A DNA stretch of 64,000 nt, from positions 2,362 through 66,361 of the forward strand of contig PLZO01000022.1 in assembly GCA_003152165.1 (NCBI GenBank). Direction: 5' to 3'. Both the position numbers and the translations under genes were made by a program. Under the pieces are notes generated by a model. The model had not been told where the DNA came from, did no database searches, and worked only from the letters and a program-made list of their open reading frames with translations. The stretch is from Chloroflexota bacterium. GTDB taxonomy: Bacteria; Chloroflexota; Limnocylindria; Limnocylindrales; CSP1-4. Of this stretch, positions 1 through 64,000 are shown piece by piece (position 1 is the first letter of the stretch; every line of letters starts with the position of its first letter).

Positions 1-1
1 C

Positions 2-808
2 GCCGACTACGCCTTCGGTGAGGCGACCCGGGTCCTGTACGACGCGGTCTGGAGCGAGCTGTGCGACTGGGGCCTGGAGCTGGCCAAGGTTCGACTGGCC
101 GACGCTTCACTGTCGTCTGGTGCGCGCGAGGCGACCTGGTGGACGCTAGTCGAGGCACTCGACACGAACCTGCGCCTGCTCCATCCGTTCATGCCGTTCC
201 TGACCGAAGCGATCTGGACCGCGACGCCCCACACGCCGGGCGATCCCGAGTTGCTGATCGTCGCCGATTGGCCGGGCCCGGAGGTGGCCATCCGGCACGA
301 CGAGGCCGCTGAGGCTGAGGTAGGGGTCGTGATCGAGCTCGTCCGAGGGATTCGCAATGCGCGCTCGCATGCGCGTCTCGAACCGGCGGCCTGGCTGCCG
401 GTCGACATCGCGGCAGACCCAGCCGTCGCTGTCGCCCTCGAAGCACTTCGGCCGGCGGTCGAGCGTCTTGCCCGGGCTCGTCCGCTGTCGATCCACCCGA
501 CCCGCGACGCGTTCCTGAGCGCGACCCGGGCCGGTGGTCTGTCGGTCATCGGCAGCGGCGTCGAAGCGGTCGTGGGTCGGGCTGCGGGGAGCACCGGAGG
601 CGGCAGCCCCGACGCCGCTGCGCTCGACCGGGAGCGCCTTCGGCGTGAGCTGGCGACAGCCCAAGCGCTGCTCGACGCCGCCCGGGCCCGCCTCGCCAAC
701 GAGGCATTCACGAGGAAGGCGCCGCCGAGCGTGGTCGAGGGCGCCCGCGTCCGGGCGACGGAACTGGCCGACCAGGTCCTCCGGCTCGAGGAGCGCCTGG
801 GCGCCTGA
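2..808 (+). CDS. valS: Valyl-tRNA synthetase, C-terminal part (5' end lies outside the window)
   Basis: Frame-2 translation from nt 2 reads ADYAFGEATRVLYDAVWSELCDWGLELAKVRL...FMPFLTEAIW..., the conserved ValRS anticodon-binding region, followed by a C-terminal coiled-coil tail. The reading frame stays open back to the window edge. Confidence 0.85.
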   Translation, partial: ADYAFGEATRVLYDAVWSELCDWGLELAKVRLADASLSSGAREATWWTLVEALDTNLRLLHPFMPFLTEAIWTATPHTPGDPELLIVADWPGPEVAIRHDEAAEAEVGVVIELVRGIRNARSHARLEPAAWLPVDIAADPAVAVALEALRPAVERLARARPLSIHPTRDAFLSATRAGGLSVIGSGVEAVVGRAAGSTGGGSPDAAALDRERLRRELATAQALLDAARARLANEAFTRKAPPSVVEGARVRATELADQVLRLEERLGA

Positions 809-853
809 GCCGACGGGGCGGGCCGGCCCGCCCCGTCGGCCGTGGTCGGCCCC

Positions 854-1753
854 TCAGCCCTTGACCGAACCGCCTACGATGCCGCGCACGAAGTAGCGCT
901 GCAGAGTGAGGAAGACGGCGAGCGGCAGGGCCATCGAGAGGAATGCCGCCGCGGCCAGGTACCACCAGCCTTGGCCCAGTGAGCCGACCAGGTTGGCCAC
1001 AACGATGGTGAGTGGGGCATTCTGGGGATTGGCTGCGCCCACGTAGATCAACGCCACGAGCAGGTCGTTCCACACGAACAGGAACTGAAAGATCGCCAGG
1101 GCGGCGATCGCGGGCACGGTCATCGGCAGGGCCAGCCGAAGGAACGAGGTCACATGGCTGGCCCCGTCGATCGAGGCGGACTCGAAGACCTCGCGGGGCA
1201 GGCTGCCCATGAAGTTGCGCAGGAGGTAGATCGCAAACGGCAGGCCGTAGCCGGTGTGGGCCAACCACAGGGCCATGAACTGGCCGTTGAGGTGGAAGAC
1301 CGCGAACAGCTGAATGATCGGGATGAACGTCGTCTGGAGCGGTACCACGAGCAAGCCCACGACCACCACGAAGAGGAGGTTCCGCCCGGGAAAGCTCATC
1401 CAGGCAAAGGCATATGCCGCGAATGCGGCGACGAGGATCGGGATGACCGTCGCCGGGATCGTGATGAACAGGCTGTTGATGAAGGCCGGCCAGATCCCGG
1501 CCTGGCCAAGCACGTAGGTGTAGTTCTGAAGGGTGAGTTGCGACGGCTGGAAGATCGCGGTCCACCAGCCGCTTGTTTGGACCGCTGCCTCCGGGCGGAA
1601 TGAGTTGACGAACAGGCCGATCGTGGGGATCAGCCAGATGGCCATGAGCAGAATGACCACGAAGTGGAGGCCCAGGCGGCCGAGCCGGCGACGCACGGGG
1701 CCGGAGCCCGTCGTGGTTGCGGCGGTCGGCGCGGAGGCAGCAAGACTGGTCAT
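854..1753 (-). CDS. Sugar ABC transporter permease (CUT1 family, MalG-like)
   Basis: 299 aa with 6 predicted TM segments and the binding-protein-dependent transport signature region (…ASIDGASHVTSFLRLALPM…). It shares an operon with a second permease and a solute-binding protein. Confidence 0.85.
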   Translation of the reverse strand: MTSLAASAPTAATTTGSGPVRRRLGRLGLHFVVILLMAIWLIPTIGLFVNSFRPEAAVQTSGWWTAIFQPSQLTLQNYTYVLGQAGIWPAFINSLFITIPATVIPILVAAFAAYAFAWMSFPGRNLLFVVVVGLLVVPLQTTFIPIIQLFAVFHLNGQFMALWLAHTGYGLPFAIYLLRNFMGSLPREVFESASIDGASHVTSFLRLALPMTVPAIAALAIFQFLFVWNDLLVALIYVGAANPQNAPLTIVVANLVGSLGQGWWYLAAAAFLSMALPLAVFLTLQRYFVRGIVGGSVKG

Positions 1754-2727
1754 CGAATGGCCTCCTGGGCCTGGAAGCGCTTGATGTTGACGGCCATGAC
1801 CGGGATGATCGCGATCATCAGGACGATGGCGATCGCGCTACCCCGCCCAAAATCGCCGAAGTTGAACATCTCCTGGTACATCGAATTGGCGATGACCTGG
1901 GTGTCGAAGGCCCCGTTGGTCATGACGTACACGATGTCGAACGCCTTGAGGGCGGTGATGATGATCGTGGTCGACACGACGGCCAGGGTTGGGGTGAGCA
2001 GCGGGAAGATGATCCCCTTGAAGACCTGCCACTCGGTGGCGCCGTCTACGCGGGCCGCTTCAAGCAGCTCCGCGTTGATCCCCTTGAGCGCTGCCGAGAT
2101 GATCACCATGCAGAAGCCGGTCCAGGTCCAGGTGGTCACGATCACCAGCAGGATCGTGTTGAAGCTGAAGTTGCTGATCGTGAGGAACGGCAGCGGCCCG
2201 ACGCCGAGCGGGGTGATCGCCGCATTGAGCGTGCCGGTCTGGGCTACTCCAGGCGGCTGGTAGACGAACATGAACAGCCAGATGACGCTGGCCGCCGTCG
2301 CGCTGATCGCCAGGGGCACGAAGATGACCGACTTGGCAAATGACTCGTAGCGGACCCGATCGACGAGGATCGCAATGAGCATCCCCAACCCGACGGTCAG
2401 GACCGTCAGCAGGACGATCCAGATGACGTTGTTCTTGAGGGCTCCCAGCGTGCCGCTGTCACCAAAGAACCAGGCGTAGTTGGCGAGCCCGATGAAATGC
2501 TTGCCGAGTTGGTCCTGGAGGCTCCGGATCAGCGTTCCGACCGTCGGATAGACCAGAAACACGAATAGGAATGCCAGGGCTGGAAACAGCCACAGCCAGG
2601 GTCGAACTCGCGGCTGAGCTCGTTGGGGGAAGACGCGGAGGACCTGCTCCGTCGCCACGATGTATCCAATCAGGACGGCGGGAACGCCGACCACGACGAT
2701 CAGTGCCGTGGTCAAACGAGGATCCAT
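1750..2727 (-). CDS. Sugar ABC transporter permease (CUT1 family, MalF-like)
   Basis: 325 aa polytopic membrane protein with the EAA-like motif (…EAARVDGATEWQVFKGIIFPLL…). It overlaps the downstream permease by 4 nt. Confidence 0.85.
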   Translation of the reverse strand: MDPRLTTALIVVVGVPAVLIGYIVATEQVLRVFPQRAQPRVRPWLWLFPALAFLFVFLVYPTVGTLIRSLQDQLGKHFIGLANYAWFFGDSGTLGALKNNVIWIVLLTVLTVGLGMLIAILVDRVRYESFAKSVIFVPLAISATAASVIWLFMFVYQPPGVAQTGTLNAAITPLGVGPLPFLTISNFSFNTILLVIVTTWTWTGFCMVIISAALKGINAELLEAARVDGATEWQVFKGIIFPLLTPTLAVVSTTIIITALKAFDIVYVMTNGAFDTQVIANSMYQEMFNFGDFGRGSAIAIVLMIAIIPVMAVNIKRFQAQEAIR

Positions 2728-2822
2728 CGGCTTGCCTCCGAGTATTTGGGTGCGCGAGCGGGAGGCACGTGCCGCCCGCTCGCGCGGTTCGCGGAGCTAT
2801 CCGGTTGGTTTCGTCGTGGACC

Positions 2823-4265
2823 CTACGGGGTGTAGGACGAGGCTTGGACGGAGTCGAGATGGGCCAGGAGCGTATCCAGCTGGGTCGGATCCTGGATGTA
2901 CTTCAGGAGATCCTGGTAGAAGGCCGTCTGCATCGGGGCCGGCATCTGGTCCGAGGCGTCGAACACGAATGACGTGGCACCTGACAGGATCGCGCCGAGC
3001 CGCTGGTTCATCGTGTTGGGGTAGTTGGCAACGCCTTTGTTGGCCGACAGGAATTCGCCGTCAGCGACGAACAGCTGCTGGGCCTGGGAGCTGACGAGGT
3101 ACTTCATGAGGGCGGCCGCCTGGGGCGTGTTGTTGAACGCACCGAACAGGTCGCCGGCGCCCTCGACCGCCGCCGCGTACTGCGGGTTGATCGCAGGGAA
3201 CGGGAAGAAGTTGTAGTCGGTCAGCCTCGTCTTGTTGGCGAAGGCCCCGAGCCCGGTGATGAAGCTGGCCTGATGCAGGAAGAGGCAGCCCGGGGGCGAC
3301 GCGAATATCGGGTCCCCGGCGTTGGCGAAGTTCGTGGTCAGGATCCGGGCCGACCCGCCGTAACTCCCGGCCACCATCTGGCCAAGATCCTGGAAGGCGG
3401 TCTTGATCCCGGGGTCCGTCCACTTGGTCTTACCTGTCCACCAGCTGTTGTAGTAGGTGGGGCCGCTGTTACGGAGGACGAAGGATTCGAGCACGTCCGT
3501 AGCCGGCCAGCCGGAGGCGGCGCCGGACTCAACGCTGAAGCACCACGCCGACTGGGCCTTGGCCTTGTCCGCGGTGATCAGGGCAGTGAGGGCGTCCCAG
3601 GTGGCGGGCGGGCTCGTGCTGAGGTCACCCGTGACCTGTGGGTCGTACCAGATCTGGCCCTTGGCCGAGACGTCGAGGAAGACGCCCGACAGCTTGCCAC
3701 CGGTCGTGCCGAGCTGGACGAGCGCTGCTGGTGTCTGGGCTGTATAGGAAGGCACATCCAGCATGGTTGACAGGTCCTGGAGCTTGCCGGCGGCGGCGTA
3801 CTGGATCATCTGGGCGGGCCCCGGCAGGCCGGCGATGTCCGGCAACTGGCCCGACGCGATGCCGGTCGTCAGGACCGCCGGTTCGTCGCGAGTTCCGGTG
3901 TAATTGACGGTGACTCCTGTGGCGTCCTCGAATGGCTTAACCATGTTCAGGAACTGCTGCTGCTCGCTCCCGCCCCAGACGGCCAGGACGCTGACCGAGC
4001 CGCCGATGCTGGTGCCGAGGGTGGCTGCGTAGGTCTTGGCTGCCGCGACCGCCGCCGGGTCGAGCGACGGGAGTGGCGCCAGAGTGGGTGAGGCGGCTGC
4101 AGCCGATGCGGCCGGTGCGCTCGCGCTCGGCACTGCGGCGGCGCTCGGCACCGAGGCCGAGCTGGGAGCCGCCGTTGCGCCGCTGCTGCAGGCGGCGAAG
4201 ACGAGGCCGGCGGTCGCCAGCAATGCTCCTGCGCGCCTGATCCCGAATGTCGATCGATTACTCAC
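2823..4265 (-). CDS. Extracellular solute-binding lipoprotein of a sugar ABC transporter
   Basis: Family-1 SBP-like sequence. I place the start at the GTG at 4265, which has a strong RBS (gaaggagaggag) and is followed by a signal peptide with a lipobox-like LVFAAC-SS. The ORF-track start at 4358 is probably too far upstream. Confidence 0.8.
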   Translation of the reverse strand: MSNRSTFGIRRAGALLATAGLVFAACSSGATAAPSSASVPSAAAVPSASAPAASAAAASPTLAPLPSLDPAAVAAAKTYAATLGTSIGGSVSVLAVWGGSEQQQFLNMVKPFEDATGVTVNYTGTRDEPAVLTTGIASGQLPDIAGLPGPAQMIQYAAAGKLQDLSTMLDVPSYTAQTPAALVQLGTTGGKLSGVFLDVSAKGQIWYDPQVTGDLSTSPPATWDALTALITADKAKAQSAWCFSVESGAASGWPATDVLESFVLRNSGPTYYNSWWTGKTKWTDPGIKTAFQDLGQMVAGSYGGSARILTTNFANAGDPIFASPPGCLFLHQASFITGLGAFANKTRLTDYNFFPFPAINPQYAAAVEGAGDLFGAFNNTPQAAALMKYLVSSQAQQLFVADGEFLSANKGVANYPNTMNQRLGAILSGATSFVFDASDQMPAPMQTAFYQDLLKYIQDPTQLDTLLAHLDSVQASSYTP

Positions 4266-4354
4266 TCGATGTCTCCTCTCCTTCGTGACTGGCACCCTTC
4301 GTTCAGGGCCTGGCCAGCGAAAACGTCCAATGCACTCCTCCTCGCTCAGTTGCC

Positions 4355-5395
4355 TCATCGCCCTCCCGGTCTGGGGGGGACGGCGGTCGAGTCGCGAACG
4401 ATGAGTTGAGTGGGCAGGAGCGTCCGGGCAGGGACCGGCCGCCCCGCGATCCGATCGACGAGCAGGCGACCGGCCGTCTCACCCAGGCCACCGGCCGGCA
4501 GTCGGACGGTCGTCAGGGGCGGGTCCACGTGAGCTGCGATCGGGATGTCGTCGAAGCCGACGACCGAGACGTCAGCCGGGATCCGCAGGCCCACCTTGCG
4601 TAGCCCACGCATGGCGCCGATGGCCACCACATCGCTGGCCACGAACACGGCCGTCGGGCGGGCCCGCCCAAGGAGCTCGGCCATCGCCAGGTGACCGCTG
4701 GCGGCATCGAACCCGCCCTCGATGACGAGACCAGGGTCGTACTCGATCCCGGCCGTGGTCAAGGCAGCGCAATAGCCGTCCAGGCGTTCGGCGGCGGCGG
4801 TGTAGTGGAGGGGAGCGTTGGTGATGCAGCCGATCCGGCGATGGCCCAATTCGAGCAGATGCTCGACAGCGCCCCGGGCGCCGGCCCGGTTGTCGACGTC
4901 GACGCTGGGTGCATCGAGGTCCGCTCGGGAGCCCTGGATCACGATCGGGAACCCATCGCGGACCAGGGCCGCCAGCTCGTCGTCATCGTCGCGCGGTCCC
5001 GAGACGACCAGGCCATCGGCCCGCCGCGAGCGAAGCAGGTCGGCGTAGGTGCCGTCCCCCGGCGCGAGCGGCTCGACCAGCACCCGAAAGCCGCCGGCTC
5101 GTGCCGCCGCGGCCAGGCCCCACAGCGTGTTGGCCAGGTTCATGTCGGCCGCGACCTGCTCGGCCGACTGGCGCATCACCAGCCCGATCGTCAGGCTCGT
5201 CCCGGCGGCCAGCTGGCGAGCCGGGCCATGGGGGTGGTAATCGAGCTCGCGGGCAGCTTCCTCCACCCGTCGCCAGGTCCCGGCTGGAATCTGGACATCG
5301 GATCGACCGTTGATCACGAATGAGACCGTCGTGCGTGACACGCCAGCCCGCGCGGCCACGTCGGCGCTGGTCGGTCGCGGCGGTCGCTCGCGCAC
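4355..5395 (-). CDS. LacI-family transcriptional regulator
   Basis: N-terminal HTH (TSADVAARAGVSRTTVSFVINGR) followed by a periplasmic-binding-protein-like sugar-binding domain. It is transcribed divergently from the GH13 gene. Confidence 0.9.
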   Translation of the reverse strand: MRERPPRPTSADVAARAGVSRTTVSFVINGRSDVQIPAGTWRRVEEAARELDYHPHGPARQLAAGTSLTIGLVMRQSAEQVAADMNLANTLWGLAAAARAGGFRVLVEPLAPGDGTYADLLRSRRADGLVVSGPRDDDDELAALVRDGFPIVIQGSRADLDAPSVDVDNRAGARGAVEHLLELGHRRIGCITNAPLHYTAAAERLDGYCAALTTAGIEYDPGLVIEGGFDAASGHLAMAELLGRARPTAVFVASDVVAIGAMRGLRKVGLRIPADVSVVGFDDIPIAAHVDPPLTTVRLPAGGLGETAGRLLVDRIAGRPVPARTLLPTQLIVRDSTAVPPRPGGR

Positions 5396-5469
5396 CCAGA
5401 TCTCCTTTCTCTCGGTGACCCGATCGTGGTTTGGGCTTGACCGGGCCGTCCGCGTGGCCGAGACTAACT

Positions 5470-5484
5470 CGCGTTAGTAACGCG
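5470..5484. promoter_or_regulatory. 15-bp palindrome cgcgTTAgTAAcgcg in the LacI/GH13 divergent intergenic region; candidate LacI-family operator
   Basis: Perfect inverted repeat around a central base, located between the divergent LacI regulator and the alpha-glucosidase gene. Confidence 0.4.
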
Positions 5485-5564
5485 CATTATCCGCACCTGT
5501 CGTGCCACGTCAAGTGAAATCCGGGATGATCTCCAGCCAGATGGGCGATCGAGACCAGGCCATC

Positions 5565-7229
5565 ATGGATGCGCTGCCAGAAGCTCCCGTCACGCCGGCT
5601 GCAGACGCCCTCGAGGGGTGGCGCAGCGGGGTGGTCTACCAAGTCTATCCGCGCAGCTTCAGCGATACCGACGGTGACGGGGTCGGCGACCTCGCGGGGA
5701 TCCTCGACCATCTTGACTACCTCAATGACGGCAGCCCAGACTCGCTCGGGATCGATGCCATCTGGCTGTCGCCGATCTATCCTTCGGCCGGCTTCGACTC
5801 GGGCTACGACGTCTCCGATTACAGCGCCATCGACCGGATCTTCGGCACTCTTTCGGACTTTGAGCGGCTGGTGGCCGAGGCCCACCGCCGGGGCATCCGG
5901 GTGATCCTGGATCTCGTCCTGAATCACACCAGCCATCTCCACCCGTGGTTCGTCGAGTCGCGCGCCAGCCGGACCGGGCTTCGCAGCGATTGGTACATCT
6001 GGCGCGACCCAGCCGGCTACAGCCCGGCTGGCCGACCTCGCCGCCCGAACAACTGGGTCTCTTTCTTTGGCGGCCCGGCGTGGACCTGGGATGCCACCCG
6101 CGAACAGTTCTACCTGCACACGTTCCTGCCCCAGCAGCCCGACCTGAACTGGCGCAATCCGGCGGTCCGGGCGGCCGTGCTCGAGATCATCCGGACCTGG
6201 CTGGACCGTGGCGTCGACGGCTTTCGGTTCGACGTCTTCAATGCCTTCTTCAAGCACGCCGACCTGCCGTCGAATCCGTATCGGCTGGGCGGTCGGCGCG
6301 CCTACAGTCGGCAGGTTCACCTGTACGACAAGAACCAGCCTGAGCTGGTCGAGCTGCTGGCCGAGATCCGCCAGATCGTCGATGAGCTGCCGGGCCGGAT
6401 GACGGTCGGCGAGTTGTTCGAGGGCTCCGTGCGCCAGGCCGCCGCGTATACGGCGCCGGGCCATCTGATCTTCGACTTCAGCCTGATTCGCCAGCCATGG
6501 AGCGCCCGGGCGTTCGCCCGGGCCATCGCCGAGCGCGAGGCGGCCTTCGGGCCTGGCGGGTGGCCCACGATTGTCCTGTCCAACCACGATCAGTCGCGCT
6601 CCGCCAGTCGCTACGATGACGGCCCTCACGGCGATGCTCGGGTAAAGGTCGCCGCCACCCTCCTCCTGACGCTGCGCGGGACACCGTTCCTGTACTACGG
6701 CGAGGAGATCGGCCTGCGCGACGTGGCCGTTCCGTGGGCCGAGATCCAGGATCCGGCGGCCCGCCGCTCGCGCTTCCTGTCGAGCTGGTGGAACCGCGAC
6801 CAGGCCCGGGCGCCGATGCCCTGGGGTCTGGGTCCGAACGCCGGCTTCAGCACGGCCCGCCCGTGGCTCCGGATGAGCCCCGAGAGCGCAACCCGAAACG
6901 TGGCCAGCCAGACTGCGGATCCAAGGTCCGTCCTGTCGTACTACCGCCGCCTGATCTGGCTGCGCCGGTCGCGGTCCGCCCTGTCCGTCGGCTCCTACGA
7001 GGCGGTCGGGATCGGGGATGCGTCGGTCTTCGCCTACCTCCGCCGCGCGGCGGACCAGGCTGCCCTGGTCGTCCTCGGTTTCGGCCGGCGGGCGGTGACC
7101 GTGGCTCTGCCGGAGTCGCCGTCAGGGCGGCCATGGCGAGCGATCCTGTCGACCCATGATCCACTGCCGCCGGCCGGTGACCGGCTCGAGCTAAGGCCGC
7201 TCGAGGCCGTCATCTTCGTTGACGACTGA
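5565..7229 (+). CDS. GH13 alpha-glucosidase / oligo-1,6-glucosidase-type alpha-amylase-family enzyme
   Basis: VVYQVYPRSFSDTDGDGVGDLAGILDHLDYL, GIRVILDLVLNHTSH and FRFDV motifs of GH13. The start is uncertain: ATG at 5565, ATG at 5541, or GTG at 5502. Confidence 0.85.
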   Translation: MDALPEAPVTPAADALEGWRSGVVYQVYPRSFSDTDGDGVGDLAGILDHLDYLNDGSPDSLGIDAIWLSPIYPSAGFDSGYDVSDYSAIDRIFGTLSDFERLVAEAHRRGIRVILDLVLNHTSHLHPWFVESRASRTGLRSDWYIWRDPAGYSPAGRPRRPNNWVSFFGGPAWTWDATREQFYLHTFLPQQPDLNWRNPAVRAAVLEIIRTWLDRGVDGFRFDVFNAFFKHADLPSNPYRLGGRRAYSRQVHLYDKNQPELVELLAEIRQIVDELPGRMTVGELFEGSVRQAAAYTAPGHLIFDFSLIRQPWSARAFARAIAEREAAFGPGGWPTIVLSNHDQSRSASRYDDGPHGDARVKVAATLLLTLRGTPFLYYGEEIGLRDVAVPWAEIQDPAARRSRFLSSWWNRDQARAPMPWGLGPNAGFSTARPWLRMSPESATRNVASQTADPRSVLSYYRRLIWLRRSRSALSVGSYEAVGIGDASVFAYLRRAADQAALVVLGFGRRAVTVALPESPSGRPWRAILSTHDPLPPAGDRLELRPLEAVIFVDD

Positions 7230-9378
7230 GCGCCGATCCACCCAGCGCGGGTTCCGGCTGCTCAAGCAGAATCGGCTTCGCCTGCTGAGCGATGGAGCCG
7301 GCGCGATCGAGCCGGACGAGCGCGGATACGGGCTGTATGCCGGCGACACCCGCTTCATCTGCCGGCTGGACCTCCGCGTCGCCGGCCGTCGCCCCACCGC
7401 CGGCGCCGGGTCCGAGGCAATGCTCGGGCCGAGCCAGGTCGATCGGATCGACCTGGTCCTCAGTGGTGCTCGTTCCACACTCCAGCTTCGACGCCGGCGA
7501 GAGCTCGGTGCGAGCCTGGCCGAGCGGCTCACGCTGATTCAGGCTGGTCCGCGACAGACGACCGCCGTCGTGCGCCTCACCATCGGCTTCGATGCCGCCG
7601 ACATCTTCGAGATTCGTGGCTATCGGCGGCGCGTTCGCGGAGAGCTCCTGCCTGTCCGGGCCGACGGTTCACGGGTCCGCTTCGGCTACCTCGGCCGCGA
7701 TTCCCGTCTGCGCACGATGGTCATCGATGTCCGACCGCCCCCGAGCGGGCCGATCTCGACAGGGACGGTCCGCCATGGCCGGGAGGTGACCGCCACAATT
7801 CTGTGGCGCGTGCCCGTGGCCAGCGGACTGCCCGTCCGGCTGGCCTGGCTGGTTCAGCCGGCCGAGGATCCCGTCGAGGACCGGGCGACCGCGTTGGCGG
7901 CGATGGCCGCGCCGATCAGGCCCCTGGTTCGGCCACGCAACCCGGGCCAGTGGCCGGCCAGGCAAGCCGAGATTCGCGTGGACGACCCGATGGTTCAGCG
8001 GGTCCTCGACCGGGCCCTGGACGACCTGGGCGTCCTGTCCGAGGACGGTCCAGGACCAGGCGAACGGTTCGAGGCGGCGGGCCTGCCCTGGTTCGCCGCG
8101 CTCTTTGGCCGCGACGCACTGCTGACGGGTTTCGAGGCGATTGCCTTCCGGCCCGACCTGGTCCTCGGCGCGCTCAAGGTGCTGGCGATTCGTCAAGCCA
8201 CCGGTCGCGAAGGACGCTGGGGTGCGGAGCCCGGTCGGATCCTGCACGAGCTCAGGACCGGCGAGATGGCCCGCCTCGGCGAAGTGCCGTTCGGGCCGTC
8301 GTTCGACAGCGTCGACGCGACGCCGCTGTGGCTGATCATGCTCGGCGAGGTGAGCGACTGGATCGGGGATCCGGCGCTGCTTGATGGTCTCTGGCCGAGT
8401 GCGCTCCGAGCGCTCGACTGGATCGACGCGCGCACGGCTGCGGACCCGGACGGCTTCCTGCGCTACCTGGGCCAGCCGGGCGCATTGGCGAACGAGGGCT
8501 GGAAGGACTCGCCCGATGCGACCCGCGATCGCTCTGGAGCCATCGTTCCACCTCCAATCGCCCTGGCCGAGGTCCAGGGGTACGTCCATGACGCCTGGCG
8601 ACGGATGGCCCGAATGGCGCAGGCCCGCGGCGACTCTGCTCTCGCTCAACGGCTGATGGCCCGCGCCCGGCGGCTCCGCCGACGCTTTGATGCTGCGTTC
8701 TGGATCAACGACCGCCAGACGGTCGCTCTTGCCCTCGGTCGGGACGGTCGCGTTGCCGATGCGATCTCCTCGAACGCCGGGCAGTGCCTGTGGACGGGGA
8801 TCCTCAACGTCTCGTCGGCGACAGCTGTGGCCGGCCGGATCCTCGCTCGCGACATGGATTCGGGCTGGGGGATCCGGACGCTCGGCGCATCCGAGCCGGC
8901 ATTCGACCCGTTCGGCTACCACACGGGATCGGTCTGGCCGCACGATACGGCCCTGATTGCCGGGGGCCTCAAGCAGGCCGGCTTTGACGAGGCTGCACAG
9001 GGCATCGCCGACCGATTGCTGGAAGCTGCCGGCGCGCTCCCGGGCGACCGGCTGCCGGAGCTTATCTCGGGCGACGAGCGGCGGCCCGGGCTCGGACCCG
9101 GGCAGGTTCCGAGGGCCTGCCCCGTGCAGGCCTGGGCCTCGGCCGCGCCGCTCCACTTGATCCGGTCGCTGCTCGGTCTCCAGCCAGATGCGGCCCTCGG
9201 GCGGCTGAGCCTGCAACGGCCGGCCCTGCCGACGGCGATCGGCACGATGCGAATTTCGGGGCTGCGCGTTGGAGGCACCACCCTTGACCTGGGGATCTCC
9301 CGGACGCGGCGAGGGATCCGGGTTCGGACGCTCGGCCCGGAGGGACGCATCCGGGTCGTTGTCACAAGGCGCCCCTGA
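7219..9378 (+). CDS. Glycogen debranching enzyme (GDE_N + amylo-alpha-1,6-glucosidase GDE_C domains)
   Basis: N-terminal YGLYAGDTRFI and later GLPWFAALFGRDALLTGFEA; central (alpha/alpha)6 region. The start, probably TTG/GTG, overlaps the GH13 stop. Confidence 0.8.
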   Translation: MTTERRSTQRGFRLLKQNRLRLLSDGAGAIEPDERGYGLYAGDTRFICRLDLRVAGRRPTAGAGSEAMLGPSQVDRIDLVLSGARSTLQLRRRRELGASLAERLTLIQAGPRQTTAVVRLTIGFDAADIFEIRGYRRRVRGELLPVRADGSRVRFGYLGRDSRLRTMVIDVRPPPSGPISTGTVRHGREVTATILWRVPVASGLPVRLAWLVQPAEDPVEDRATALAAMAAPIRPLVRPRNPGQWPARQAEIRVDDPMVQRVLDRALDDLGVLSEDGPGPGERFEAAGLPWFAALFGRDALLTGFEAIAFRPDLVLGALKVLAIRQATGREGRWGAEPGRILHELRTGEMARLGEVPFGPSFDSVDATPLWLIMLGEVSDWIGDPALLDGLWPSALRALDWIDARTAADPDGFLRYLGQPGALANEGWKDSPDATRDRSGAIVPPPIALAEVQGYVHDAWRRMARMAQARGDSALAQRLMARARRLRRRFDAAFWINDRQTVALALGRDGRVADAISSNAGQCLWTGILNVSSATAVAGRILARDMDSGWGIRTLGASEPAFDPFGYHTGSVWPHDTALIAGGLKQAGFDEAAQGIADRLLEAAGALPGDRLPELISGDERRPGLGPGQVPRACPVQAWASAAPLHLIRSLLGLQPDAALGRLSLQRPALPTAIGTMRISGLRVGGTTLDLGISRTRRGIRVRTLGPEGRIRVVVTRRP

Positions 9379-9461
9379 GACTCAACGGTACCGTGGCCAC
9401 GCTGTCCCGGCACGAGGCCCGCGTTATCATCGGTTCGAGGCCACATCACGGGGAGTAGTTC

Positions 9462-10208
9462 GTGTCACCTGAATTCCTGAGACGCAAGAGCTCGGCCGCC
9501 AAGCGCGCCGCGAGCGAGGCCGTTGGGTCGCCACCGTTGTCCGGGGACATCACGGCCCAGGAGTACCAGCTGAAGCTGTACTATGCGGGCAAGAGCAGCG
9601 CGGGAGTCCGGTTCAAGGCGGGCCCACGGACGATCGACGAGATCCCGACGATGCTGGCAGGGATTGCCACCAGCGACGTCGAGCTGGTCGAGCCATTGCC
9701 TCTCGAGTTCAGCCAGGCGACCCCATCGATCGCCCATCCTTCCGAAGCGATGCAATGGCTCAACGCTCACCACGCCAGCTCGCCGATCACCCGGCACGCC
9801 CTCGTCGTGCTCGAGTCGATCGACGCGATCGACCTGGCCTTCGACGCGTTCGCCTGCGGTCTCCTCGCCGGCGAGACGGACACCTCGGGCTATCCGGAGT
9901 ACAGCGCGATCGTTGGCGGCGTTGCCTCGCACTGGGACGAGTCGAACGGCGACCTCGTCCTCCGGGCGGTCGTCGGATGGGGCGGCCGGGGCGTTCGCGG
10001 CGACACAGACCGGACGGGCACCCGGATCCTCGGTGGCCTCCTGACGAACATCCTGGCGAACCAGTTTTCGATGGGCCTCACTGCGCTCGAGCGGCAGCTG
10101 CCGGCAGCCGGCCGGGGTGGCCTGGTTTGCGCCCATTGTGGCTTTGCATCCGCCCATGAGCGCGCCTTCTACTGCCCAAAGTGCGGCATGCGGCTCCTGC
10201 GCGGCTGA
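9462..10208 (+). CDS. Hypothetical protein with a C-terminal zinc ribbon (CAHCG…CPKCG)
   Basis: GTG start with RBS ggggag upstream. 248 aa with no recognisable catalytic domain and a C-terminal CxxC…CxxC. Confidence 0.55.
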   Translation: MSPEFLRRKSSAAKRAASEAVGSPPLSGDITAQEYQLKLYYAGKSSAGVRFKAGPRTIDEIPTMLAGIATSDVELVEPLPLEFSQATPSIAHPSEAMQWLNAHHASSPITRHALVVLESIDAIDLAFDAFACGLLAGETDTSGYPEYSAIVGGVASHWDESNGDLVLRAVVGWGGRGVRGDTDRTGTRILGGLLTNILANQFSMGLTALERQLPAAGRGGLVCAHCGFASAHERAFYCPKCGMRLLRG

Positions 10209-10217
10209 TCTCCACTG

Positions 10218-10601
10218 ATGCCCACCTACGACTACATCTGCTCGAATTGCGGCAAGACGACCGAGGTCATCCATTCGATCAATGGCAGCCCACCGAGCAC
10301 CTGCCCAGCCTGTGGGGTTGAGGGGACCCTGACCAAGGCGTTCAACCCTCCCACCATCCATTTCAAGGGCTCCGGTTGGGCGAAGAAGGATCGCAGCGGG
10401 GGCCGACCGAAGCCGGCCAAGTCGGCCGAGTCGACCGACTCGACCCAGTCCGGGCCAGCCGAGGGCCCCGGCCCGGACGGTGGAAACTCGCCTGATTCGA
10501 ACAATGGGCGGAAGGATGGGCGCGCCGCCGAGGCCAAGCCCGGACCCGTGGCGGCGAAGCCCGACGCGACCGCTTCATCGCCTACGGCCCCGGGCGACTG
10601 A
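10218..10601 (+). CDS. FmdB-family zinc-ribbon protein
   Basis: N-terminus MPTYDYICSNCGKTTEV…CPACG is the FmdB/putative-regulatory zinc-ribbon signature, followed by a low-complexity tail. Confidence 0.75.
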   Translation: MPTYDYICSNCGKTTEVIHSINGSPPSTCPACGVEGTLTKAFNPPTIHFKGSGWAKKDRSGGRPKPAKSAESTDSTQSGPAEGPGPDGGNSPDSNNGRKDGRAAEAKPGPVAAKPDATASSPTAPGD

Positions 10602-10603
10602 TC

Positions 10604-10837
10604 GTGGCTGCGCCATCGGACTGGATCACCCTGGCCGCGGCGGCCGAGATCCTGGCTGCCGCCAACATCCGGTTTCGGCCCGAGACGATCGGTCGCTGGG
10701 CGCGCACGGGACGGCTTCAGAGCATCAAGCTTGGCGGGCGCCGCTTCGTGCGGCGGGGACAGGTCCGAGCGTTGGTGGCGGCGCCTCGCCACGTCCGTGC
10801 CGGAGACCTCCAGCCGGGGCTCTTCGAGGAGCTCTAG
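10604..10837 (+). CDS. Small HTH DNA-binding protein (excisionase/MerR-like HTH_17 type)
   Basis: 77 aa; ITLAAAAEILAAANIRFRPETIGRWARTGRLQSIKLGGRRFV matches the excisionase-family DNA-binding domain. Confidence 0.6.
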   Translation: MAAPSDWITLAAAAEILAAANIRFRPETIGRWARTGRLQSIKLGGRRFVRRGQVRALVAAPRHVRAGDLQPGLFEEL

Positions 10838-10898
10838 GATCAGCCTCCTCTAGCCCGAGGCCCCCGAGGGGCCCGAGCCGCCCGAACGATTTCGCGGG

Positions 10899-11817
10899 TT
10901 GTCGTCTGCATGGAACCGCTTTCTGGAGGGGCGCCTTCCAGACCGGACCACGGCGGTCCTGGATGCCTACGGCCGGATCGGCCGTGGGATCCTGGCCGAC
11001 GGGCTCGCCGACAACGCACTCTTCGCGCTGCTGCCCGCCCTGCTCCTCGTGGTGGCGGTAGGTGGCTTCGTCGTGCACGACCCGGCCCGCTAGGCGCAGA
11101 TCGTGGACGCGATTGCCGCCGATCTCCCGCCGCTCAATGACCTCCTCAGCCGGACGCTTCAGGTGATGGCCGCTGGGGCGGCTGAAGTTTCGATCGTTGG
11201 CCTGGTCACCCTGACCTGGGGCGCGAGTCGATTTGCCCGGGCGCTCGATACCAGCTTTGGCCGGGTGTTCAACCGGACTGCCAGGCGGGGCATCGTCCGC
11301 CGGTCGTTGGTGGGCGTAGCCTCGGTCGTTGTCCTGATCGTGGCCGTCGTGGTCGCGCTGGGACTGGCGTCGATCGCTTCGGTCGTGACCAGCGGCCTCG
11401 GGCGATCCCACGGCCGAAGCCGATCTTGGCCGCCTCGGCTTGCTCAACCCACTGGCAACCGCCCTGCCCGCGTTGGTTGGTGTGGCGGCCGTCTATCGGT
11501 TCGTGCCGGCCCACCATCCACGCTGGCGGGCGATCCGGCTGCCGGCCCTCGTTGTTGGCGTAGCGGCGGCCTTGTTCACCCAGGTGTTTGCGTTCGTCGC
11601 GCCAAGGTTGATCGGGATCGCTGTCCTGTACGGTGCCATCGCAGCCGTGTTTGCTGTGCTCGCCTGGCTGTCGATCGTGGCGCAGCTGCTCCTGATCGGG
11701 CTCGTCTGGGTCCGCTTTCGCGAAGAAGGCTGGCCGGAGCGGGGGCCCAGCCAGGCCGGCCGATCAGCTTTGGCGCGATCCGCACCGGCGGCAGAAGCGG
11801 GCCGTCGCCGACAGTGA
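10899..11817 (+). pseudogene. yihY: YihY/BrkB-family membrane protein gene, disrupted by an in-frame TAG and a frameshift
   Basis: YihY-like sequence runs in frame 3 up to a TAG at 11091-11093, resumes in the same frame (LTWGASRFARALDTSFGRVFN…), then turns to nonsense near 11395. The YihY C-terminal TM region continues in frame 1 (11440-11817). Confidence 0.5.
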
Positions 11818-13155
11818 CAGACCACAGCTGACGCACGACTGGATCCCGCCCTGGACGGCTGTCTGGCCGGGCAAACCCACGACCTCCTGGGCCGAGGCAG
11901 CCCACAGGCCAGCATCCCGGGTCCCGGGGGCGACATCGCCCGACGCCCAGAACGCGGGAATGCTCAGGTCCACGCCCGGCCGGAGTGGTGCGGGCCACTG
12001 CGGAGCCACGCCGGGCGATCGAGCCGACCCGACGATGGCCTGAACCTGGACCGACGGCCCTGGGGCTGACTGGATCGCGGGCGACTGGCTGGCGGGCGGT
12101 GGGACGAGGGGCTGGCCATTCGTGGACGGACGCTGCGGGATCGCCCAGAGCGGTCTCTCGATCCGGTCGGCGGCCGCCTCGCCAGGTTTCGGCTGGGGCA
12201 GGAGCGGCTCGGCCGCCGGCTCGGCGGGTTCGGACGGCTCGGGTTCGGGTGGAGCCGCGGAAATCCTGTCGGCCTCGGCTGGCAGCTCGGGCACCACCTC
12301 GGCGACGGGGGCAGGTCGAGCCTTCGGTCCAGACTCGCCGATCGGTGCCTGGACCCGGAACCGGCCGAGCAGTCGGGTGGTCCGCGCGGCCAGCTCGTCG
12401 GCCCGGGCGTCCAGGGTGGGTTCTGCGATGGACGCCGGTTCGGGGATTGGAGCGTAGCCGGTAAACGGCTGGGTCCAGAAATTGGCTGGGAGGCCGTTTC
12501 CGGGAGCGGTGGCGGCTGGGTCCCCGGCCCGCGACTCGACGGCTGCCTGCGACTGGGGCTCAACGACCGCCTCTGGCTGCCCTTCGACGATCGGTTCGGC
12601 GCGTGGCTCCGGTGTTGGCTCGACGATGGGTTCAGCCCCGGTGGTCCGGAAGAGGTCAATTGTCGGCCAGGCGGAGCCGACCACCGTCGGCGCTGGCTCT
12701 TGCAGCGAGGCGTGGCCGTTGCCGTTCGCAAGCTGGGCCGCGGGCGCGTCCGTGTCGAAGTGCTGACTGATCAATGGCGCCATGCCGCCGCCGGCGAGCA
12801 GGTCGTCGAGGGGCGACCGGAGCGGTCCGGCGCCGGTTGAGAGCGGGGCGCAGCTCAGGCAGCGACCCTTGGCCTCGTTCCAGCAGTTGGAGCAGGTGTA
12901 CTGCCTGCAAGCCATGCAGAATTGGAACGTCTGGTGGAACGCGTCAAGCTGCCCGCCGCTGACCTCGCGCTGTTCACCGGAGCGTGCCTCCGCGAGCGCC
13001 TCGTCAAGCGATGCGTCGTCGCTCAGGACGTAGTTCTTCAGGCCTTTCGAGAGGACCTTGAGCTTGCCGATGCGGCGCTTCTTCCGAATGGCCGCCTCAA
13101 ACGTGTAGCGAGTGCCACACCGTTCACAGAACGACTCGGTCAGGATCTCGGTCAT
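11764..13155 (-). CDS. Proline/alanine-rich protein with two N-terminal zinc ribbons and one C-terminal zinc ribbon
   Basis: I place the start at the ATG at 13155 (MTEILTESFCERCG…CMACRQYTCSNC…CLSC). This is followed by a ~300-aa Pro-rich low-complexity region and a C-terminal CVSCG…CRRCG. Confidence 0.55.
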   Translation of the reverse strand: MTEILTESFCERCGTRYTFEAAIRKKRRIGKLKVLSKGLKNYVLSDDASLDEALAEARSGEQREVSGGQLDAFHQTFQFCMACRQYTCSNCWNEAKGRCLSCAPLSTGAGPLRSPLDDLLAGGGMAPLISQHFDTDAPAAQLANGNGHASLQEPAPTVVGSAWPTIDLFRTTGAEPIVEPTPEPRAEPIVEGQPEAVVEPQSQAAVESRAGDPAATAPGNGLPANFWTQPFTGYAPIPEPASIAEPTLDARADELAARTTRLLGRFRVQAPIGESGPKARPAPVAEVVPELPAEADRISAAPPEPEPSEPAEPAAEPLLPQPKPGEAAADRIERPLWAIPQRPSTNGQPLVPPPASQSPAIQSAPGPSVQVQAIVGSARSPGVAPQWPAPLRPGVDLSIPAFWASGDVAPGTRDAGLWAASAQEVVGLPGQTAVQGGIQSCVSCGLSLSATARFCRRCGSRQS

Positions 13156-13375
13156 GCGACTTCCACGCGTGGGACACGGCCCCGGGGTATCGCGCTCCCG
13201 GAGCGGGGCGGAAGTATAGCGCAGGGGTCCCGCCGGACCTTGAGCCGCTGGTACCGCAGCCAGGCTTCCGATGGTACCCCTGGCCGGCCCGTCCGCACGA
13301 CCAGCCGCCATGGCCCGCTGGATTCAGTGCCTCCGGTTGCCTGCTAGACTCCGGCCGATCATGCAGCCGATCGCC

Positions 13376-14122
13376 ATGGTGGAGCGATTCCTCGAGCGTT
13401 TGCTCGAGCGTCCTACAGCTCGTCTCTTCCGCTCGCCGCTCCAGCCGATCCAGATCCAACGCCGGATCGAGCGAGCGATGGAGAACGAGCGCCATGTGCT
13501 CAACTCGCGGACTCGAGTGCCGGATCGGTATCGGGTGCACCTGGCGCCTGCCGATGTTGCCGCCTTGGGGTCCCGGGCGCCGCAACTCGCCGCGGATCTG
13601 GCCGACGCAGCCCTCGCCTTTGCTCGCAGCCACGGCTACGCCCTCGACCAGGCACCGACGGTTGAGCTGCTGCTCGATCGATCAGCGGCCGCCGGCGAAG
13701 TCCGGGTTGAGGCCGATCGGGTCGACATCCGACCCGGGCCGTCCGAGGAAGGGCATGGTGCGCCCACTGGCCGCAATGAGTTGACCAACACCCAGGCCTT
13801 CGAGATCCAACCCGTTGCTGCTCCCGCGGCCACGCTCCTCGAGCAGCGGTCCGACGGGACCGGGCGGCGGCTGGTACTCGACGGTGGGCCGCTCACGATT
13901 GGGCGGGCCGCCGACAACGACCTCGTCCTTGACGACCGCCGAGTGTCGCGTCACCACGCTCGCCTCCAGGCCCGCAGGGGGATGCTGGTCCTGACCGACC
14001 TCGGCAGCGCCAACGGCTCGAGGGTCAATGGGGTGGCTGTGTCGGAAGCGGCGCTGGGGGCAGGCGATCGAATTGAAATCGGCACGAGCGTCTTCCTGAT
14101 CGAAGCCGTCTTGCCCGGTTGA
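13376..14122 (+). CDS. fhaA: FhaA-like protein (DUF3662 + C-terminal FHA domain)
   Basis: N-terminus MVERFLERLLE…; C-terminal FHA motifs (GRAADNDLVLDD, SRHHARL, ANGSRVNG). It lies immediately upstream of the fhaB-rodA-pbpA genes. Confidence 0.8.
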   Translation: MVERFLERLLERPTARLFRSPLQPIQIQRRIERAMENERHVLNSRTRVPDRYRVHLAPADVAALGSRAPQLAADLADAALAFARSHGYALDQAPTVELLLDRSAAAGEVRVEADRVDIRPGPSEEGHGAPTGRNELTNTQAFEIQPVAAPAATLLEQRSDGTGRRLVLDGGPLTIGRAADNDLVLDDRRVSRHHARLQARRGMLVLTDLGSANGSRVNGVAVSEAALGAGDRIEIGTSVFLIEAVLPG

Positions 14123-14559
14123 TGGATCCGTATGTCGTGGCGATCTGGATCGTCCGGATTGCCTTTCTCGGCGGCCTGTACCTGTTCATGTTCGGCGTCG
14201 CCCGACTGCTGCTGCGCGACCTCCGGGCTGCGGCCCGAGACCCAGGTGGGGCGCTCGCCCGCCTGGTGGTCGTGTGGTCCGATGTCAGTGAGCCCCCCCG
14301 CGGAACCGTGTTCGGCCTGGATGCGGTGGCCACAATCGGCCGGGATGTGAACAACTCGATCGTGGTCGAGGATGACTTTGCCTCGGCGGAGCATGCCGCC
14401 CTCGCTTTTCGCGGCCGGGCCTGGTACGTCGAGGATCTCGGTAGCACAAACGGGACGTTCGTCAACGGGCTGCGCACCGACGGATTGAGCGCCATCACCT
14501 ACGGTGACGAGCTGCAGGTGGGCCGGGTTCGCTTCCGCTTCGAGCGGTCTCGACGATGA
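14119..14559 (+). CDS. fhaB: FhaB/FipA-like membrane-anchored FHA-domain protein
   Basis: N-terminal TM segment, then FHA motifs (TIGRDVNNSIVVED…STNGTFVNG). Confidence 0.8.
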   Translation: MMDPYVVAIWIVRIAFLGGLYLFMFGVARLLLRDLRAAARDPGGALARLVVVWSDVSEPPRGTVFGLDAVATIGRDVNNSIVVEDDFASAEHAALAFRGRAWYVEDLGSTNGTFVNGLRTDGLSAITYGDELQVGRVRFRFERSRR

Positions 14560-16001
14560 CCGCCTCGGCCGGCACCCGGACTCGTCCGGCGGTGGCTGCG
14601 ATCCGACCCCGCGCCCGCCGGCGTGAGTCCGGCCTGCTGATCATCGTTGCCCTGGTGCTCCTCCTCGGGAGCGTGTCACTTGGCGCGACTCAGCGGGAGC
14701 TGGCGGGCCAGAAGGTCACCTGGCTGCCGGCTGACGCGGGTCAGCTCGTCGTCTACCTCACCGCGCTCTTCGGCGCGCACCTCGCCCTGGTCCTGGCCGG
14801 CCGACGCTCCGACCAGGTGCTCCTGCCCACGATCGGGCTGCTCGCGGGCATCAGTCTGCTGTTGATGGAGCGGCTGCCCCAGTCGCTCGTGACCCAATCG
14901 CTGGCCGGGCGCACGTTCGGACTGGCCTCGATCCAGCTCGGCTGGCTGCTGCTGGCGCTGGCCGTGATCACGATCGTCGCGCTCGCCGTCCGCTCCGATG
15001 CCTGGCTGCGGCGTTACAAATACACCTGGGCCGCGGCTGGGATCTCCTTGCTGCTGCTGACTTTCCTGTTCGGCAACGAGGTGAACGGCGCGCTCCTGAC
15101 GATCCAGATCGGACCACTGAGTGGCCAGCCGACCGAGCTGATCAAGGTAATCCTGGTCATCTTCCTGGCCGGCTACCTGTCGGAATTCCGGCCGTTGCTG
15201 GTCGAGGCGAGCATGCGCCTGGGTCCGCTGCAACTGCCGCCCTTGCCCTATCTGCTGCCGATGTTGGCGATGTGGGCGATGGCCCTCGGGATCGTCGTGA
15301 TCCAGCGCGACCTGGGCGCCGCTCTGCTCTTCTTCGCGGTCTTCCTGGCCCTCGTCTATATCGCGACGGCTCGGGCCAGCTACGTCGTCGTCGGCCTGAT
15401 CCTGTTCGCGGCCGGGAGTGTCGTCGCCTACCAGCTCTTCGGCACCGTCCGCGACCGGGTGGACATCTGGATCAATCCGTTCGCGGACGCCAGCGGCAAG
15501 GGTTACCAGGTGGTCCAGTCGCTGTACGCCTTCGCCCGCGGCGGGATCATCGGCACCGGGTTGGGCGCCGGTCTGCCCCTGGTGGGCGGCCGCCTGCCGA
15601 TCCCGGCGATCCACACCGATTTCCCGTTCGCCGCGCTCGGCGAGGAGCTTGGCCTGATCGGCGTGGTCGCGATCCTGGGCCTCTATCTGATCGTGATCGA
15701 GCGGGGCCTGCGGGTTGCCGCCTCAGCGGCCGACGACTTCCGCTCGCTGCTCGCGGCCGGCTTGACCCTGGTCGTAGGTGTCCAGGCGTTCATCATCGCG
15801 GCGGGTAACCTCAAGCTCATCCCGCTGACTGGGGTCACCCTGCCGTTCATCAGCTACGGCGGCTCGTCGCTGCTCGCCAACGGCGTCGTGATCGGCCTGC
15901 TCCTCGCCCTGTCCGATCGCGGGGTGGAGCCCCCACCGCCCGCACCTGCCGGCCGGCGTCGCTTCGCATTCCTGCGTGGATCGCGGCAGGAGGCAGGATG
16001 A
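14556..16001 (+). CDS. rodA: SEDS-family peptidoglycan glycosyltransferase (RodA/FtsW)
   Basis: Polytopic protein with conserved SEDS C-terminal motifs (…DFPFAALGEELG…TLPFISYGGSS…). Confidence 0.85.
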   Translation: MTASAGTRTRPAVAAIRPRARRRESGLLIIVALVLLLGSVSLGATQRELAGQKVTWLPADAGQLVVYLTALFGAHLALVLAGRRSDQVLLPTIGLLAGISLLLMERLPQSLVTQSLAGRTFGLASIQLGWLLLALAVITIVALAVRSDAWLRRYKYTWAAAGISLLLLTFLFGNEVNGALLTIQIGPLSGQPTELIKVILVIFLAGYLSEFRPLLVEASMRLGPLQLPPLPYLLPMLAMWAMALGIVVIQRDLGAALLFFAVFLALVYIATARASYVVVGLILFAAGSVVAYQLFGTVRDRVDIWINPFADASGKGYQVVQSLYAFARGGIIGTGLGAGLPLVGGRLPIPAIHTDFPFAALGEELGLIGVVAILGLYLIVIERGLRVAASAADDFRSLLAAGLTLVVGVQAFIIAAGNLKLIPLTGVTLPFISYGGSSLLANGVVIGLLLALSDRGVEPPPPAPAGRRRFAFLRGSRQEAG

Positions 16002-17491
16002 ACACCCTGGATCGGGCGCCGATTGGACGGGGGATCGCCCGAACTGGCCTGATCCTCAGCGTGCTCTTCGGCCTGATCGCCGTCGGCGCGGGCTACTGGC
16101 AGGTGGTTCGCGCATCCGAGCTCAGCCGGGCGGCCGACAACCCGCTGGTCATCGCCGCGGCCCGGGACGTGGTCCGGGGCACGATCGTCGACCGTTCAGG
16201 GGCGATCCTGGCCAGCAACCGGTACGACGCGAACGGCGAACCCTACCGTGTCTACGCCGATCGCTCGCTCGCGCCGCTCATCGGCTACGCTTCGCCGGTA
16301 TATGGGACGGCCGGCCTTGAGCGCGCCGATAACGCTGAACTCACTGGCCTCGGCAGCAACAACTCCCTCGAGGACCTGCTGTACAAGCTGGCCCCCCAGC
16401 GCCGTCAGGGCGCTGACCTGACCCTGAGCCTCTCACTCAAGCTGCAGGAAGCCGCCGTCAAGGCGCTTGGTGCCTACCGCGGGGCTGTGGTCATGCTTGA
16501 CCCGCGGACCGGGCGCGTCCTGGCCATGGCCTCGACGCCCGTCTTCGACGCAAGCGCGATCGCCAACCCGATTACCGCCCAGGCCGCCTTTGCCCGGACC
16601 TCGGCGGCAGCCGGGCAGCCGTTCCTTAACCGGGCGACGATGGGCCGCTACGTGCCCGGCTCCGTATTCAAGATCGTGACCTCGATTGCGGCTCTCGGCT
16701 CGGGTGCGATCAACGCCTCGACGAGCTATCCGCAACAGCCGGCCGCGGAGCAGACGGGCCTGCTCGTATCCGGCTTTCGGATCCATGACGGACATCACGA
16801 TTTCACCGGTTCGCAGGTGCTCGATTACGACCAGGCGATCGAGGTCTCGTGCAACATCTACTTCGCCCTGACCGGCCTGCGCACGGGCGGCGCCGCCCTG
16901 GCCGACTGGGCCGACCGGCTGGGCTTCGGGGCACCAATCCCATTCGACCTGCCGACTGCGACCAGCCAGGTGACGAACGGGGGCGGTTCATTCGGTGGAG
17001 GCTTCAGCGACGATGTGGAGCTCGCGAATGCCGCTTATGGCCAGGCAGAGACCCTGGTCACACCGCTCCAGATGGCCCTCGTCGCCGCCAGTGTGGCCAA
17101 CGGCGGGGTGCTGATGAAGCCCGAGCTCGTCACCGGGATCAGTGGGCCGGCCGGTAACCAGACGATTGGACCAGCGGCCCTGGGGACCGTGATGACCCCG
17201 GCTGTGGCCGGCACGATCGGCAACGCGATGGAGCTCGCCGTGGAGAGCGATTGGGGTCGGATCTTCACAACCGGCGCCGCAATCCCCGGTATCCTCACCG
17301 CCGGCAAGACCGGCACGGCCGAGATCGGCGGCAGCGCCGAGCCGAACTCGTGGTTCATTGGCTATGCCCCGGCCGACAATCCCGAGGTGGCGATTGCAGT
17401 GATCGTTGAGCAGGGTGGCCACGGCTCGGCCCAGGCGGCGCCGATCGCCGGCTCCCTGATGAGCCTGTGGCTCAAGACGCTTAACCCGTGA
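15998..17491 (+). CDS. pbpA: Penicillin-binding protein 2 (class B transpeptidase)
   Basis: PBP dimerisation and transpeptidase domains (SVFKIV…SCN…KTGTAE motifs), downstream of rodA. Confidence 0.85.
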   Translation: MNTLDRAPIGRGIARTGLILSVLFGLIAVGAGYWQVVRASELSRAADNPLVIAAARDVVRGTIVDRSGAILASNRYDANGEPYRVYADRSLAPLIGYASPVYGTAGLERADNAELTGLGSNNSLEDLLYKLAPQRRQGADLTLSLSLKLQEAAVKALGAYRGAVVMLDPRTGRVLAMASTPVFDASAIANPITAQAAFARTSAAAGQPFLNRATMGRYVPGSVFKIVTSIAALGSGAINASTSYPQQPAAEQTGLLVSGFRIHDGHHDFTGSQVLDYDQAIEVSCNIYFALTGLRTGGAALADWADRLGFGAPIPFDLPTATSQVTNGGGSFGGGFSDDVELANAAYGQAETLVTPLQMALVAASVANGGVLMKPELVTGISGPAGNQTIGPAALGTVMTPAVAGTIGNAMELAVESDWGRIFTTGAAIPGILTAGKTGTAEIGGSAEPNSWFIGYAPADNPEVAIAVIVEQGGHGSAQAAPIAGSLMSLWLKTLNP

Positions 17492-17757
17492 GCGGCGACC
17501 GTGGCGGCGCGAGCGCGTCGGGTGGGTCGGAACCGGAGGCGCCGGAACCGGAGGCCCCGGACCGGGGCGACTCGCCCGAGAAGCGGCCGATCCTCGAGCG
17601 GCTGGGCCTGGCCGTCATCGCGCTCGTCCTGGCCGGGCTGTTCGGCGGGATGGCGGTGGCTGCCTTCATCGGTGGTGACCTGTTTCTCGCGGTGATGGGT
17701 GGGATCGGCTGCGGGATGACCCTGTGGGTGGGTGGGCTGACCCTGGTCCGGGGCTGA
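17488..17757 (+). CDS. Small membrane protein (89 aa, two TM helices)
   Basis: Acidic N-terminus followed by two hydrophobic helices. Its start overlaps the pbpA stop. It sits where pstP/pknA/pknB are found in many actinobacteria. Confidence 0.45.
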   Translation: MSGDRGGASASGGSEPEAPEPEAPDRGDSPEKRPILERLGLAVIALVLAGLFGGMAVAAFIGGDLFLAVMGGIGCGMTLWVGGLTLVRG

Positions 17758-17884
17758 CCTCAGACGCGTCCGCAGGGGGGCCCGGATATTAACGGCTCGA
17801 CCACGGCGGATCCTCGCCCGCTGATCCACCGGCGTGACGCTGGGAGGCAGTCGGTCCGGCTGCGTGGCGTCGGGCCGGCCGTGA

Positions 17885-20620
17885 TCAGGGCTCTAGATCA
17901 GTGCGGCGGCCCGGGCTCCGGTCGGCCCGGCGGCGGCGGGCCGTCTGCTCGAGGAGCTTGGCGACGAGCGCCGTCCAGCCGGTCTGGTGGCTGGCTCCGA
18001 CACCCCGGCCGTTGTCGCCGTCGAAGTATTCGTAGAACGGGATCCGGTCGGCCCAGTTCGGGTCGGGCTGGAGGTGAGCGGTCGATCCCAGGACCGGGCG
18101 CCGGCCCTCGGCATCGCGCAGGAACAGGCCGACCAGCCGGTCGGACAGGTCCCAGGCCAGCTCGTCCAGCTCGCGCAGATTGCCCGAGCCAAACGGCAGC
18201 TCCACCTTGAGTGCACCGCCGTGGTAGTGGTGGAAGGTCAGATAAGCCTCGATCAGCAGGTAGTTGATCGGGAACCAGACTGGCCCCCGCCAGTTCGAGT
18301 TGCCCCCAAACAGCCCTGATCGGGATTCGGCCGGCTCGTAGCCGATCATGTATTGCTGGCCGCCCGGCAGGGTCAGGCTGACCGGGTTGGCAAGGTGCTC
18401 GCGACTCAGTGAGCGGACCCCGTGGGGACTGAGGAACTCGTCAGGATCGACGATCCGCCGGGTGATCTTGTGCAGCCGATCTTCGTGGACGAGCGATAAC
18501 AGCCGCCGTTCCCCCACGCCTGGCTCGGTCCAGCTCGCGACGTGCGCGGCGAGCTCAGGCCGATTGGCCAGGAACCAGCGCATCCGGCGCCGGAAGCCCG
18601 GTAGCGCTGCGATCACCTCGGGCTCGAGGACGTGGACCGCCAGCAGCGGGATCAGCCCGACGAGTGAGCGAATCGGGAGCGGCACCACCTCGCCAGAGTC
18701 GAAGTGGATCACGTCGTAGTAGAAGCTGTCCTTCTCGTTCCACAGGGAGAGCCCGGTCCCGCCGAGGTTGTTGAGGGCGCCCGCGATGTACAGGAAGTGC
18801 TCGAAGAACTTCGTGGCGATGTCCTCGTAGACGATGTCGCCCTGGGCGAGCTCGAGGGCGATCGCCAGCATGTTCAGGCAGAACATGCCCATCCAGGCCG
18901 TTCCATCCGCCTGGCCGAGGTGACCCCCACCCGGAAGGGGAGCGTCCCGGTCGAACAGGCCGATGTTGTCGAGGCCGAGGAAGCCACCCTGGAAGACGTT
19001 CGCGCCGTCGATGTCCTTGCGGTTTACCCACCACGTGAAGTTGAGCAGGAGCTTGTGAAAGACCCGCTCGAGAAAGCCCACGTCGCCCGTCCCGGTCGCC
19101 CGTCGATCGATCTGGTAGACCCGCCAGGCGGCCCATGCATGGACTGGCGGATTGACGTCTCCGAAGCGCCACTCGTAAGCGGGCAGCTGCCCGTTCGGGT
19201 GCATGTACCACTCGCGGGTGAGCAACAGCAGCTGGGCCTTGGCGAAGCTCGGGTCGATGACCGCCAGGGTGACGCAATGGAAGGCAAGGTCCCACGCCGC
19301 GAACCAGGGGTACTCCCAGTTGTCGGGCATCGACAGGATGTCCTTTGTGTTGAGCTCGCGCCAGTCGGCGTTGCGGCCGACCCGACGGGAGGCCGGCGGT
19401 GGTTTGGTCGGGTCGCCGTCGAGCCACTCGTTCACGTCGTAGTGATAGAACTGCTTGCACCAGATCAGCCCGGCGAATGCCTGTCGCTGGACGAGCCGCT
19501 CGTCCTCGGTCAAGGTGTCGCCGCCTAAGCTGGCATGGAACGCGTCGGCCTCGGCGATCCGCGCTTCGAACGTGGCATCGAACAGGCTGAATGGATCGGG
19601 CCCACTGGCGGCCGCCCGGGCGGCGGCGCCGAGGCGGAGGTGCAGCCGAAGGGTCTCGCTCGCACCCGGTGCAACGACCAGCCGGTGATGGCTGGCCGCC
19701 TTCGAACCGCAGGGCTCCGGGTTCGTGGCGGCGGCTTGGCCATCAACGATGGCCCGATGGAAGGCATCCTTGACGTACGGTCCGGCGTTGCGCAAGCCCC
19801 ACAGCCGCTCGGCATTCGACTCGTTCTCCGTGAACAGGAGCTCGCCCCCGCCATCGATGTCGAGCCGGATCTCTCCCAGGCGCGCGTCGTCGCCGACGAT
19901 GCTTGACTGATCCATGCCCGGTGCCGGCGGTCCTGCCTGGAGGCGCGGCCGCGGCTGGTCCCGGCCCCACGACCAGGTGTTGCGGAACCAGAGTGTCGGC
20001 AGCAGCCGGATCGGGGCCGGATCAGGGCCCATATTCGTGACCTGGATCCGGACGAGGATGTCGTCCGGGCCCGCTTTGGCGTATTCGACCACCACGTCGA
20101 ACCAACGTCCGCCGGCAAACGCGCCGGTGTCGACCAGCTCGTACTCGTCGTCGGCCCGGGTCCGCCGGGCATTCTCGGCCACGAGGTCGGCATATGGGAA
20201 CGCAACCTGGGGATAGGCGTAGGCCGCCTTGAGGTAGCTATGACTGGGCGTTGCATCGAGGAACCAGTAGAGCTCCTTGACGTCCTCGCCGTGATTGCCC
20301 TCGGGTCCGGACAAGCCGAACGGTCGCTCCTTGAGGATCGGGTCGTGCTCGTTCCAGAGGGCCAGGGCAAAGCACAGCCGGCCGTGATCGTCGCTGATGC
20401 CGAGCAGGCCGTCCTCGCCCCAGCGATAGGCCCGGGAGCGGGCCTGGTCGTGGGTCAGGTAGGTCCATGGCTCGCCATCGGCCGAGTAATCCTCACGGAC
20501 CGTTCCCCATGCGCGACTCGACAGGTACGGGCCCCAGCGTTCCCACTGGACTGTGTCCGCGTCGCGCTCGGCCAGGCGCCGCCGTTCCGGGTCGGACTCG
20601 TGCTTGGGTCGGGTGCTCAT
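17885..20620 (-). CDS. Large GH63-related (MGH1-like) glycoside hydrolase, putative glucosidase
   Basis: 911 aa. N-terminus [21 protein letters not shown]…AYRWGEDGL; central/C-terminal (alpha/alpha)6-barrel-like region with [16 protein letters not shown]. Family assignment is from memory of motifs only. Confidence 0.5.
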
Positions 20621-20794
20621 CGGGTCTATCGTGGCGCGTCCGCCGATCCCGTGCTGATTTGCCGGCTCGCGTCACGGTGGGAACCGAACGTACGTCACTG
20701 GCGTACGATCTCCCGACACTCTCAACCTGCCGGTCCCCACCGGTCCAGCCCAGCCGGTCGGCTACCGATCGGCACCCGTCACCGAGGGAGCCCG

Positions 20795-21805
20795 ATGACG
20801 AAGATCCAGGAGACCGGCGAGAAGGTCGTCGCCAACGTCGAGCGCGTGATCGTGGGCAAGCACCACGAAGTGCGCCTTGCCCTCGTCGCGCTGATGTGCG
20901 GCGGTCACCTCCTGATCGAGGACGTGCCCGGGACCGGCAAGACCGTCCTGGCCAAAGCGCTTGCCCGAAGCCTCGACTGCACATTCCGGCGGATCCAGTT
21001 CACCCCGGACCTGCTGCCGTCCGACGTGACCGGCCTGTCGATCTACAATCAGAAGACCCAGGAGTTCGAGTTCCGACCCGGGCCGATCATGGCCCAGGTG
21101 GTCCTCGCCGACGAGATCAACCGGGCGACGCCCAAGACCCAGTCGAGCCTCCTCGAGTGCATGGAAGAGCACCAGGCGACGATCGACGGCACGACCTACC
21201 CGATGCCCGATCCGTTTCTCGTGATCGCCACCCAGAACCCGATCGAGTACGAAGGCACGTTTGCGCTGCCCGAGGCGCAACTCGACCGGTTCATGCTCCG
21301 GCTGCGCCTGGGCTATCCTCAGCCGATCGAGGAGATCGTGATCCTCGACGAGCAGAAGCGGACCCATCCCCTCGACGAACTGGCCAAGGTCTGCTCGAAC
21401 AACGAGCTGCGCGAGATGCAGGCCGCGGTTCGCGAGGTGTACGTCGATAGCTCGGTCAGCGAGTACATCGTCCGGCTGGTGAACGGCACGCGCAATCATG
21501 CCGACGTCTATCTGGGTGCTTCGCCCCGCGGCTCGATTGCGCTGTACCGGGCGAGTCAGGCCTACGCCGGGTTGCTTGGCCGCGACTACGTCATTCCGGA
21601 TGACGTCAAGGCCCTGGCCGAGCCCTGCCTTGCCCACCGCCTGATCATCAAGACGAGCGCCACGATCCACGACGTGCTGCCTGCCCAGATCGTTCGGGAG
21701 CTGCTCGACACCCTGCCGGTCGGGGCGCTGTCGCCCACGCTCCACGGTCCGCGCGAGATCCGGGCCACTTCCTGGGACGATCCCGCTGAACGACTGGCTC
21801 GCTGA
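20795..21805 (+). CDS. moxR: MoxR-family AAA+ ATPase
   Basis: Walker A (GVPGTGKT), Walker B (LLADEINRA) and sensor motifs. I place the start at the ATG at 20795 ([10 protein letters not shown]); the longer ORF-track start is unlikely. Confidence 0.85.
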
Positions 21806-21817
21806 GGTCCCGGTTCG

Positions 21818-23026
21818 GTGCTGCGCCGGTTGCCGATCGTCGCACTGGCCGTCCTCCTTGTCCTGGCTGCGTTCTCGTCGGGCCTGCCGTTCCTGTTCTA
21901 CCTGCTCTACCTTGGCATCCTGGTCATCGGCGGGAGCTACGTCCTGACCCGGTTAGGCCTGGCCGACCTCGAGGCGGGTTACGCAGTTGGGCAGGTCACC
22001 GGTCATGTCGGTGAGCAACTCAAGGTCACGTACACCCTGCGCAATGCCGGCCGGATGCCGAAGCCCTGGCTGGAAGTCCATAACCCGACCAGTCTGCCAG
22101 TGGCGATCCCCGGTCGGGCGATCGGGATCGGTTCGCGGGCCGAACGATCGTGGATCGCCAGGGTGCCTCTGACCCGCCGCGGCCACTTCCGGATCGAGCC
22201 CCTCCAGGTCCGGACCGGCGATCCGTTCGGCTTCTTCGAGGCCTCGGCTGTCGTCGGCCAGGCGATCACCCTCGTGGTCTATCCGCGGGTCGATCCGTTG
22301 CCGCTGTGGCGACTCCCATCCGCGAGTATCGAGGGTAGCCACGCTGCGCCCGAGCGAACGATCCAGACCAGCCCGCTCGCCACGAGTGTCCGACCATACG
22401 CCCCGGGCGATGGCTTCAACCGAATCCACTGGAAGTCGACTGCCCGTCAGGGCGAGATCCAGGTCAAGGAGTTCGATCTGGAGCAGACCGCCGACGTATG
22501 GCTCTTCCTTGACCTCGACGGCCGGATCCAGGAGGGCAGTGGCGCGACATCCAGCGTCGAGCTGGCCGTTCGGGCGGCCGCTTCGATCGCCGTCAAGTCA
22601 CTGGGCGAGAACCGCGCCGTCGGCCTGACCGCGTACGGCCACCGAATGGCGGTCCTGCCAGCAGACCGAGGCGGGCGCCAATATCTCAAGGTAATGCAGC
22701 TCCTTGCAGCGGTCGAAGGAGACGGGACGACGGCGCTTGTCGAGGGCCTTTTGTCGGGCCTGCCCCGACTGCGCCGGGGGATGACTGCCGTGTTGATCAC
22801 GCCTTCGCTGGACCGATCCTGGGTGCGTCCACTCGCCAGCCTGCGAGGCCGAGGGATTGCGACGGTGGTCGTAACCGTCCGAGCCGCTGGGGCGAGCGAA
22901 CCAGGCTCGGACGCCGCGATGGCGAACCGGGCGCTCGGTCACGCCCTCGCCGAGTACGAGCTGGCGACATACACGATCAGTCCCGAGCGGACCCTCGGCG
23001 CCCAGCTGGCCCGGGTCCGCCGATGA
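21818..23026 (+). CDS. DUF58-domain protein (vWA-like), MoxR partner
   Basis: N-terminal TM helices, then RIHWKSTARQGEIQVKEFDLE (DUF58 signature). Confidence 0.8.
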   Translation: MLRRLPIVALAVLLVLAAFSSGLPFLFYLLYLGILVIGGSYVLTRLGLADLEAGYAVGQVTGHVGEQLKVTYTLRNAGRMPKPWLEVHNPTSLPVAIPGRAIGIGSRAERSWIARVPLTRRGHFRIEPLQVRTGDPFGFFEASAVVGQAITLVVYPRVDPLPLWRLPSASIEGSHAAPERTIQTSPLATSVRPYAPGDGFNRIHWKSTARQGEIQVKEFDLEQTADVWLFLDLDGRIQEGSGATSSVELAVRAAASIAVKSLGENRAVGLTAYGHRMAVLPADRGGRQYLKVMQLLAAVEGDGTTALVEGLLSGLPRLRRGMTAVLITPSLDRSWVRPLASLRGRGIATVVVTVRAAGASEPGSDAAMANRALGHALAEYELATYTISPERTLGAQLARVRR

Positions 23027-25359
23027 CCTCCCGGCGATCGCGCCAGATCCCGCTGTCGCCGGCCGAGGGCTGGCCGAGCCTGGGGCTGGTCCTGGTCCTC
23101 GCTGGCTGTCTGGCCTGGTCGATCGACGACGCCCGCTGGGTGCTCGGCCGAGCCGAGCTAACGGCATTCCTGCCATATGCGGCGGCCGGCGGGGTGGCCT
23201 GGGGATTCATCTCGGCAAAGGTCGGCTGGCCGCGCTGGCTGGCCCACCTGCTGGGGGCCGTCTTCGCCGCCTTGCTCCTGCCGATTGCGGTTGGCGGCAT
23301 CCTGTTGAACGGCAACTTCAGTCCGGGCCCGGCGTTCGTGGCCACGGCGACATCGAGCGTCGAGGCGTACCTCGATCTCGCCTTCCGCGGCCTTGCCTTC
23401 ACGCAGCAATACGGCCATTTCATGCTCCTCGTGGGCATCCTGTGCTGGGGCACTGGCCAATTCACGAGCTACGCCGTGTTCGGCCACCATCGGCCGTTAA
23501 ACGCGGTGATCGTCGCCGGGGTCGCGTTGGTCCTGGATATGAGCCTGACCCGGGACGAACAGCTCAGCATCCTGATCTGGTTCAGCCTGGCCGCCCTGTT
23601 CCTGTTGATCCGGCTGCACGCTCTCGATGAGAAATCAACCTGGCTGCGCCACCGACTGGGCGACGCCGGCTCGCTGTCGGGGATCTATCTGCGGGCAGGC
23701 ACGGCGTTCATCGGGATCGTCGTTGTCGGTGCGCTCGTCCTCACTGCCACAGCGTCATCGGCGCCCCTGGCCGGCCTGGGCCGGGGCCTGGACGAGAGGC
23801 TGGTCGAGATGACCCATGGACTTGAGGCCGTCTTCCGCGGTGGTGGGCCGGGCTCGCGCATCTCGCCGGTCGATTTCCTGTCGTCGACCCGGATCACCGG
23901 AGAGTGGGTCACCGACAACACGCCCGTTCTCCAGATCAAGGTGCCCGACGCAGGCCACTACTACTGGCGGGCGGTTGCCTACGACAAGTTCGACGGTCGC
24001 GACTGGAGCATCACGAGTCCCCAACAGACGGGAGTCGCAGCCGGTGACTCGCTCCTGACCGGGACCCTCGACGATCCAGGACCGCAGGCCGGCCGGCACC
24101 AGGTGACCTTCAGCGTCCACGAGCTGGACTACACACCGGCGGCAATCTTCGCCCCGGACGCGCCCCTGAAGCTCTCGACCGACGCGACCGTGTCCCTCCT
24201 TGGCACCTCGCCCGAGCGCTCCGTGGGGACCATCACGACCTCCTCGTCGGGTGACTACCAGGTGACCTCGGAAGTGCCGTCCGACTACGCCACGGACCCG
24301 GCCCACGGCCTGACCGCGAACCAGCTGCGTGTCGCCGGCAGGGCCTATCCCTTGGGGATCTCGGCATACTTCCTGCAGCTCGACGCGGCCGTCGCACGAG
24401 GGCCGAACACGGTCAGGCTGCTGGCCGCGATCCTGGCCGCCCACCCCGAGGCAACCAACCCATACGACATCAGCCGGGCAATCGTCAGCTACCTCAAGAA
24501 TGAGGGTGGCTTCACTTACCAGGCCAACGTGTCCGGGGTCGATTGCGGCAATGACGGGGTGGTTGAATGCTTCGCCCGGACGAAGCTCGGCTACTGCGAG
24601 TACTACGCCAGCACAATGGTCGTCCTCCTGCGGATGGAGGGCATTCCGGCCCGTCTTGCCGAGGGCTTCCTGCCGAGCACGCCGGACGCCAACGGGGTCG
24701 AGACGATCGAGCGCAGCGCCTCGCACGCCTGGGTTGAGGTGTATTTCCCGAACTACGGCTGGATCACCTTCGATCCAACTGGCGGCGGCGTCGGCCAGGA
24801 TGAGCTGCTGGCGCAGGGGCCGGTCGTGACACCGCTGCCCTCGGCCAGGCCGTCCCCGGCCGGCTCGGCCGGGGTTGACGCGACGGATGCGCGCCGGACG
24901 GTTCGTCCCGACGGCCAGAACTCGAGCAGCGGCGGGCCACTCACGGGATCCGGGCCGGGCACAGGTGGCTACGTGCTTATCGGGCTCCTCCTCGTGGCGA
25001 TCATGGGCGGCCTGGTCTTCCTTGCCTGGCAACGCGGCCCGAGGACACCTCAGGAACCGGATCGCGTCTACGGTGGGGTCGTTGGGCTCGCCCGCCGGTT
25101 GGGCTTTGGTCCTCGACCGAATCAGACCGTTTACGAGTACGCTGGCGGCCTCGCTGACATCCTGCCTTCCGCCCGGCCTGACCTGCATACGGTGGCGCTG
25201 GCCAAAGTCGAGGTTGCCTACGGCCGGCGGACGCTCGAGCCGACCCGGATCGACGCTCTTCGCCAGGCCCAGCGCCGCCTGCGTTTCGTATTGCTCGGCC
25301 TGGTCTTCCGCCGCGCTGAACGACGCGCCCGCGGGCGTAATCGGCCGCGCAGCAGGTAG
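23023..25359 (+). CDS. Transglutaminase-like (DUF3488/TGase) membrane protein
   Basis: Multi-TM N-terminus; core TGase motif (TKLGYCEYYASTMVVLLRMEGIPARLAEGF). It forms the classic MoxR-DUF58-TGase operon with 4-nt overlaps. Confidence 0.8.
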   Translation: MTSRRSRQIPLSPAEGWPSLGLVLVLAGCLAWSIDDARWVLGRAELTAFLPYAAAGGVAWGFISAKVGWPRWLAHLLGAVFAALLLPIAVGGILLNGNFSPGPAFVATATSSVEAYLDLAFRGLAFTQQYGHFMLLVGILCWGTGQFTSYAVFGHHRPLNAVIVAGVALVLDMSLTRDEQLSILIWFSLAALFLLIRLHALDEKSTWLRHRLGDAGSLSGIYLRAGTAFIGIVVVGALVLTATASSAPLAGLGRGLDERLVEMTHGLEAVFRGGGPGSRISPVDFLSSTRITGEWVTDNTPVLQIKVPDAGHYYWRAVAYDKFDGRDWSITSPQQTGVAAGDSLLTGTLDDPGPQAGRHQVTFSVHELDYTPAAIFAPDAPLKLSTDATVSLLGTSPERSVGTITTSSSGDYQVTSEVPSDYATDPAHGLTANQLRVAGRAYPLGISAYFLQLDAAVARGPNTVRLLAAILAAHPEATNPYDISRAIVSYLKNEGGFTYQANVSGVDCGNDGVVECFARTKLGYCEYYASTMVVLLRMEGIPARLAEGFLPSTPDANGVETIERSASHAWVEVYFPNYGWITFDPTGGGVGQDELLAQGPVVTPLPSARPSPAGSAGVDATDARRTVRPDGQNSSSGGPLTGSGPGTGGYVLIGLLLVAIMGGLVFLAWQRGPRTPQEPDRVYGGVVGLARRLGFGPRPNQTVYEYAGGLADILPSARPDLHTVALAKVEVAYGRRTLEPTRIDALRQAQRRLRFVLLGLVFRRAERRARGRNRPRSR

Positions 25360-25388
25360 TCCGCCGGTCGAAGCTCGGCGGGCGTCGG

Positions 25389-26234
25389 CTAGAGCGCGCC
25401 GCTCGCCCCCTGATCCGGGTTCTCGCCGTCAGCTCCGCCAGCATCCTGGAGCGGCCCGAGGTGATCCATCAGGTTGTGGGCCCGCAGCACCGCCACCCCG
25501 TCGTGGATACCCACGATCGTGATCCCGGTCAGGCCGAACGCGAACGACCAGAATCGCTCGAGTGGCAAGTCGAGCAGGGCGAGCAGGACTACCTTGAAGA
25601 CACCGTCGTGAGCGACCAGCAGCGACCAGGCCGGGCTGCTGCTTGGCGGCGGGTAGCCGGCGGCCGAGGTTCGGGCCGCCTCGGTCGATTGACCGGAAGC
25701 GCGGAGCCGGTCGATGATCCGCGGCAGTGCTGCCCGAACCCGGCGATCGACCTCGACCAGCCGCTCGCCGCCTGGCGCCTGGTGCTGATTCGGCGCCTGT
25801 CGCCAAGCCTCGAGCTCAGCCCCGAAGCGCGCTTCGACGTCAGCCCGGTGGAGTCCCTCCCAGGCGCCCTGGCCCACCTCGAGGAGGCCAACCTCGGGCC
25901 GCGGCGTCGGCACGGCCGCGCCATGGACGGTCCGCAAGGCCCGTTCGGCTGCGAACGCTGTGCCCGTGGTCCGGGCCAGCGGGGAGTGGGCGATCTCGAT
26001 CGGTGCCGTTGCCGGGATGGCGATGTGGGGCCTTCGGTCGGGACGGGCCAGCCGCTCGCCGGCCAAGCGGGCCTGGTCCTCACCAAGCGGACTCAGGGGG
26101 GTGTCGAGGCGGCCCTGGAATCGCTCTTCGGTGATCGCCAGCGACTCGCCGTGGCGGAGCAGGACCAGGCTGGCGTTGAGTCCGGACGGGATGACCAGCC
26201 GAGTCAGTGCTCCGTCCCCAGCCGGATCAACCAC
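25389..26234 (-). CDS. Histidine phosphatase family protein (phosphoglycerate-mutase-like)
   Basis: LVLLRHGES…RLQG motif near the N-terminus. The start may be internal to the listed ORF. Confidence 0.7.
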   Translation of the reverse strand: MVDPAGDGALTRLVIPSGLNASLVLLRHGESLAITEERFQGRLDTPLSPLGEDQARLAGERLARPDRRPHIAIPATAPIEIAHSPLARTTGTAFAAERALRTVHGAAVPTPRPEVGLLEVGQGAWEGLHRADVEARFGAELEAWRQAPNQHQAPGGERLVEVDRRVRAALPRIIDRLRASGQSTEAARTSAAGYPPPSSSPAWSLLVAHDGVFKVVLLALLDLPLERFWSFAFGLTGITIVGIHDGVAVLRAHNLMDHLGPLQDAGGADGENPDQGASGAL

Positions 26235-27799
26235 AGGTCAAGGACCGCCTCCTGGGCGCGAATCGCATCGGCCACCGCCGGTGGCACGTCATCATCGAGG
26301 GCCAGGATCATCAGCGCATCTGCCCGCGGCACGGATCGGGCAAGGTGCATCGCGCTGATGTTGACGTCCGCCGCGCCCAGCATCGATCCGATCCGGCCCA
26401 CCGTGCCCGGCCGATCCTGGTGGCGGGTGACCAGCATGACCGGGCTGGGCGCCAGGTCGGTTGAGTGGTCATTCAGGCGGGTGAGCCGGGCCTCGCCGTT
26501 GGCGACCGTCCCGCCGATCGTGGTCGTGGTTCCGTCGGCTTCCCCGGTCAGGGTCAGGAGCGAGCTGTAGGCGCCTGCATCGGACGACTTGCGCTCGACG
26601 ATCGCGATCCCGCGAGCCCGGGCCAGCGAGGTCGCGTTGACCAGGTTGACCCGCTCGGTGGTCGAGGTTTCGAGCAGGCCCCGCAGGACGGCCGCGGTGA
26701 GCGGCGCCGCATCCTGACCAGCCAGCTCCCGGGCGAGTTCACCACCCACCTCCAGCGTGAGCCGCTGGACGCCCGTCCGGCTGAACTGGGCGAAGAACCG
26801 GCCGAGGATCTCGGCCAAAGGCAGATATGGGGCGATCGCCCGGGCTGTTTCCGGGGTGAGCAGCGGAGCATTGACCGCGTAGCGAGCCGGCCGACCCGCC
26901 AGGACATCGATGATCTGGGCAGCGACCTCCTCGGCCACCAGGACCTGGGCCTCGGCGGTCGACGCGCCGAGGTGCGGGGTCAGGACGGTGTTCGGCGCAG
27001 CCAGCAAGGGCGAGCCGACTGGCGGCTCGTGATCGAAGACGTCGATCCCGGCGCCGCCGAGGTGGCCCGAGTGGAGTGCATCGGCCACGGCCGCCTCATC
27101 GAGGATGCCGCCGCGGGCGGCATTGAGCAGGAAGGCGCCGGCCTTCATCCGGGCAATCTCCGGCGCGCCGATCAGACCACGCGTCTGGCGGGTGAGCGGG
27201 ACGTGGACCGTGATCGCATCGGCGCGCTCGAGCAGTGCGCCGAAGGTCACCAGCTCGACGCCATGGACCGCGGCACTCTCGGTCGAGATGTACGGGTCGA
27301 CCGCGATCACCATCATCTCCATCGCCCGCGCCCGCTTGGCGATCGCCTGGCCGATCTTGCCCAGGCCGATGATCCCGAGGGTCCGACCGCGCAGCTCGAC
27401 ACCGGTGAACTGGCTGCGTTTCCACTCCCCGCGCCGGACCGAGGCATCAGCTGCTGCCACCCGACGAGCCAGGACGTACAAGAGGGCAAGGGTGTGTTCG
27501 GCGGCCGCGATCGTGTTGCCGGTCGGTGCGTTGACCACAGTGATCCCGGCCCGGGTCGCGGCCTCGAGGTCGACATTGTCGACGCCCACGCCCGCCCGCC
27601 CGATCACGACCAGGCGGCGTCCCGCATCGATCAGGTCGGCGTCGACCTGGACCTGGCTCCGGACGACGAGCGCGTCGTATTCCGGCAGCAGGGCCCGGTA
27701 GTCGTCCTTGGTCAGGCCGATTCGCTCGTCGACGTCGTGCTGCTCGCGCAGAAGCTCAAGGCCTTCCGGCGCCACCGACTCGGCGACCAGGATCTTCAC
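26204..27799 (-). CDS. serA: D-3-phosphoglycerate dehydrogenase with C-terminal ACT domain
   Basis: 531 aa; NAD-binding GxGxxG (GIIGLGKIGQ), catalytic His/Glu region, C-terminal ASB/ACT. Confidence 0.85.
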   Translation of the reverse strand: MKILVAESVAPEGLELLREQHDVDERIGLTKDDYRALLPEYDALVVRSQVQVDADLIDAGRRLVVIGRAGVGVDNVDLEAATRAGITVVNAPTGNTIAAAEHTLALLYVLARRVAAADASVRRGEWKRSQFTGVELRGRTLGIIGLGKIGQAIAKRARAMEMMVIAVDPYISTESAAVHGVELVTFGALLERADAITVHVPLTRQTRGLIGAPEIARMKAGAFLLNAARGGILDEAAVADALHSGHLGGAGIDVFDHEPPVGSPLLAAPNTVLTPHLGASTAEAQVLVAEEVAAQIIDVLAGRPARYAVNAPLLTPETARAIAPYLPLAEILGRFFAQFSRTGVQRLTLEVGGELARELAGQDAAPLTAAVLRGLLETSTTERVNLVNATSLARARGIAIVERKSSDAGAYSSLLTLTGEADGTTTTIGGTVANGEARLTRLNDHSTDLAPSPVMLVTRHQDRPGTVGRIGSMLGAADVNISAMHLARSVPRADALMILALDDDVPPAVADAIRAQEAVLDLWLIRLGTEH

Positions 27800-29040
27800 G
27801 CGCCGGCCCCGCCGGTCGCTGCTGCCACAGCCGCTGGGCGGATACCCATCATCTCGAGGGCGGCCGACTGGGCCGCCGCGACCCCGACACCGGGCTGGAC
27901 CCGGCGCTCGAAGCGGATCGACACCTCCTCGAGCACGCCGATCGCATCGAGGATCTCACCGAGGGTGACCGAACCCAGGTGGCCGAGCCGGAAGATCTGG
28001 CCGGCCAGCAGACCCTGGCCACCGGCCAGGATGACGCCTTCACCTTTCACTGCGCCGTTGATCGCTTTCCAGTCGAAGCCAGCCGGCACCCGGACGGCGG
28101 TCACCGTGCGTGAATAGTGGGCCGGATCCGCGAACAACTCGAAGCCGAGCGCCTCGATGCCCGCCCGAGCCGCCGCGGCGCAGGTCTCATGGCGGGCGAA
28201 GATCGCCTCGGCGCCCTCGCTCTCCATCAACTGCAGGCCGGCGTCCACCTGGTAGACGACCGCGATCGCCGGCGTCCAGGGCGTCTCGCCCAGGGCGTGG
28301 GCATCGCGATGCTTGCGCAGGTCGAGGTAGAACCGGGGCATCCGGGCGGTTTCCATCGCTGCCCACGCCCGCTCCGACGCGGCGACCATGGCCAGACCGG
28401 GAGCGGCCATCCACGCCTTCTGGGAGCCCGTCACGACCACGTCCACGCCCCAGGCGTCCATCTGGAAGGGCACAGCGCCAAGGCCCGAGACACTGTCGAC
28501 GATGATCAGGGCGTCGGGCTGGACCGCGCGGATTGCGGCGGCCAGCTCGGCGATCGGGTTCATCACCGCGGTCGACGTTTCGTTGTGGGTGAGCAGAACG
28601 GCCCGATAGCCCGGGTTAGCCTCCAGATGGGCGCGCACCTCGGAGGGGTCGGCGGCCCGGCCCCATTCGATCGACAACTTCGTCACGTCCGCCCCATAGA
28701 CGCCGGCGATCTTGGCGATCCGATCGCCGAACGCGCCAATCGACACCGCCAGGACCCGATCGCCCGGCGAGAGCGTGTTGACGACGGCTGCCTCGAGCCC
28801 GCCCGAACCCGCACACGACAGGATGGCCACGTCGCTGGTCGTCCCGAAGTAGGGCTTCATCCGGGTCAGGATCCGACCCAGCATCGCCGCGAATTCGGGG
28901 CTCCGGTGGTTGATCATCTGGCGGCCGCCCGCTTCCCGGACGCTGGGCGGCAGGGCGGTTGGTCCGGGGATCCGGAGGTTGGGCTCGAAGCGGTTCACGA
29001 ATCGGCTCCTGTGCTGATGCGGATCCCCGGACCGTGCCAT
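27796..29040 (-). CDS. Class-V aminotransferase (phosphoserine aminotransferase SerC-type or Ser/Ala-glyoxylate aminotransferase)
   Basis: IPGPT…MINHRSPEF N-terminus; PLP-lysine region. It lies adjacent to serA, which argues for a SerC role. Confidence 0.75.
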   Translation of the reverse strand: MARSGDPHQHRSRFVNRFEPNLRIPGPTALPPSVREAGGRQMINHRSPEFAAMLGRILTRMKPYFGTTSDVAILSCAGSGGLEAAVVNTLSPGDRVLAVSIGAFGDRIAKIAGVYGADVTKLSIEWGRAADPSEVRAHLEANPGYRAVLLTHNETSTAVMNPIAELAAAIRAVQPDALIIVDSVSGLGAVPFQMDAWGVDVVVTGSQKAWMAAPGLAMVAASERAWAAMETARMPRFYLDLRKHRDAHALGETPWTPAIAVVYQVDAGLQLMESEGAEAIFARHETCAAAARAGIEALGFELFADPAHYSRTVTAVRVPAGFDWKAINGAVKGEGVILAGGQGLLAGQIFRLGHLGSVTLGEILDAIGVLEEVSIRFERRVQPGVGVAAAQSAALEMMGIRPAAVAAATGGAGA

Positions 29041-29112
29041 GGGACCGGGGAGCCCTGGCGACCTTCGACCGCGTCTAATCGCGATCTTAGCCGGACCGGT
29101 GGGCGAGAGAGC

Positions 29113-29619
29113 TTAGCCGGAGGGTCCGGCCTGGGGATCGTCCGGATCTCCGCCCCCGACCCCGCCGCCGGCATCGCGCTTCTCGGTGTCCGCCAGCTTG
29201 CGCCGGTTCGTCTCGCGAGTTCTCAGGATCGAGCCGGCTGCCTTCATCGAGTCAACCGTGGGCGGGGGGTTGGCCGCCCGGCGCTGGCGGCCCAGCTCCC
29301 GAGCGGCCTGCCGGGCCGCGGCCCGGGCGGCCGTGCGTGCCCCGATCGTCGCCTCGTAGCCCTGCTCGCTCGGCTGGTAGTAGCGCCGTTCGGCCAGCGC
29401 TTCGGGCAGGTACAGCTGCGCGATGTCGGAGTCCTCGAAGTCGGGCGGATAGCGATAGCCAACGCCATAGCCATAGTGCTTCATGGCCGGATGCCCCGCG
29501 CTGCGCAGGTGGAGCGGGACCGGCAGCGCCCCACTCGCGTCAAGGTCCGCGACGGCCGCCCAGTAGGCGGTCCCGGATCGGTTCGACTTCGGGGCGGTGG
29601 CCAGGTAGGTCGTAGCTTG
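29113..29619 (-). pseudogene. Displaced 3' remnant of rarA (C-terminal ~170 codons, no 5' part)
   Basis: Translation (…TAPKSNRSGTAYWAAVADL…LPVPLHLRSAGHPAMKHYGYGVGYRYPPDFE…QGYEATI…) is about 60% identical to the C-terminus of the intact RarA at 41287-42795. Codon usage matches the host (GC3-rich). Homology stops at about 29620; the upstream 26 codons are unrelated. Confidence 0.7.
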
Positions 29620-29698
29620 CGCCCATGGACATCGTTCGTCGCGTCGATTATCGTGATCCTGGCGACCCCATTCGACCCCGAACTCGAAGGACCTCACG

Positions 29699-31018
29699 AT
29701 GACAACGATACGGCCCGCTGCCTATGTCAGGAAGAGCCATCGCGACGCCGTCTCGGCGACGGCTCAACTAGCGTCCATCCAGGAGCTTGCCATCCGGCAG
29801 GGTGTCACCGCACCGCTGGCGGTCTATGCCGATGTTGGGGTGTCCGGGCGTGCCGGGAAGAGGGGTGTCAAGTCAGAGTGGGGTCGCCTGCGCGATGACA
29901 TCACCGCGGGCTCCATCACCGTCGTCTACGTGACCGCCCTCGACCGTGCCGGTCGCTCACTCCTCGAATGGCTTCAGTTCGTCGAGCTCTGCGTCGCCAA
30001 GGGGGTCGAGGTCCGTGACCAGTCGGGCGTCGATCGAACGTCGGGTGACGCCGAGGACATCGCCACCATCGAGATGATGATGGCGCAACGTGAGGGGCGC
30101 AAAGCCGTCGAACGATCCGCCCGTGGTCGAGCCACGCAGGCCCGCAGGGGGGATGACGTCTACCAGGGCCACCCACCGTACGGGTGGATGCGCGTCAAGG
30201 ACGCCAACGGGCGCATCACGCAGATCGCCAACCCCGCCGAGCCGCTCCAACCCCTCCTAGAGGCCATCAGAGCCACCAAGGGGAACGTCTTGGCCGCGGC
30301 GCGGTTCCTATCCACCTCGGGAGTTCCGACGCGCTCCGGGCGGCCTTGGGACGCTCGGGTGTTGACCCGCGCTCTCGACCGCCAGGGAGTGATCCGGGCA
30401 CGACGCGAGGGCGCACGCCGACGTCGCGGTCCGTCCGACGCGCCGTTGTCGCGGATCGTCGTGTGCCACTGCGGCGCAACGATGACGCCCGAGCGCGATC
30501 GTCGCAACGGCCAATGGCTCGGCCTCGTGTGCTCGGTCGGGCGCAAGGCGGGTCAAGCGTCGCACGGGCGGTACATCGCACGATCGCGGCACGTCATGGA
30601 GTTGCTCAAAGCGTCAATGCGGGTCACCACCCACCACATCGAGCGATCGTCGCCGACCGACACCGCCGCGCAGCGGACCGACCTCGAGGCGAAGCGTCGC
30701 CGACTCGGCATGGCGTTGGCCGATGACGCGATCGGCGAGGACGACTACCGCGTCCGAATGGAGGCCGTCAAACGCGACCTCGCCGAGCTCGATGAGAGCG
30801 TCGCGGGCGAGGGTGAGTGGATCGGATGGACTCACGGTCCGTTGGTCGACTGGACGGTCGATGACGTCGCGCTCGGCGATCGCCTCCGGTCGCTAGTACG
30901 ATCCGTCACGCTCGACACGGACATGATGCCCGTCGCGGCCGACTACCGCGTCCCGTGGTTGCCCGCTGGCGTGTCGCGCTCGCGCCGCTCTACCGAAGAG
31001 AAGCCTTCCCACGCGTGA
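29699..31018 (+). CDS. Large serine recombinase (serine integrase)
   Basis: N-terminal resolvase-type catalytic domain (AAYVRKSHRD…TAQ…, catalytic Ser context), recombinase domain, zinc ribbon (CHCG…C), C-terminal coiled coil. 439 aa. Confidence 0.85.
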   Translation: MTTIRPAAYVRKSHRDAVSATAQLASIQELAIRQGVTAPLAVYADVGVSGRAGKRGVKSEWGRLRDDITAGSITVVYVTALDRAGRSLLEWLQFVELCVAKGVEVRDQSGVDRTSGDAEDIATIEMMMAQREGRKAVERSARGRATQARRGDDVYQGHPPYGWMRVKDANGRITQIANPAEPLQPLLEAIRATKGNVLAAARFLSTSGVPTRSGRPWDARVLTRALDRQGVIRARREGARRRRGPSDAPLSRIVVCHCGATMTPERDRRNGQWLGLVCSVGRKAGQASHGRYIARSRHVMELLKASMRVTTHHIERSSPTDTAAQRTDLEAKRRRLGMALADDAIGEDDYRVRMEAVKRDLAELDESVAGEGEWIGWTHGPLVDWTVDDVALGDRLRSLVRSVTLDTDMMPVAADYRVPWLPAGVSRSRRSTEEKPSHA

Positions 31019-31486
31019 GTGGGTCGGCCGCTCGCCACGCTTCGCCTCGCAATGGGCTCTGCTCTTCACGCGCGCGTTGCTCTGCGGTAGCGATGCAGTG
31101 GGCGTGTGTCGCAACCTGACGCTGCTCGAACTCGATCGCGCGTGCGGCGAACTCCGCATCCGTCTCCGCGGCGCGCGCGGGGATGACCTTGTCGTCTTCC
31201 CGCCGCTCAGCGCGTGCGGGCCACGGTTCAACGGGACCCCACATCGAGCACCACGAGCAATCGTGCCAGTCGGGAGGAACGTCCATGTCGGGAGTCTCGC
31301 ACCTGCCTCGCGCACGCCTCTACGACCTGAAAGTACCGCCGACGAGCCTTCGACCGAGCACGACGTAGAGAAGCGTCGAAACGCTCCCGGAGAGGGCATA
31401 GCGAGGCTCCACGCACGAATCTCGGGTCGAGAATCTGGCACTTTCACGAGAACGGGTGGAAACACGTCTTTGGGCCGTTCTACGAT

Positions 31487-31527
31487 CTAGCTGCGCCTAG
31501 CGCCTCGCTTAGAGTGGCTCTGGTAGA
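31487..31527. repeat. Cluster of phased TAG-containing repeats (CTAGC, CTAGC, TTAGAG, GTAGAG; 10-13 bp spacing) containing the 12-mer TAGAGTGGCTCT
   Basis: The 12-mer recurs at 37450-37461 inside a second cluster (cgcTAGAGtggctctTAGCGcgctccTAGCGtcc, 37447-37479). CTAG is otherwise rare in this high-GC DNA. Both clusters lie inside the island. Confidence 0.45.
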
Positions 31528-31678
31528 GGCGTCCTCCGCGTCACGCTCCCGTGCCAGGAGCGCCCAACATGGCGGGCAAAGGCCGAACCCACTCGCGGCG
31601 CTTCCGGCCATCCAGCGCGCATCGTGATGCGTCCATGGGCGGAGGCACCGCTCGCACGGCGGCGGGCCCGCGTCGCGC

Positions 31679-32128
31679 TCAGCCGACTCCAGCACCGATC
31701 AGACCGCGCGATCGAACGACTTCCACCACGTCCATGCCGTCGTCGGGTGCTGCGGGCGACGCATCGACCGAGCGGAGCACGCCGTCCTCGTCGATCGGAG
31801 GTGACTCCTTCGCCACCCGCGTCGCCTCGCTGTTCCCGCCGGTGAACGTCGACTCGACCGTGACCGGGCGACGCTCTTTGGGTTCGGCGATCGCGTGGAG
31901 CCGGTGCGACGCGAACGCGGTCGACATGGCCTCGTCGGTCCTGCCGCCGATGACCGTTCCGCATGAGCACACAGCGCGACGTTTCGCGCCGTAGCGGACC
32001 TCCGCCACGACATGGCCGACGGCCATCCGCGAGCGGTTGCCTCCGAGCCGCTGGCCTGAATTCCATGAGGAGTGGCCCCTCACCGCGGCACCATGGCCGC
32101 GACGCACGCCGCGAGGATGAAGAGCCAT
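31679..32128 (-). CDS. Hypothetical protein (last gene of the minus-strand coupled operon); start uncertain (ATG 32128 or ATG 32026)
   Basis: ORF follows the upstream gene stop (32151) after 22 nt. No recognisable domain; contains CSCG. Confidence 0.3.
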   Translation of the reverse strand: MALHPRGVRRGHGAAVRGHSSWNSGQRLGGNRSRMAVGHVVAEVRYGAKRRAVCSCGTVIGGRTDEAMSTAFASHRLHAIAEPKERRPVTVESTFTGGNSEATRVAKESPPIDEDGVLRSVDASPAAPDDGMDVVEVVRSRGLIGAGVG

Positions 32129-32150
32129 ACCACGAAGAAGACGATCGTTC

Positions 32151-32330
32151 TCACCGCGTGGTGTCCGCGACGTTCGCCCTGATGCCGTCCTCGACGGCGG
32201 TCTGGACACGGGCGAGGCGGAGTGCTTCGCGACGCAGCGTGACGGCGTCGATCGCCTCCCGCCGCTGTCGCTCACGCTCCCGCTGCGTCGCGGACTTCGC
32301 GTGCGGAACGGCGGTGGCCATGTGGCCCAT
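32151..32330 (-). CDS. Small hypothetical protein (59 aa, Arg/Glu-rich helical)
   Basis: ATG at 32330 overlaps the upstream stop as ATGA (translational coupling). Sequence MGHMATAVPHAKSATQRERERQRREAIDAV…. Confidence 0.4.
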   Translation of the reverse strand: MGHMATAVPHAKSATQRERERQRREAIDAVTLRREALRLARVQTAVEDGIRANVADTTR

Positions 32331-33175
32331 CACCGGACCGTCCCGTCGGGCCGCGTCGCGGTGATCGTGGACCCGGTGGAGCCACGCTCTGACGACTTGG
32401 CCATCCCGGCGGGTTCGACATACTCCTCGCCGACCGCCCACGCCCCCATGGCCGCGGACATCTTCGCCGCGATCGACGTCTCGGCGCGTACCTTGAGCGA
32501 CGCGGTCACGACCTCGGGTCGGCCCGCAGCGAGGGCGGCATCTTCGATCAACTTGAGGACCTGCGTCTGCGACGCGAGGATCGCGCGCTCGTGTTCGATG
32601 GCCGCGGCTTGAGCGCGCGCCTCAGCCTGGACGAACACGCGACGCGCGGGATCAGCCAGATCGTAGTCCATATCGATGCTCTTGACGATGCTTCCCGCCG
32701 TTGCGTCGCCGAGTTGGCTTGCCGCCTGCGCGAGTACCCGTGCCTGCGAGAGCGCGCCGAGGCCGTAGAGGTTGATCGCCCGCTCGGAGAGCGACGCAAC
32801 GCGGTCCTTGTCCACCGTGCCGTTGGCCGTCTTCGCGTCGCGCACGAGCTGCGCGACTTCCGCCCGATCGGACGCGCGACGCGCCTCCTCGGCGGGTGAC
32901 TGGACGCGATCGCGTTCGGTCGCGAGGCCCTTCCGTGCCTCACGGACGATGTAGCCCGTCAAGCGCGACGTGCGCTCACGCGCCACGGCGGCGGCCGTGT
33001 CGAACGTGCCACGCGCGGTGGCCAAGTCGGCATCGAGCGTCTTCGGGTCGATGAGCACGCCCTGTGTCGCGCGCTCGGTGATGCGGATCGCTTGTGAGTT
33101 GATCTTGAGCACGTCCGCGTTGAACGCATCGGCGACGTCTTTCAACGTGTAGGTGGGTACTTCAGTCGGTGGCAT
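32330..33175 (-). CDS. Hypothetical alpha-helical protein (281 aa)
   Basis: ATG at 33175 preceded by gaaggagg at -5. Non-repetitive helical sequence; possible phage structural, scaffold-like or regulatory protein; no motif recognised. Confidence 0.55.
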   Translation of the reverse strand: MPPTEVPTYTLKDVADAFNADVLKINSQAIRITERATQGVLIDPKTLDADLATARGTFDTAAAVARERTSRLTGYIVREARKGLATERDRVQSPAEEARRASDRAEVAQLVRDAKTANGTVDKDRVASLSERAINLYGLGALSQARVLAQAASQLGDATAGSIVKSIDMDYDLADPARRVFVQAEARAQAAAIEHERAILASQTQVLKLIEDAALAAGRPEVVTASLKVRAETSIAAKMSAAMGAWAVGEEYVEPAGMAKSSERGSTGSTITATRPDGTVR

Positions 33176-33329
33176 GTGGGCCTCCTTCGAGGTTGGTGAT
33201 GATCCGATCGAGTACGTCCCGATCGCGCGTGGTGTCGAGCGCCCAAGCCGCCGCCAGGAGACGGATGAGGATCCGCTCCAGCGGTGTGAAGCTCGGTTCG
33301 GTTACTGATGTGCGACGCTTGCTCTTCAT
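33162..33329 (-). CDS. Small hypothetical protein (55 aa)
   Basis: ATG at 33329 overlaps the upstream stop as ATGA, with an aggagg RBS 5 nt upstream. Its stop overlaps the start region of the next gene. Confidence 0.45.
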   Translation of the reverse strand: MKSKRRTSVTEPSFTPLERILIRLLAAAWALDTTRDRDVLDRIITNLEGGPHATD

Positions 33330-33997
33330 GTGTCCTCCTGTGTCCTTAGGTGCTCCTTCACGTCAGGCGACGCGTTGGCCATGCCCGTAGCGTGGTGTTC
33401 CGTGTGCCGCCGGACCTCCGCCCGCGACGCCTCGATCGCCGCGGTCGGCTCCACGTAGTCGACCCACGGCATGAGCGGTAGGCCCAACGTCGCCCGGAGT
33501 GCGTTGGCCGCGTCGAAGCGGGCCCGTGGGTACGGGAGCAGCGCCGTGAAGAGCTGCGCTTCGAGGCCGCTCTCGACGAAGGCCTCCACGGCGATCGCGC
33601 CGGTGTCGCGCGTGTCCGCCGGCGGGGTGCCGATCCGTGCGAGGTCAGATGCCGCTCGTCTCCGCTCGGCGAGGATGCCCAAGCGCACGCCGGGACCGAC
33701 CGAGTCGAGGGGGATGTCCAGTCCGGCGATCACGCTCCGGAGGAGTTCCTCGGCGGTCAGCGGTAGTTCCTTCGCCTGCGTGGCTTCTGTTCGCCTGGGT
33801 GGCTCTTGCGGGCTACCGGTGACCACCGGAACGACATGCCCATTGCGCTTGTGCCGTGCGATCGCGTCCCGGTGGCAGCCGATCATCCGTGCGATCACGA
33901 CAGCGGGTCGACCGGCCAGGATCATGGAGTCGGCCATGGCCCGCTGCGGATTGCTGCAGACGGTACAGCGGCTCCCGATCACGGGTCCCTTGCTCAT
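33326..33997 (-). CDS. Zinc-ribbon + HTH DNA-binding protein (first gene of operon)
   Basis: I place the start at the ATG at 33997 (RBS ggaga at -7). N-terminus CTVCSNPQRAMADSMILAGRPAVVIARMIGCHRDAIARHKRNGH is a CxxC zinc ribbon plus an HTH, resembling phage small terminase/regulator N-termini. Confidence 0.55.
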   Translation of the reverse strand: MSKGPVIGSRCTVCSNPQRAMADSMILAGRPAVVIARMIGCHRDAIARHKRNGHVVPVVTGSPQEPPRRTEATQAKELPLTAEELLRSVIAGLDIPLDSVGPGVRLGILAERRRAASDLARIGTPPADTRDTGAIAVEAFVESGLEAQLFTALLPYPRARFDAANALRATLGLPLMPWVDYVEPTAAIEASRAEVRRHTEHHATGMANASPDVKEHLRTQEDT

Positions 33998-34088
33998 GGT
34001 CGTGTCTCCGGTCGCGCAGACACGACAGCGGTTGCGGTCCGTGCGCGGTGAACTCCCGGCGTGGTAACTTGCGACCCGGAGGTCGCGA

Positions 34089-34122
34089 GTTCTTCGCGAC
34101 GTGACGTGGACACGCGAAGAAC
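34089..34122. promoter_or_regulatory. Inverted repeat gttcttcgcg-N14-cgcgaagaac upstream of the 33997 operon; candidate operator
   Basis: 10-bp perfect inverted repeat flanking acgtgacgtggaca, about 90-125 bp upstream of the operon start. Embedded TCGCGA hexamers. Confidence 0.35.
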
Positions 34123-34139
34123 GCATCTGCGTACAAGCG

Positions 34140-34840
34140 GGTGAGAAGCCGCCTTCACAAACTGCTCCCCGGAAACGACGCCCGCGGGATACACCCCGGG
34201 GGTTGATACACGCCCCCTAGACGGTTGAGAGCACGTGTAAGAGGCACCGGCGGGGGCCGAGCGGCCGTTGCGTACGTCCGTCACGATGTCGCCCCTCTCA
34301 GTGGCAGTGCAGAGCGTGAATATGTATTTATCACAGCGGGGCATGCGACTCGTGGATATGTATTCACGAACGTACCCAACCGACGGCTATGTGTGTGCAC
34401 ACGTACGTCCACGAGGGATCGACTTCCGACAACGGCACCCGCCACCAACCAACGCTTGTAATGCAACCGCGAGGAATACTCGGAGGAACTGCCCCCGCAT
34501 ATCCACACACCCGCGCATGCAAGCGGCGCACCAAAGCGCCTCGAATACCTCGGTCGGCCGTCCACAACACCCGCGGCCCTCTGCACAACGGCCCCGTCCG
34601 TGCACCGAGCCGACACAAGAGCGGCACTCACACGACTCACCGATGCTTCGTGGGTGTATCCGCGGCCCCGAACCACATCGGCCGTCTGAGGGTGACCGGC
34701 ACGAGAGCGAGCAATATACTCAGTGCCGTTCTTTACATGCCCCGCTAATCGACACACGCCGTTGTACTCAAGCGGCCGCTTCCCGTATACGATAGCAACG
34801 TCATTCCGGAGCACTCCGGAGAACGAACCCGAAGGAGATG
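34140..34840. other. About 700-bp non-coding, comparatively AT-rich region with multiple short direct repeats (iteron-like)
   Basis: No credible ORF in any frame. Repeats: GATACAC(G)CCCC x2 (34188-34216); ATATGTATT(TAT)CAC x2 (34319-34366); CGTACGTCC x2 (34270, 34401); ACACCCGCG x2 (34507, 34567). Runs of CA/ACAC. Confidence 0.5.
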
Positions 34841-34841
34841 C

Positions 34842-35054
34842 ATGTTCCCATACACCATCGACTCGAGCCCCACCAAAGCAACCCCGAAGCGAACCGCTCC
34901 GAAGCGGATCTGGGTCCACTCCACACACGCCGTCATGGCCGCCGCGCGACGTTGGGATATGGAGCACATCCCGGCGATCCGAGCCGCCGAGGAAGCTCAC
35001 CCGAGTGTCGGCTTCGAGCGCGACGAATACGGGCCTCTCATCCTCAACTGGTAG
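34842..35054 (+). CDS. Small hypothetical protein (70 aa)
   Basis: ATG preceded by gaaggaga at -5. Sequence MFPYTIDSSPTKATPKRTAPKRIWVH…; no known motif. Confidence 0.5.
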   Translation: MFPYTIDSSPTKATPKRTAPKRIWVHSTHAVMAAARRWDMEHIPAIRAAEEAHPSVGFERDEYGPLILNW

Positions 35055-35164
35055 CCGACCACGATCGTCGTTGGCAGTGGTCAGTGCTAATGGCAGTGGT
35101 GACCACTTCCCGCCGTTGAGACCGGCATTCCATCCGCGCCTCCACGAACACTGACCACTACCAC

Positions 35165-35210
35165 CCCCCCTATTTATATAGGGGATAGGGGTGGTAGTGG
35201 TAGTGGTGAG
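35165..35210. terminator. Strong hairpin (13-bp perfect stem ccactaccacccc / ggggtggtagtgg, AT-rich loop ccctatttatataggggata) between convergent genes; putative bidirectional terminator
   Basis: Perfect 13-bp inverted repeat with a 20-nt loop, located between the 3' ends of 34842..35054(+) and 35231..35902(-). No U-tract, as is common in high-GC genomes. Confidence 0.45.
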
Positions 35211-35230
35211 GCGTGGTGCCCACAAGTGAC

Positions 35231-35902
35231 TCATACGTCCTCGGGGTCGGCGTCGGGATCGACACGGAAGTACAATCGCTTCTTCGCTCCGCCGACACTT
35301 GTCGCGACGTAGACGACTCGTAGTTTCCCGTCTTCAACGAGTTCCGCGACGCGCTTCCGGACCGTCTCGCGAGACCGCCCACTGACCTCAACGAGCGACG
35401 CCATGTCGAGCCCCTCACCGTCGGTCGGGATCGCGTCGAGGAAGCTCTCCCACTCGTCTTCCGAAGCGACGTTCAACGCCTTCGTGGCAGCGGCCTCGGC
35501 GCGGAAGACGTTGTAGAGGCACGTGTAGACGGCTTCGGTGTACTTGAACCCGCTTTGAGTGAACCGCTCACCGTCGCGTACAACGCACTTGGAGTCATCC
35601 CCGTACGTGTCCGACGGTAAGCCGACACGAGCGAGCTCTTTGGCCGCCCACACGTCGCGAGCGGTACGCGCTTCCTGGTAGGACGGGAACGTGCCGTCCT
35701 GTTTCGACCAACGGTTCTTCCCGTGGATGAGCGGGTCGAATACGTCGCGGAAGTCGTACGCGCTCGTGGCCTTCGGGCGGTCGGGATCATCGAGCGCCGT
35801 GCGAATATCCACGGGAAGCTCTTCGCGACGCAACGGGCGTGGTGGTTGAGGCCGTTGGGCGTAGTGCGTGTCGGTGCGTGCGTTCCAGTCGATGGGGCTC
35901 AC
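35231..35902 (-). CDS. Hypothetical protein with a C-terminal winged-helix-like segment (223 aa)
   Basis: GTG start overlaps the stop of the upstream XRE gene (GTGA). C-terminus …LVEVSGRSRETVRKRVAELVEDGKLRVVYV… is wHTH-like; the N-terminal 150 aa are unassigned. Confidence 0.5.
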   Translation of the reverse strand: MSPIDWNARTDTHYAQRPQPPRPLRREELPVDIRTALDDPDRPKATSAYDFRDVFDPLIHGKNRWSKQDGTFPSYQEARTARDVWAAKELARVGLPSDTYGDDSKCVVRDGERFTQSGFKYTEAVYTCLYNVFRAEAAATKALNVASEDEWESFLDAIPTDGEGLDMASLVEVSGRSRETVRKRVAELVEDGKLRVVYVATSVGGAKKRLYFRVDPDADPEDV

Positions 35903-36330
35903 GACGTCACGCTCTCGGCGACGCGGTCGGCGAGGAACGCGTCTACCTCCGCCACCGAATGGAGGCGATTGTCGTCGTAGGGCGGGTCAAGGAAGATGTC
36001 CCAAGACGCTCCTTCGACAGTACTCTGGCCACCGCCATCAACGCCGATGCCAGCGACGCGGAGTCGGTCTTCTTGGGAGTGTCGCTCCACGAGCGACGCA
36101 TCGACACCGGTCACGCTCTCGGCGATCGCCATCAGCCGCGACGCGCGGCCAGGTTCATTCCGTGGTGACCCGTGTCGTTCGACGATGGCCACGAGTGATT
36201 GTGAGAGTCCACCCAATTGCGCGAGCTCACTTTGGTTCAGTCCCGCCCGTAAGCGGGCCCGACGTAGTGCGACACCTTCGGTTGGGCGTGGTGCGCGTTC
36301 GGTGACGTAGCGTGGTCCTATTCGTGTCAT
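35899..36330 (-). CDS. XRE-family HTH protein with an uncharacterised C-terminal domain (repressor-like)
   Basis: ATG at 36330 with aaggaagg RBS. HTH LRRARLRAGLNQSELAQLGGLSQSLVAIVERHG; C-terminal region contains DIFLDPPYDDN. Divergent from the 36818 gene across a 470-bp region. Confidence 0.6.
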   Translation of the reverse strand: MTRIGPRYVTERAPRPTEGVALRRARLRAGLNQSELAQLGGLSQSLVAIVERHGSPRNEPGRASRLMAIAESVTGVDASLVERHSQEDRLRVAGIGVDGGGQSTVEGASWDIFLDPPYDDNRLHSVAEVDAFLADRVAESVTS

Positions 36331-36493
36331 TCGGTACCTTCCTTTCACTCATTCGTGCGAGTTGGTGGCGTGTAGAGAAGTCGATCGTTCAGTAGTATTC
36401 CCGAATGACAAGGCGGGTTCACGGTGACCCGACGATCACCCATTGGTAGCGGGGTGTTCTCGGGAGTCCAACCCGGTCTTCCGCCATTCTTCC

Positions 36494-36717
36494 GAACGTT
36501 CACGTTCGACTGCTTGGGTGATACGACTATTGTAACGCATGCTCGCCGGCTATGCGCACCTATAACCCACCGGGTGACGTCGCCAGACCACTCAGTGACG
36601 TTGCCCATATGAAGTCGATCGGATACGCGGTGATGTCATCAGCGCGCCTCTCCGTCGTTTCCTAGACGGTGTCGCCTGAATGCGCCATTGAAGTCGGCGA
36701 AGTTGCGTTTCACGTTC
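36494..36717. promoter_or_regulatory. Divergent promoter/operator region with repeated TTCACGTTC motifs
   Basis: gaACGTTCACGTTCgac at 36494-36510 (overlapping palindrome GAACGTTC) and a second TTCACGTTC at 36709-36717; a TTCACGG at about 36416. Lies between the XRE gene and the 36818 gene. Confidence 0.4.
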
Positions 36718-36817
36718 AAGTTGGCTATGGACAATCTGCGCGATCAGCGCGAAGGTTGACGTTGTCGTCGATCGACGATCACCAACGAACGACCGCGAGG
36801 TCGAAAGGGACTTTTCA

Positions 36818-37312
36818 ATGACACGGATCGCAACCGCCAAGGACGCCGCCGCCGCCATCAAGGTCATTCGGGCCCCGAAGGCCGCGAAGGTCGCGCCGAT
36901 CGTCGACACCGCCGCGAAGATCGTCGGCCAGTGCGTTGCATCGCCAACGCGAGCCCCACACATCAAGGTTCGTTGCACGAACCCGATCGGCACCATCAAT
37001 CACGTCCTTTGCGACGAACACGCCGAACTTCTCAAGGCCAACGCGAAGGCCGCCAAGGCGTCCGCGCCAAAGAGCGCGAAGGCGAAGCCCGTCAAGCCGA
37101 AGTCGGCGGGAACGTCAAAGGCTTCCACGAAGGCACCGAAGATCGTCACCGCTCCCGAACTCCCGACGCACGCCGCGAAGGTCGCCCGCACGTCGATCAT
37201 GCAACCCGCGCTCGCTCGCATCCCGCGACCGAGCACGTGGACGCCAACCGTCGAGCAACCCGCCACGTACGTCAACCTCGTGACGCCAGGCGGACCCGAA
37301 CCGACCGAATAG
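36818..37312 (+). CDS. Basic Ala/Lys-rich protein with a Cys/His cluster and a histone-H1/HU-tail-like repeat region
   Basis: RBS gaaaggga. Contains C-x11-C-x10-C-x2-H (CVASPTRAPHIKVRCTNPIGTINHVLCDEH), then KANAKAAKASAPKSAKAKPVKPKSAGTSKASTKAPK. Confidence 0.5.
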   Translation: MTRIATAKDAAAAIKVIRAPKAAKVAPIVDTAAKIVGQCVASPTRAPHIKVRCTNPIGTINHVLCDEHAELLKANAKAAKASAPKSAKAKPVKPKSAGTSKASTKAPKIVTAPELPTHAAKVARTSIMQPALARIPRPSTWTPTVEQPATYVNLVTPGGPEPTE

Positions 37313-37733
37313 TCGTCGATCGACGATCGACCCCCACGAGGCCCGACCAACATCGGGCCTCGTTCCATGTCCGGCGCCGCCACCCGTCCACTCAGAGGCG
37401 ATGCCCAAGCGAAGTCGCGAAACTACCCGACTTCACCGGCTCCGTTCGCTAGAGTGGCTCTTAGCGCGCTCCTAGCGTCCAGGCGCGCGACTCCGAGCAA
37501 ACGCCGCCACCACGGGACTGTACTCACGAAGGAACTCCTCTCCGCAGGCCCGATCTCGGCGTCGTCCGACCAGCGCACTCTGGGGCGTCGCGGTCCCTAT
37601 GTACACGGCGCGCCCGCGCGCGTATCGTGGCCTTGCGCGTTTGCGCAAGGACGCAACCATGGAGGACCACAGTGGATCGCCGCCACCTGGCCCGTGACAG
37701 GCGGGCCGTCACGACGCCCGGCATACTCAGACC

Positions 37734-38768
37734 ATGACCGACGAGCGACCACCTGTTGAGCCAGTCCTACAGACCGAACTCGGGGCGCTCTACGCGGGAG
37801 ACTGCGTCCCGCTCATGCGGGCGCTGCCTGCGGGATCGGTCGACCTTTTCTTCGCCGATCCACCCTTCAACCTCGGCAAGGACTACGGGGTCGCCGCGCC
37901 GGACAACCACACCGAAGACCGCTATCTGAAGTGGTGCTTCGAGTGGCTGTCCGAAGGAGTCCGGCTGCTCAAACCGGGCGGGTCGATGTTCGTCTACAAC
38001 CTCCCGAAGTGGTCGATCCCCATTGGCGAGTTCCTACGGACTCGGTTGACCTTCCGGCACTGGATCACGGTCGAGATCAAGTTCGGGCTTCCGATCACGG
38101 GTCGCCTCTACCCGAGCCACTACGGCTTGCTCTACTTCGTGAAGGGGAAGCGGCCGAACCGCTTCGACCCGCCGCGCCTCGCGATGCCGACCTGCCGGCA
38201 CTGCGGCGGCGAGATCCCGGACTACGGCGGCTACAAGGACAAGATGAACCCGAAGGGGCTCAACCTCTCCGACGTGTGGAGCGACATCGCGCCGGTCCGC
38301 CACTCGCGGTTCAAGAATCGGGAAGCGAACGAACTGTCGCTCAAGCTGATGGATCGAGTCCTCGACATCGGCTCGGCGCCTGGCGACATCGTCCTGGACC
38401 CCTTCGGCGGAGCCGGGACCACCTACGTCGCGGCCGAACTCAAGCACCGCCGCTGGATCGGGATGGAGTTGAGCACCGCTGACGCTATCGTGGATCGGTT
38501 CGCCGACCTCAGCCAGGATCGGGCGAACCTTCGCCGATACCGGTCGGGGATCAACACCCTGTTCACGCCCGAGGCGTTGGCCCTGCGCGCCCGGTCGGGC
38601 ATGGGCAGGAACAACCACCGGTACAACATCGAAGGGGCCGCGCCCGACGCTCGACTCAACGGAGAGGTCCACCAACTCTCGCTCGACACCACCGAGACAG
38701 TCGAGTCGATCGAGGGTGGGCTAACGAAGAGCCCGGCCGTCGGTTCCCTTCCGGATGAGCGGCACTAA
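37734..38768 (+). CDS. DNA methyltransferase, beta-class (N4-cytosine or N6-adenine), Type II R-M
   Basis: Motif IV DLFFADPPFN precedes motif I DPFGGAGTT (circularly permuted beta order). Contains a Cys cluster CRHCGGE. Confidence 0.8.
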   Translation: MTDERPPVEPVLQTELGALYAGDCVPLMRALPAGSVDLFFADPPFNLGKDYGVAAPDNHTEDRYLKWCFEWLSEGVRLLKPGGSMFVYNLPKWSIPIGEFLRTRLTFRHWITVEIKFGLPITGRLYPSHYGLLYFVKGKRPNRFDPPRLAMPTCRHCGGEIPDYGGYKDKMNPKGLNLSDVWSDIAPVRHSRFKNREANELSLKLMDRVLDIGSAPGDIVLDPFGGAGTTYVAAELKHRRWIGMELSTADAIVDRFADLSQDRANLRRYRSGINTLFTPEALALRARSGMGRNNHRYNIEGAAPDARLNGEVHQLSLDTTETVESIEGGLTKSPAVGSLPDERH

Positions 38769-39446
38769 CGGATCGGTCGCGTCGTAGCTGACGACAATCA
38801 CGGCCAAGCGGCCAGGAACGTCGACTCGACCGTAGACCTCGCGGTACAGCGATAGCTCGCGCCAGTTGCCGGTCCGGTCGGTGAGGTAGCGGTAGAGATC
38901 GCCATCGGGGAGGCACAAGACGGCCTGCTGCGCGAGACCACGCATCAAGGCGACGGTCAGTCGGTTGAGTGACCGATGCGAGCTGCTGATATTGCCGGTC
39001 TCCCACTCGACCAACGTGGACCAGGCGCTCGCCAGCGCCTTGCCCGCGTCGAAGCCGCCTCGACGGCCAAAGAGCGGGATCTCCATCGTCCAGCCACGCG
39101 CCTTCAGGTCGAGGGCGAATGCTTGCTTGATCGGCACGACACCGTTGCCTTGTCGCTTCGGGTTGATCGTGAACTTGCCCGATCCGGGCGGCCAGTGGAT
39201 CGTCGGGATGACCAACCTGATCTGGGCGAGGTCGGCGTCGGCAACCGCGATCTCACCGGGGTCAGTGAGTCGATCGAACAGGACGACCTCTTCCGCGATC
39301 AGCACGGACCGAGAGTACAACGCGTCACCCCCAATGGGCCAAACGCGGCGCTCGTCCACGAGACCGTCATGGCGACTGACCCAACAAGTGGTCTGGCTCG
39401 CCTCGCATAGCGGAGAGGATGCCAATTCGGACACCCCCACGTGCAA
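38721..39446 (-). CDS. Putative Type II restriction endonuclease (convergent partner of the MTase)
   Basis: 241 aa, convergent with the MTase and overlapping its 3' end by about 48 nt. Possible PD…(D/E)xK elements (TDPGE … ALDLKA). No family-level match recognisable by eye. Confidence 0.4.
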   Translation of the reverse strand: MHVGVSELASSPLCEASQTTCWVSRHDGLVDERRVWPIGGDALYSRSVLIAEEVVLFDRLTDPGEIAVADADLAQIRLVIPTIHWPPGSGKFTINPKRQGNGVVPIKQAFALDLKARGWTMEIPLFGRRGGFDAGKALASAWSTLVEWETGNISSSHRSLNRLTVALMRGLAQQAVLCLPDGDLYRYLTDRTGNWRELSLYREVYGRVDVPGRLAVIVVSYDATDPLVPLIRKGTDGRALR

Positions 39447-39781
39447 GTGGGCGCCTAATGCCGTGGGAATAAGCGTGCGGAGCTATTTGTCGTAATAGCC
39501 CGATGTCTATTGAGCAACGCACCGGTCGCGTAATCGAGCCGAATCTTGCCACGATCGCGCACAAACATAGGCTTCCATATGTAACGCGGCGCCACGGATG
39601 CCGCATATCCACCTGGCTGGTATGTCGAATGGTGACGGACTCGTTGGCTGGGGGAGATCCGGATACGCGAGCCAGGACGATTGCCGTAACGATGTCATGG
39701 AGACGGACTTGACAGGCCGGGCATTCCGTGCAAACTCAACATCGTCAACTTCGGCAGTCAACGATGGAGGACGGATTAGCG

Positions 39782-40375
39782 ATGAACCCCGACGACGTGA
39801 CCCATATTCTCGCAGGCGCGGTCAAGGCAGTGACCGACGCCAAGGTGCCGCCGGACCTGGCACCGGTTGCCTTCGAAAAGGCGATCGACATGCTCGCCGG
39901 CCCGCGGCCGGTGGCAGCTTCGACAACGGCGACATTGGGGGTGCCAACCTCGGTCGCCGCGCCGACCACGCCCACCGGGTCAGCGATCGACCGCTTGGCG
40001 ACCCGCCTTCATCTTTCGCACGAGGTTGTCGAAGCCGTCTTTACGGAGAACGGAGATGAGCTCGCGATCAGCGTGCCGCCCGATCGGTTGGCGAAGGCCA
40101 AGAGTGCAGGCGCCCGTGAGATCGCCCTGCTCGTCGCGGCCGCGCGCCAGAGCAGCTCGGATGATCCGACAACGACCGACCAGATCAGGCGGGCTGTCGA
40201 GGATTACAACCGATTTGACGGGCCGAATTTCGCCTCGTCTCTTTCGCCGATGAAGGGAACATTCCTCGTCGCCGGTCCCTCGCGCTCGCGAACCTTCAAG
40301 TTGACGAAGCCTGGATGGACGGCTGCCGCCTCGCTGGTCGGCCGGTTGGGCGCCCCTGACAAGTCAGCATCGTGA
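39782..40375 (+). CDS. Hypothetical protein (198 aa), first gene of a 2-gene cassette
   Basis: ATG with ggagga RBS. Helical N-terminus, Ala/Thr/Pro-rich linker, C-terminal domain. Its stop overlaps the next start (ATGA). Confidence 0.5.
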   Translation: MNPDDVTHILAGAVKAVTDAKVPPDLAPVAFEKAIDMLAGPRPVAASTTATLGVPTSVAAPTTPTGSAIDRLATRLHLSHEVVEAVFTENGDELAISVPPDRLAKAKSAGAREIALLVAAARQSSSDDPTTTDQIRRAVEDYNRFDGPNFASSLSPMKGTFLVAGPSRSRTFKLTKPGWTAAASLVGRLGAPDKSAS

Positions 40376-41193
40376 CCACGGGGCGAGCCCGAACGGCCTC
40401 TCACTCGCCGGTCCCAGCTGCGAGCACCGGGGGTCCGGCCGCGGTGCTCGGCGGCCTGCCCCTCGGCATCAGGCAGGAGCTCATCGACGAGTTGAACAAG
40501 ATCGAGCGCCATTTCCGCGAGGGCCGCTGGGAACCTGCGGAACTCGACGGCGGGCGACTGTGCGAGATCGTCTACTCGATCGTCCGCGGCGAACTGGACG
40601 GCAAGATCCCGTCCAAGGCGTCCAAGCCGACCGACCTTGTTGGGGCGATCCGGGCCCTCGAGGGCGTGCCAGCATCGACCGGACCGCGATCGTTCCGGAT
40701 CACGATCCCGCGCGCCCTTCTCGGGATCGTGGACGTCCGGAACGATCGTGACGTTGGCCATATCGGCGGCGAGGTCTCCTCTAACCACATGGATGCCTCC
40801 TATGTCCTTGCCGGTGCCAAGTGGCTGGTCGCCGAGCTTGTCCGCTACTACCACCAGGTCGACACCGCGACCGCCACCACGTTTGTTGAAGCGTTGATCG
40901 AACGGGACACCCCAGCTGTTTGGCAGGTCGCGGGCACGAAGCGACTACTCCTGCATGGCGTCTCGATGCCTGATCGGACCCTCGTGGCCCTCGATTCGAC
41001 CGCCGGACCGGTCCATACCACGGACCTCCGGGAGTGGACGGGCTACTCCAACGCGACGCTGTTCCGGCAGAGCATCCTGGTCGAGCTGCATCGCGCCGAT
41101 CTCATTCACTACGACCGCAAGACTGGCCTTGTGTATATCTCGCCGCTCGGTGCCAAACGTGTCGCCGACCACCTACACCAGTGGGTCGCCTAG
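40372..41193 (+). CDS. Hypothetical protein with a possible HEPN-like R-x6-H motif and a C-terminal winged-helix-like region (273 aa)
   Basis: …ITIPRALLGIVDVRNDRDVGHIGGEVSSNHMDASYVLAGAKWLVAELVRYYH… then …ELHRADLIHYDRKTGLVYISPLGAKRV. Translationally coupled to the upstream gene. Located in the island beside the R-M system. Confidence 0.5.
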   Translation: MTTGRARTASHSPVPAASTGGPAAVLGGLPLGIRQELIDELNKIERHFREGRWEPAELDGGRLCEIVYSIVRGELDGKIPSKASKPTDLVGAIRALEGVPASTGPRSFRITIPRALLGIVDVRNDRDVGHIGGEVSSNHMDASYVLAGAKWLVAELVRYYHQVDTATATTFVEALIERDTPAVWQVAGTKRLLLHGVSMPDRTLVALDSTAGPVHTTDLREWTGYSNATLFRQSILVELHRADLIHYDRKTGLVYISPLGAKRVADHLHQWVA

Positions 41194-41286
41194 ATCTTGG
41201 TCAATACGATCAATTAGGCGTCGATCCCAGGTGACAACGCTGTGGTACTCGGCGCGTTCCTTGCCGCCGGCTCCACGATCCCTCCC

Positions 41287-42795
41287 TCAAGTTCCAGCGT
41301 CGCGCTTCTGCGTCTCCGCGAGCTTCTTGCGGCTCTCGTTGTGGGCGTTCAGCCCGTCGCTCATCGACCCCATCGGGTCGAGGCCCGGCCGATCCTGCTT
41401 CCGACGCTGGCGACCAGCTTCCCGAACAGCTTGCCGAGCACCATCTAATACAGCCATCCGCGCGCGGACCGTCGCTTCGTAGCCCTGGTCGCCCGGCACG
41501 TAGTACCGCTGCTCCACGAGGGCATCGGGAAGGTACTGCTGCGAGATGTCGTCGCCCTCGAACTCGTGGGGGTTGCGGTAGCCGACACCGTCGCCGTATT
41601 GCTTCATGGCCGGATGACCCGCCGTCCGGAGATGCGCCGGGACCGGCAGCGATCCGTACTTCAACACGTCAGCCATCGCCGCGGCATAGGCGCGACCTAC
41701 CGCGTCCGACTTGGGCGACGACGAAATATGGACGGTCGCCTGGGCGAGGGCGTACTGGGCCTCGGGCAGGCCCACGTGGTCAAGGGCCTGGGCCGCGGCC
41801 ACCGCCACCTGGAGCGCCCGGGGATCGGCGTTGCCGACGTCCTCGGAGGCGCTGATGATCAGCCGCCGGACGATGAACCGGGGATCCTCGCCCGCCGCGA
41901 TCATCGTGGCCAGCCAGTACAGCGCGCCATCGGGATCGTTGCCCCGCAGGCTCTTGATGAAAGCGGAGGCCGTGTCGTAATGGCCGTCGCCGGCCCGGTC
42001 GTAGGCAAGGACCCGTTGCTGGGCGGCGGCCTCGACTTCGGCCAGTCGGGGCGCGACCCGACCCTCCAAATCGCGCACGCCGGCCGATTCGGCCAGGGCG
42101 GTGGCGCCTTCAAGCACATTGAGCGCCTGGCGGGCGTCCCCGCCGGCCAGTCCGACGAGGTGGGCGAAAGCGTCGTCCGGCAGGCTCACCCCACCACTAG
42201 GGCCGAGCGCGCCGGCCAGTCCCCGGTCGGGATCATCGATCGCACGGCGGACCACGGTTCGTACGTCACCGTCGGACAGCGGCTCCAGGCGCCAGACCCG
42301 CAGACGCGACAGGAGCGCGCTGTTCAACTCGAAATAGGGGTTCTCGGTCGTGGCCCCGATCAGGATGATCGTGCCGTCCTCGACGTGGGGCAGTAAGCCG
42401 TCCTGCTGGGATTTGTTGAAGCGGTGGATCTCGTCGATGAACAGAACGCTGCGCGCTCCGTTGAGGCTCAGCCGCTCACGCGCCGTCGCCACCGTCGAAC
42501 GGATCTCGGCGACGCCGCTCATCACCGCCGACAGGCTCATGAAGTCAGCCCCGATCGCGTCGGCGAGGAGCCGGGCCAGGCTGGTCTTGCCCGTCCCCGG
42601 CGGGCCCCACAGCAGGATCGACCCGAGGTAGCCGCGTTCGACCGAGCGGCGCAGAGGACCCTCCTCCCCGACGAGTTGAGCCTGGCCCACGTACTCGGCC
42701 AGCGTTCGCGGGCGCATCCGGGCGGCCAGGGGCTGGACGCCCGGCGGGGGCTGAAAGAGGGCGGCCTGGTCTGGAGCGGGACGGCGCGTCGGCAC
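41287..42795 (-). CDS. rarA: Replication-associated recombination protein A (AAA+ ATPase RarA/MgsA); chimeric, with the 3' ~450 nt supplied by the integrated element
   Basis: Walker A GPPGTGKTS, Walker B LFIDEIHRF, MgsA C-terminal domain (…LRTAGHPAMKQYGDGVGYRNPHEF…). Codon usage shifts to AT-ending codons downstream of …LAQAT (about 41735). Confidence 0.85.
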   Translation of the reverse strand: MPTRRPAPDQAALFQPPPGVQPLAARMRPRTLAEYVGQAQLVGEEGPLRRSVERGYLGSILLWGPPGTGKTSLARLLADAIGADFMSLSAVMSGVAEIRSTVATARERLSLNGARSVLFIDEIHRFNKSQQDGLLPHVEDGTIILIGATTENPYFELNSALLSRLRVWRLEPLSDGDVRTVVRRAIDDPDRGLAGALGPSGGVSLPDDAFAHLVGLAGGDARQALNVLEGATALAESAGVRDLEGRVAPRLAEVEAAAQQRVLAYDRAGDGHYDTASAFIKSLRGNDPDGALYWLATMIAAGEDPRFIVRRLIISASEDVGNADPRALQVAVAAAQALDHVGLPEAQYALAQATVHISSSPKSDAVGRAYAAAMADVLKYGSLPVPAHLRTAGHPAMKQYGDGVGYRNPHEFEGDDISQQYLPDALVEQRYYVPGDQGYEATVRARMAVLDGARQAVREAGRQRRKQDRPGLDPMGSMSDGLNAHNESRKKLAETQKRDAGT

Positions 42796-43083
42796 CCGCT
42801 CAGTCTACGACCGGATCACCTCGGCTCGGACCGGGAGAAGGAGCCGGCTACGTTCGAATAGGCTTGCCGCGCAGCTCAGGCCACGCTGCTCTGTGGCGTC
42901 CAGATCTGGCGGAGTGGCCGGCCGTCGCCCGGCAGCGGGGCGTTCTCGGCGGTCTCGAGCGGCTCCGAGCACGACGATGACGACCTTGTCGGTGGTCGCG
43001 GCCACCGTGTTCAGGATCGTCTGAGCTTCGCGGTAGATCTCGAAGACGGCCGGGGTCGTGCCATTGAGTCCGGGGATCGGGAC

Positions 43084-43521
43084 CTATTCCTCGAGGACCT
43101 GAGTGTCGGGCGGGAGACCGGTCGTGGCCGCGTCAGGATCGCTGGCCGAAACGATCGAGGGCGCGACGTCCCCGGTTGCAAAAGCGTCCGTCAGATCATC
43201 GTCCAGACCGCGGTTCTCGCCGCGTAGCCCGACCAGGTTGCTGTACAGGATCGTCTCGTCAGGCGCGAAGATCTTGACGTGCAGGATTCCCTTGGCGCGG
43301 ATGATCAGAGTCTTCAACTCGCCCTGGATCTCGTCCACCCGGGCCTGCGAGACGCCAGTGAGCGACAGGTCGGCGGCCGGCAGGTCGGTCGCGACGAGCA
43401 CGCTCACGATGGACTGAACCGCCGTGTCCGACCCGACCATCGCGGCCGTCTTGACGCTGTCGCTCCCCACCGCCACGAGGGCGACGGCAGTCGCGGCGAC
43501 GAGGAGCAGGCTGGCGCCCAA
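43084..43521 (-). CDS. Hypothetical secreted/membrane protein (145 aa)
   Basis: Hydrophobic N-terminus (signal/TM) then a soluble domain. No motif recognised. Confidence 0.35.
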   Translation of the reverse strand: MGASLLLVAATAVALVAVGSDSVKTAAMVGSDTAVQSIVSVLVATDLPAADLSLTGVSQARVDEIQGELKTLIIRAKGILHVKIFAPDETILYSNLVGLRGENRGLDDDLTDAFATGDVAPSIVSASDPDAATTGLPPDTQVLEE

Positions 43522-43708
43522 GACCAGGAGCAGGAGCCTGGAGCGGCGCTGCGGCCCGCTCCGAATGGATACTCAACAACGAGAAAGCTCGCCTAGGGAT
43601 TCCCGGAGCCCGACCGTAGGTGGCGGCGATTGGCCTGTCGATAGGCCGTATCGGGAGATGCCCGGGTGGCCGTCCGAGGATGTCCCGGCGTCAGCCGCCC
43701 GGGTGGGG

Positions 43709-44122
43709 TCAGCTCCGGGCAACTCCCATGAGCTCGAGCACGGCATACAGAACAGCCAGGATCCCGAACATCGAACCGCCGATGATGGCAATCCGGCGAA
43801 CGTCGCGAGCGACATAGCGGTATTCCTCGGCGGCCTCCAGCGCGAGGCGGCCCGAGCCGGCCGCGCGGCGCGGCGACAAGGTAGATTCGTCGGGCGCCCC
43901 GGCCCGCTCCTGCTGCGCTCGCCGGCCGGCGGGCGCTTGTTCCGCGCGCTCCGAGGCGAGCAGCGCTGCCTCGAGCTCCGCCGCGCGGGCGACTTCGGCA
44001 TCGGACAGGCCATCTGGCGGCGGTATGACCAGCGGCGTGCCGGGCACGGCCCGCGCTGTGCGCTGGATGGGGCGGCGCTGGCCGGGTCGAGTCGTCCCAC
44101 GGGCGCGCTTGGCCATCGGCAC
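43709..44122 (-). CDS. Hypothetical protein with a C-terminal TM anchor (137 aa)
   Basis: Basic N-terminus, Ala/Glu-rich helix, C-terminal hydrophobic helix (IAIIGGSMFGILAVLYAVLEL). Divergent from the DUF4446 gene. Confidence 0.4.
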   Translation of the reverse strand: MPMAKRARGTTRPGQRRPIQRTARAVPGTPLVIPPPDGLSDAEVARAAELEAALLASERAEQAPAGRRAQQERAGAPDESTLSPRRAAGSGRLALEAAEEYRYVARDVRRIAIIGGSMFGILAVLYAVLELMGVARS

Positions 44123-44198
44123 CTTGGTCCTCCTGTCGATTCCGGCGGCGGTCCGCCGACGGCAGAGGATAGCACCCGGCCCTGCTAGACTCGGCGGC

Positions 44199-44741
44199 GT
44201 GCCCGACCCGGCGACGTTGACGCCCGTCCTGATCGTTGCGCTGGGTGTCTGCCTGGTGGGCCTCGCGCTCGTCTGGCGGCGACTCGGGACGCTCCAGGGC
44301 AGGCTCGACGGGGTAACCCGGGGCGAGGATGGCCAGAGCCTTCAGGGGGTGCTCGAGACGCATCTGGGGCGGGTCGTCGAGATGCAATCGGAGGTCGTCG
44401 GCCTCGGCCGTCGGACCGATCGGCTCGAGGTGGATGGCCGGCGGGCATTTCAGCGGATCGGCCTCGTCCGGTTCAATCCGTTCGAGGACACCGGCGGCAA
44501 CCAGAGCTTCGCTCTCGCCCTGCTCGACGCCGAGGAGGACGGGGTCGTGATCTCGAGCCTCCACTCCAGGGGGTCGACCAGGATCTATGCCAAGGCCATC
44601 GCGGCCGGTCGGCCCGAGGCGGCGCTGTCGGACGAGGAGACGGAGGCGCTGGGCCTCGCCCGGGACGCGACTGGTGGGCGAGTGGCGATCCGTGGGCGGG
44701 CCGCCGCCGGGCTGCCGGCCGGCAGCCGTGGAGGCCGGTGA
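44199..44741 (+). CDS. DUF4446-family protein
   Basis: GTG start. N-terminal TM then FQRIGLVRFNPFEDTGGNQSFALALLDAEEDGVVISSLHSR, the conserved DUF4446 core. Confidence 0.65.
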   Translation: MPDPATLTPVLIVALGVCLVGLALVWRRLGTLQGRLDGVTRGEDGQSLQGVLETHLGRVVEMQSEVVGLGRRTDRLEVDGRRAFQRIGLVRFNPFEDTGGNQSFALALLDAEEDGVVISSLHSRGSTRIYAKAIAAGRPEAALSDEETEALGLARDATGGRVAIRGRAAAGLPAGSRGGR

Positions 44742-44778
44742 CGCCCGAGCTGTCACGGGGCTCGGCGATCATCGAGGT

Positions 44779-47700
44779 ATGCCCCCGACCACGATGACTC
44801 GAGCGCGACCCGCAACCCGCCGCCGGGCGCGCGGACTGCGCCGCCCGCTCGAGCAGGTGCCGATGTGGCACGGGCTCCCTCCGGCCGCGGCGAAGACGAC
44901 CCCGGCCCCGCTCGGCCCAACCGGCGGGCTCGACGGACTCCTGGACGGGTTGAACGCGGAGCAGCGCCGGGCGGTTGTCCACGGAACTGGTCCGCTCCTC
45001 GTGGTGGCTGGTGCCGGGACCGGCAAGACCCAGGTCATCACTCGCCGGATCGCCTGGCTGATCGCCTCGCGGACGGCCCGACCCTCCGAGATCCTGGCCC
45101 TCACCTTTACCGATAAGGCGGCGGCCGAGATGCAGGTCAGGGTGGATCAACTCGTGCCATACGGCTACGCGGATACCACGATCGCCACCTTCCATTCCTT
45201 CGGTGATCGGCTGATCCGTGAGTTCGCTCTCGAGCTCGGCCTGCCCTCCGACGCCCGGGTCCTGTCGCGGCCGGAGGCCGTGATCTTCATGCGAGAGCGT
45301 TTGTTCGACTTCGAGCTCGACGTCTACCGCCCGCTGGGCGATCCGACCCGTTTCCTGGGCGCCCTGGCCGGCCACTTCAGCCGGTGTAAGGACGAGGACA
45401 TCAGCCCCGCGGCCTATCTCGCCTGCGCCGATCGGCAGGTTGGCATGGCCCACAAGCTGGCGCTGGCTGCCGGCCGGCCGGCAGCCAGCGACGCCGAGCG
45501 CCTTGCGTCTGCGGCCGCCACGGATGCGGCTGCCCGGCAGCTCGAGCTCGCCCGGGCGTATGCGCGCTATCAGGCGCTCCTCGGCGAGGCCGGCCTGATC
45601 GACTTCGGTGACCAGGTGAGCCTGGCGCTCCGATTGCTCCGCGAATCGCCCGCCGCCCGGCTCGAGCTCCAGCAGCGCTACCGCTACATCCTGGTCGACG
45701 AGTTCCAGGACACCAACCGGGCCCAGGCGGAGCTGGTGGCACTGCTGGCCGAAGGCCATCGTAATGTCACGGTTGTGGGCGACGACGACCAGTCGATCTA
45801 TCGCTTCCGTGGGGCTGCAGCCAGTAATATCCTCGAGTTCCGCCAGCGCTACCGGCGGTCCCGCTTGGTCGTGCTCCGCCGGAACTACCGGTCGCGGGCG
45901 GAGATCCTAGCCGCCAGCCATCGGCTCGTCCGGTTCAATGACCCGGATCGGCTCGAGGTCCGGGCCGGTATCTCGAAGCGCTTGCGAGCCGAGCGGGCGG
46001 AGCCGGCGGGCCGGCGCAAGACACCCGCGGTGCGCCACGAGTCATTCGTAACTGGCTCCGAGGAGGCGGATTGGATCGCCGCCGAGATCACGGCCAGGGT
46101 CGCGGCAGGGGCGCGACCGCGCGACCATGCCGTGCTGGTCCGGACGAATGCCGGCGCCGATCCCATCCTGCGCAGCCTGAACATGGTTGGAATGCCGTGG
46201 CGCTTCAGCGGCACATCGGGGCTGTATGCGCGACCTGAGATCCGGCTCCTGCTCGCTTTCCTGCGCTCGATCGCGGACCTTTCATCGAGCGTTGACACGT
46301 ATGGGCTGGCCGCCAGTGAGGTCTATGGTCTTCATGGGCCAGACCTGACCGAGATCATGAACGTGGCCCGGCGTCGCAGCCGATCGCTCTGGGAGATCCT
46401 CGAGGAGCTGGACCGGCAGCCCGGGATTCTGCGGCTGTCGCCCGAGTCGCGGGCGACCGCTACCCGATTCGTGGCCGATCTGCGCGCCTACAGCGAGCTT
46501 GCCCACGAGCGCCCGGCAGGAGAGGTCCTGTACGCGTTTCTCAAGGGCTCGGGATTGCTCGCCCGGCTGGCCGCGGCCGACACGGTTGCCGGCGAGGAAG
46601 CCCTCCAGAACATTGCCCGATTTTTCGAGATCGTGCGCGGCCAGTCGGCGCTGCTGCCCGACGACCGTACCGTCTTCGTTGCGCGCCATCTTCAGACCCT
46701 GATCGAGGCGGGCGACGATCCGCCGACCGCCGAGCGCGACGCCGAAGCGGACGCGGTCGCAGTGCTGACGGTCCACAAGGCCAAAGGCCTCGAATTCCCG
46801 ACCGTCTTCCTGGCCGGCCTTGTCCAGGGCCGCTTCCCGGCCAGCGCTCGCCGGGACGGCCTCCAGATCCCGGACGAGCTGCTCAGTGAGGCGCTCGCAG
46901 AGGGCGATCACCACATGCAGGAGGAACGCCGCCTGTTCTATGTCGGGATGACCCGGGCTCGTGACCAGCTGATCCTCAGCCACGCGGCGGACTACGGCGG
47001 GCGCCGAGCCCGACGAGTCTCGCCGTTCGTGCTCGAGGCACTCGACCTGCCGATCGCCCCCGCGCCGTTCGGCACGGGGGAGCAGACTGCGCCGCTCGAA
47101 CGCCTGGCGGCGTTTGCCGCAGCCGGCGCCCCGGCTGAGGCCGGGGTGGGCGCCTTTGAACGCGCGACGGGCGAGCCGCTCTCGCTCAGCTTCTACCAGG
47201 TCGACGATTACCTCACCTGTCCGCTCAAGTACAAGTTTGTGCACGTCCTGCGGGTGCCGATCGCGCCGCACCATTCGATCGTGTACGGGGCCGCCCTGCA
47301 TCGGGCTGTCCAGGAGTTTCACAAGCGCCACGCCCACGGCGAGGTGATGTCGGAAATGGAGCTCTTCGCCTCGTTCGAGGCCGCCTGGTCGAACGAAGGA
47401 TTCCTGAACCGGGATCACGAGACGGCACGACTCGAGGCCGGCCGGGCGGCCCTTAGCCGGTTCCGACTCGAACAGCTCGAGCCCGAGGCTGTGATTCCGG
47501 CCTACGTCGAGCGGGATTTCGCATTTACCCTGAACGGAGACCGGATCCGTGGCCGGTGGGACCGCGTGGACGTCCAACCCTGTCGCGATAACGATGGCCA
47601 GATCGTCGATGCGATGGGTGCTGCCGATGGGGGACTGCCGGCTGATGGAAGCTTCCTGCCCGATGTTGTCGAACCGACACTGGCGCTCATGCCCCGCGAG

Positions 47701-48030
47701 GTGGTCACGATCACGGATTACAAGTCGAGCGATGTGCGCGACCCGGCGAAGGCTCGGCAACGGGCCCGCGATTCGCTCCAGCTGACGATCTATGCGATGG
47801 GTTGGCAGGCAATGACCGGCCGCCTTCCCGACGCCGTCCAGCTCAGCTTCCTCGGGTCCGGGCTGGTTGGCCGGGCAGGCGTGGACGAGCGGCGCCTCGC
47901 CCGGGGCCGAGCTCAGATCGAGGCAGCAGCGACCGGGATCCGGGCTCGTGACTTCGCCGCCAAGCCGGATCTCCTAGCCTGCTCATACTGCGCATTCCGT
48001 GAGATCTGCCCGGCCAGTGTTGCGCGCTGA
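44779..48030 (+). CDS. UvrD/PcrA-family helicase fused to a C-terminal RecB/Cas4-like PD-(D/E)XK nuclease domain with a cysteine cluster
   Basis: Start ATG 44779. Helicase motifs (LLVVAGAGTGKT, LVDEFQDTN, TVHKAKGLEF). C-terminus YQVDDYLTCPLKYKF…TDYKSS…CSYCAFREICP (nuclease + 4 Cys). Confidence 0.8.
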   Translation: MPPTTMTRARPATRRRARGLRRPLEQVPMWHGLPPAAAKTTPAPLGPTGGLDGLLDGLNAEQRRAVVHGTGPLLVVAGAGTGKTQVITRRIAWLIASRTARPSEILALTFTDKAAAEMQVRVDQLVPYGYADTTIATFHSFGDRLIREFALELGLPSDARVLSRPEAVIFMRERLFDFELDVYRPLGDPTRFLGALAGHFSRCKDEDISPAAYLACADRQVGMAHKLALAAGRPAASDAERLASAAATDAAARQLELARAYARYQALLGEAGLIDFGDQVSLALRLLRESPAARLELQQRYRYILVDEFQDTNRAQAELVALLAEGHRNVTVVGDDDQSIYRFRGAAASNILEFRQRYRRSRLVVLRRNYRSRAEILAASHRLVRFNDPDRLEVRAGISKRLRAERAEPAGRRKTPAVRHESFVTGSEEADWIAAEITARVAAGARPRDHAVLVRTNAGADPILRSLNMVGMPWRFSGTSGLYARPEIRLLLAFLRSIADLSSSVDTYGLAASEVYGLHGPDLTEIMNVARRRSRSLWEILEELDRQPGILRLSPESRATATRFVADLRAYSELAHERPAGEVLYAFLKGSGLLARLAAADTVAGEEALQNIARFFEIVRGQSALLPDDRTVFVARHLQTLIEAGDDPPTAERDAEADAVAVLTVHKAKGLEFPTVFLAGLVQGRFPASARRDGLQIPDELLSEALAEGDHHMQEERRLFYVGMTRARDQLILSHAADYGGRRARRVSPFVLEALDLPIAPAPFGTGEQTAPLERLAAFAAAGAPAEAGVGAFERATGEPLSLSFYQVDDYLTCPLKYKFVHVLRVPIAPHHSIVYGAALHRAVQEFHKRHAHGEVMSEMELFASFEAAWSNEGFLNRDHETARLEAGRAALSRFRLEQLEPEAVIPAYVERDFAFTLNGDRIRGRWDRVDVQPCRDNDGQIVDAMGAADGGLPADGSFLPDVVEPTLALMPREVVTITDYKSSDVRDPAKARQRARDSLQLTIYAMGWQAMTGRLPDAVQLSFLGSGLVGRAGVDERRLARGRAQIEAAATGIRARDFAAKPDLLACSYCAFREICPASVAR

Positions 48031-48832
48031 AGCACCGCTAGCGGGCTCTCGCCGCTTCCCGGACCTGTGCGCAATCAGTTTTGACTTCGGGAACACGCTT
48101 GTGCCGGTCAGCCGAGCCGATCTGGAGACCGTCGTCGAACGGATGACGGCGGCCGTGGTCGAGCGGTGCGGCGGCCTCGATCCGGACGCCTTCCGAGCGG
48201 CCTGGGCCGAGGAGCGCGAGCGCCAGTTTGCTGAGGAAGTACCAAGGCTGCGCGAGGTTGACCTTGACCGGCGGGTCGTCCGTGTCCTTGCCCGGCTCCG
48301 GGGGATGCCCCCGCCGCCACGGACCAGGTCGTGGGACGACGATGCTGCTGCCCGGCGGTCCACGCCGATCGAGGTCGCCTTCGCGGTCGACACGTACAGC
48401 CGGGCCTTCGTGGCGGTGGTCCCGCCGCCGGCCGAGGTCGGCCGGCTGCTCCAGCGGCTGGCGGAGCGGTTCAGTCTGGCCGTGCTGTCGAACTGGCCCC
48501 TGGCATCCACGATCGATGCGTACGTCGAGGCAGCCGGCTGGCAGCCGTTCCTTCGTGCTGTCATTGTCTCCCAGCGGGTCGGCACGATCAAGCCGGATCC
48601 GCGGATCTTCCGGGCCGCCGAGGCGGCGCTTGGCAGCGAGGGCCAGGCCATCCTCCACGTCGGCGATGACTGGGCCGCCGACATCGTCGGCGCGAAACGG
48701 GCCGGCTGGCGGGCCGCCTACTTCCGCCACCGACAGGTCGAGTCGCCGCTGCCGGCCTCGAAGCCGGACGGGTCGGTGAAACCGGATCTCGAGATCGACT
48801 CGCTCGAGGCGCTCGAATCAGCGCTGGCCTGA
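48017..48832 (+). CDS. HAD-superfamily hydrolase
   Basis: Motif I ISFDFGNTL, motif IV HVGDDWAADI. The start is uncertain (GTG 48017 or GTG 47999, which overlaps the helicase end). Confidence 0.7.
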   Translation: MLRAEAPLAGSRRFPDLCAISFDFGNTLVPVSRADLETVVERMTAAVVERCGGLDPDAFRAAWAEERERQFAEEVPRLREVDLDRRVVRVLARLRGMPPPPRTRSWDDDAAARRSTPIEVAFAVDTYSRAFVAVVPPPAEVGRLLQRLAERFSLAVLSNWPLASTIDAYVEAAGWQPFLRAVIVSQRVGTIKPDPRIFRAAEAALGSEGQAILHVGDDWAADIVGAKRAGWRAAYFRHRQVESPLPASKPDGSVKPDLEIDSLEALESALA

Positions 48833-48867
48833 GCCGCGCTGCGGCTCGCCGGTAGACTCGCCACAGC

Positions 48868-49242
48868 ATGGAGCCCCGGGACCGCCTGATCAACATCGCG
48901 ACCTTGCTGGCCGCCCTCGTGGCCTGGATCGCCGTGTTCATCATCGTGACCACCCAGGATCCCCGGACGAGCAGCCAGGCTGCGTTCACCGGCGCCATCC
49001 TCATTGGGGCGGCGGTCGGCCTGACCACGGTCCCGCTGCTGTGGCTGGCCGTCTTCAGCCGGCACGCCCGGATCGCCTACCGGGGCGACTGGATCCGGGC
49101 GTTGCGACGAGGAGTGTGGGTGGCTTTCGTGATCACCTTGTTTGTCGTGCTTCGTCTCGAGAACGCGTTCAGCCTGCCGATCGCCCTCTTCGTGCTCGTG
49201 ATCGTTGGCGTGGCCGAGGCCACCCTGTCGGTCGACCGTTGA
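48868..49242 (+). CDS. Small integral membrane protein (124 aa, 3-4 TM)
   Basis: Entirely hydrophobic helices separated by short basic loops. Confidence 0.5.
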   Translation: MEPRDRLINIATLLAALVAWIAVFIIVTTQDPRTSSQAAFTGAILIGAAVGLTTVPLLWLAVFSRHARIAYRGDWIRALRRGVWVAFVITLFVVLRLENAFSLPIALFVLVIVGVAEATLSVDR

Positions 49243-49282
49243 GGGTCCGGCTCGTCTCCTCCGCAGCACAAGGTAGACCCAG

Positions 49283-50575
49283 ATGACCCACCAATCGGCA
49301 AACGCAGGACCAGTCCCAGCGGCCACGGAGCCCGCAGCGCGGCCGGAGCCGAGTCCGATCCTGCCCCTGGTCGGAACCCAGCCGGCCGGGCCGTTCGCGG
49401 GGGCCAAGGCCCGGATCGCCGCCGTGGTCGACGCGAATCGCACCGAGATCCTGGCCCTCAGCCACCGAATTCATGCCAACCCGGAGCCGGCCTTTGAGGA
49501 GGTCCAGGCAGCGGGCTGGGTCGCCGAAGCGATCCGTGCCCGGGGCTTTGCGGTCGAGCACCCAGCCGGCAGCCTGGCAACCGCCGTGCGTGGCCGGCTC
49601 CGTGGCGGGCGGGCTGTCGAGCCGGGCGGCGAGGGGCCCAGGATCGGGATCCTTGCCGAGTACGATGCGCTGCCCGGTCTCGGTCACGGCTGCGGCCACA
49701 ACACCATGGCGGCGTCGGGGGTTGGTGCGGCGATCGCGTTAGCGGGCGTCGCCCCCGAACTCCCCGGTGAGATTGTCTTCCTGGGAACCCCCGCCGAGGA
49801 GCGCGGCTCGGGTAAGGCCGTAATGCTCGACGATGGACTGTTCGAAGGACTTGATGCAGTCCTTCTGTACCACCCATCGGATGCCACCCACGTCACCTGC
49901 GGGCTGCTCGTCAGCGAGGACGTCCACGTGACGTTCCACGGCTTCCAGGCTCACGCCGCGTCCGACCCGTGGGAAGGGCGCAATGCCCTCGACGCGATGA
50001 TCCTGCTGTTCAGCTCGGTCGGGTTGTGGCGCCAGCAGCTTCGGCCCGATGCCCGCATCCACGGGATCATCGTGGAGGGCGGCACAGCGGCGAACATCAT
50101 TCCGGAGCGGACCCTCGCCTGGTTCATGGTCCGTTCGCCGGATGAGGCCGAGTATGAGCGCATGCGGGTCCGCTTCGAGGATCTCTGCCGGGCCGCGGCA
50201 CTGGCCACCGGCTGTACGGTCGAGGTCGTCTTCAGCGGGCGGGCGTCCACGATGCGCAACAACATGGTCCTGGCCGATCGGTTCGGCGCGAACCTGGCCG
50301 CCTACGGCGTGATCGCCGGGCCGCGGCCCGACAACCTGGGCAGCTCCGATATGGGCAACGTCAGCCAGGTCGTGCCCACGATCCACCCGTGCGTGGCGAT
50401 CTGTCCGGCCGGAGTCGCCAGTCACTCGATTGAGTTTCGCGATGCCGCCGGCCTGCCCTATGCCGACGACGTCACCCTACTGGTGGCCACCGTCGTGGCT
50501 CAGACTGCCTACGAGCTGTTCGCCGATCCGGCGCTGGTCAAGGCGGCGTGGCAGGAATTCCGGGCGGGCGCCTGA
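49283..50575 (+). CDS. M20-family amidohydrolase/peptidase (M20D, AbgB/hippurate-hydrolase-like)
   Basis: Metal-binding motifs GCGHNTM and …HPSD…; dimerisation-domain insert. Confidence 0.8.
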   Translation: MTHQSANAGPVPAATEPAARPEPSPILPLVGTQPAGPFAGAKARIAAVVDANRTEILALSHRIHANPEPAFEEVQAAGWVAEAIRARGFAVEHPAGSLATAVRGRLRGGRAVEPGGEGPRIGILAEYDALPGLGHGCGHNTMAASGVGAAIALAGVAPELPGEIVFLGTPAEERGSGKAVMLDDGLFEGLDAVLLYHPSDATHVTCGLLVSEDVHVTFHGFQAHAASDPWEGRNALDAMILLFSSVGLWRQQLRPDARIHGIIVEGGTAANIIPERTLAWFMVRSPDEAEYERMRVRFEDLCRAAALATGCTVEVVFSGRASTMRNNMVLADRFGANLAAYGVIAGPRPDNLGSSDMGNVSQVVPTIHPCVAICPAGVASHSIEFRDAAGLPYADDVTLLVATVVAQTAYELFADPALVKAAWQEFRAGA

Positions 50576-50761
50576 GGGCTGGGTCTCACCCCGGCGCGCC
50601 GGGGGCAGCGGGCCGAAGCCGGCGGTTTGGGCAGTGCTAGGATGGCCGCGGCGCCCCGCTGGACGGTCGATGCGAACCGGCGGCGTCCCCAGAAGACGCG
50701 ATCAGCTGGCGGCATCGGGCGCCCTTGCCAGACCTCGTTGACCCGTCTCCCGGAGGTCCCG

Positions 50762-51829
50762 ATGGCCCAGCGCCCTGACCCCGCCCCGGTCGACAGCTTC
50801 GCCGTGGCCAACGGTTGGAACCGCGACTACGAGGCATATTCCGACTTCGACCTGCCCACGTACGTCGGCCCAACCACGTTCATGAACCTGCCCTGGGTCA
50901 CGGACCCGACCGTCCTGCGCGCCCGTCGGGCGGATGTCGCGATCATCGGCGCGCCGTTCGACGACGCTGTGAGCCACCGGTCGGGCGCGCGGTTCGGTCC
51001 CCGCGCGATCCGCGAGGCCCAGTACACGTCGGGATCGATCAACTCGCTCCAGCTCGGCGTCGAGCCATTCGAGGTGCTCGATGTGGTTGATGCGGGTGAC
51101 GCCAACGTCGTACCGGCCTGGACCGAGCGCGCCCACGCGATGATCTATCGCAAGGTTCGCGAGGTCGCTGAGACCGGTGCGATCCCGATTGTCCTCGGGG
51201 GAGACCATTCGATCACCTGGCCAGCAGCCACGGCGATTGCCGAAGTCCGCCGACCGGGCTCGATCGGGATCGTCCATTTCGACGCCCACGCCGACACAGC
51301 CAACGATGACTGGGGTGTGCTGGCCGGCCATGGCACCCCGATGCGCCGGCTGATCGAATCGGGCGCCGTCAAGGGCTCCAACTTCGTGCAGGTCGGCCTG
51401 CGTGGCTACTGGCCACCAGTCGATGTCTTCGAGTGGATGCGGGCGCACGGGCTGCGCTACCACCTCATGCGCGAGATCGAGGACCGCGGAGCCGAGGCAG
51501 TCGTAGCCGACGCGATCGCTGAGGCGCTCGACGGGCCGGACTATGTCTACCTGAGCATCGACATCGACGTGATCGATCCGGGCCTGGCGCCGGGCACCGG
51601 GACGCCGGAACCGGGCGGCATGCTCACCCGGGAGGTCCTCCGGGCGATCCGCCAGATCGTCGCTGCAGTGGAGCTCTGCGGGATGGATATTGTCGAGGTC
51701 GCGCCGCCGTACGACCACGCCGAGACGACGGCGATGGCCGCCAACCGGGCGGCGCTCGAGGCGATCAGTGCGCTGGCCGTCAAGAAACGGGCGGGGACCA
51801 CCATCCGCTGGGAGCCGCCCGTCGCGTGA
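50762..51829 (+). CDS. Arginase/agmatinase-family ureohydrolase (agmatinase or guanidino-acid hydrolase)
   Basis: Mn-binding motifs GGDHS, DAHAD, SIDIDVIDP. Start ATG 50762 (MAQRPDPAP). Confidence 0.8.
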   Translation: MAQRPDPAPVDSFAVANGWNRDYEAYSDFDLPTYVGPTTFMNLPWVTDPTVLRARRADVAIIGAPFDDAVSHRSGARFGPRAIREAQYTSGSINSLQLGVEPFEVLDVVDAGDANVVPAWTERAHAMIYRKVREVAETGAIPIVLGGDHSITWPAATAIAEVRRPGSIGIVHFDAHADTANDDWGVLAGHGTPMRRLIESGAVKGSNFVQVGLRGYWPPVDVFEWMRAHGLRYHLMREIEDRGAEAVVADAIAEALDGPDYVYLSIDIDVIDPGLAPGTGTPEPGGMLTREVLRAIRQIVAAVELCGMDIVEVAPPYDHAETTAMAANRAALEAISALAVKKRAGTTIRWEPPVA

Positions 51830-52590
51830 CCGGCGCCGACCCTCGTGCCGACGCTCTGGCCCGGCTGTACGACCTGGACCTGGCCGAGGATTCAGGCGAT
51901 GACATTGGGCTCTACCTCGCCTTGGCCGCGCGGACCGGTGGCCCGATCCTCGAGCTGGCGGCGGGCACCGGCCGAATCGTCCGGCCGCTCGCCACGGCCG
52001 GCTACGAGGTCACGGCCGTTGACTTCGACCCGGCGATGCTCACCCGCCTAATCGCCACCGAGCCGGGCAGGGTCACGACGGTCCTGGCCGATCTGACGAC
52101 ATGGCGACCGTCCGAACCGACCTACCACCTGGCGATCCTGGGCTTCAACGCGCTCTTCCTCATGGCCGGCCGGCACGAGCAGCGGGCGGCCATCGAGTCC
52201 CTGGCCGCGGCGCTCGTCCCGGGCGGCCTGGCGGTCGTGGATATCTGGCTGCCGGACGCGGCCGACCTGGCTCGCTACGACCAGCGCCTCCTGCTCGACT
52301 ACGTCCGGATCGATCCGGAGACCGGCCGGACCGTGACGAAGACGGTCTCGGCGCTCCACGATGCGGCGACTGCCACGGTCCTGCTCAGTGCGATCTACGA
52401 GGAGGGGCTGCCCGGGGAGCCGGCGCTGCGCTGGATCCGCCGCGACACGCTTCGCCTGATCGGCGCCGGCGAGCTTGTCGACCTGGCTGGAGCAGCCGGC
52501 CTGGAGGTGGAGGTGCTGGCCGGCGACTACGGCCTCGAACCGCTCGGGCCCGGCAGCGAGCGCGCGATCCTCGTGGCCAGGCGTCCATAG
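51826..52590 (+). CDS. Class I SAM-dependent methyltransferase
   Basis: Motif I ILELAAGTGRIV and motif II VTAVDFD. Confidence 0.75.
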   Translation: MTGADPRADALARLYDLDLAEDSGDDIGLYLALAARTGGPILELAAGTGRIVRPLATAGYEVTAVDFDPAMLTRLIATEPGRVTTVLADLTTWRPSEPTYHLAILGFNALFLMAGRHEQRAAIESLAAALVPGGLAVVDIWLPDAADLARYDQRLLLDYVRIDPETGRTVTKTVSALHDAATATVLLSAIYEEGLPGEPALRWIRRDTLRLIGAGELVDLAGAAGLEVEVLAGDYGLEPLGPGSERAILVARRP

Positions 52591-52662
52591 CCTCGATGGC
52601 AGTGCCGACAATGGCCCGATCGGTGGGGTAGCCGGGCATCGCCCGCATGGTATCGTCGAACG

Positions 52663-53808
52663 ATGGGCAAGGACCAGATCCGGCTCCTGATCGTTGAAGA
52701 CGTGCCGCAAGTGGCCCAGTACATCCGCGGCCTCCTCAACTCGCAGAGCGCGATCAGTCTGCTGGACGTCCTGACGGATGGCTCAAAGGCCGTCGGCCAG
52801 ATCAGCCAGCTCCGGCCCGATGTCCTGGTCGTGGACGCCCTGCTCCAGGGCCGGGTCAAGGGCCTCCAGCTCGTCGATCAGCTCCATAGCGGTGGGATCG
52901 GCGTGCCGATCATCGTGCTCACGGTCCCCCAGCACCCGATCGAGCCCGACCCGGAGCGCGGCATCCAGGCGGTCCTGATGATGCCGTTCTCGGGCTTCGA
53001 TCTGATGAACAAGGTGTCGGGCGTCCACCGCTCGTTTCAGGCGAGCGAGGAGGCGGCCGGATCGCGGGTCCTGACCGTCTTCGCCCCGAAGGGCGGCGTG
53101 GGCAAGACGACCGTGGCGTTCAACCTGGCCGTGGCCATGGCCCAGGCTGGCAGGAGCACGGCCCTGATCGACGGCAACCTCCAGTTCGGCGACCTGCGCT
53201 CATTGCTGAAGGTTCCGCCGGACGCGCCATCAATCCTCGACCTGCCCACCGACCGGGTCCAGGAGTCGGACCTGGCCGACGTCATGTGGCGCGACCCTTC
53301 AGGGGTGGACATCCTCCTCGCTCCGCCCCGGATCGAGCAGGCCGAGATGGTCACGGTGCGCGACGTGGACAAGATCCTGTCGCTCCTGCGGCGCGTCTAC
53401 GCGGTCGTCGTGATCGATACGCCGGCCGCCCTGACCGACACAACCCTGAGCTTCCTCGATGCGTGTGACACGATCATCGAGATTGTCACGTTCGACTCGA
53501 CGACCATCCACAACACGCTGGCCATGGCCGATACCTTCCGTTCAATCGGCTACTCGCCGAGCAAGGTCCGCTACCTGGTCAATCGGGCCGACTCGTCGGG
53601 CGGGATGGACCTCAACGAGCTGGCCAAGGCAATCGGCCGGGTGCCCGAGCACTTCGTCGTGTCCGATGGCCGGCTGGTGATCGAGGCGAACAACGGGGGG
53701 GTGCCCTTCGTCCTGACCGAGCCGGGGGCTCAGGTCAGCCTGGACATCATTCGGGTGGCATCCGAGCTTCTCGTCGGCGACAGGGTCCCGGTCGGGGCGC
53801 GGCGCTAG
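52663..53808 (+). CDS. Response-regulator receiver domain fused to a MinD/ParA-type ATPase (CpaE/TadZ-like)
   Basis: N-terminal REC (LLIVEDV…VLVVDALL) then a deviant Walker A KGGVGKTT and a MinD-like fold. No tad/pilus genes nearby. Confidence 0.7.
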   Translation: MGKDQIRLLIVEDVPQVAQYIRGLLNSQSAISLLDVLTDGSKAVGQISQLRPDVLVVDALLQGRVKGLQLVDQLHSGGIGVPIIVLTVPQHPIEPDPERGIQAVLMMPFSGFDLMNKVSGVHRSFQASEEAAGSRVLTVFAPKGGVGKTTVAFNLAVAMAQAGRSTALIDGNLQFGDLRSLLKVPPDAPSILDLPTDRVQESDLADVMWRDPSGVDILLAPPRIEQAEMVTVRDVDKILSLLRRVYAVVVIDTPAALTDTTLSFLDACDTIIEIVTFDSTTIHNTLAMADTFRSIGYSPSKVRYLVNRADSSGGMDLNELAKAIGRVPEHFVVSDGRLVIEANNGGVPFVLTEPGAQVSLDIIRVASELLVGDRVPVGARR

Positions 53809-53813
53809 GTCCG

Positions 53814-54731
53814 GTGTCCGACCCGCGTCCGATCGGCGTCTTCGACTCCGGCGTGGGCGGCCTGACGGTCCTCCGGGAGATCCTCCGGCGGCTCCCTCGG
53901 GAATCAACGATCTACCTGGGCGACAGCGCCCGTGCGCCGTACGGCCCGCGATCGGATGAGGAGGTCCTCGCGTTCAGCCGGCAGGCAATCGAGCGCTTGG
54001 CCGAGCGGGACGTCAAGGCGATCGTGATCGCCTGCAACACGTCGACGGCGATCGCCCTCGCTGACCTGCGCCGGCGACACCACCTGCCAATCCTGGGCGT
54101 GATCCGGCCCGGTGCCGTGACCGCGGCCCTATCGACCCGTAACCGACGGGTCGGGGTGATCGCGACGTCGGCCACCGTCCGTTCCCATGCCTACTTCCAG
54201 GCGATCAAGGAAGAGAACCCGGCGATCGAGATCTACGAGTATGCGACGCCCGCCCTGGTGCCACTTGTCGAGTCCGGCCGGCTGGCTGGCCCCGAGGTTG
54301 AAGCGATCGTCCGCGAGTCGCTCGCGGGGTTGCTCGGCCGGCGCACCCCCGATGGCGCCCCGAGCGGGCCGCAGCCCGCGTCGGCCGGAATCGACACGCT
54401 CCTCCTGGGCTGTACCCACTACCCGCTGATCGAGCCAGCGATCCGAGCCGTCAGCGGCGAGCGGATTGCGCTGGTCGACTCGGCCACGGCTACTGCCGGG
54501 GCGCTCGGCGACCTCCTCGCGATCAATGGGCTCGAGGCGCCAGGCTCGACGCGCGGGACCGCGGCCGATCCGGGCCGCAATGGCCACGACCGGCCCACGA
54601 CCACGATCCGACCAATTGTCCATCGCCAGCTGACGACCGGATCGGTGGACTCATTCCAAGATCTGGCCGGCCGCTTGTTCGCCGGCGGCTTCCTGGACGT
54701 CGAGGCGATCGAACTCGGGGTTCCTGTCTGA
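53814..54731 (+). CDS. murI: Glutamate racemase
   Basis: IGVFDSGVGGLTVL, ACNTST and GCTHYP motifs. Confidence 0.9.
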   Translation: MSDPRPIGVFDSGVGGLTVLREILRRLPRESTIYLGDSARAPYGPRSDEEVLAFSRQAIERLAERDVKAIVIACNTSTAIALADLRRRHHLPILGVIRPGAVTAALSTRNRRVGVIATSATVRSHAYFQAIKEENPAIEIYEYATPALVPLVESGRLAGPEVEAIVRESLAGLLGRRTPDGAPSGPQPASAGIDTLLLGCTHYPLIEPAIRAVSGERIALVDSATATAGALGDLLAINGLEAPGSTRGTAADPGRNGHDRPTTTIRPIVHRQLTTGSVDSFQDLAGRLFAGGFLDVEAIELGVPV

Positions 54732-55924
54732 TGACCAACCCGCGCCGCGACGACCGGCTGTGGCAGGCCGGATTCCTGGTGGGATCGGCCCTCGGCGCCG
54801 CCGTGACCGTGCTGGGCCGACGGGTCGAGCGCTCGGCCCGTCGGGGCCTGGTTGACTGGACCCAGGCCGAAGCCGTCGCGGTTGGCAGGCTGCGCAAGGC
54901 GCCCGGCGGCCTCGACGCCGCCGAGCTCCGGCGATCCGAGCCGGCCTACGCCGCGGCGATGGCCCTGGTCGTGCCCCGTCTGGCCGACGCCCTGGGGACC
55001 GAGCTACCGGGCATCGTTGATCGGGTCGGAGTCGTCGACCGGGCCGGCTGGGTACGGGCCAACGCGGCGAGCTTCGCCGACCTGATCGGCCGGCTCGAGG
55101 GCCAACTCCTCGACCAGGTCGTACCGACCGGCGGTGGGCTCGTCCCGGCGACCCTGGCAATCGCCAACCGCTGGGTCACGACCCACCAGATTGGTTATCT
55201 CCTGGGGTTCATGGGTGGCCGCGTGCTGGGTCAGTACGACCTGGCTCTCCTAACGGCCGAGACGACGCCGGGCCGACTCCTCTTCGTCGAAGAGAACATC
55301 CGCCAGACGGCCAAGCTGCTCGATATCCCGCTCGATCCCTTTCGGATCTGGATCGCGCTGCATGAGACGACCCACGCCTTTGAGTTCGAGGCCCACCCCT
55401 GGCTGCGACCCTATCTCGCCGAGCGACTCGAGCGCCAGCTGACGGGCTTCTCGAACGGGGCAGCCTTGCTCCGTCGGGACGGCCTGAAGCGCCTCGGCCG
55501 GTCGCTTCGGGGCGAGGCCGGTGCCGAGCACTGGATGGAGCGGCTGATGGACGGCGAACAGCGTCGGCTGTTCCGGGAGACCCAGGCGGTGATGAGCCTG
55601 CTCGAGGGCTTCAGTGACTACGTCATGGATGAGTACGGTCGTGACCTCGTGCCCGGCCTCGACCGGATCAGCGAGCGCTTCCATGCCCGGCGTGACCAGA
55701 AGAGGACGGGCGTCGAGCGGGCGATGATGCGGCTGATCGGGATGGACCTGAAAATGGAGCAGTACCGCAAGGGCGAACGGTTCGTCGCGGCGATCGCCCT
55801 GGCCGGCGGCTCGACCGCCCTCAACCGGCTCTGGGATGGGCCGGAGAGCCTGCCCCGCGACGGTGAGATCGACGCCCCCGAGCGCTGGCTGGCGCGGGTC
55901 ATCGCGTCAAGGGGCAACGCTTGA
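54731..55924 (+). CDS. Zinc-dependent metalloprotease (DUF2342 family)
   Basis: HETTHAFEF zinc-binding HExxH context within the actinobacterial DUF2342 architecture. Confidence 0.7.
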   Translation: MTNPRRDDRLWQAGFLVGSALGAAVTVLGRRVERSARRGLVDWTQAEAVAVGRLRKAPGGLDAAELRRSEPAYAAAMALVVPRLADALGTELPGIVDRVGVVDRAGWVRANAASFADLIGRLEGQLLDQVVPTGGGLVPATLAIANRWVTTHQIGYLLGFMGGRVLGQYDLALLTAETTPGRLLFVEENIRQTAKLLDIPLDPFRIWIALHETTHAFEFEAHPWLRPYLAERLERQLTGFSNGAALLRRDGLKRLGRSLRGEAGAEHWMERLMDGEQRRLFRETQAVMSLLEGFSDYVMDEYGRDLVPGLDRISERFHARRDQKRTGVERAMMRLIGMDLKMEQYRKGERFVAAIALAGGSTALNRLWDGPESLPRDGEIDAPERWLARVIASRGNA

Positions 55925-57009
55925 GCGAGAGCAGCCGGGTGGTCGGTCCAGGCCGTGGGCCGCACGGCGTGCCCGCCGCGATCGCCCTCAGTCCGATCCT
56001 CTCGGCTCGCTACCGCTCGCGGGACCTCGAGCGGATCCGAGCCGCTGCGCCCGGCTCACGCCTGGTCATGATCTCGTTCGAAGGGCTGGCCGATGGCCCG
56101 GTCGATGATGTCGAGGTCCTGCTGTGCGGCTTTCTGGGCGCCGATGCCTTCGACCGCTTCCTGGCTCGAGCTCCTCGGCTGGCCTGGGTCCACTCGGCGA
56201 CGGCCGGCGTCGAGCGGGTCCTGACCCCCGGCAGCCGCCAGCGCGACCTGCTGATCACGAACGCCCGGGGTGTCTTCTCCCGGCCGATCGCGGAGTACGT
56301 GCTGATGATGATCCTGGCGGTCAGCCGGCGCCTGCCACAGCTCCTTGAGCTCCAGCGCGAGCGGACATGGCAGCCGCTCGAGGGCGCCGAGCTGAGCGAC
56401 GTGACGGTGGGGATCGTTGGCCTGGGTTCGATCGGGCGGGCGGTGGCGACGCTCGCGACGGCGTTCGGCTGCCGGGTGATCGCAACCCGCCGCCGGTCGG
56501 AGGCCGGGGCGGCTGCAGCTCCGCATGGCGAGCCGCCGCAGGATGAGGCCCGCCCCGGCGCAGGCTCGACCGGCGAGGGGCTCGTTCTCGACCAGGTCCT
56601 CGGTCCGGACGGCCTGACCGCGCTGCTGGCGGAGTCCGACTTCGTCGTCCTCGCAGCGCCGCTAACGCCAACGACCGAGGGCCTGATCGACGGCCCGGCA
56701 CTCGAGGCGATGAAGCCGGGTGCGTGGCTGATCAACGTGGCTCGAGGTCGACTCGTCGACGAGCGAGCTCTATTGCGCGCCCTGCGCGAGGGTCACATCG
56801 GTGGGGCGATTCTCGACACGTTCCGGGATGAGCCGCTGCCGCCGAGCTCGCCGTTCTACGACATGGACAACGTGATCGTCACGCCCCACACCTCGTGGTC
56901 CAGTGGACGCGTTCTCGATCGCTCGGTCGAGCTGTTCTGCGCGAACCTGCGCCGCTACGCCGCGGGCCAGCCCCTCGTGAACGTGGTCGACCCCGCCGCC
57001 GGGTACTGA
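55921..57009 (+). CDS. D-isomer-specific 2-hydroxyacid dehydrogenase (NAD-binding)
   Basis: GIVGLGSIGRAV Rossmann motif; catalytic R…E…H pattern (NVARG…PHTS). The N-terminal extension may not be translated. Confidence 0.75.
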   Translation: MSESSRVVGPGRGPHGVPAAIALSPILSARYRSRDLERIRAAAPGSRLVMISFEGLADGPVDDVEVLLCGFLGADAFDRFLARAPRLAWVHSATAGVERVLTPGSRQRDLLITNARGVFSRPIAEYVLMMILAVSRRLPQLLELQRERTWQPLEGAELSDVTVGIVGLGSIGRAVATLATAFGCRVIATRRRSEAGAAAAPHGEPPQDEARPGAGSTGEGLVLDQVLGPDGLTALLAESDFVVLAAPLTPTTEGLIDGPALEAMKPGAWLINVARGRLVDERALLRALREGHIGGAILDTFRDEPLPPSSPFYDMDNVIVTPHTSWSSGRVLDRSVELFCANLRRYAAGQPLVNVVDPAAGY

Positions 57010-57048
57010 CCGAACGTCGACCGCCGTGATCGGCGACAATCGGGCCGC

Positions 57049-58152
57049 ATGCAGATCGCGATCGTCGGGCTTGCCGGAGCGGGTAAGACCACCGTCTTCA
57101 ACACCCTGACCCGGGGCCACGCCGAGACCGGCGGATTCGGTGGGATGCAGCTGAACGTCGGGGTGGTCAAGGTGCCCGACGTCCGGCTCGACCGGCTCGC
57201 GGCCATCTTCAAACCCAAGAAGATCGTCCAGGCGGACGTCACCTACGCCGACCTGCCGGCGTCTCCGGCATCCTCCGACGGCCGGATCGGAACCGAAGAG
57301 CTGCCGGCCGAGCACCTCGCCCGGCTGCGCGACGCGGATGCCCTGCTCCACGTGGTCCGCGCGTTCGAAGACCCATCGGCGCCACATCCCGAGGGTTCGG
57401 TCGATCCTTGGCGTGACCTCGAGCGGCTCGACCTCGAATTTATCCTGGCCGACCTGACGGTCACCGAGCGCCGCCTCGAGCGACTCCGGGCACCCGGGCG
57501 CCACGGTACCCCGGCCGAGCGCGAGTCGAACGAGCGCGAGGAGGTGATCCTGGCCCGGCTCTACGCCGGACTCGTGGAGGGTGCGCCGATCCGCGACGTC
57601 GAGCTGAGCAGCGACGAAGAAAAGGCCCTGCGTGGCTTCCGGTTCCTCACCCAGAAACCGGTCCTCGTCGTCCTGAACGTCGGCGAGGCCGATATCGTCC
57701 GGGAGGCGGAGATCGTGACCGGGATCGCCGAGCGCTACGAGCACCGCGGGGCAATCGTCGACGCACTCAGCGCCAGGATCGAGATGGAGCTGGGCGAGCT
57801 CGACGCGGACGAGGCCGCGGCCTTCATGGCGGAACTGGGGATCCACGGCTCCAGCCTTGACCGGGTCATCGCCCTGTCCTACCGGTTGCTCGGGCTGGTC
57901 AGCTTCCTGACCGCCGGTCCGGACGAGGTCCGGGCCTGGCCGATCCCGGCCGGTTCCACAGCGGTCGATGCGGCCGGAGCGATCCACACCGACCTCGCCC
58001 GGGGCTTCATCCGGGCCGAGACGGTGGCCTATGCAGACCTCCTTGAGCTCGGCTCAATGGCCGAGGCCCGCAAGCACGGCCGGCTGCGCTCCGAGGGCAA
58101 GACCTACCTCGTCCGCGATGGGGACGTGGTCGAGATCCTGTTCAGCAAGTAG
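57049..58152 (+). CDS. ychF: Ribosome-binding ATPase YchF
   Basis: MQIAIVGLAGAGKTTVFN G1 motif, C-terminal TGS domain (…GFIRAEVV…). Confidence 0.9.
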   Translation: MQIAIVGLAGAGKTTVFNTLTRGHAETGGFGGMQLNVGVVKVPDVRLDRLAAIFKPKKIVQADVTYADLPASPASSDGRIGTEELPAEHLARLRDADALLHVVRAFEDPSAPHPEGSVDPWRDLERLDLEFILADLTVTERRLERLRAPGRHGTPAERESNEREEVILARLYAGLVEGAPIRDVELSSDEEKALRGFRFLTQKPVLVVLNVGEADIVREAEIVTGIAERYEHRGAIVDALSARIEMELGELDADEAAAFMAELGIHGSSLDRVIALSYRLLGLVSFLTAGPDEVRAWPIPAGSTAVDAAGAIHTDLARGFIRAETVAYADLLELGSMAEARKHGRLRSEGKTYLVRDGDVVEILFSK

Positions 58153-58192
58153 CGGGGTCGTCGGGCGGCCCGCGGCGCGTCGACCGGGCTTC

Positions 58193-58594
58193 CTAGTTGA
58201 GCTGCGAGTCGCCCTTGGGGCGGAGCTCGGCGATGACTGCCCGGTAGTCGGGCAGGTCGTCCTCGTCGATGTCGTTCTCGTCGATGTCCTCATCGCCCCA
58301 GTCAGGACCCTGGTCGGCGACCTCGATCGCGGTGAGTTGCGTCTCTTCCTCGCTCTGGCTGACCAGCACGGAGGCGGTCAGGCGATCGTCGCTGACCGGG
58401 GTGAAGCCCTGCTCCTCCTCAAGCACCCGGGCGACCGCCTCGATCAGCGTATTCTCATCGAACGAGTCGCGAACTCGCCGGCTGGCCGCCCGCACGAGCT
58501 CGACGAATTCGTCCGGCTCGAACCGCTCTTCGTGGACCAGGATGAGGTCCGAGAAGATGTCGCCGTCGCCCTCGTGGAGTTCGTAGAAGTACAT
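58193..58594 (-). CDS. Acidic hypothetical protein (about 133 aa)
   Basis: I place the start at the ATG at 58594 (MYFYELHEGDGDIF…). Highly acidic C-terminus (DEDIDENDIDEDD). Divergent from and overlapping the start of the PfkB gene. Confidence 0.5.
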   Translation of the reverse strand: MYFYELHEGDGDIFSDLILVHEERFEPDEFVELVRAASRRVRDSFDENTLIEAVARVLEEEQGFTPVSDDRLTASVLVSQSEEETQLTAIEVADQGPDWGDEDIDENDIDEDDLPDYRAVIAELRPKGDSQLN

Positions 58595-59531
58595 GGCGTC
58601 ACGATACCCCGAGCGGGGGGAGTTCGACGTCGTCCACGTCGGCAATGTCTGTCGCGACGTGACGAGGGATGATCCGCGCGGCTGGCGACTGGGCGGTGGA
58701 GTCGCCTATGCGGCTCTCACGACTGCTCGTCTGGGCCTGCGGGCGGCGGCCGTGGTTGGTGCCGACGGGATCGCCGCGGGAGCCGCTGAATTCGAGCTGC
58801 TCCGCGCCGCCGGGGTGGCCGTCCAGGTCATGCCCCTGGCCCAGGGCCCGATCTTCGAGAATGTCGAGACCCCCTCCGGCCGCGTCCAGACGTACGTCGA
58901 ACCCGGCGATCCGTTGCCGGTCGTCGCGATTCTGCCGGCCTGGGCGCGCGCACCCTCGTGGCTCGTCGTCCCGGTGTCCGACGAGATCCTGCCGGAATGG
59001 GCAGCCGTCGTGCCCGAGCAAGCTCGCCTGACCCTTGGCTGGCAAGGCCTGCTGCGAGTGCTCGTTGCCGGCCAGCGGACCGGGCGCAAGGCGCCCGTTC
59101 GCAGCGCGCTGCTGAGCCGGGCCGACATCGTGGGCGTGAGCGGCGAGGACCTCGGTCCGGAGACCTCGCTCGAGGCCGCTGGGGTCTGCCTGACGCACGG
59201 TTCCCGGCTCGTCGTGACGGAGGGGGATGCCGGCGGCGTGATCATTACTGCGGGGGATCGCGCCGCTGGGTCGCACCTGTGGTACCGGGCCCTCGCCGCT
59301 CGCCAGGTCGATCTGACTGGCGCGGGCGATGTCTTCCTCGCCGCGCTTGCCGCGGCACCGACGATTCGAAACCAGCCGGCGACGCGCGACGCCGGCCTGA
59401 CCCCAGACGACGCGCGCTGGGCCGCGGCCGCCGGCGCGCTGGCGGTCGAGGGTATCGGCCTTTCGGCAGTCCCGGACCGGGCAGCGATCGAGTCCCGGCT
59501 GGCTGGCGAGGCGCGACGCCGCACCGTTTGA
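58593..59531 (+). CDS. PfkB-family carbohydrate/nucleoside kinase
   Basis: C-terminal DLTGAGDVFLAALAA (PfkB signature 2), N-terminal GG motif region. Confidence 0.75.
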   Translation: MASRYPERGEFDVVHVGNVCRDVTRDDPRGWRLGGGVAYAALTTARLGLRAAAVVGADGIAAGAAEFELLRAAGVAVQVMPLAQGPIFENVETPSGRVQTYVEPGDPLPVVAILPAWARAPSWLVVPVSDEILPEWAAVVPEQARLTLGWQGLLRVLVAGQRTGRKAPVRSALLSRADIVGVSGEDLGPETSLEAAGVCLTHGSRLVVTEGDAGGVIITAGDRAAGSHLWYRALAARQVDLTGAGDVFLAALAAAPTIRNQPATRDAGLTPDDARWAAAAGALAVEGIGLSAVPDRAAIESRLAGEARRRTV

Positions 59532-59628
59532 GGATTCGCGTGCGCCCGAGAGCGCCGACGTCAGCCGAGACGGCGCACGATCTGGACATCGGTTTCGACA
59601 TCGTCTGCCGAGCAATAGCAGGTGATCT

Positions 59629-61026
59629 TTAGCCAATCGCAAAGGGAACCGGGGCGACGCCGATCGCCTTGGCACCAGGCTCCATGCGCCCGTCCGGGTG
59701 CCCATGGACCCGCTTGGCCAGGCGGACCCGGCGCCGGGCAAGGTCGGCTTCGACGGTCCGTAGCGGGCGACCCAGGAACCGGGCGCGCTGGGCCAGCCGG
59801 TCGGCGGCAGCACAGGCGCCCAGGGCACCGACCGGGTCGTGCTCGCGGTGTTCCAGGACCTTGGCGACCTCGATCCAGGCGAACGCGGCGTCCGGCCCGC
59901 CGCCATGGGCCACGTCCCGCCAGGCCTCGAGTGCTTCGCGATGCCGGCCGAGTCGCCGCAACAGGCGAGCCCGCTCGACGATCATCTCGAGCCGGACCGG
60001 ACTGGCCACTTCCGGTCCGGTTGCGTCTGCCCGCTGGGTCAGGATCGTCGACCACGACCGTCCGGCTCGGTCCGGCCCGACGCTCGACCCGGAACGGGGC
60101 GGGCCCTCGAGGGCGGCATCGAGGCAATCGAGCGCGTCGTCATCGCGGCGATTCCGTCGGTAGGCACGGGCGAGCCCGAACAGGTCCCCGGTGGGGGCCG
60201 ACCGGCGATCCGTGGTCGCCCCGAGATGCCGTTCCGCGTGGGCCATCAGGCGGGCGAGCGAGCGAACATCCGCGTGGTTGTGGCGAACCACCTCGCCGAT
60301 CGGTTCGACCGGGCCGCCCCGGAGCATCTCGAGGTAGCGGCCGGGGATCTCCCAGCCCTCGATATCGTGTTGACGTCGTGCGCCGAGCAGCTCCGACTCG
60401 ACCGTCTTGAGCCTGGCATCGGTCAGCCGGTGGCGGTAGACGCGTCGAACGAACGGCAGCAGGTCCAAGTGGCCGGCAAGAGTTGGCGGCGGTCGTCGGT
60501 TGAACCGGAACCGGGCAACGAGCAGCGGCCAGTCGAAACTCCTGCCGTTGTAGGTGACCAGCCAGCCGGCCGGCGGCAGGAGGCCGGCCAGGGCATCGAG
60601 GAGTCCGCCCTCGCCCGCCTCGTCCGGCAGGAGGAGCTGGACCTGGCGGAACGTGGAGCCGGTCCACCAGCCGAGTCCGACGAGGAACGCCAGGGTTCCC
60701 GCGCCGGTGGCCAGGCCGGTCGTCTCGGTGTCGAGGCAGACCAGGGGAACATCTGGTCCGGGATGGTCGGGTAGCGCGGCGACCCGATCCCGGTCGATTG
60801 GAAGCTCGATCGGTTCGGGTTCGATCCGCACGTGGCCTCCGCCCGGACCCTGGACCCAGGTTCCATCGAGGGATGTCGCGAGTCGCTCCGCGCGGGATTC
60901 GGCTGAGCGCGCCAGTGCCGCCCACGGGGCCGCGGGAGCTCGCCGGTCGGCCGGCCGCTGCAGGGCGGCATCGCGCTCCAGCCGAAGACGGTCGAGCCGC
61001 CGCTCGAGGATCGCGCTCTCGCTCAT
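59629..61026 (-). CDS. mrfB: RNase-H-like exonuclease with TPR repeats (YprB/MrfB family)
   Basis: DTETTGL exonuclease motif, …YNGRSFDWPLL…, C-terminal TPR-like helical repeats. It lies immediately downstream of the DEXH helicase. Confidence 0.7.
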   Translation of the reverse strand: MSESAILERRLDRLRLERDAALQRPADRRAPAAPWAALARSAESRAERLATSLDGTWVQGPGGGHVRIEPEPIELPIDRDRVAALPDHPGPDVPLVCLDTETTGLATGAGTLAFLVGLGWWTGSTFRQVQLLLPDEAGEGGLLDALAGLLPPAGWLVTYNGRSFDWPLLVARFRFNRRPPPTLAGHLDLLPFVRRVYRHRLTDARLKTVESELLGARRQHDIEGWEIPGRYLEMLRGGPVEPIGEVVRHNHADVRSLARLMAHAERHLGATTDRRSAPTGDLFGLARAYRRNRRDDDALDCLDAALEGPPRSGSSVGPDRAGRSWSTILTQRADATGPEVASPVRLEMIVERARLLRRLGRHREALEAWRDVAHGGGPDAAFAWIEVAKVLEHREHDPVGALGACAAADRLAQRARFLGRPLRTVEADLARRRVRLAKRVHGHPDGRMEPGAKAIGVAPVPFAIG

Positions 61027-61048
61027 GGGTGCGCGAGGCCTGCGGCGG

Positions 61049-63388
<2,340 letters not shown>

Positions 63389-63510
63389 GGGTACGAAATA
63401 TGTGGCAGTCTAGCAGGCACCATCGCGCACCTGTGCGTCAGCTCTCCTGTCACAGCGAGACCCCCCCCGCGGTTTGACACCTCAGCTGCCGGTAGCTACG
63501 CTGCAACGCA

Positions 63511-64000
63511 ATGACCGGCAGGCAGGATGATCAGCGCGAGCTCCTCGACGATCCGCTCGGCGCTCCTGCCGAGAGTCTCGACAGCGGCCTTGGGATCCTC
63601 GCCCGCGGTCGTGATCTGGCCGGCCTGTCGGTCGCGGGGATCACTCGTCGGCGCATTGCGATCCTGCTGGCCGCCGTCCTGTCGGCCTGGATCGTGCTTG
63701 CCCTGTCGCGCCAGGTGGGTGACGCGGCCGAGGCCGCCAACCGGGCAGGCCAGCTGACCCGGGACAACCAGGCACTCAGCGCCCAGATCCAGACGCTGAC
63801 CGCGGAACGGACCCTGATCCAGCAACAGGCCTATATCGAGATCGAGGCCCGGGCCCACGGCCTGGGAGGTCGCCAGGAGCACCCCTTTAGCCTGGCCGCA
63901 GATGTGCCGACGCTCCCGCCAGATGCCCCCGGCAGTGCGTCGAGCGCGCTCGGCGCGACCACCACCCGGACCGCGCCGGTCGACGCCTGGCTGGACCTCC
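63511..64000 (+). CDS. FtsB/DivIC-like septum-formation initiator (3'-truncated by the window edge)
   Basis: ATG at 63511 follows an in-frame TAG. TM helix (IAILLAAVLSAWIVLAL) then coiled coil (QLTRDNQALSAQIQTLTAERTLIQQQAYIEIEAR). The ORF is open to the window end. Confidence 0.6.
   Translation, partial: MTGRQDDQRELLDDPLGAPAESLDSGLGILARGRDLAGLSVAGITRRRIAILLAAVLSAWIVLALSRQVGDAAEAANRAGQLTRDNQALSAQIQTLTAERTLIQQQAYIEIEARAHGLGGRQEHPFSLAADVPTLPPDAPGSASSALGATTTRTAPVDAWLDL

Follow-up and report, generated by a model that had tools for sequence, protein, structure and literature searches.

A conserved two-gene pair on an integrative element at rarA, encoding a predicted HEPN-winged-helix protein and a winged-helix partner: a candidate toxin-antitoxin-like module

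An integrative element at rarA and its gene cargo

The window analysed here, a stretch of 64,000 nucleotides of Chloroflexota DNA (contig PLZO01000022.1), contains an island that lies between two copies of the 3' part of rarA/mgsA. The left boundary is formed by a displaced rarA/mgsA 3' fragment of 194 aa (29113-29697, minus strand), which matches Pfam MgsA_C over positions 63-164 and shares 54% amino acid identity with residues 339-501 of the full-length RarA encoded at 41287-42795 on the same strand (Pfam MgsA_C, AAA_assoc_2 and AAA). The two copies can be aligned back from the stop codon as far as about codon 339, and at the nucleotide level a 199-nt repeat of 77% identity is found between them with a spacing of 12123 nt. 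Abutting the fragment, at the left end of the element, is a serine recombinase gene (29699-31018, plus strand; Pfam Resolvase, 1.4e-19; PHROG integrase, 3.1e-42). The fragment, its identity to RarA, the spacing and the adjoining recombinase together point to an integrative element of ~12.1 kb that split rarA and brought with it a substitute 3' end; the last ~165 codons of the present rarA (about 41287-41781), directly beside gene B, appear to have been supplied in this way. The GC content is 0.60-0.65 within the island and ~0.69-0.70 outside it. An earlier, sequence-only reading of this DNA had proposed that the two genes under study are island-borne, and this is upheld by the ~12.1-kb element with its serine recombinase and displaced rarA 3' fragment, and by the drop in GC inside it.

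The cargo of the island comprises several genes that could not be annotated, a helix-turn-helix (HTH) protein, a restriction-modification (R-M) pair and, beside the substitute rarA end, the gene pair A-B; no tRNA, reverse transcriptase or Rfam RNA was found within it. Several metagenome assemblies contain the identical element. The A-B pair is found repeatedly at the rarA 3' end in the window's own clade, and it is to this clade that the linkage is confined, such that it was rejected as a feature of the whole family. At one further locus (L095) an intact B is accompanied by a 39-aa stub of A and by a second fragment of rarA, and the arrangement resembles a degenerate copy of such an element.

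The R-M pair consists of a Type II DNA methyltransferase gene (37734-38768, plus strand; Pfam N6_N4_Mtase, 2e-35; PADLOC MTase_II, 7.5e-113) and a gene for a BamHI-family restriction endonuclease (38721-39446, minus strand; Pfam BamHI, 5.9e-35; PADLOC REase_II, 7.7e-39), which are convergent and overlap by 48 nt at their 3' ends. The A-B pair begins 335 nt from the restriction gene and is transcribed divergently from it. A Type II R-M system had been recognized here before, and the methylase and nuclease families now identified agree with that assignment. Adjacency to an R-M system is not a conserved feature of the B family.

Gene A occupies 39782-40375 on the plus strand, as given by the open reading frame and the sequence, and has 198 codons including the stop, i.e. 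197 aa; it had been placed correctly at 39782, with a length of 198 aa that counted the stop codon as a residue. The ATG at 39782 is preferred as its start over an upstream GTG at 39728 because a Shine-Dalgarno-like GGAGG (39766-39770, plus strand), read off the sequence, lies 11 nt 5' of this ATG. The choice agrees with the start of gene A homologues, which too begin at the equivalent of M(N/D)P.DV. Gene B (40372-41193, plus strand) encodes 273 aa from a GTG start, with the position and length that it had been assigned and that the open reading frame and sequence support. The two genes share 4 nt, as had been claimed, and the letters of the overlap are GTGA rather than ATGA: GTG 40372 is the start codon of B and TGA 40373-40375 the stop codon of A. 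A second in-frame GTG at 40444, used by one public gene call of an identical locus, would give a B of 249 aa. The first ~25 residues of B are poorly conserved and modelled with low confidence, and the longer start agrees with the overlap pattern seen across the family. Both A and B are real genes, with GC3 values of 0.74 and 0.80, respectively, and with homologues in a set of 5.8 billion proteins (24 for A and 114 for B), every one of them unnamed.

The sequence upstream of A contains an inverted repeat, CATCGTCAACT-N5-AGTCAACGATG, at 39740-39766, 16 nt from the gene, which scored no better than shuffled sequence and is thus not supported as an operator. Across 56 loci there was no excess of inverted repeats upstream of A (4 at p <= 0.05), and no sigma-70-like promoter was found.

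Predicted architecture of proteins A and B

The predicted model of A (pLDDT 80) consists of an N-terminal helical hairpin (residues 3-38), a disordered linker (residues ~41-64, pLDDT <50), a small helix/beta-hairpin sub-domain (residues ~65-100) and a C-terminal winged helix-turn-helix (residues ~105-190). The only globular match to A is the winged helix, and neither a nucleotidyltransferase fold nor a match to Pfam NTP_transf_2 was found in it. The model thus describes a predicted protein of DNA-binding type with a disordered linker, and not a nucleotidyltransferase. The winged helix of A and that of B are both MarR/PadR-like; a common origin of the two was considered and is unsupported, as hhalign gave a probability of only 6-47%.

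The AlphaFold2 model of B (pLDDT 88, pTM 0.74, from a 42-sequence alignment) predicts an N-terminal HEPN-like domain (residues ~28-176; 40453-40899, plus strand) followed by a C-terminal winged helix-turn-helix (residues ~177-273; 40900-41190, plus strand). Passages of the survey of Anantharaman et al. (2013, PMC3710099) describe the HEPN fold as an up-down bundle of four helices, arranged as two hairpins that are commonly separated by an insert after helix 2, in which an R-x4-6-H motif ends helix 3 and extends into the loop before helix 4, the Arg is followed by a polar residue, and an acidic residue is located in helix 2, often as E-x3-[KR]. The predicted structure of B contains such a bundle, with helix 1 at residues 31-49, helix 2 at 60-76, an insert carrying a short helix at 89-96, helix 3 at 106-124 and helix 4 at 137-161. 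The R-x6-H motif, R123-N124-x5-H130 (40738-40761, plus strand), is evident from sequence and conservation and closes helix 106-124, with Asn-124 as the polar residue after the Arg, and the acidic residue of helix 2 is Glu-65.

In a set of 316 distinct homologues with a mean identity of 53%, Arg-123 is kept in 314, Asn-124 in 293 (with Ser in 20), Arg-126 in 315 and His-130 in 315; Glu-65 is retained in 305, Asp-141 in 314 and Trp-151 in 311. The position +4 from Glu-65 is Arg in just 75 of the 316, and the E-x3-[KR] form is therefore partial. The near-invariance of the motif residues indicates an enzyme rather than a degenerate HEPN domain. These data bear out several proposals of the sequence-only reading, namely that the VRNDRDVGH segment is compatible with a HEPN-like motif (it sits where the HEPN definition puts R-x6-H, and is almost invariant in the 316 homologues), that B has a helical core and a C-terminal winged helix, on which structure prediction and conservation agree, and that A is built of N-terminal helices, a long disordered linker and a C-terminal domain, this last now predicted to be a winged helix.

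Neither protein matched any model in Pfam, NCBIfam, PADLOC or PHROGs, in keeping with the earlier reading, which recognized neither as a named family, and PADLOC-DB v2.0.0 gave no family for A or B at E values up to 1. A Pfam scan with the consensus and the most distant members of the B family returned noise only. There is no curated HEPN family match for B in Pfam or NCBIfam, the nearest being a sub-threshold match to Abi_C (best E 0.028) in 3 of 42 family members. Foldseek comparison of the B model with the PDB, the HEPN domain included, gave nothing at E <= 1e-3, and a sequence search of the PDB with the B profile nothing meaningful. Foldseek also matched B weakly, over its whole length, to PCI proteins and to proteins that combine Fic with a winged helix; these matches seem to reflect a common architecture and nothing more, and the Fic motif HxFx(D/E)GNGRxxR is not visible in B when judged by eye. 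A housekeeping fold, against which the sequence-only reading had set its proposal, was found for neither A nor B.

Conservation and spread of the pair

A scan of 185,579 species genomes, one per species, found B in 223. At least a dozen phyla are represented, among them Chloroflexota, Actinomycetota, Proteobacteria, Bacteroidota, Planctomycetota, Nitrospirota, Acidobacteriota, Gemmatimonadota, Cyanobacteria, Deinococcota and several CPR lineages. An exhaustive profile search collected 1501 clusters of the B family at 50% identity. The family has zero matches in 50,697 phage records, one partial match among 2.9 million viral contigs and one weak, archaeal match among plasmids, and on these counts a phage or plasmid origin was rejected. 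The patchy spread over phyla, together with the near absence from phages and plasmids, suggests the distribution of selfish or defence cargo.

Conservation of the pair was counted over the 80 best B loci. At 66 of these a same-strand ORF of 140-290 aa ends at or next to the start of B, overlapping it by 4 nt in 29 of the 80 loci and mostly separated from it by gaps of <= 5 nt in the others; most of the remaining loci contain recognizable A sequence interrupted by stops or frameshifts. The A partners fall into two sequence types, which are homologous over 165 columns (hhalign 97%, E 5.7e-11). Joint conservation of the pair elsewhere, on which the sequence-only reading had staked its proposal, is thus observed, and A and B form an adjacent, co-oriented, co-translated and conserved gene pair of the kind expected of toxin-antitoxin modules. 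The mean pairwise identity is 23% for A versus 53% for B, so that A diverges about twice as fast. The distance matrices of the two proteins correlate (Mantel r 0.56, 0/2000 permutations), and at the level of sequence A is seen to co-diverge with B.

At no fewer than seven loci, however, a frameshifted, stop-interrupted or truncated A lies beside an intact B with its catalytic motif (Mesorhizobium, in two assemblies, and loci L014, L020, L034, L075, L083 and L095). This weakens a strict antitoxin model, since an antitoxin that is needed against an always active toxin would be expected to stay intact. Possible explanations are that B is no longer expressed, its expression perhaps depending on the promoter of A and on translational coupling, that the breaks are assembly errors, or that A is non-essential.

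The genes around the pair vary. A Type I R-M system is immediately upstream of it at locus L096 and beside it in Mesorhizobium, where SIR2 and ART genes are also found; in Streptomyces the pair is near an integrative conjugative element, in Puia near conjugation genes, and at locus L008 a Pycsar-type effector lies 2.5 kb away. Locus L095 and a 42.8-kb JGI contig, both close relatives, carry the pair without any R-M system. Among the 150 nearest neighbours in 25 genomes, taken as raw counts with no matched control set, the majority look like housekeeping genes. Those of defence type are few, namely AbiEi, a single MTase_II, two AAA_21/AriA-like genes, two mad3 and a CHAT gene, and others include three HTH_17, Replic_Relax and TrwC. 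The sequence-only reading had asked whether the pair co-occurs in other defence islands. The pair is conserved elsewhere, and no consistent defence-island setting is seen among these 150 neighbours, for which there was no control set. The variable neighbours suggest that the pair acts as a self-contained mobile module rather than as a constant resident of defence islands.

A candidate toxin-antitoxin-like module and its alternatives

We propose, with a probability of roughly 0.55, that A-B is a toxin-antitoxin or abortive-infection-like module in which B is the RNase effector and A, as antitoxin or regulator, restrains it. The two genes would together make up a unit that is complete in itself and moves horizontally. 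The HEPN domain of B is predicted to be a metal-independent endoribonuclease that uses Arg-123, Asn-124 and His-130 with Glu-65, and the predicted ligand of its C-terminal winged helix is nucleic acid or the partner. A would be made first from the shared, translationally coupled transcript and would keep B inactive, possibly also repressing the operon through its own winged helix; its labile part would be the helical hairpin with the protease-prone disordered linker. Once A is lost or titrated, B would be freed to cut cellular RNA and arrest growth. The release could follow from proteolysis of the linker of A, from phage infection or interference, or from loss of the 12-kb element, and the outcome would be that the element is stabilized, that the infection is aborted, or both. 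The RNase activity, the toxicity, the neutralization by A and the trigger are inferred, and a role in defence or abortive infection is likewise conjectural; a self-contained toxin-antitoxin-like module that moves horizontally accounts for the data no less well than a system dedicated to anti-phage defence would. A small DNA-binding gene followed by an overlapping enzyme gene is the classical antitoxin-toxin layout. A toxin with its own winged helix is unusual in classical type II systems, and this feature of B counts against the toxin-antitoxin reading.

Several characterized systems resemble the pair in part. HEPN RNases of abortive-infection and toxin-antitoxin systems include, in the passages of Anantharaman et al. 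(2013, PMC3710099), AbiJ/Abi_C, AbiD/F, AbiU2, AbiV, RnlA/LsoA and HepT. Like the RNases catalogued in those passages, B has the four-helix core, the insert between helices 2 and 3, the R-x6-H motif with an Asn and the acidic residue of helix 2, and A-B is patchily distributed on mobile islands, sometimes beside R-M genes; unlike them, B reaches threshold in no Pfam HEPN family. The order HEPN then C-terminal winged helix in about 255 aa, with an upstream winged-helix partner, is not found in the PMC3710099 passages. HepT/MntA (type VII) shares with A-B two small, co-oriented and often overlapping genes, the HEPN RNase being downstream and controlled by the upstream product. The partner in HepT/MntA is a minimal nucleotidyltransferase (MNT) that AMPylates the toxin. 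In A-B, however, the partner is a hairpin, a linker and a winged helix, and B, which has a winged helix of its own, is roughly double HepT in size. HepT/MntA identity is ruled out because A lacks a nucleotidyltransferase fold and NTP_transf_2, and since A is not a nucleotidyltransferase, neutralization of the AMPylation type is not expected. AbiE (type IV) likewise has an upstream gene for a winged-helix antitoxin and repressor and a downstream gene for an enzyme toxin, and is mobile with a dual toxin-antitoxin and abortive-infection role. AbiEii, in contrast to B, is a DUF1814 nucleotidyltransferase and not a HEPN protein, and the winged helix of AbiEi is N-terminal, unlike that of A; the different toxin fold rules out AbiE identity, and no sequence match to AbiE was found.

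The type IX retron Kva2 pair, in which a separate winged-helix protein, whose HTH is C-terminal, wraps the HEPN toxin and alone mitigates its toxicity (bioRxiv 10.64898/2026.07.14.738597), is by analogy the closest studied functional counterpart of the relationship that we propose for A and B. The two have in common a HEPN RNase and a separate protein of ~200-250 aa with a C-terminal (winged) helix-turn-helix. They differ in gene order, which is reversed in A-B, where the winged-helix gene comes first; in the motif, since the retron HEPN protein is without a canonical R-x4-6-H (bioRxiv 10.64898/2026.07.14.738597) while B has one; and in the fusion of the B HEPN domain itself to a winged helix. 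A type IX retron carries a reverse transcriptase and an msr/msd ncRNA in one operon with its HEPN and winged-helix genes. That A-B is part of a retron was rejected, as an RT domain is absent from the island ORFs scanned and no Rfam match rises above noise in 28500-43000; nor does RVT_1 figure among the 25 commonest of the 108 families listed for neighbours in other genomes. A tentative variant of the proposal, to which we give much less weight, is a stand-alone, retron-independent abortive-infection system, in which the winged-helix protein acts as a 'cage' that keeps the HEPN-winged-helix RNase silent and is removed in response to a phage cue; such a system would be a counterpart, and possibly a relative or precursor, of the HEPN and winged-helix effector pair of type IX retrons, and its range would take in the reduced genomes of CPR bacteria. 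The finding that the pair is not HepT/MntA, AbiE or a retron, and has no counterpart in PADLOC v2, suggests a two-gene conflict module that is based on a HEPN domain fused to a winged helix and is paired with a winged-helix partner of a novel kind.

Loci at which A is broken and B intact are the main reason to weigh other relationships between the two proteins. They fit better, and are easily explained, if B alone is latent and harmless and if A, on sensing foreign DNA, a phage protein or another phage cue, activates B or joins it as co-effector. The winged helices of both proteins could sense nucleic acid, the fast evolution of A fits an arms race with phage, and R-M genes adjoin the pair in the window, at L096 and in Mesorhizobium. 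We nevertheless consider this unlikely, as there is no consistent defence-island signal among the 150 neighbours (no control set) and no PADLOC match, the gene order is that of an antitoxin followed by its toxin, and the winged-helix protein of the type IX retron analogue inhibits its HEPN enzyme instead of activating it. The tolerance of a broken A in several genomes would also suit a pair of non-toxic transcription factors of a mobile element, in which the HEPN-like domain of B serves in ligand binding or dimerization. Both proteins have MarR/PadR-like winged helices, and some HEPN domains are non-catalytic according to passages of PMC3710099. Such domains, however, typically lose the R-x4-6-H motif, as the same passages describe, while Arg-123, Arg-126, His-130, Glu-65 and Asp-141 of B are kept in 305-315 of 316 homologues at 53% mean identity; in addition, no conserved operator-like repeats were found, and the patchy spread across phyla with variable neighbours leaves no conserved target operon, which together make a purely regulatory role improbable.

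Proximity to the R-M genes raises the further idea that the pair is an accessory of the BamHI-like system, i.e. a back-up suicide RNase coupled to restriction. The restriction gene shares the island with the pair at a distance of 335 nt, a Type I R-M system adjoins it at L096 and in Mesorhizobium, and in passages of PMC3710099 linkage of HEPN genes to R-M operons is reported to be frequent, with several HEPN genes embedded in such operons and proposed to act as back-up suicide RNases. Against this, the 150 neighbours sampled from 25 genomes include a single Type II methylase, two close relatives (L095 and the 42.8-kb JGI contig) have the pair without R-M genes, and the pair is transcribed divergently from the restriction gene; we regard the coupling as very improbable. 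A toxin-antitoxin or abortive-infection-like module with B as effector and A as its restraint remains our preferred reading.

HEPN RNases are among the commonest effectors in bacterial conflict systems. Since HEPN-based toxin-antitoxin and abortive-infection modules are already well known, the gain from the present pair is incremental and not conceptual; the pair merits definition as a family and would not surprise a specialist. The B family is large (about 1,500 clusters), has an almost invariant active site and is without a curated model or a name, and defining the pair would give a searchable family for toxin-antitoxin and defence annotation. The fast-evolving winged-helix partner implies a different control of a HEPN toxin, for which the sole studied parallel is the type IX retron, and A-B would offer a simple two-protein system for how a winged-helix protein may gate a HEPN nuclease.

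The rarA-splitting element and an apparently decayed relative

In the window, the rarA/mgsA gene is interrupted by an integrative element of about 12.1 kb that carries a serine recombinase (29699-31018), the element and the two rarA/mgsA 3' ends together spanning 29113-41781. The 194-aa ORF at 29113-29697 is the surviving native 3' end of rarA/mgsA, displaced by the element. A diverged substitute 3' end of around 165 codons (54% amino acid identity) appears to have been contributed by the element itself and, because the element apparently brings this replacement, a full-length rarA is restored.

A related genome, whose RarA is 74% identical, contains a locus (L095, 9397-10828) in which a second rarA 3' fragment is followed by a remnant of gene A (the proposed winged-helix partner), an intact gene B (the predicted HEPN RNase with a C-terminal winged helix) and then a full rarA. 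Here gene A is reduced to its last 39 aa, while B retains the motif IRNDRDVGH, and neither a recombinase nor an R-M system is present at the locus. This looks like a decayed rarA-targeting element in which B has been retained. The observation also applies to a 42.8-kb JGI contig.

Layout and repeats within the island

The genes for the BamHI-like nuclease and its methylase run towards each other, their 3' ends sharing 48 nt (38721-38768), and no gene for a controller (C) protein was recognised between the two. A 22-nt motif, GAGTGCTTCGCGACGCAGCGTG, occurs in three copies on the island (32220-32241, 34087-34108 and 35816-35837), about 1.7-1.9 kb apart and 77-82% identical to one another, each lying just within the 5' end of a hypothetical gene that reads leftward; the motif may encode an N-terminal peptide common to paralogues, or it may be a regulatory site. 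Both strands of 35128-35223 match an Rfam miRNA-precursor model at 28 bits, far below the threshold of 81, which points to a long hairpin or palindrome within the 5' part of a 317-aa island gene and is probably merely an inverted repeat.

Interrupted copies of gene A

Upstream of an intact B, gene A is frameshifted or cut by in-frame stops at L003 (5657-6297), L004 (7364-8004), L014, L020, L034, L075 and L083, with the breaks mostly within or near the linker joining its two domains. The frameshift is identical in both Mesorhizobium assemblies. These interruptions may reflect genuine pseudogenes, split genes or errors in assembly.

Neighbouring conflict genes and spread of the family

In Kribbella (L007, 3526-4529), a 140-aa ORF comes after an NTP_transf_2 gene a few kb from the pair, and the two may be MNT-HEPN; a gene for PycTM, a Pycsar effector, is similarly placed on a 1-Mb metagenomic contig (L008, 11291-11872). 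CPR/Patescibacteria lineages have very small genomes; the HEPN-winged-helix family was found in several of their MAGs (L026, L028, L045, L057, L063, L065 and L081), from Saccharibacteria, Woykebacteria, Nomurabacteria and Paceibacterota, usually with the partner present. The sole plasmid match of B is a distant one, to an archaeal hypothetical protein on Natronomonas pharaonis PL131 (NC_007427.1, 2195-2563; 27.8% identity over B residues 35-160). Since this match covers the HEPN part, the domain type may extend to archaea.
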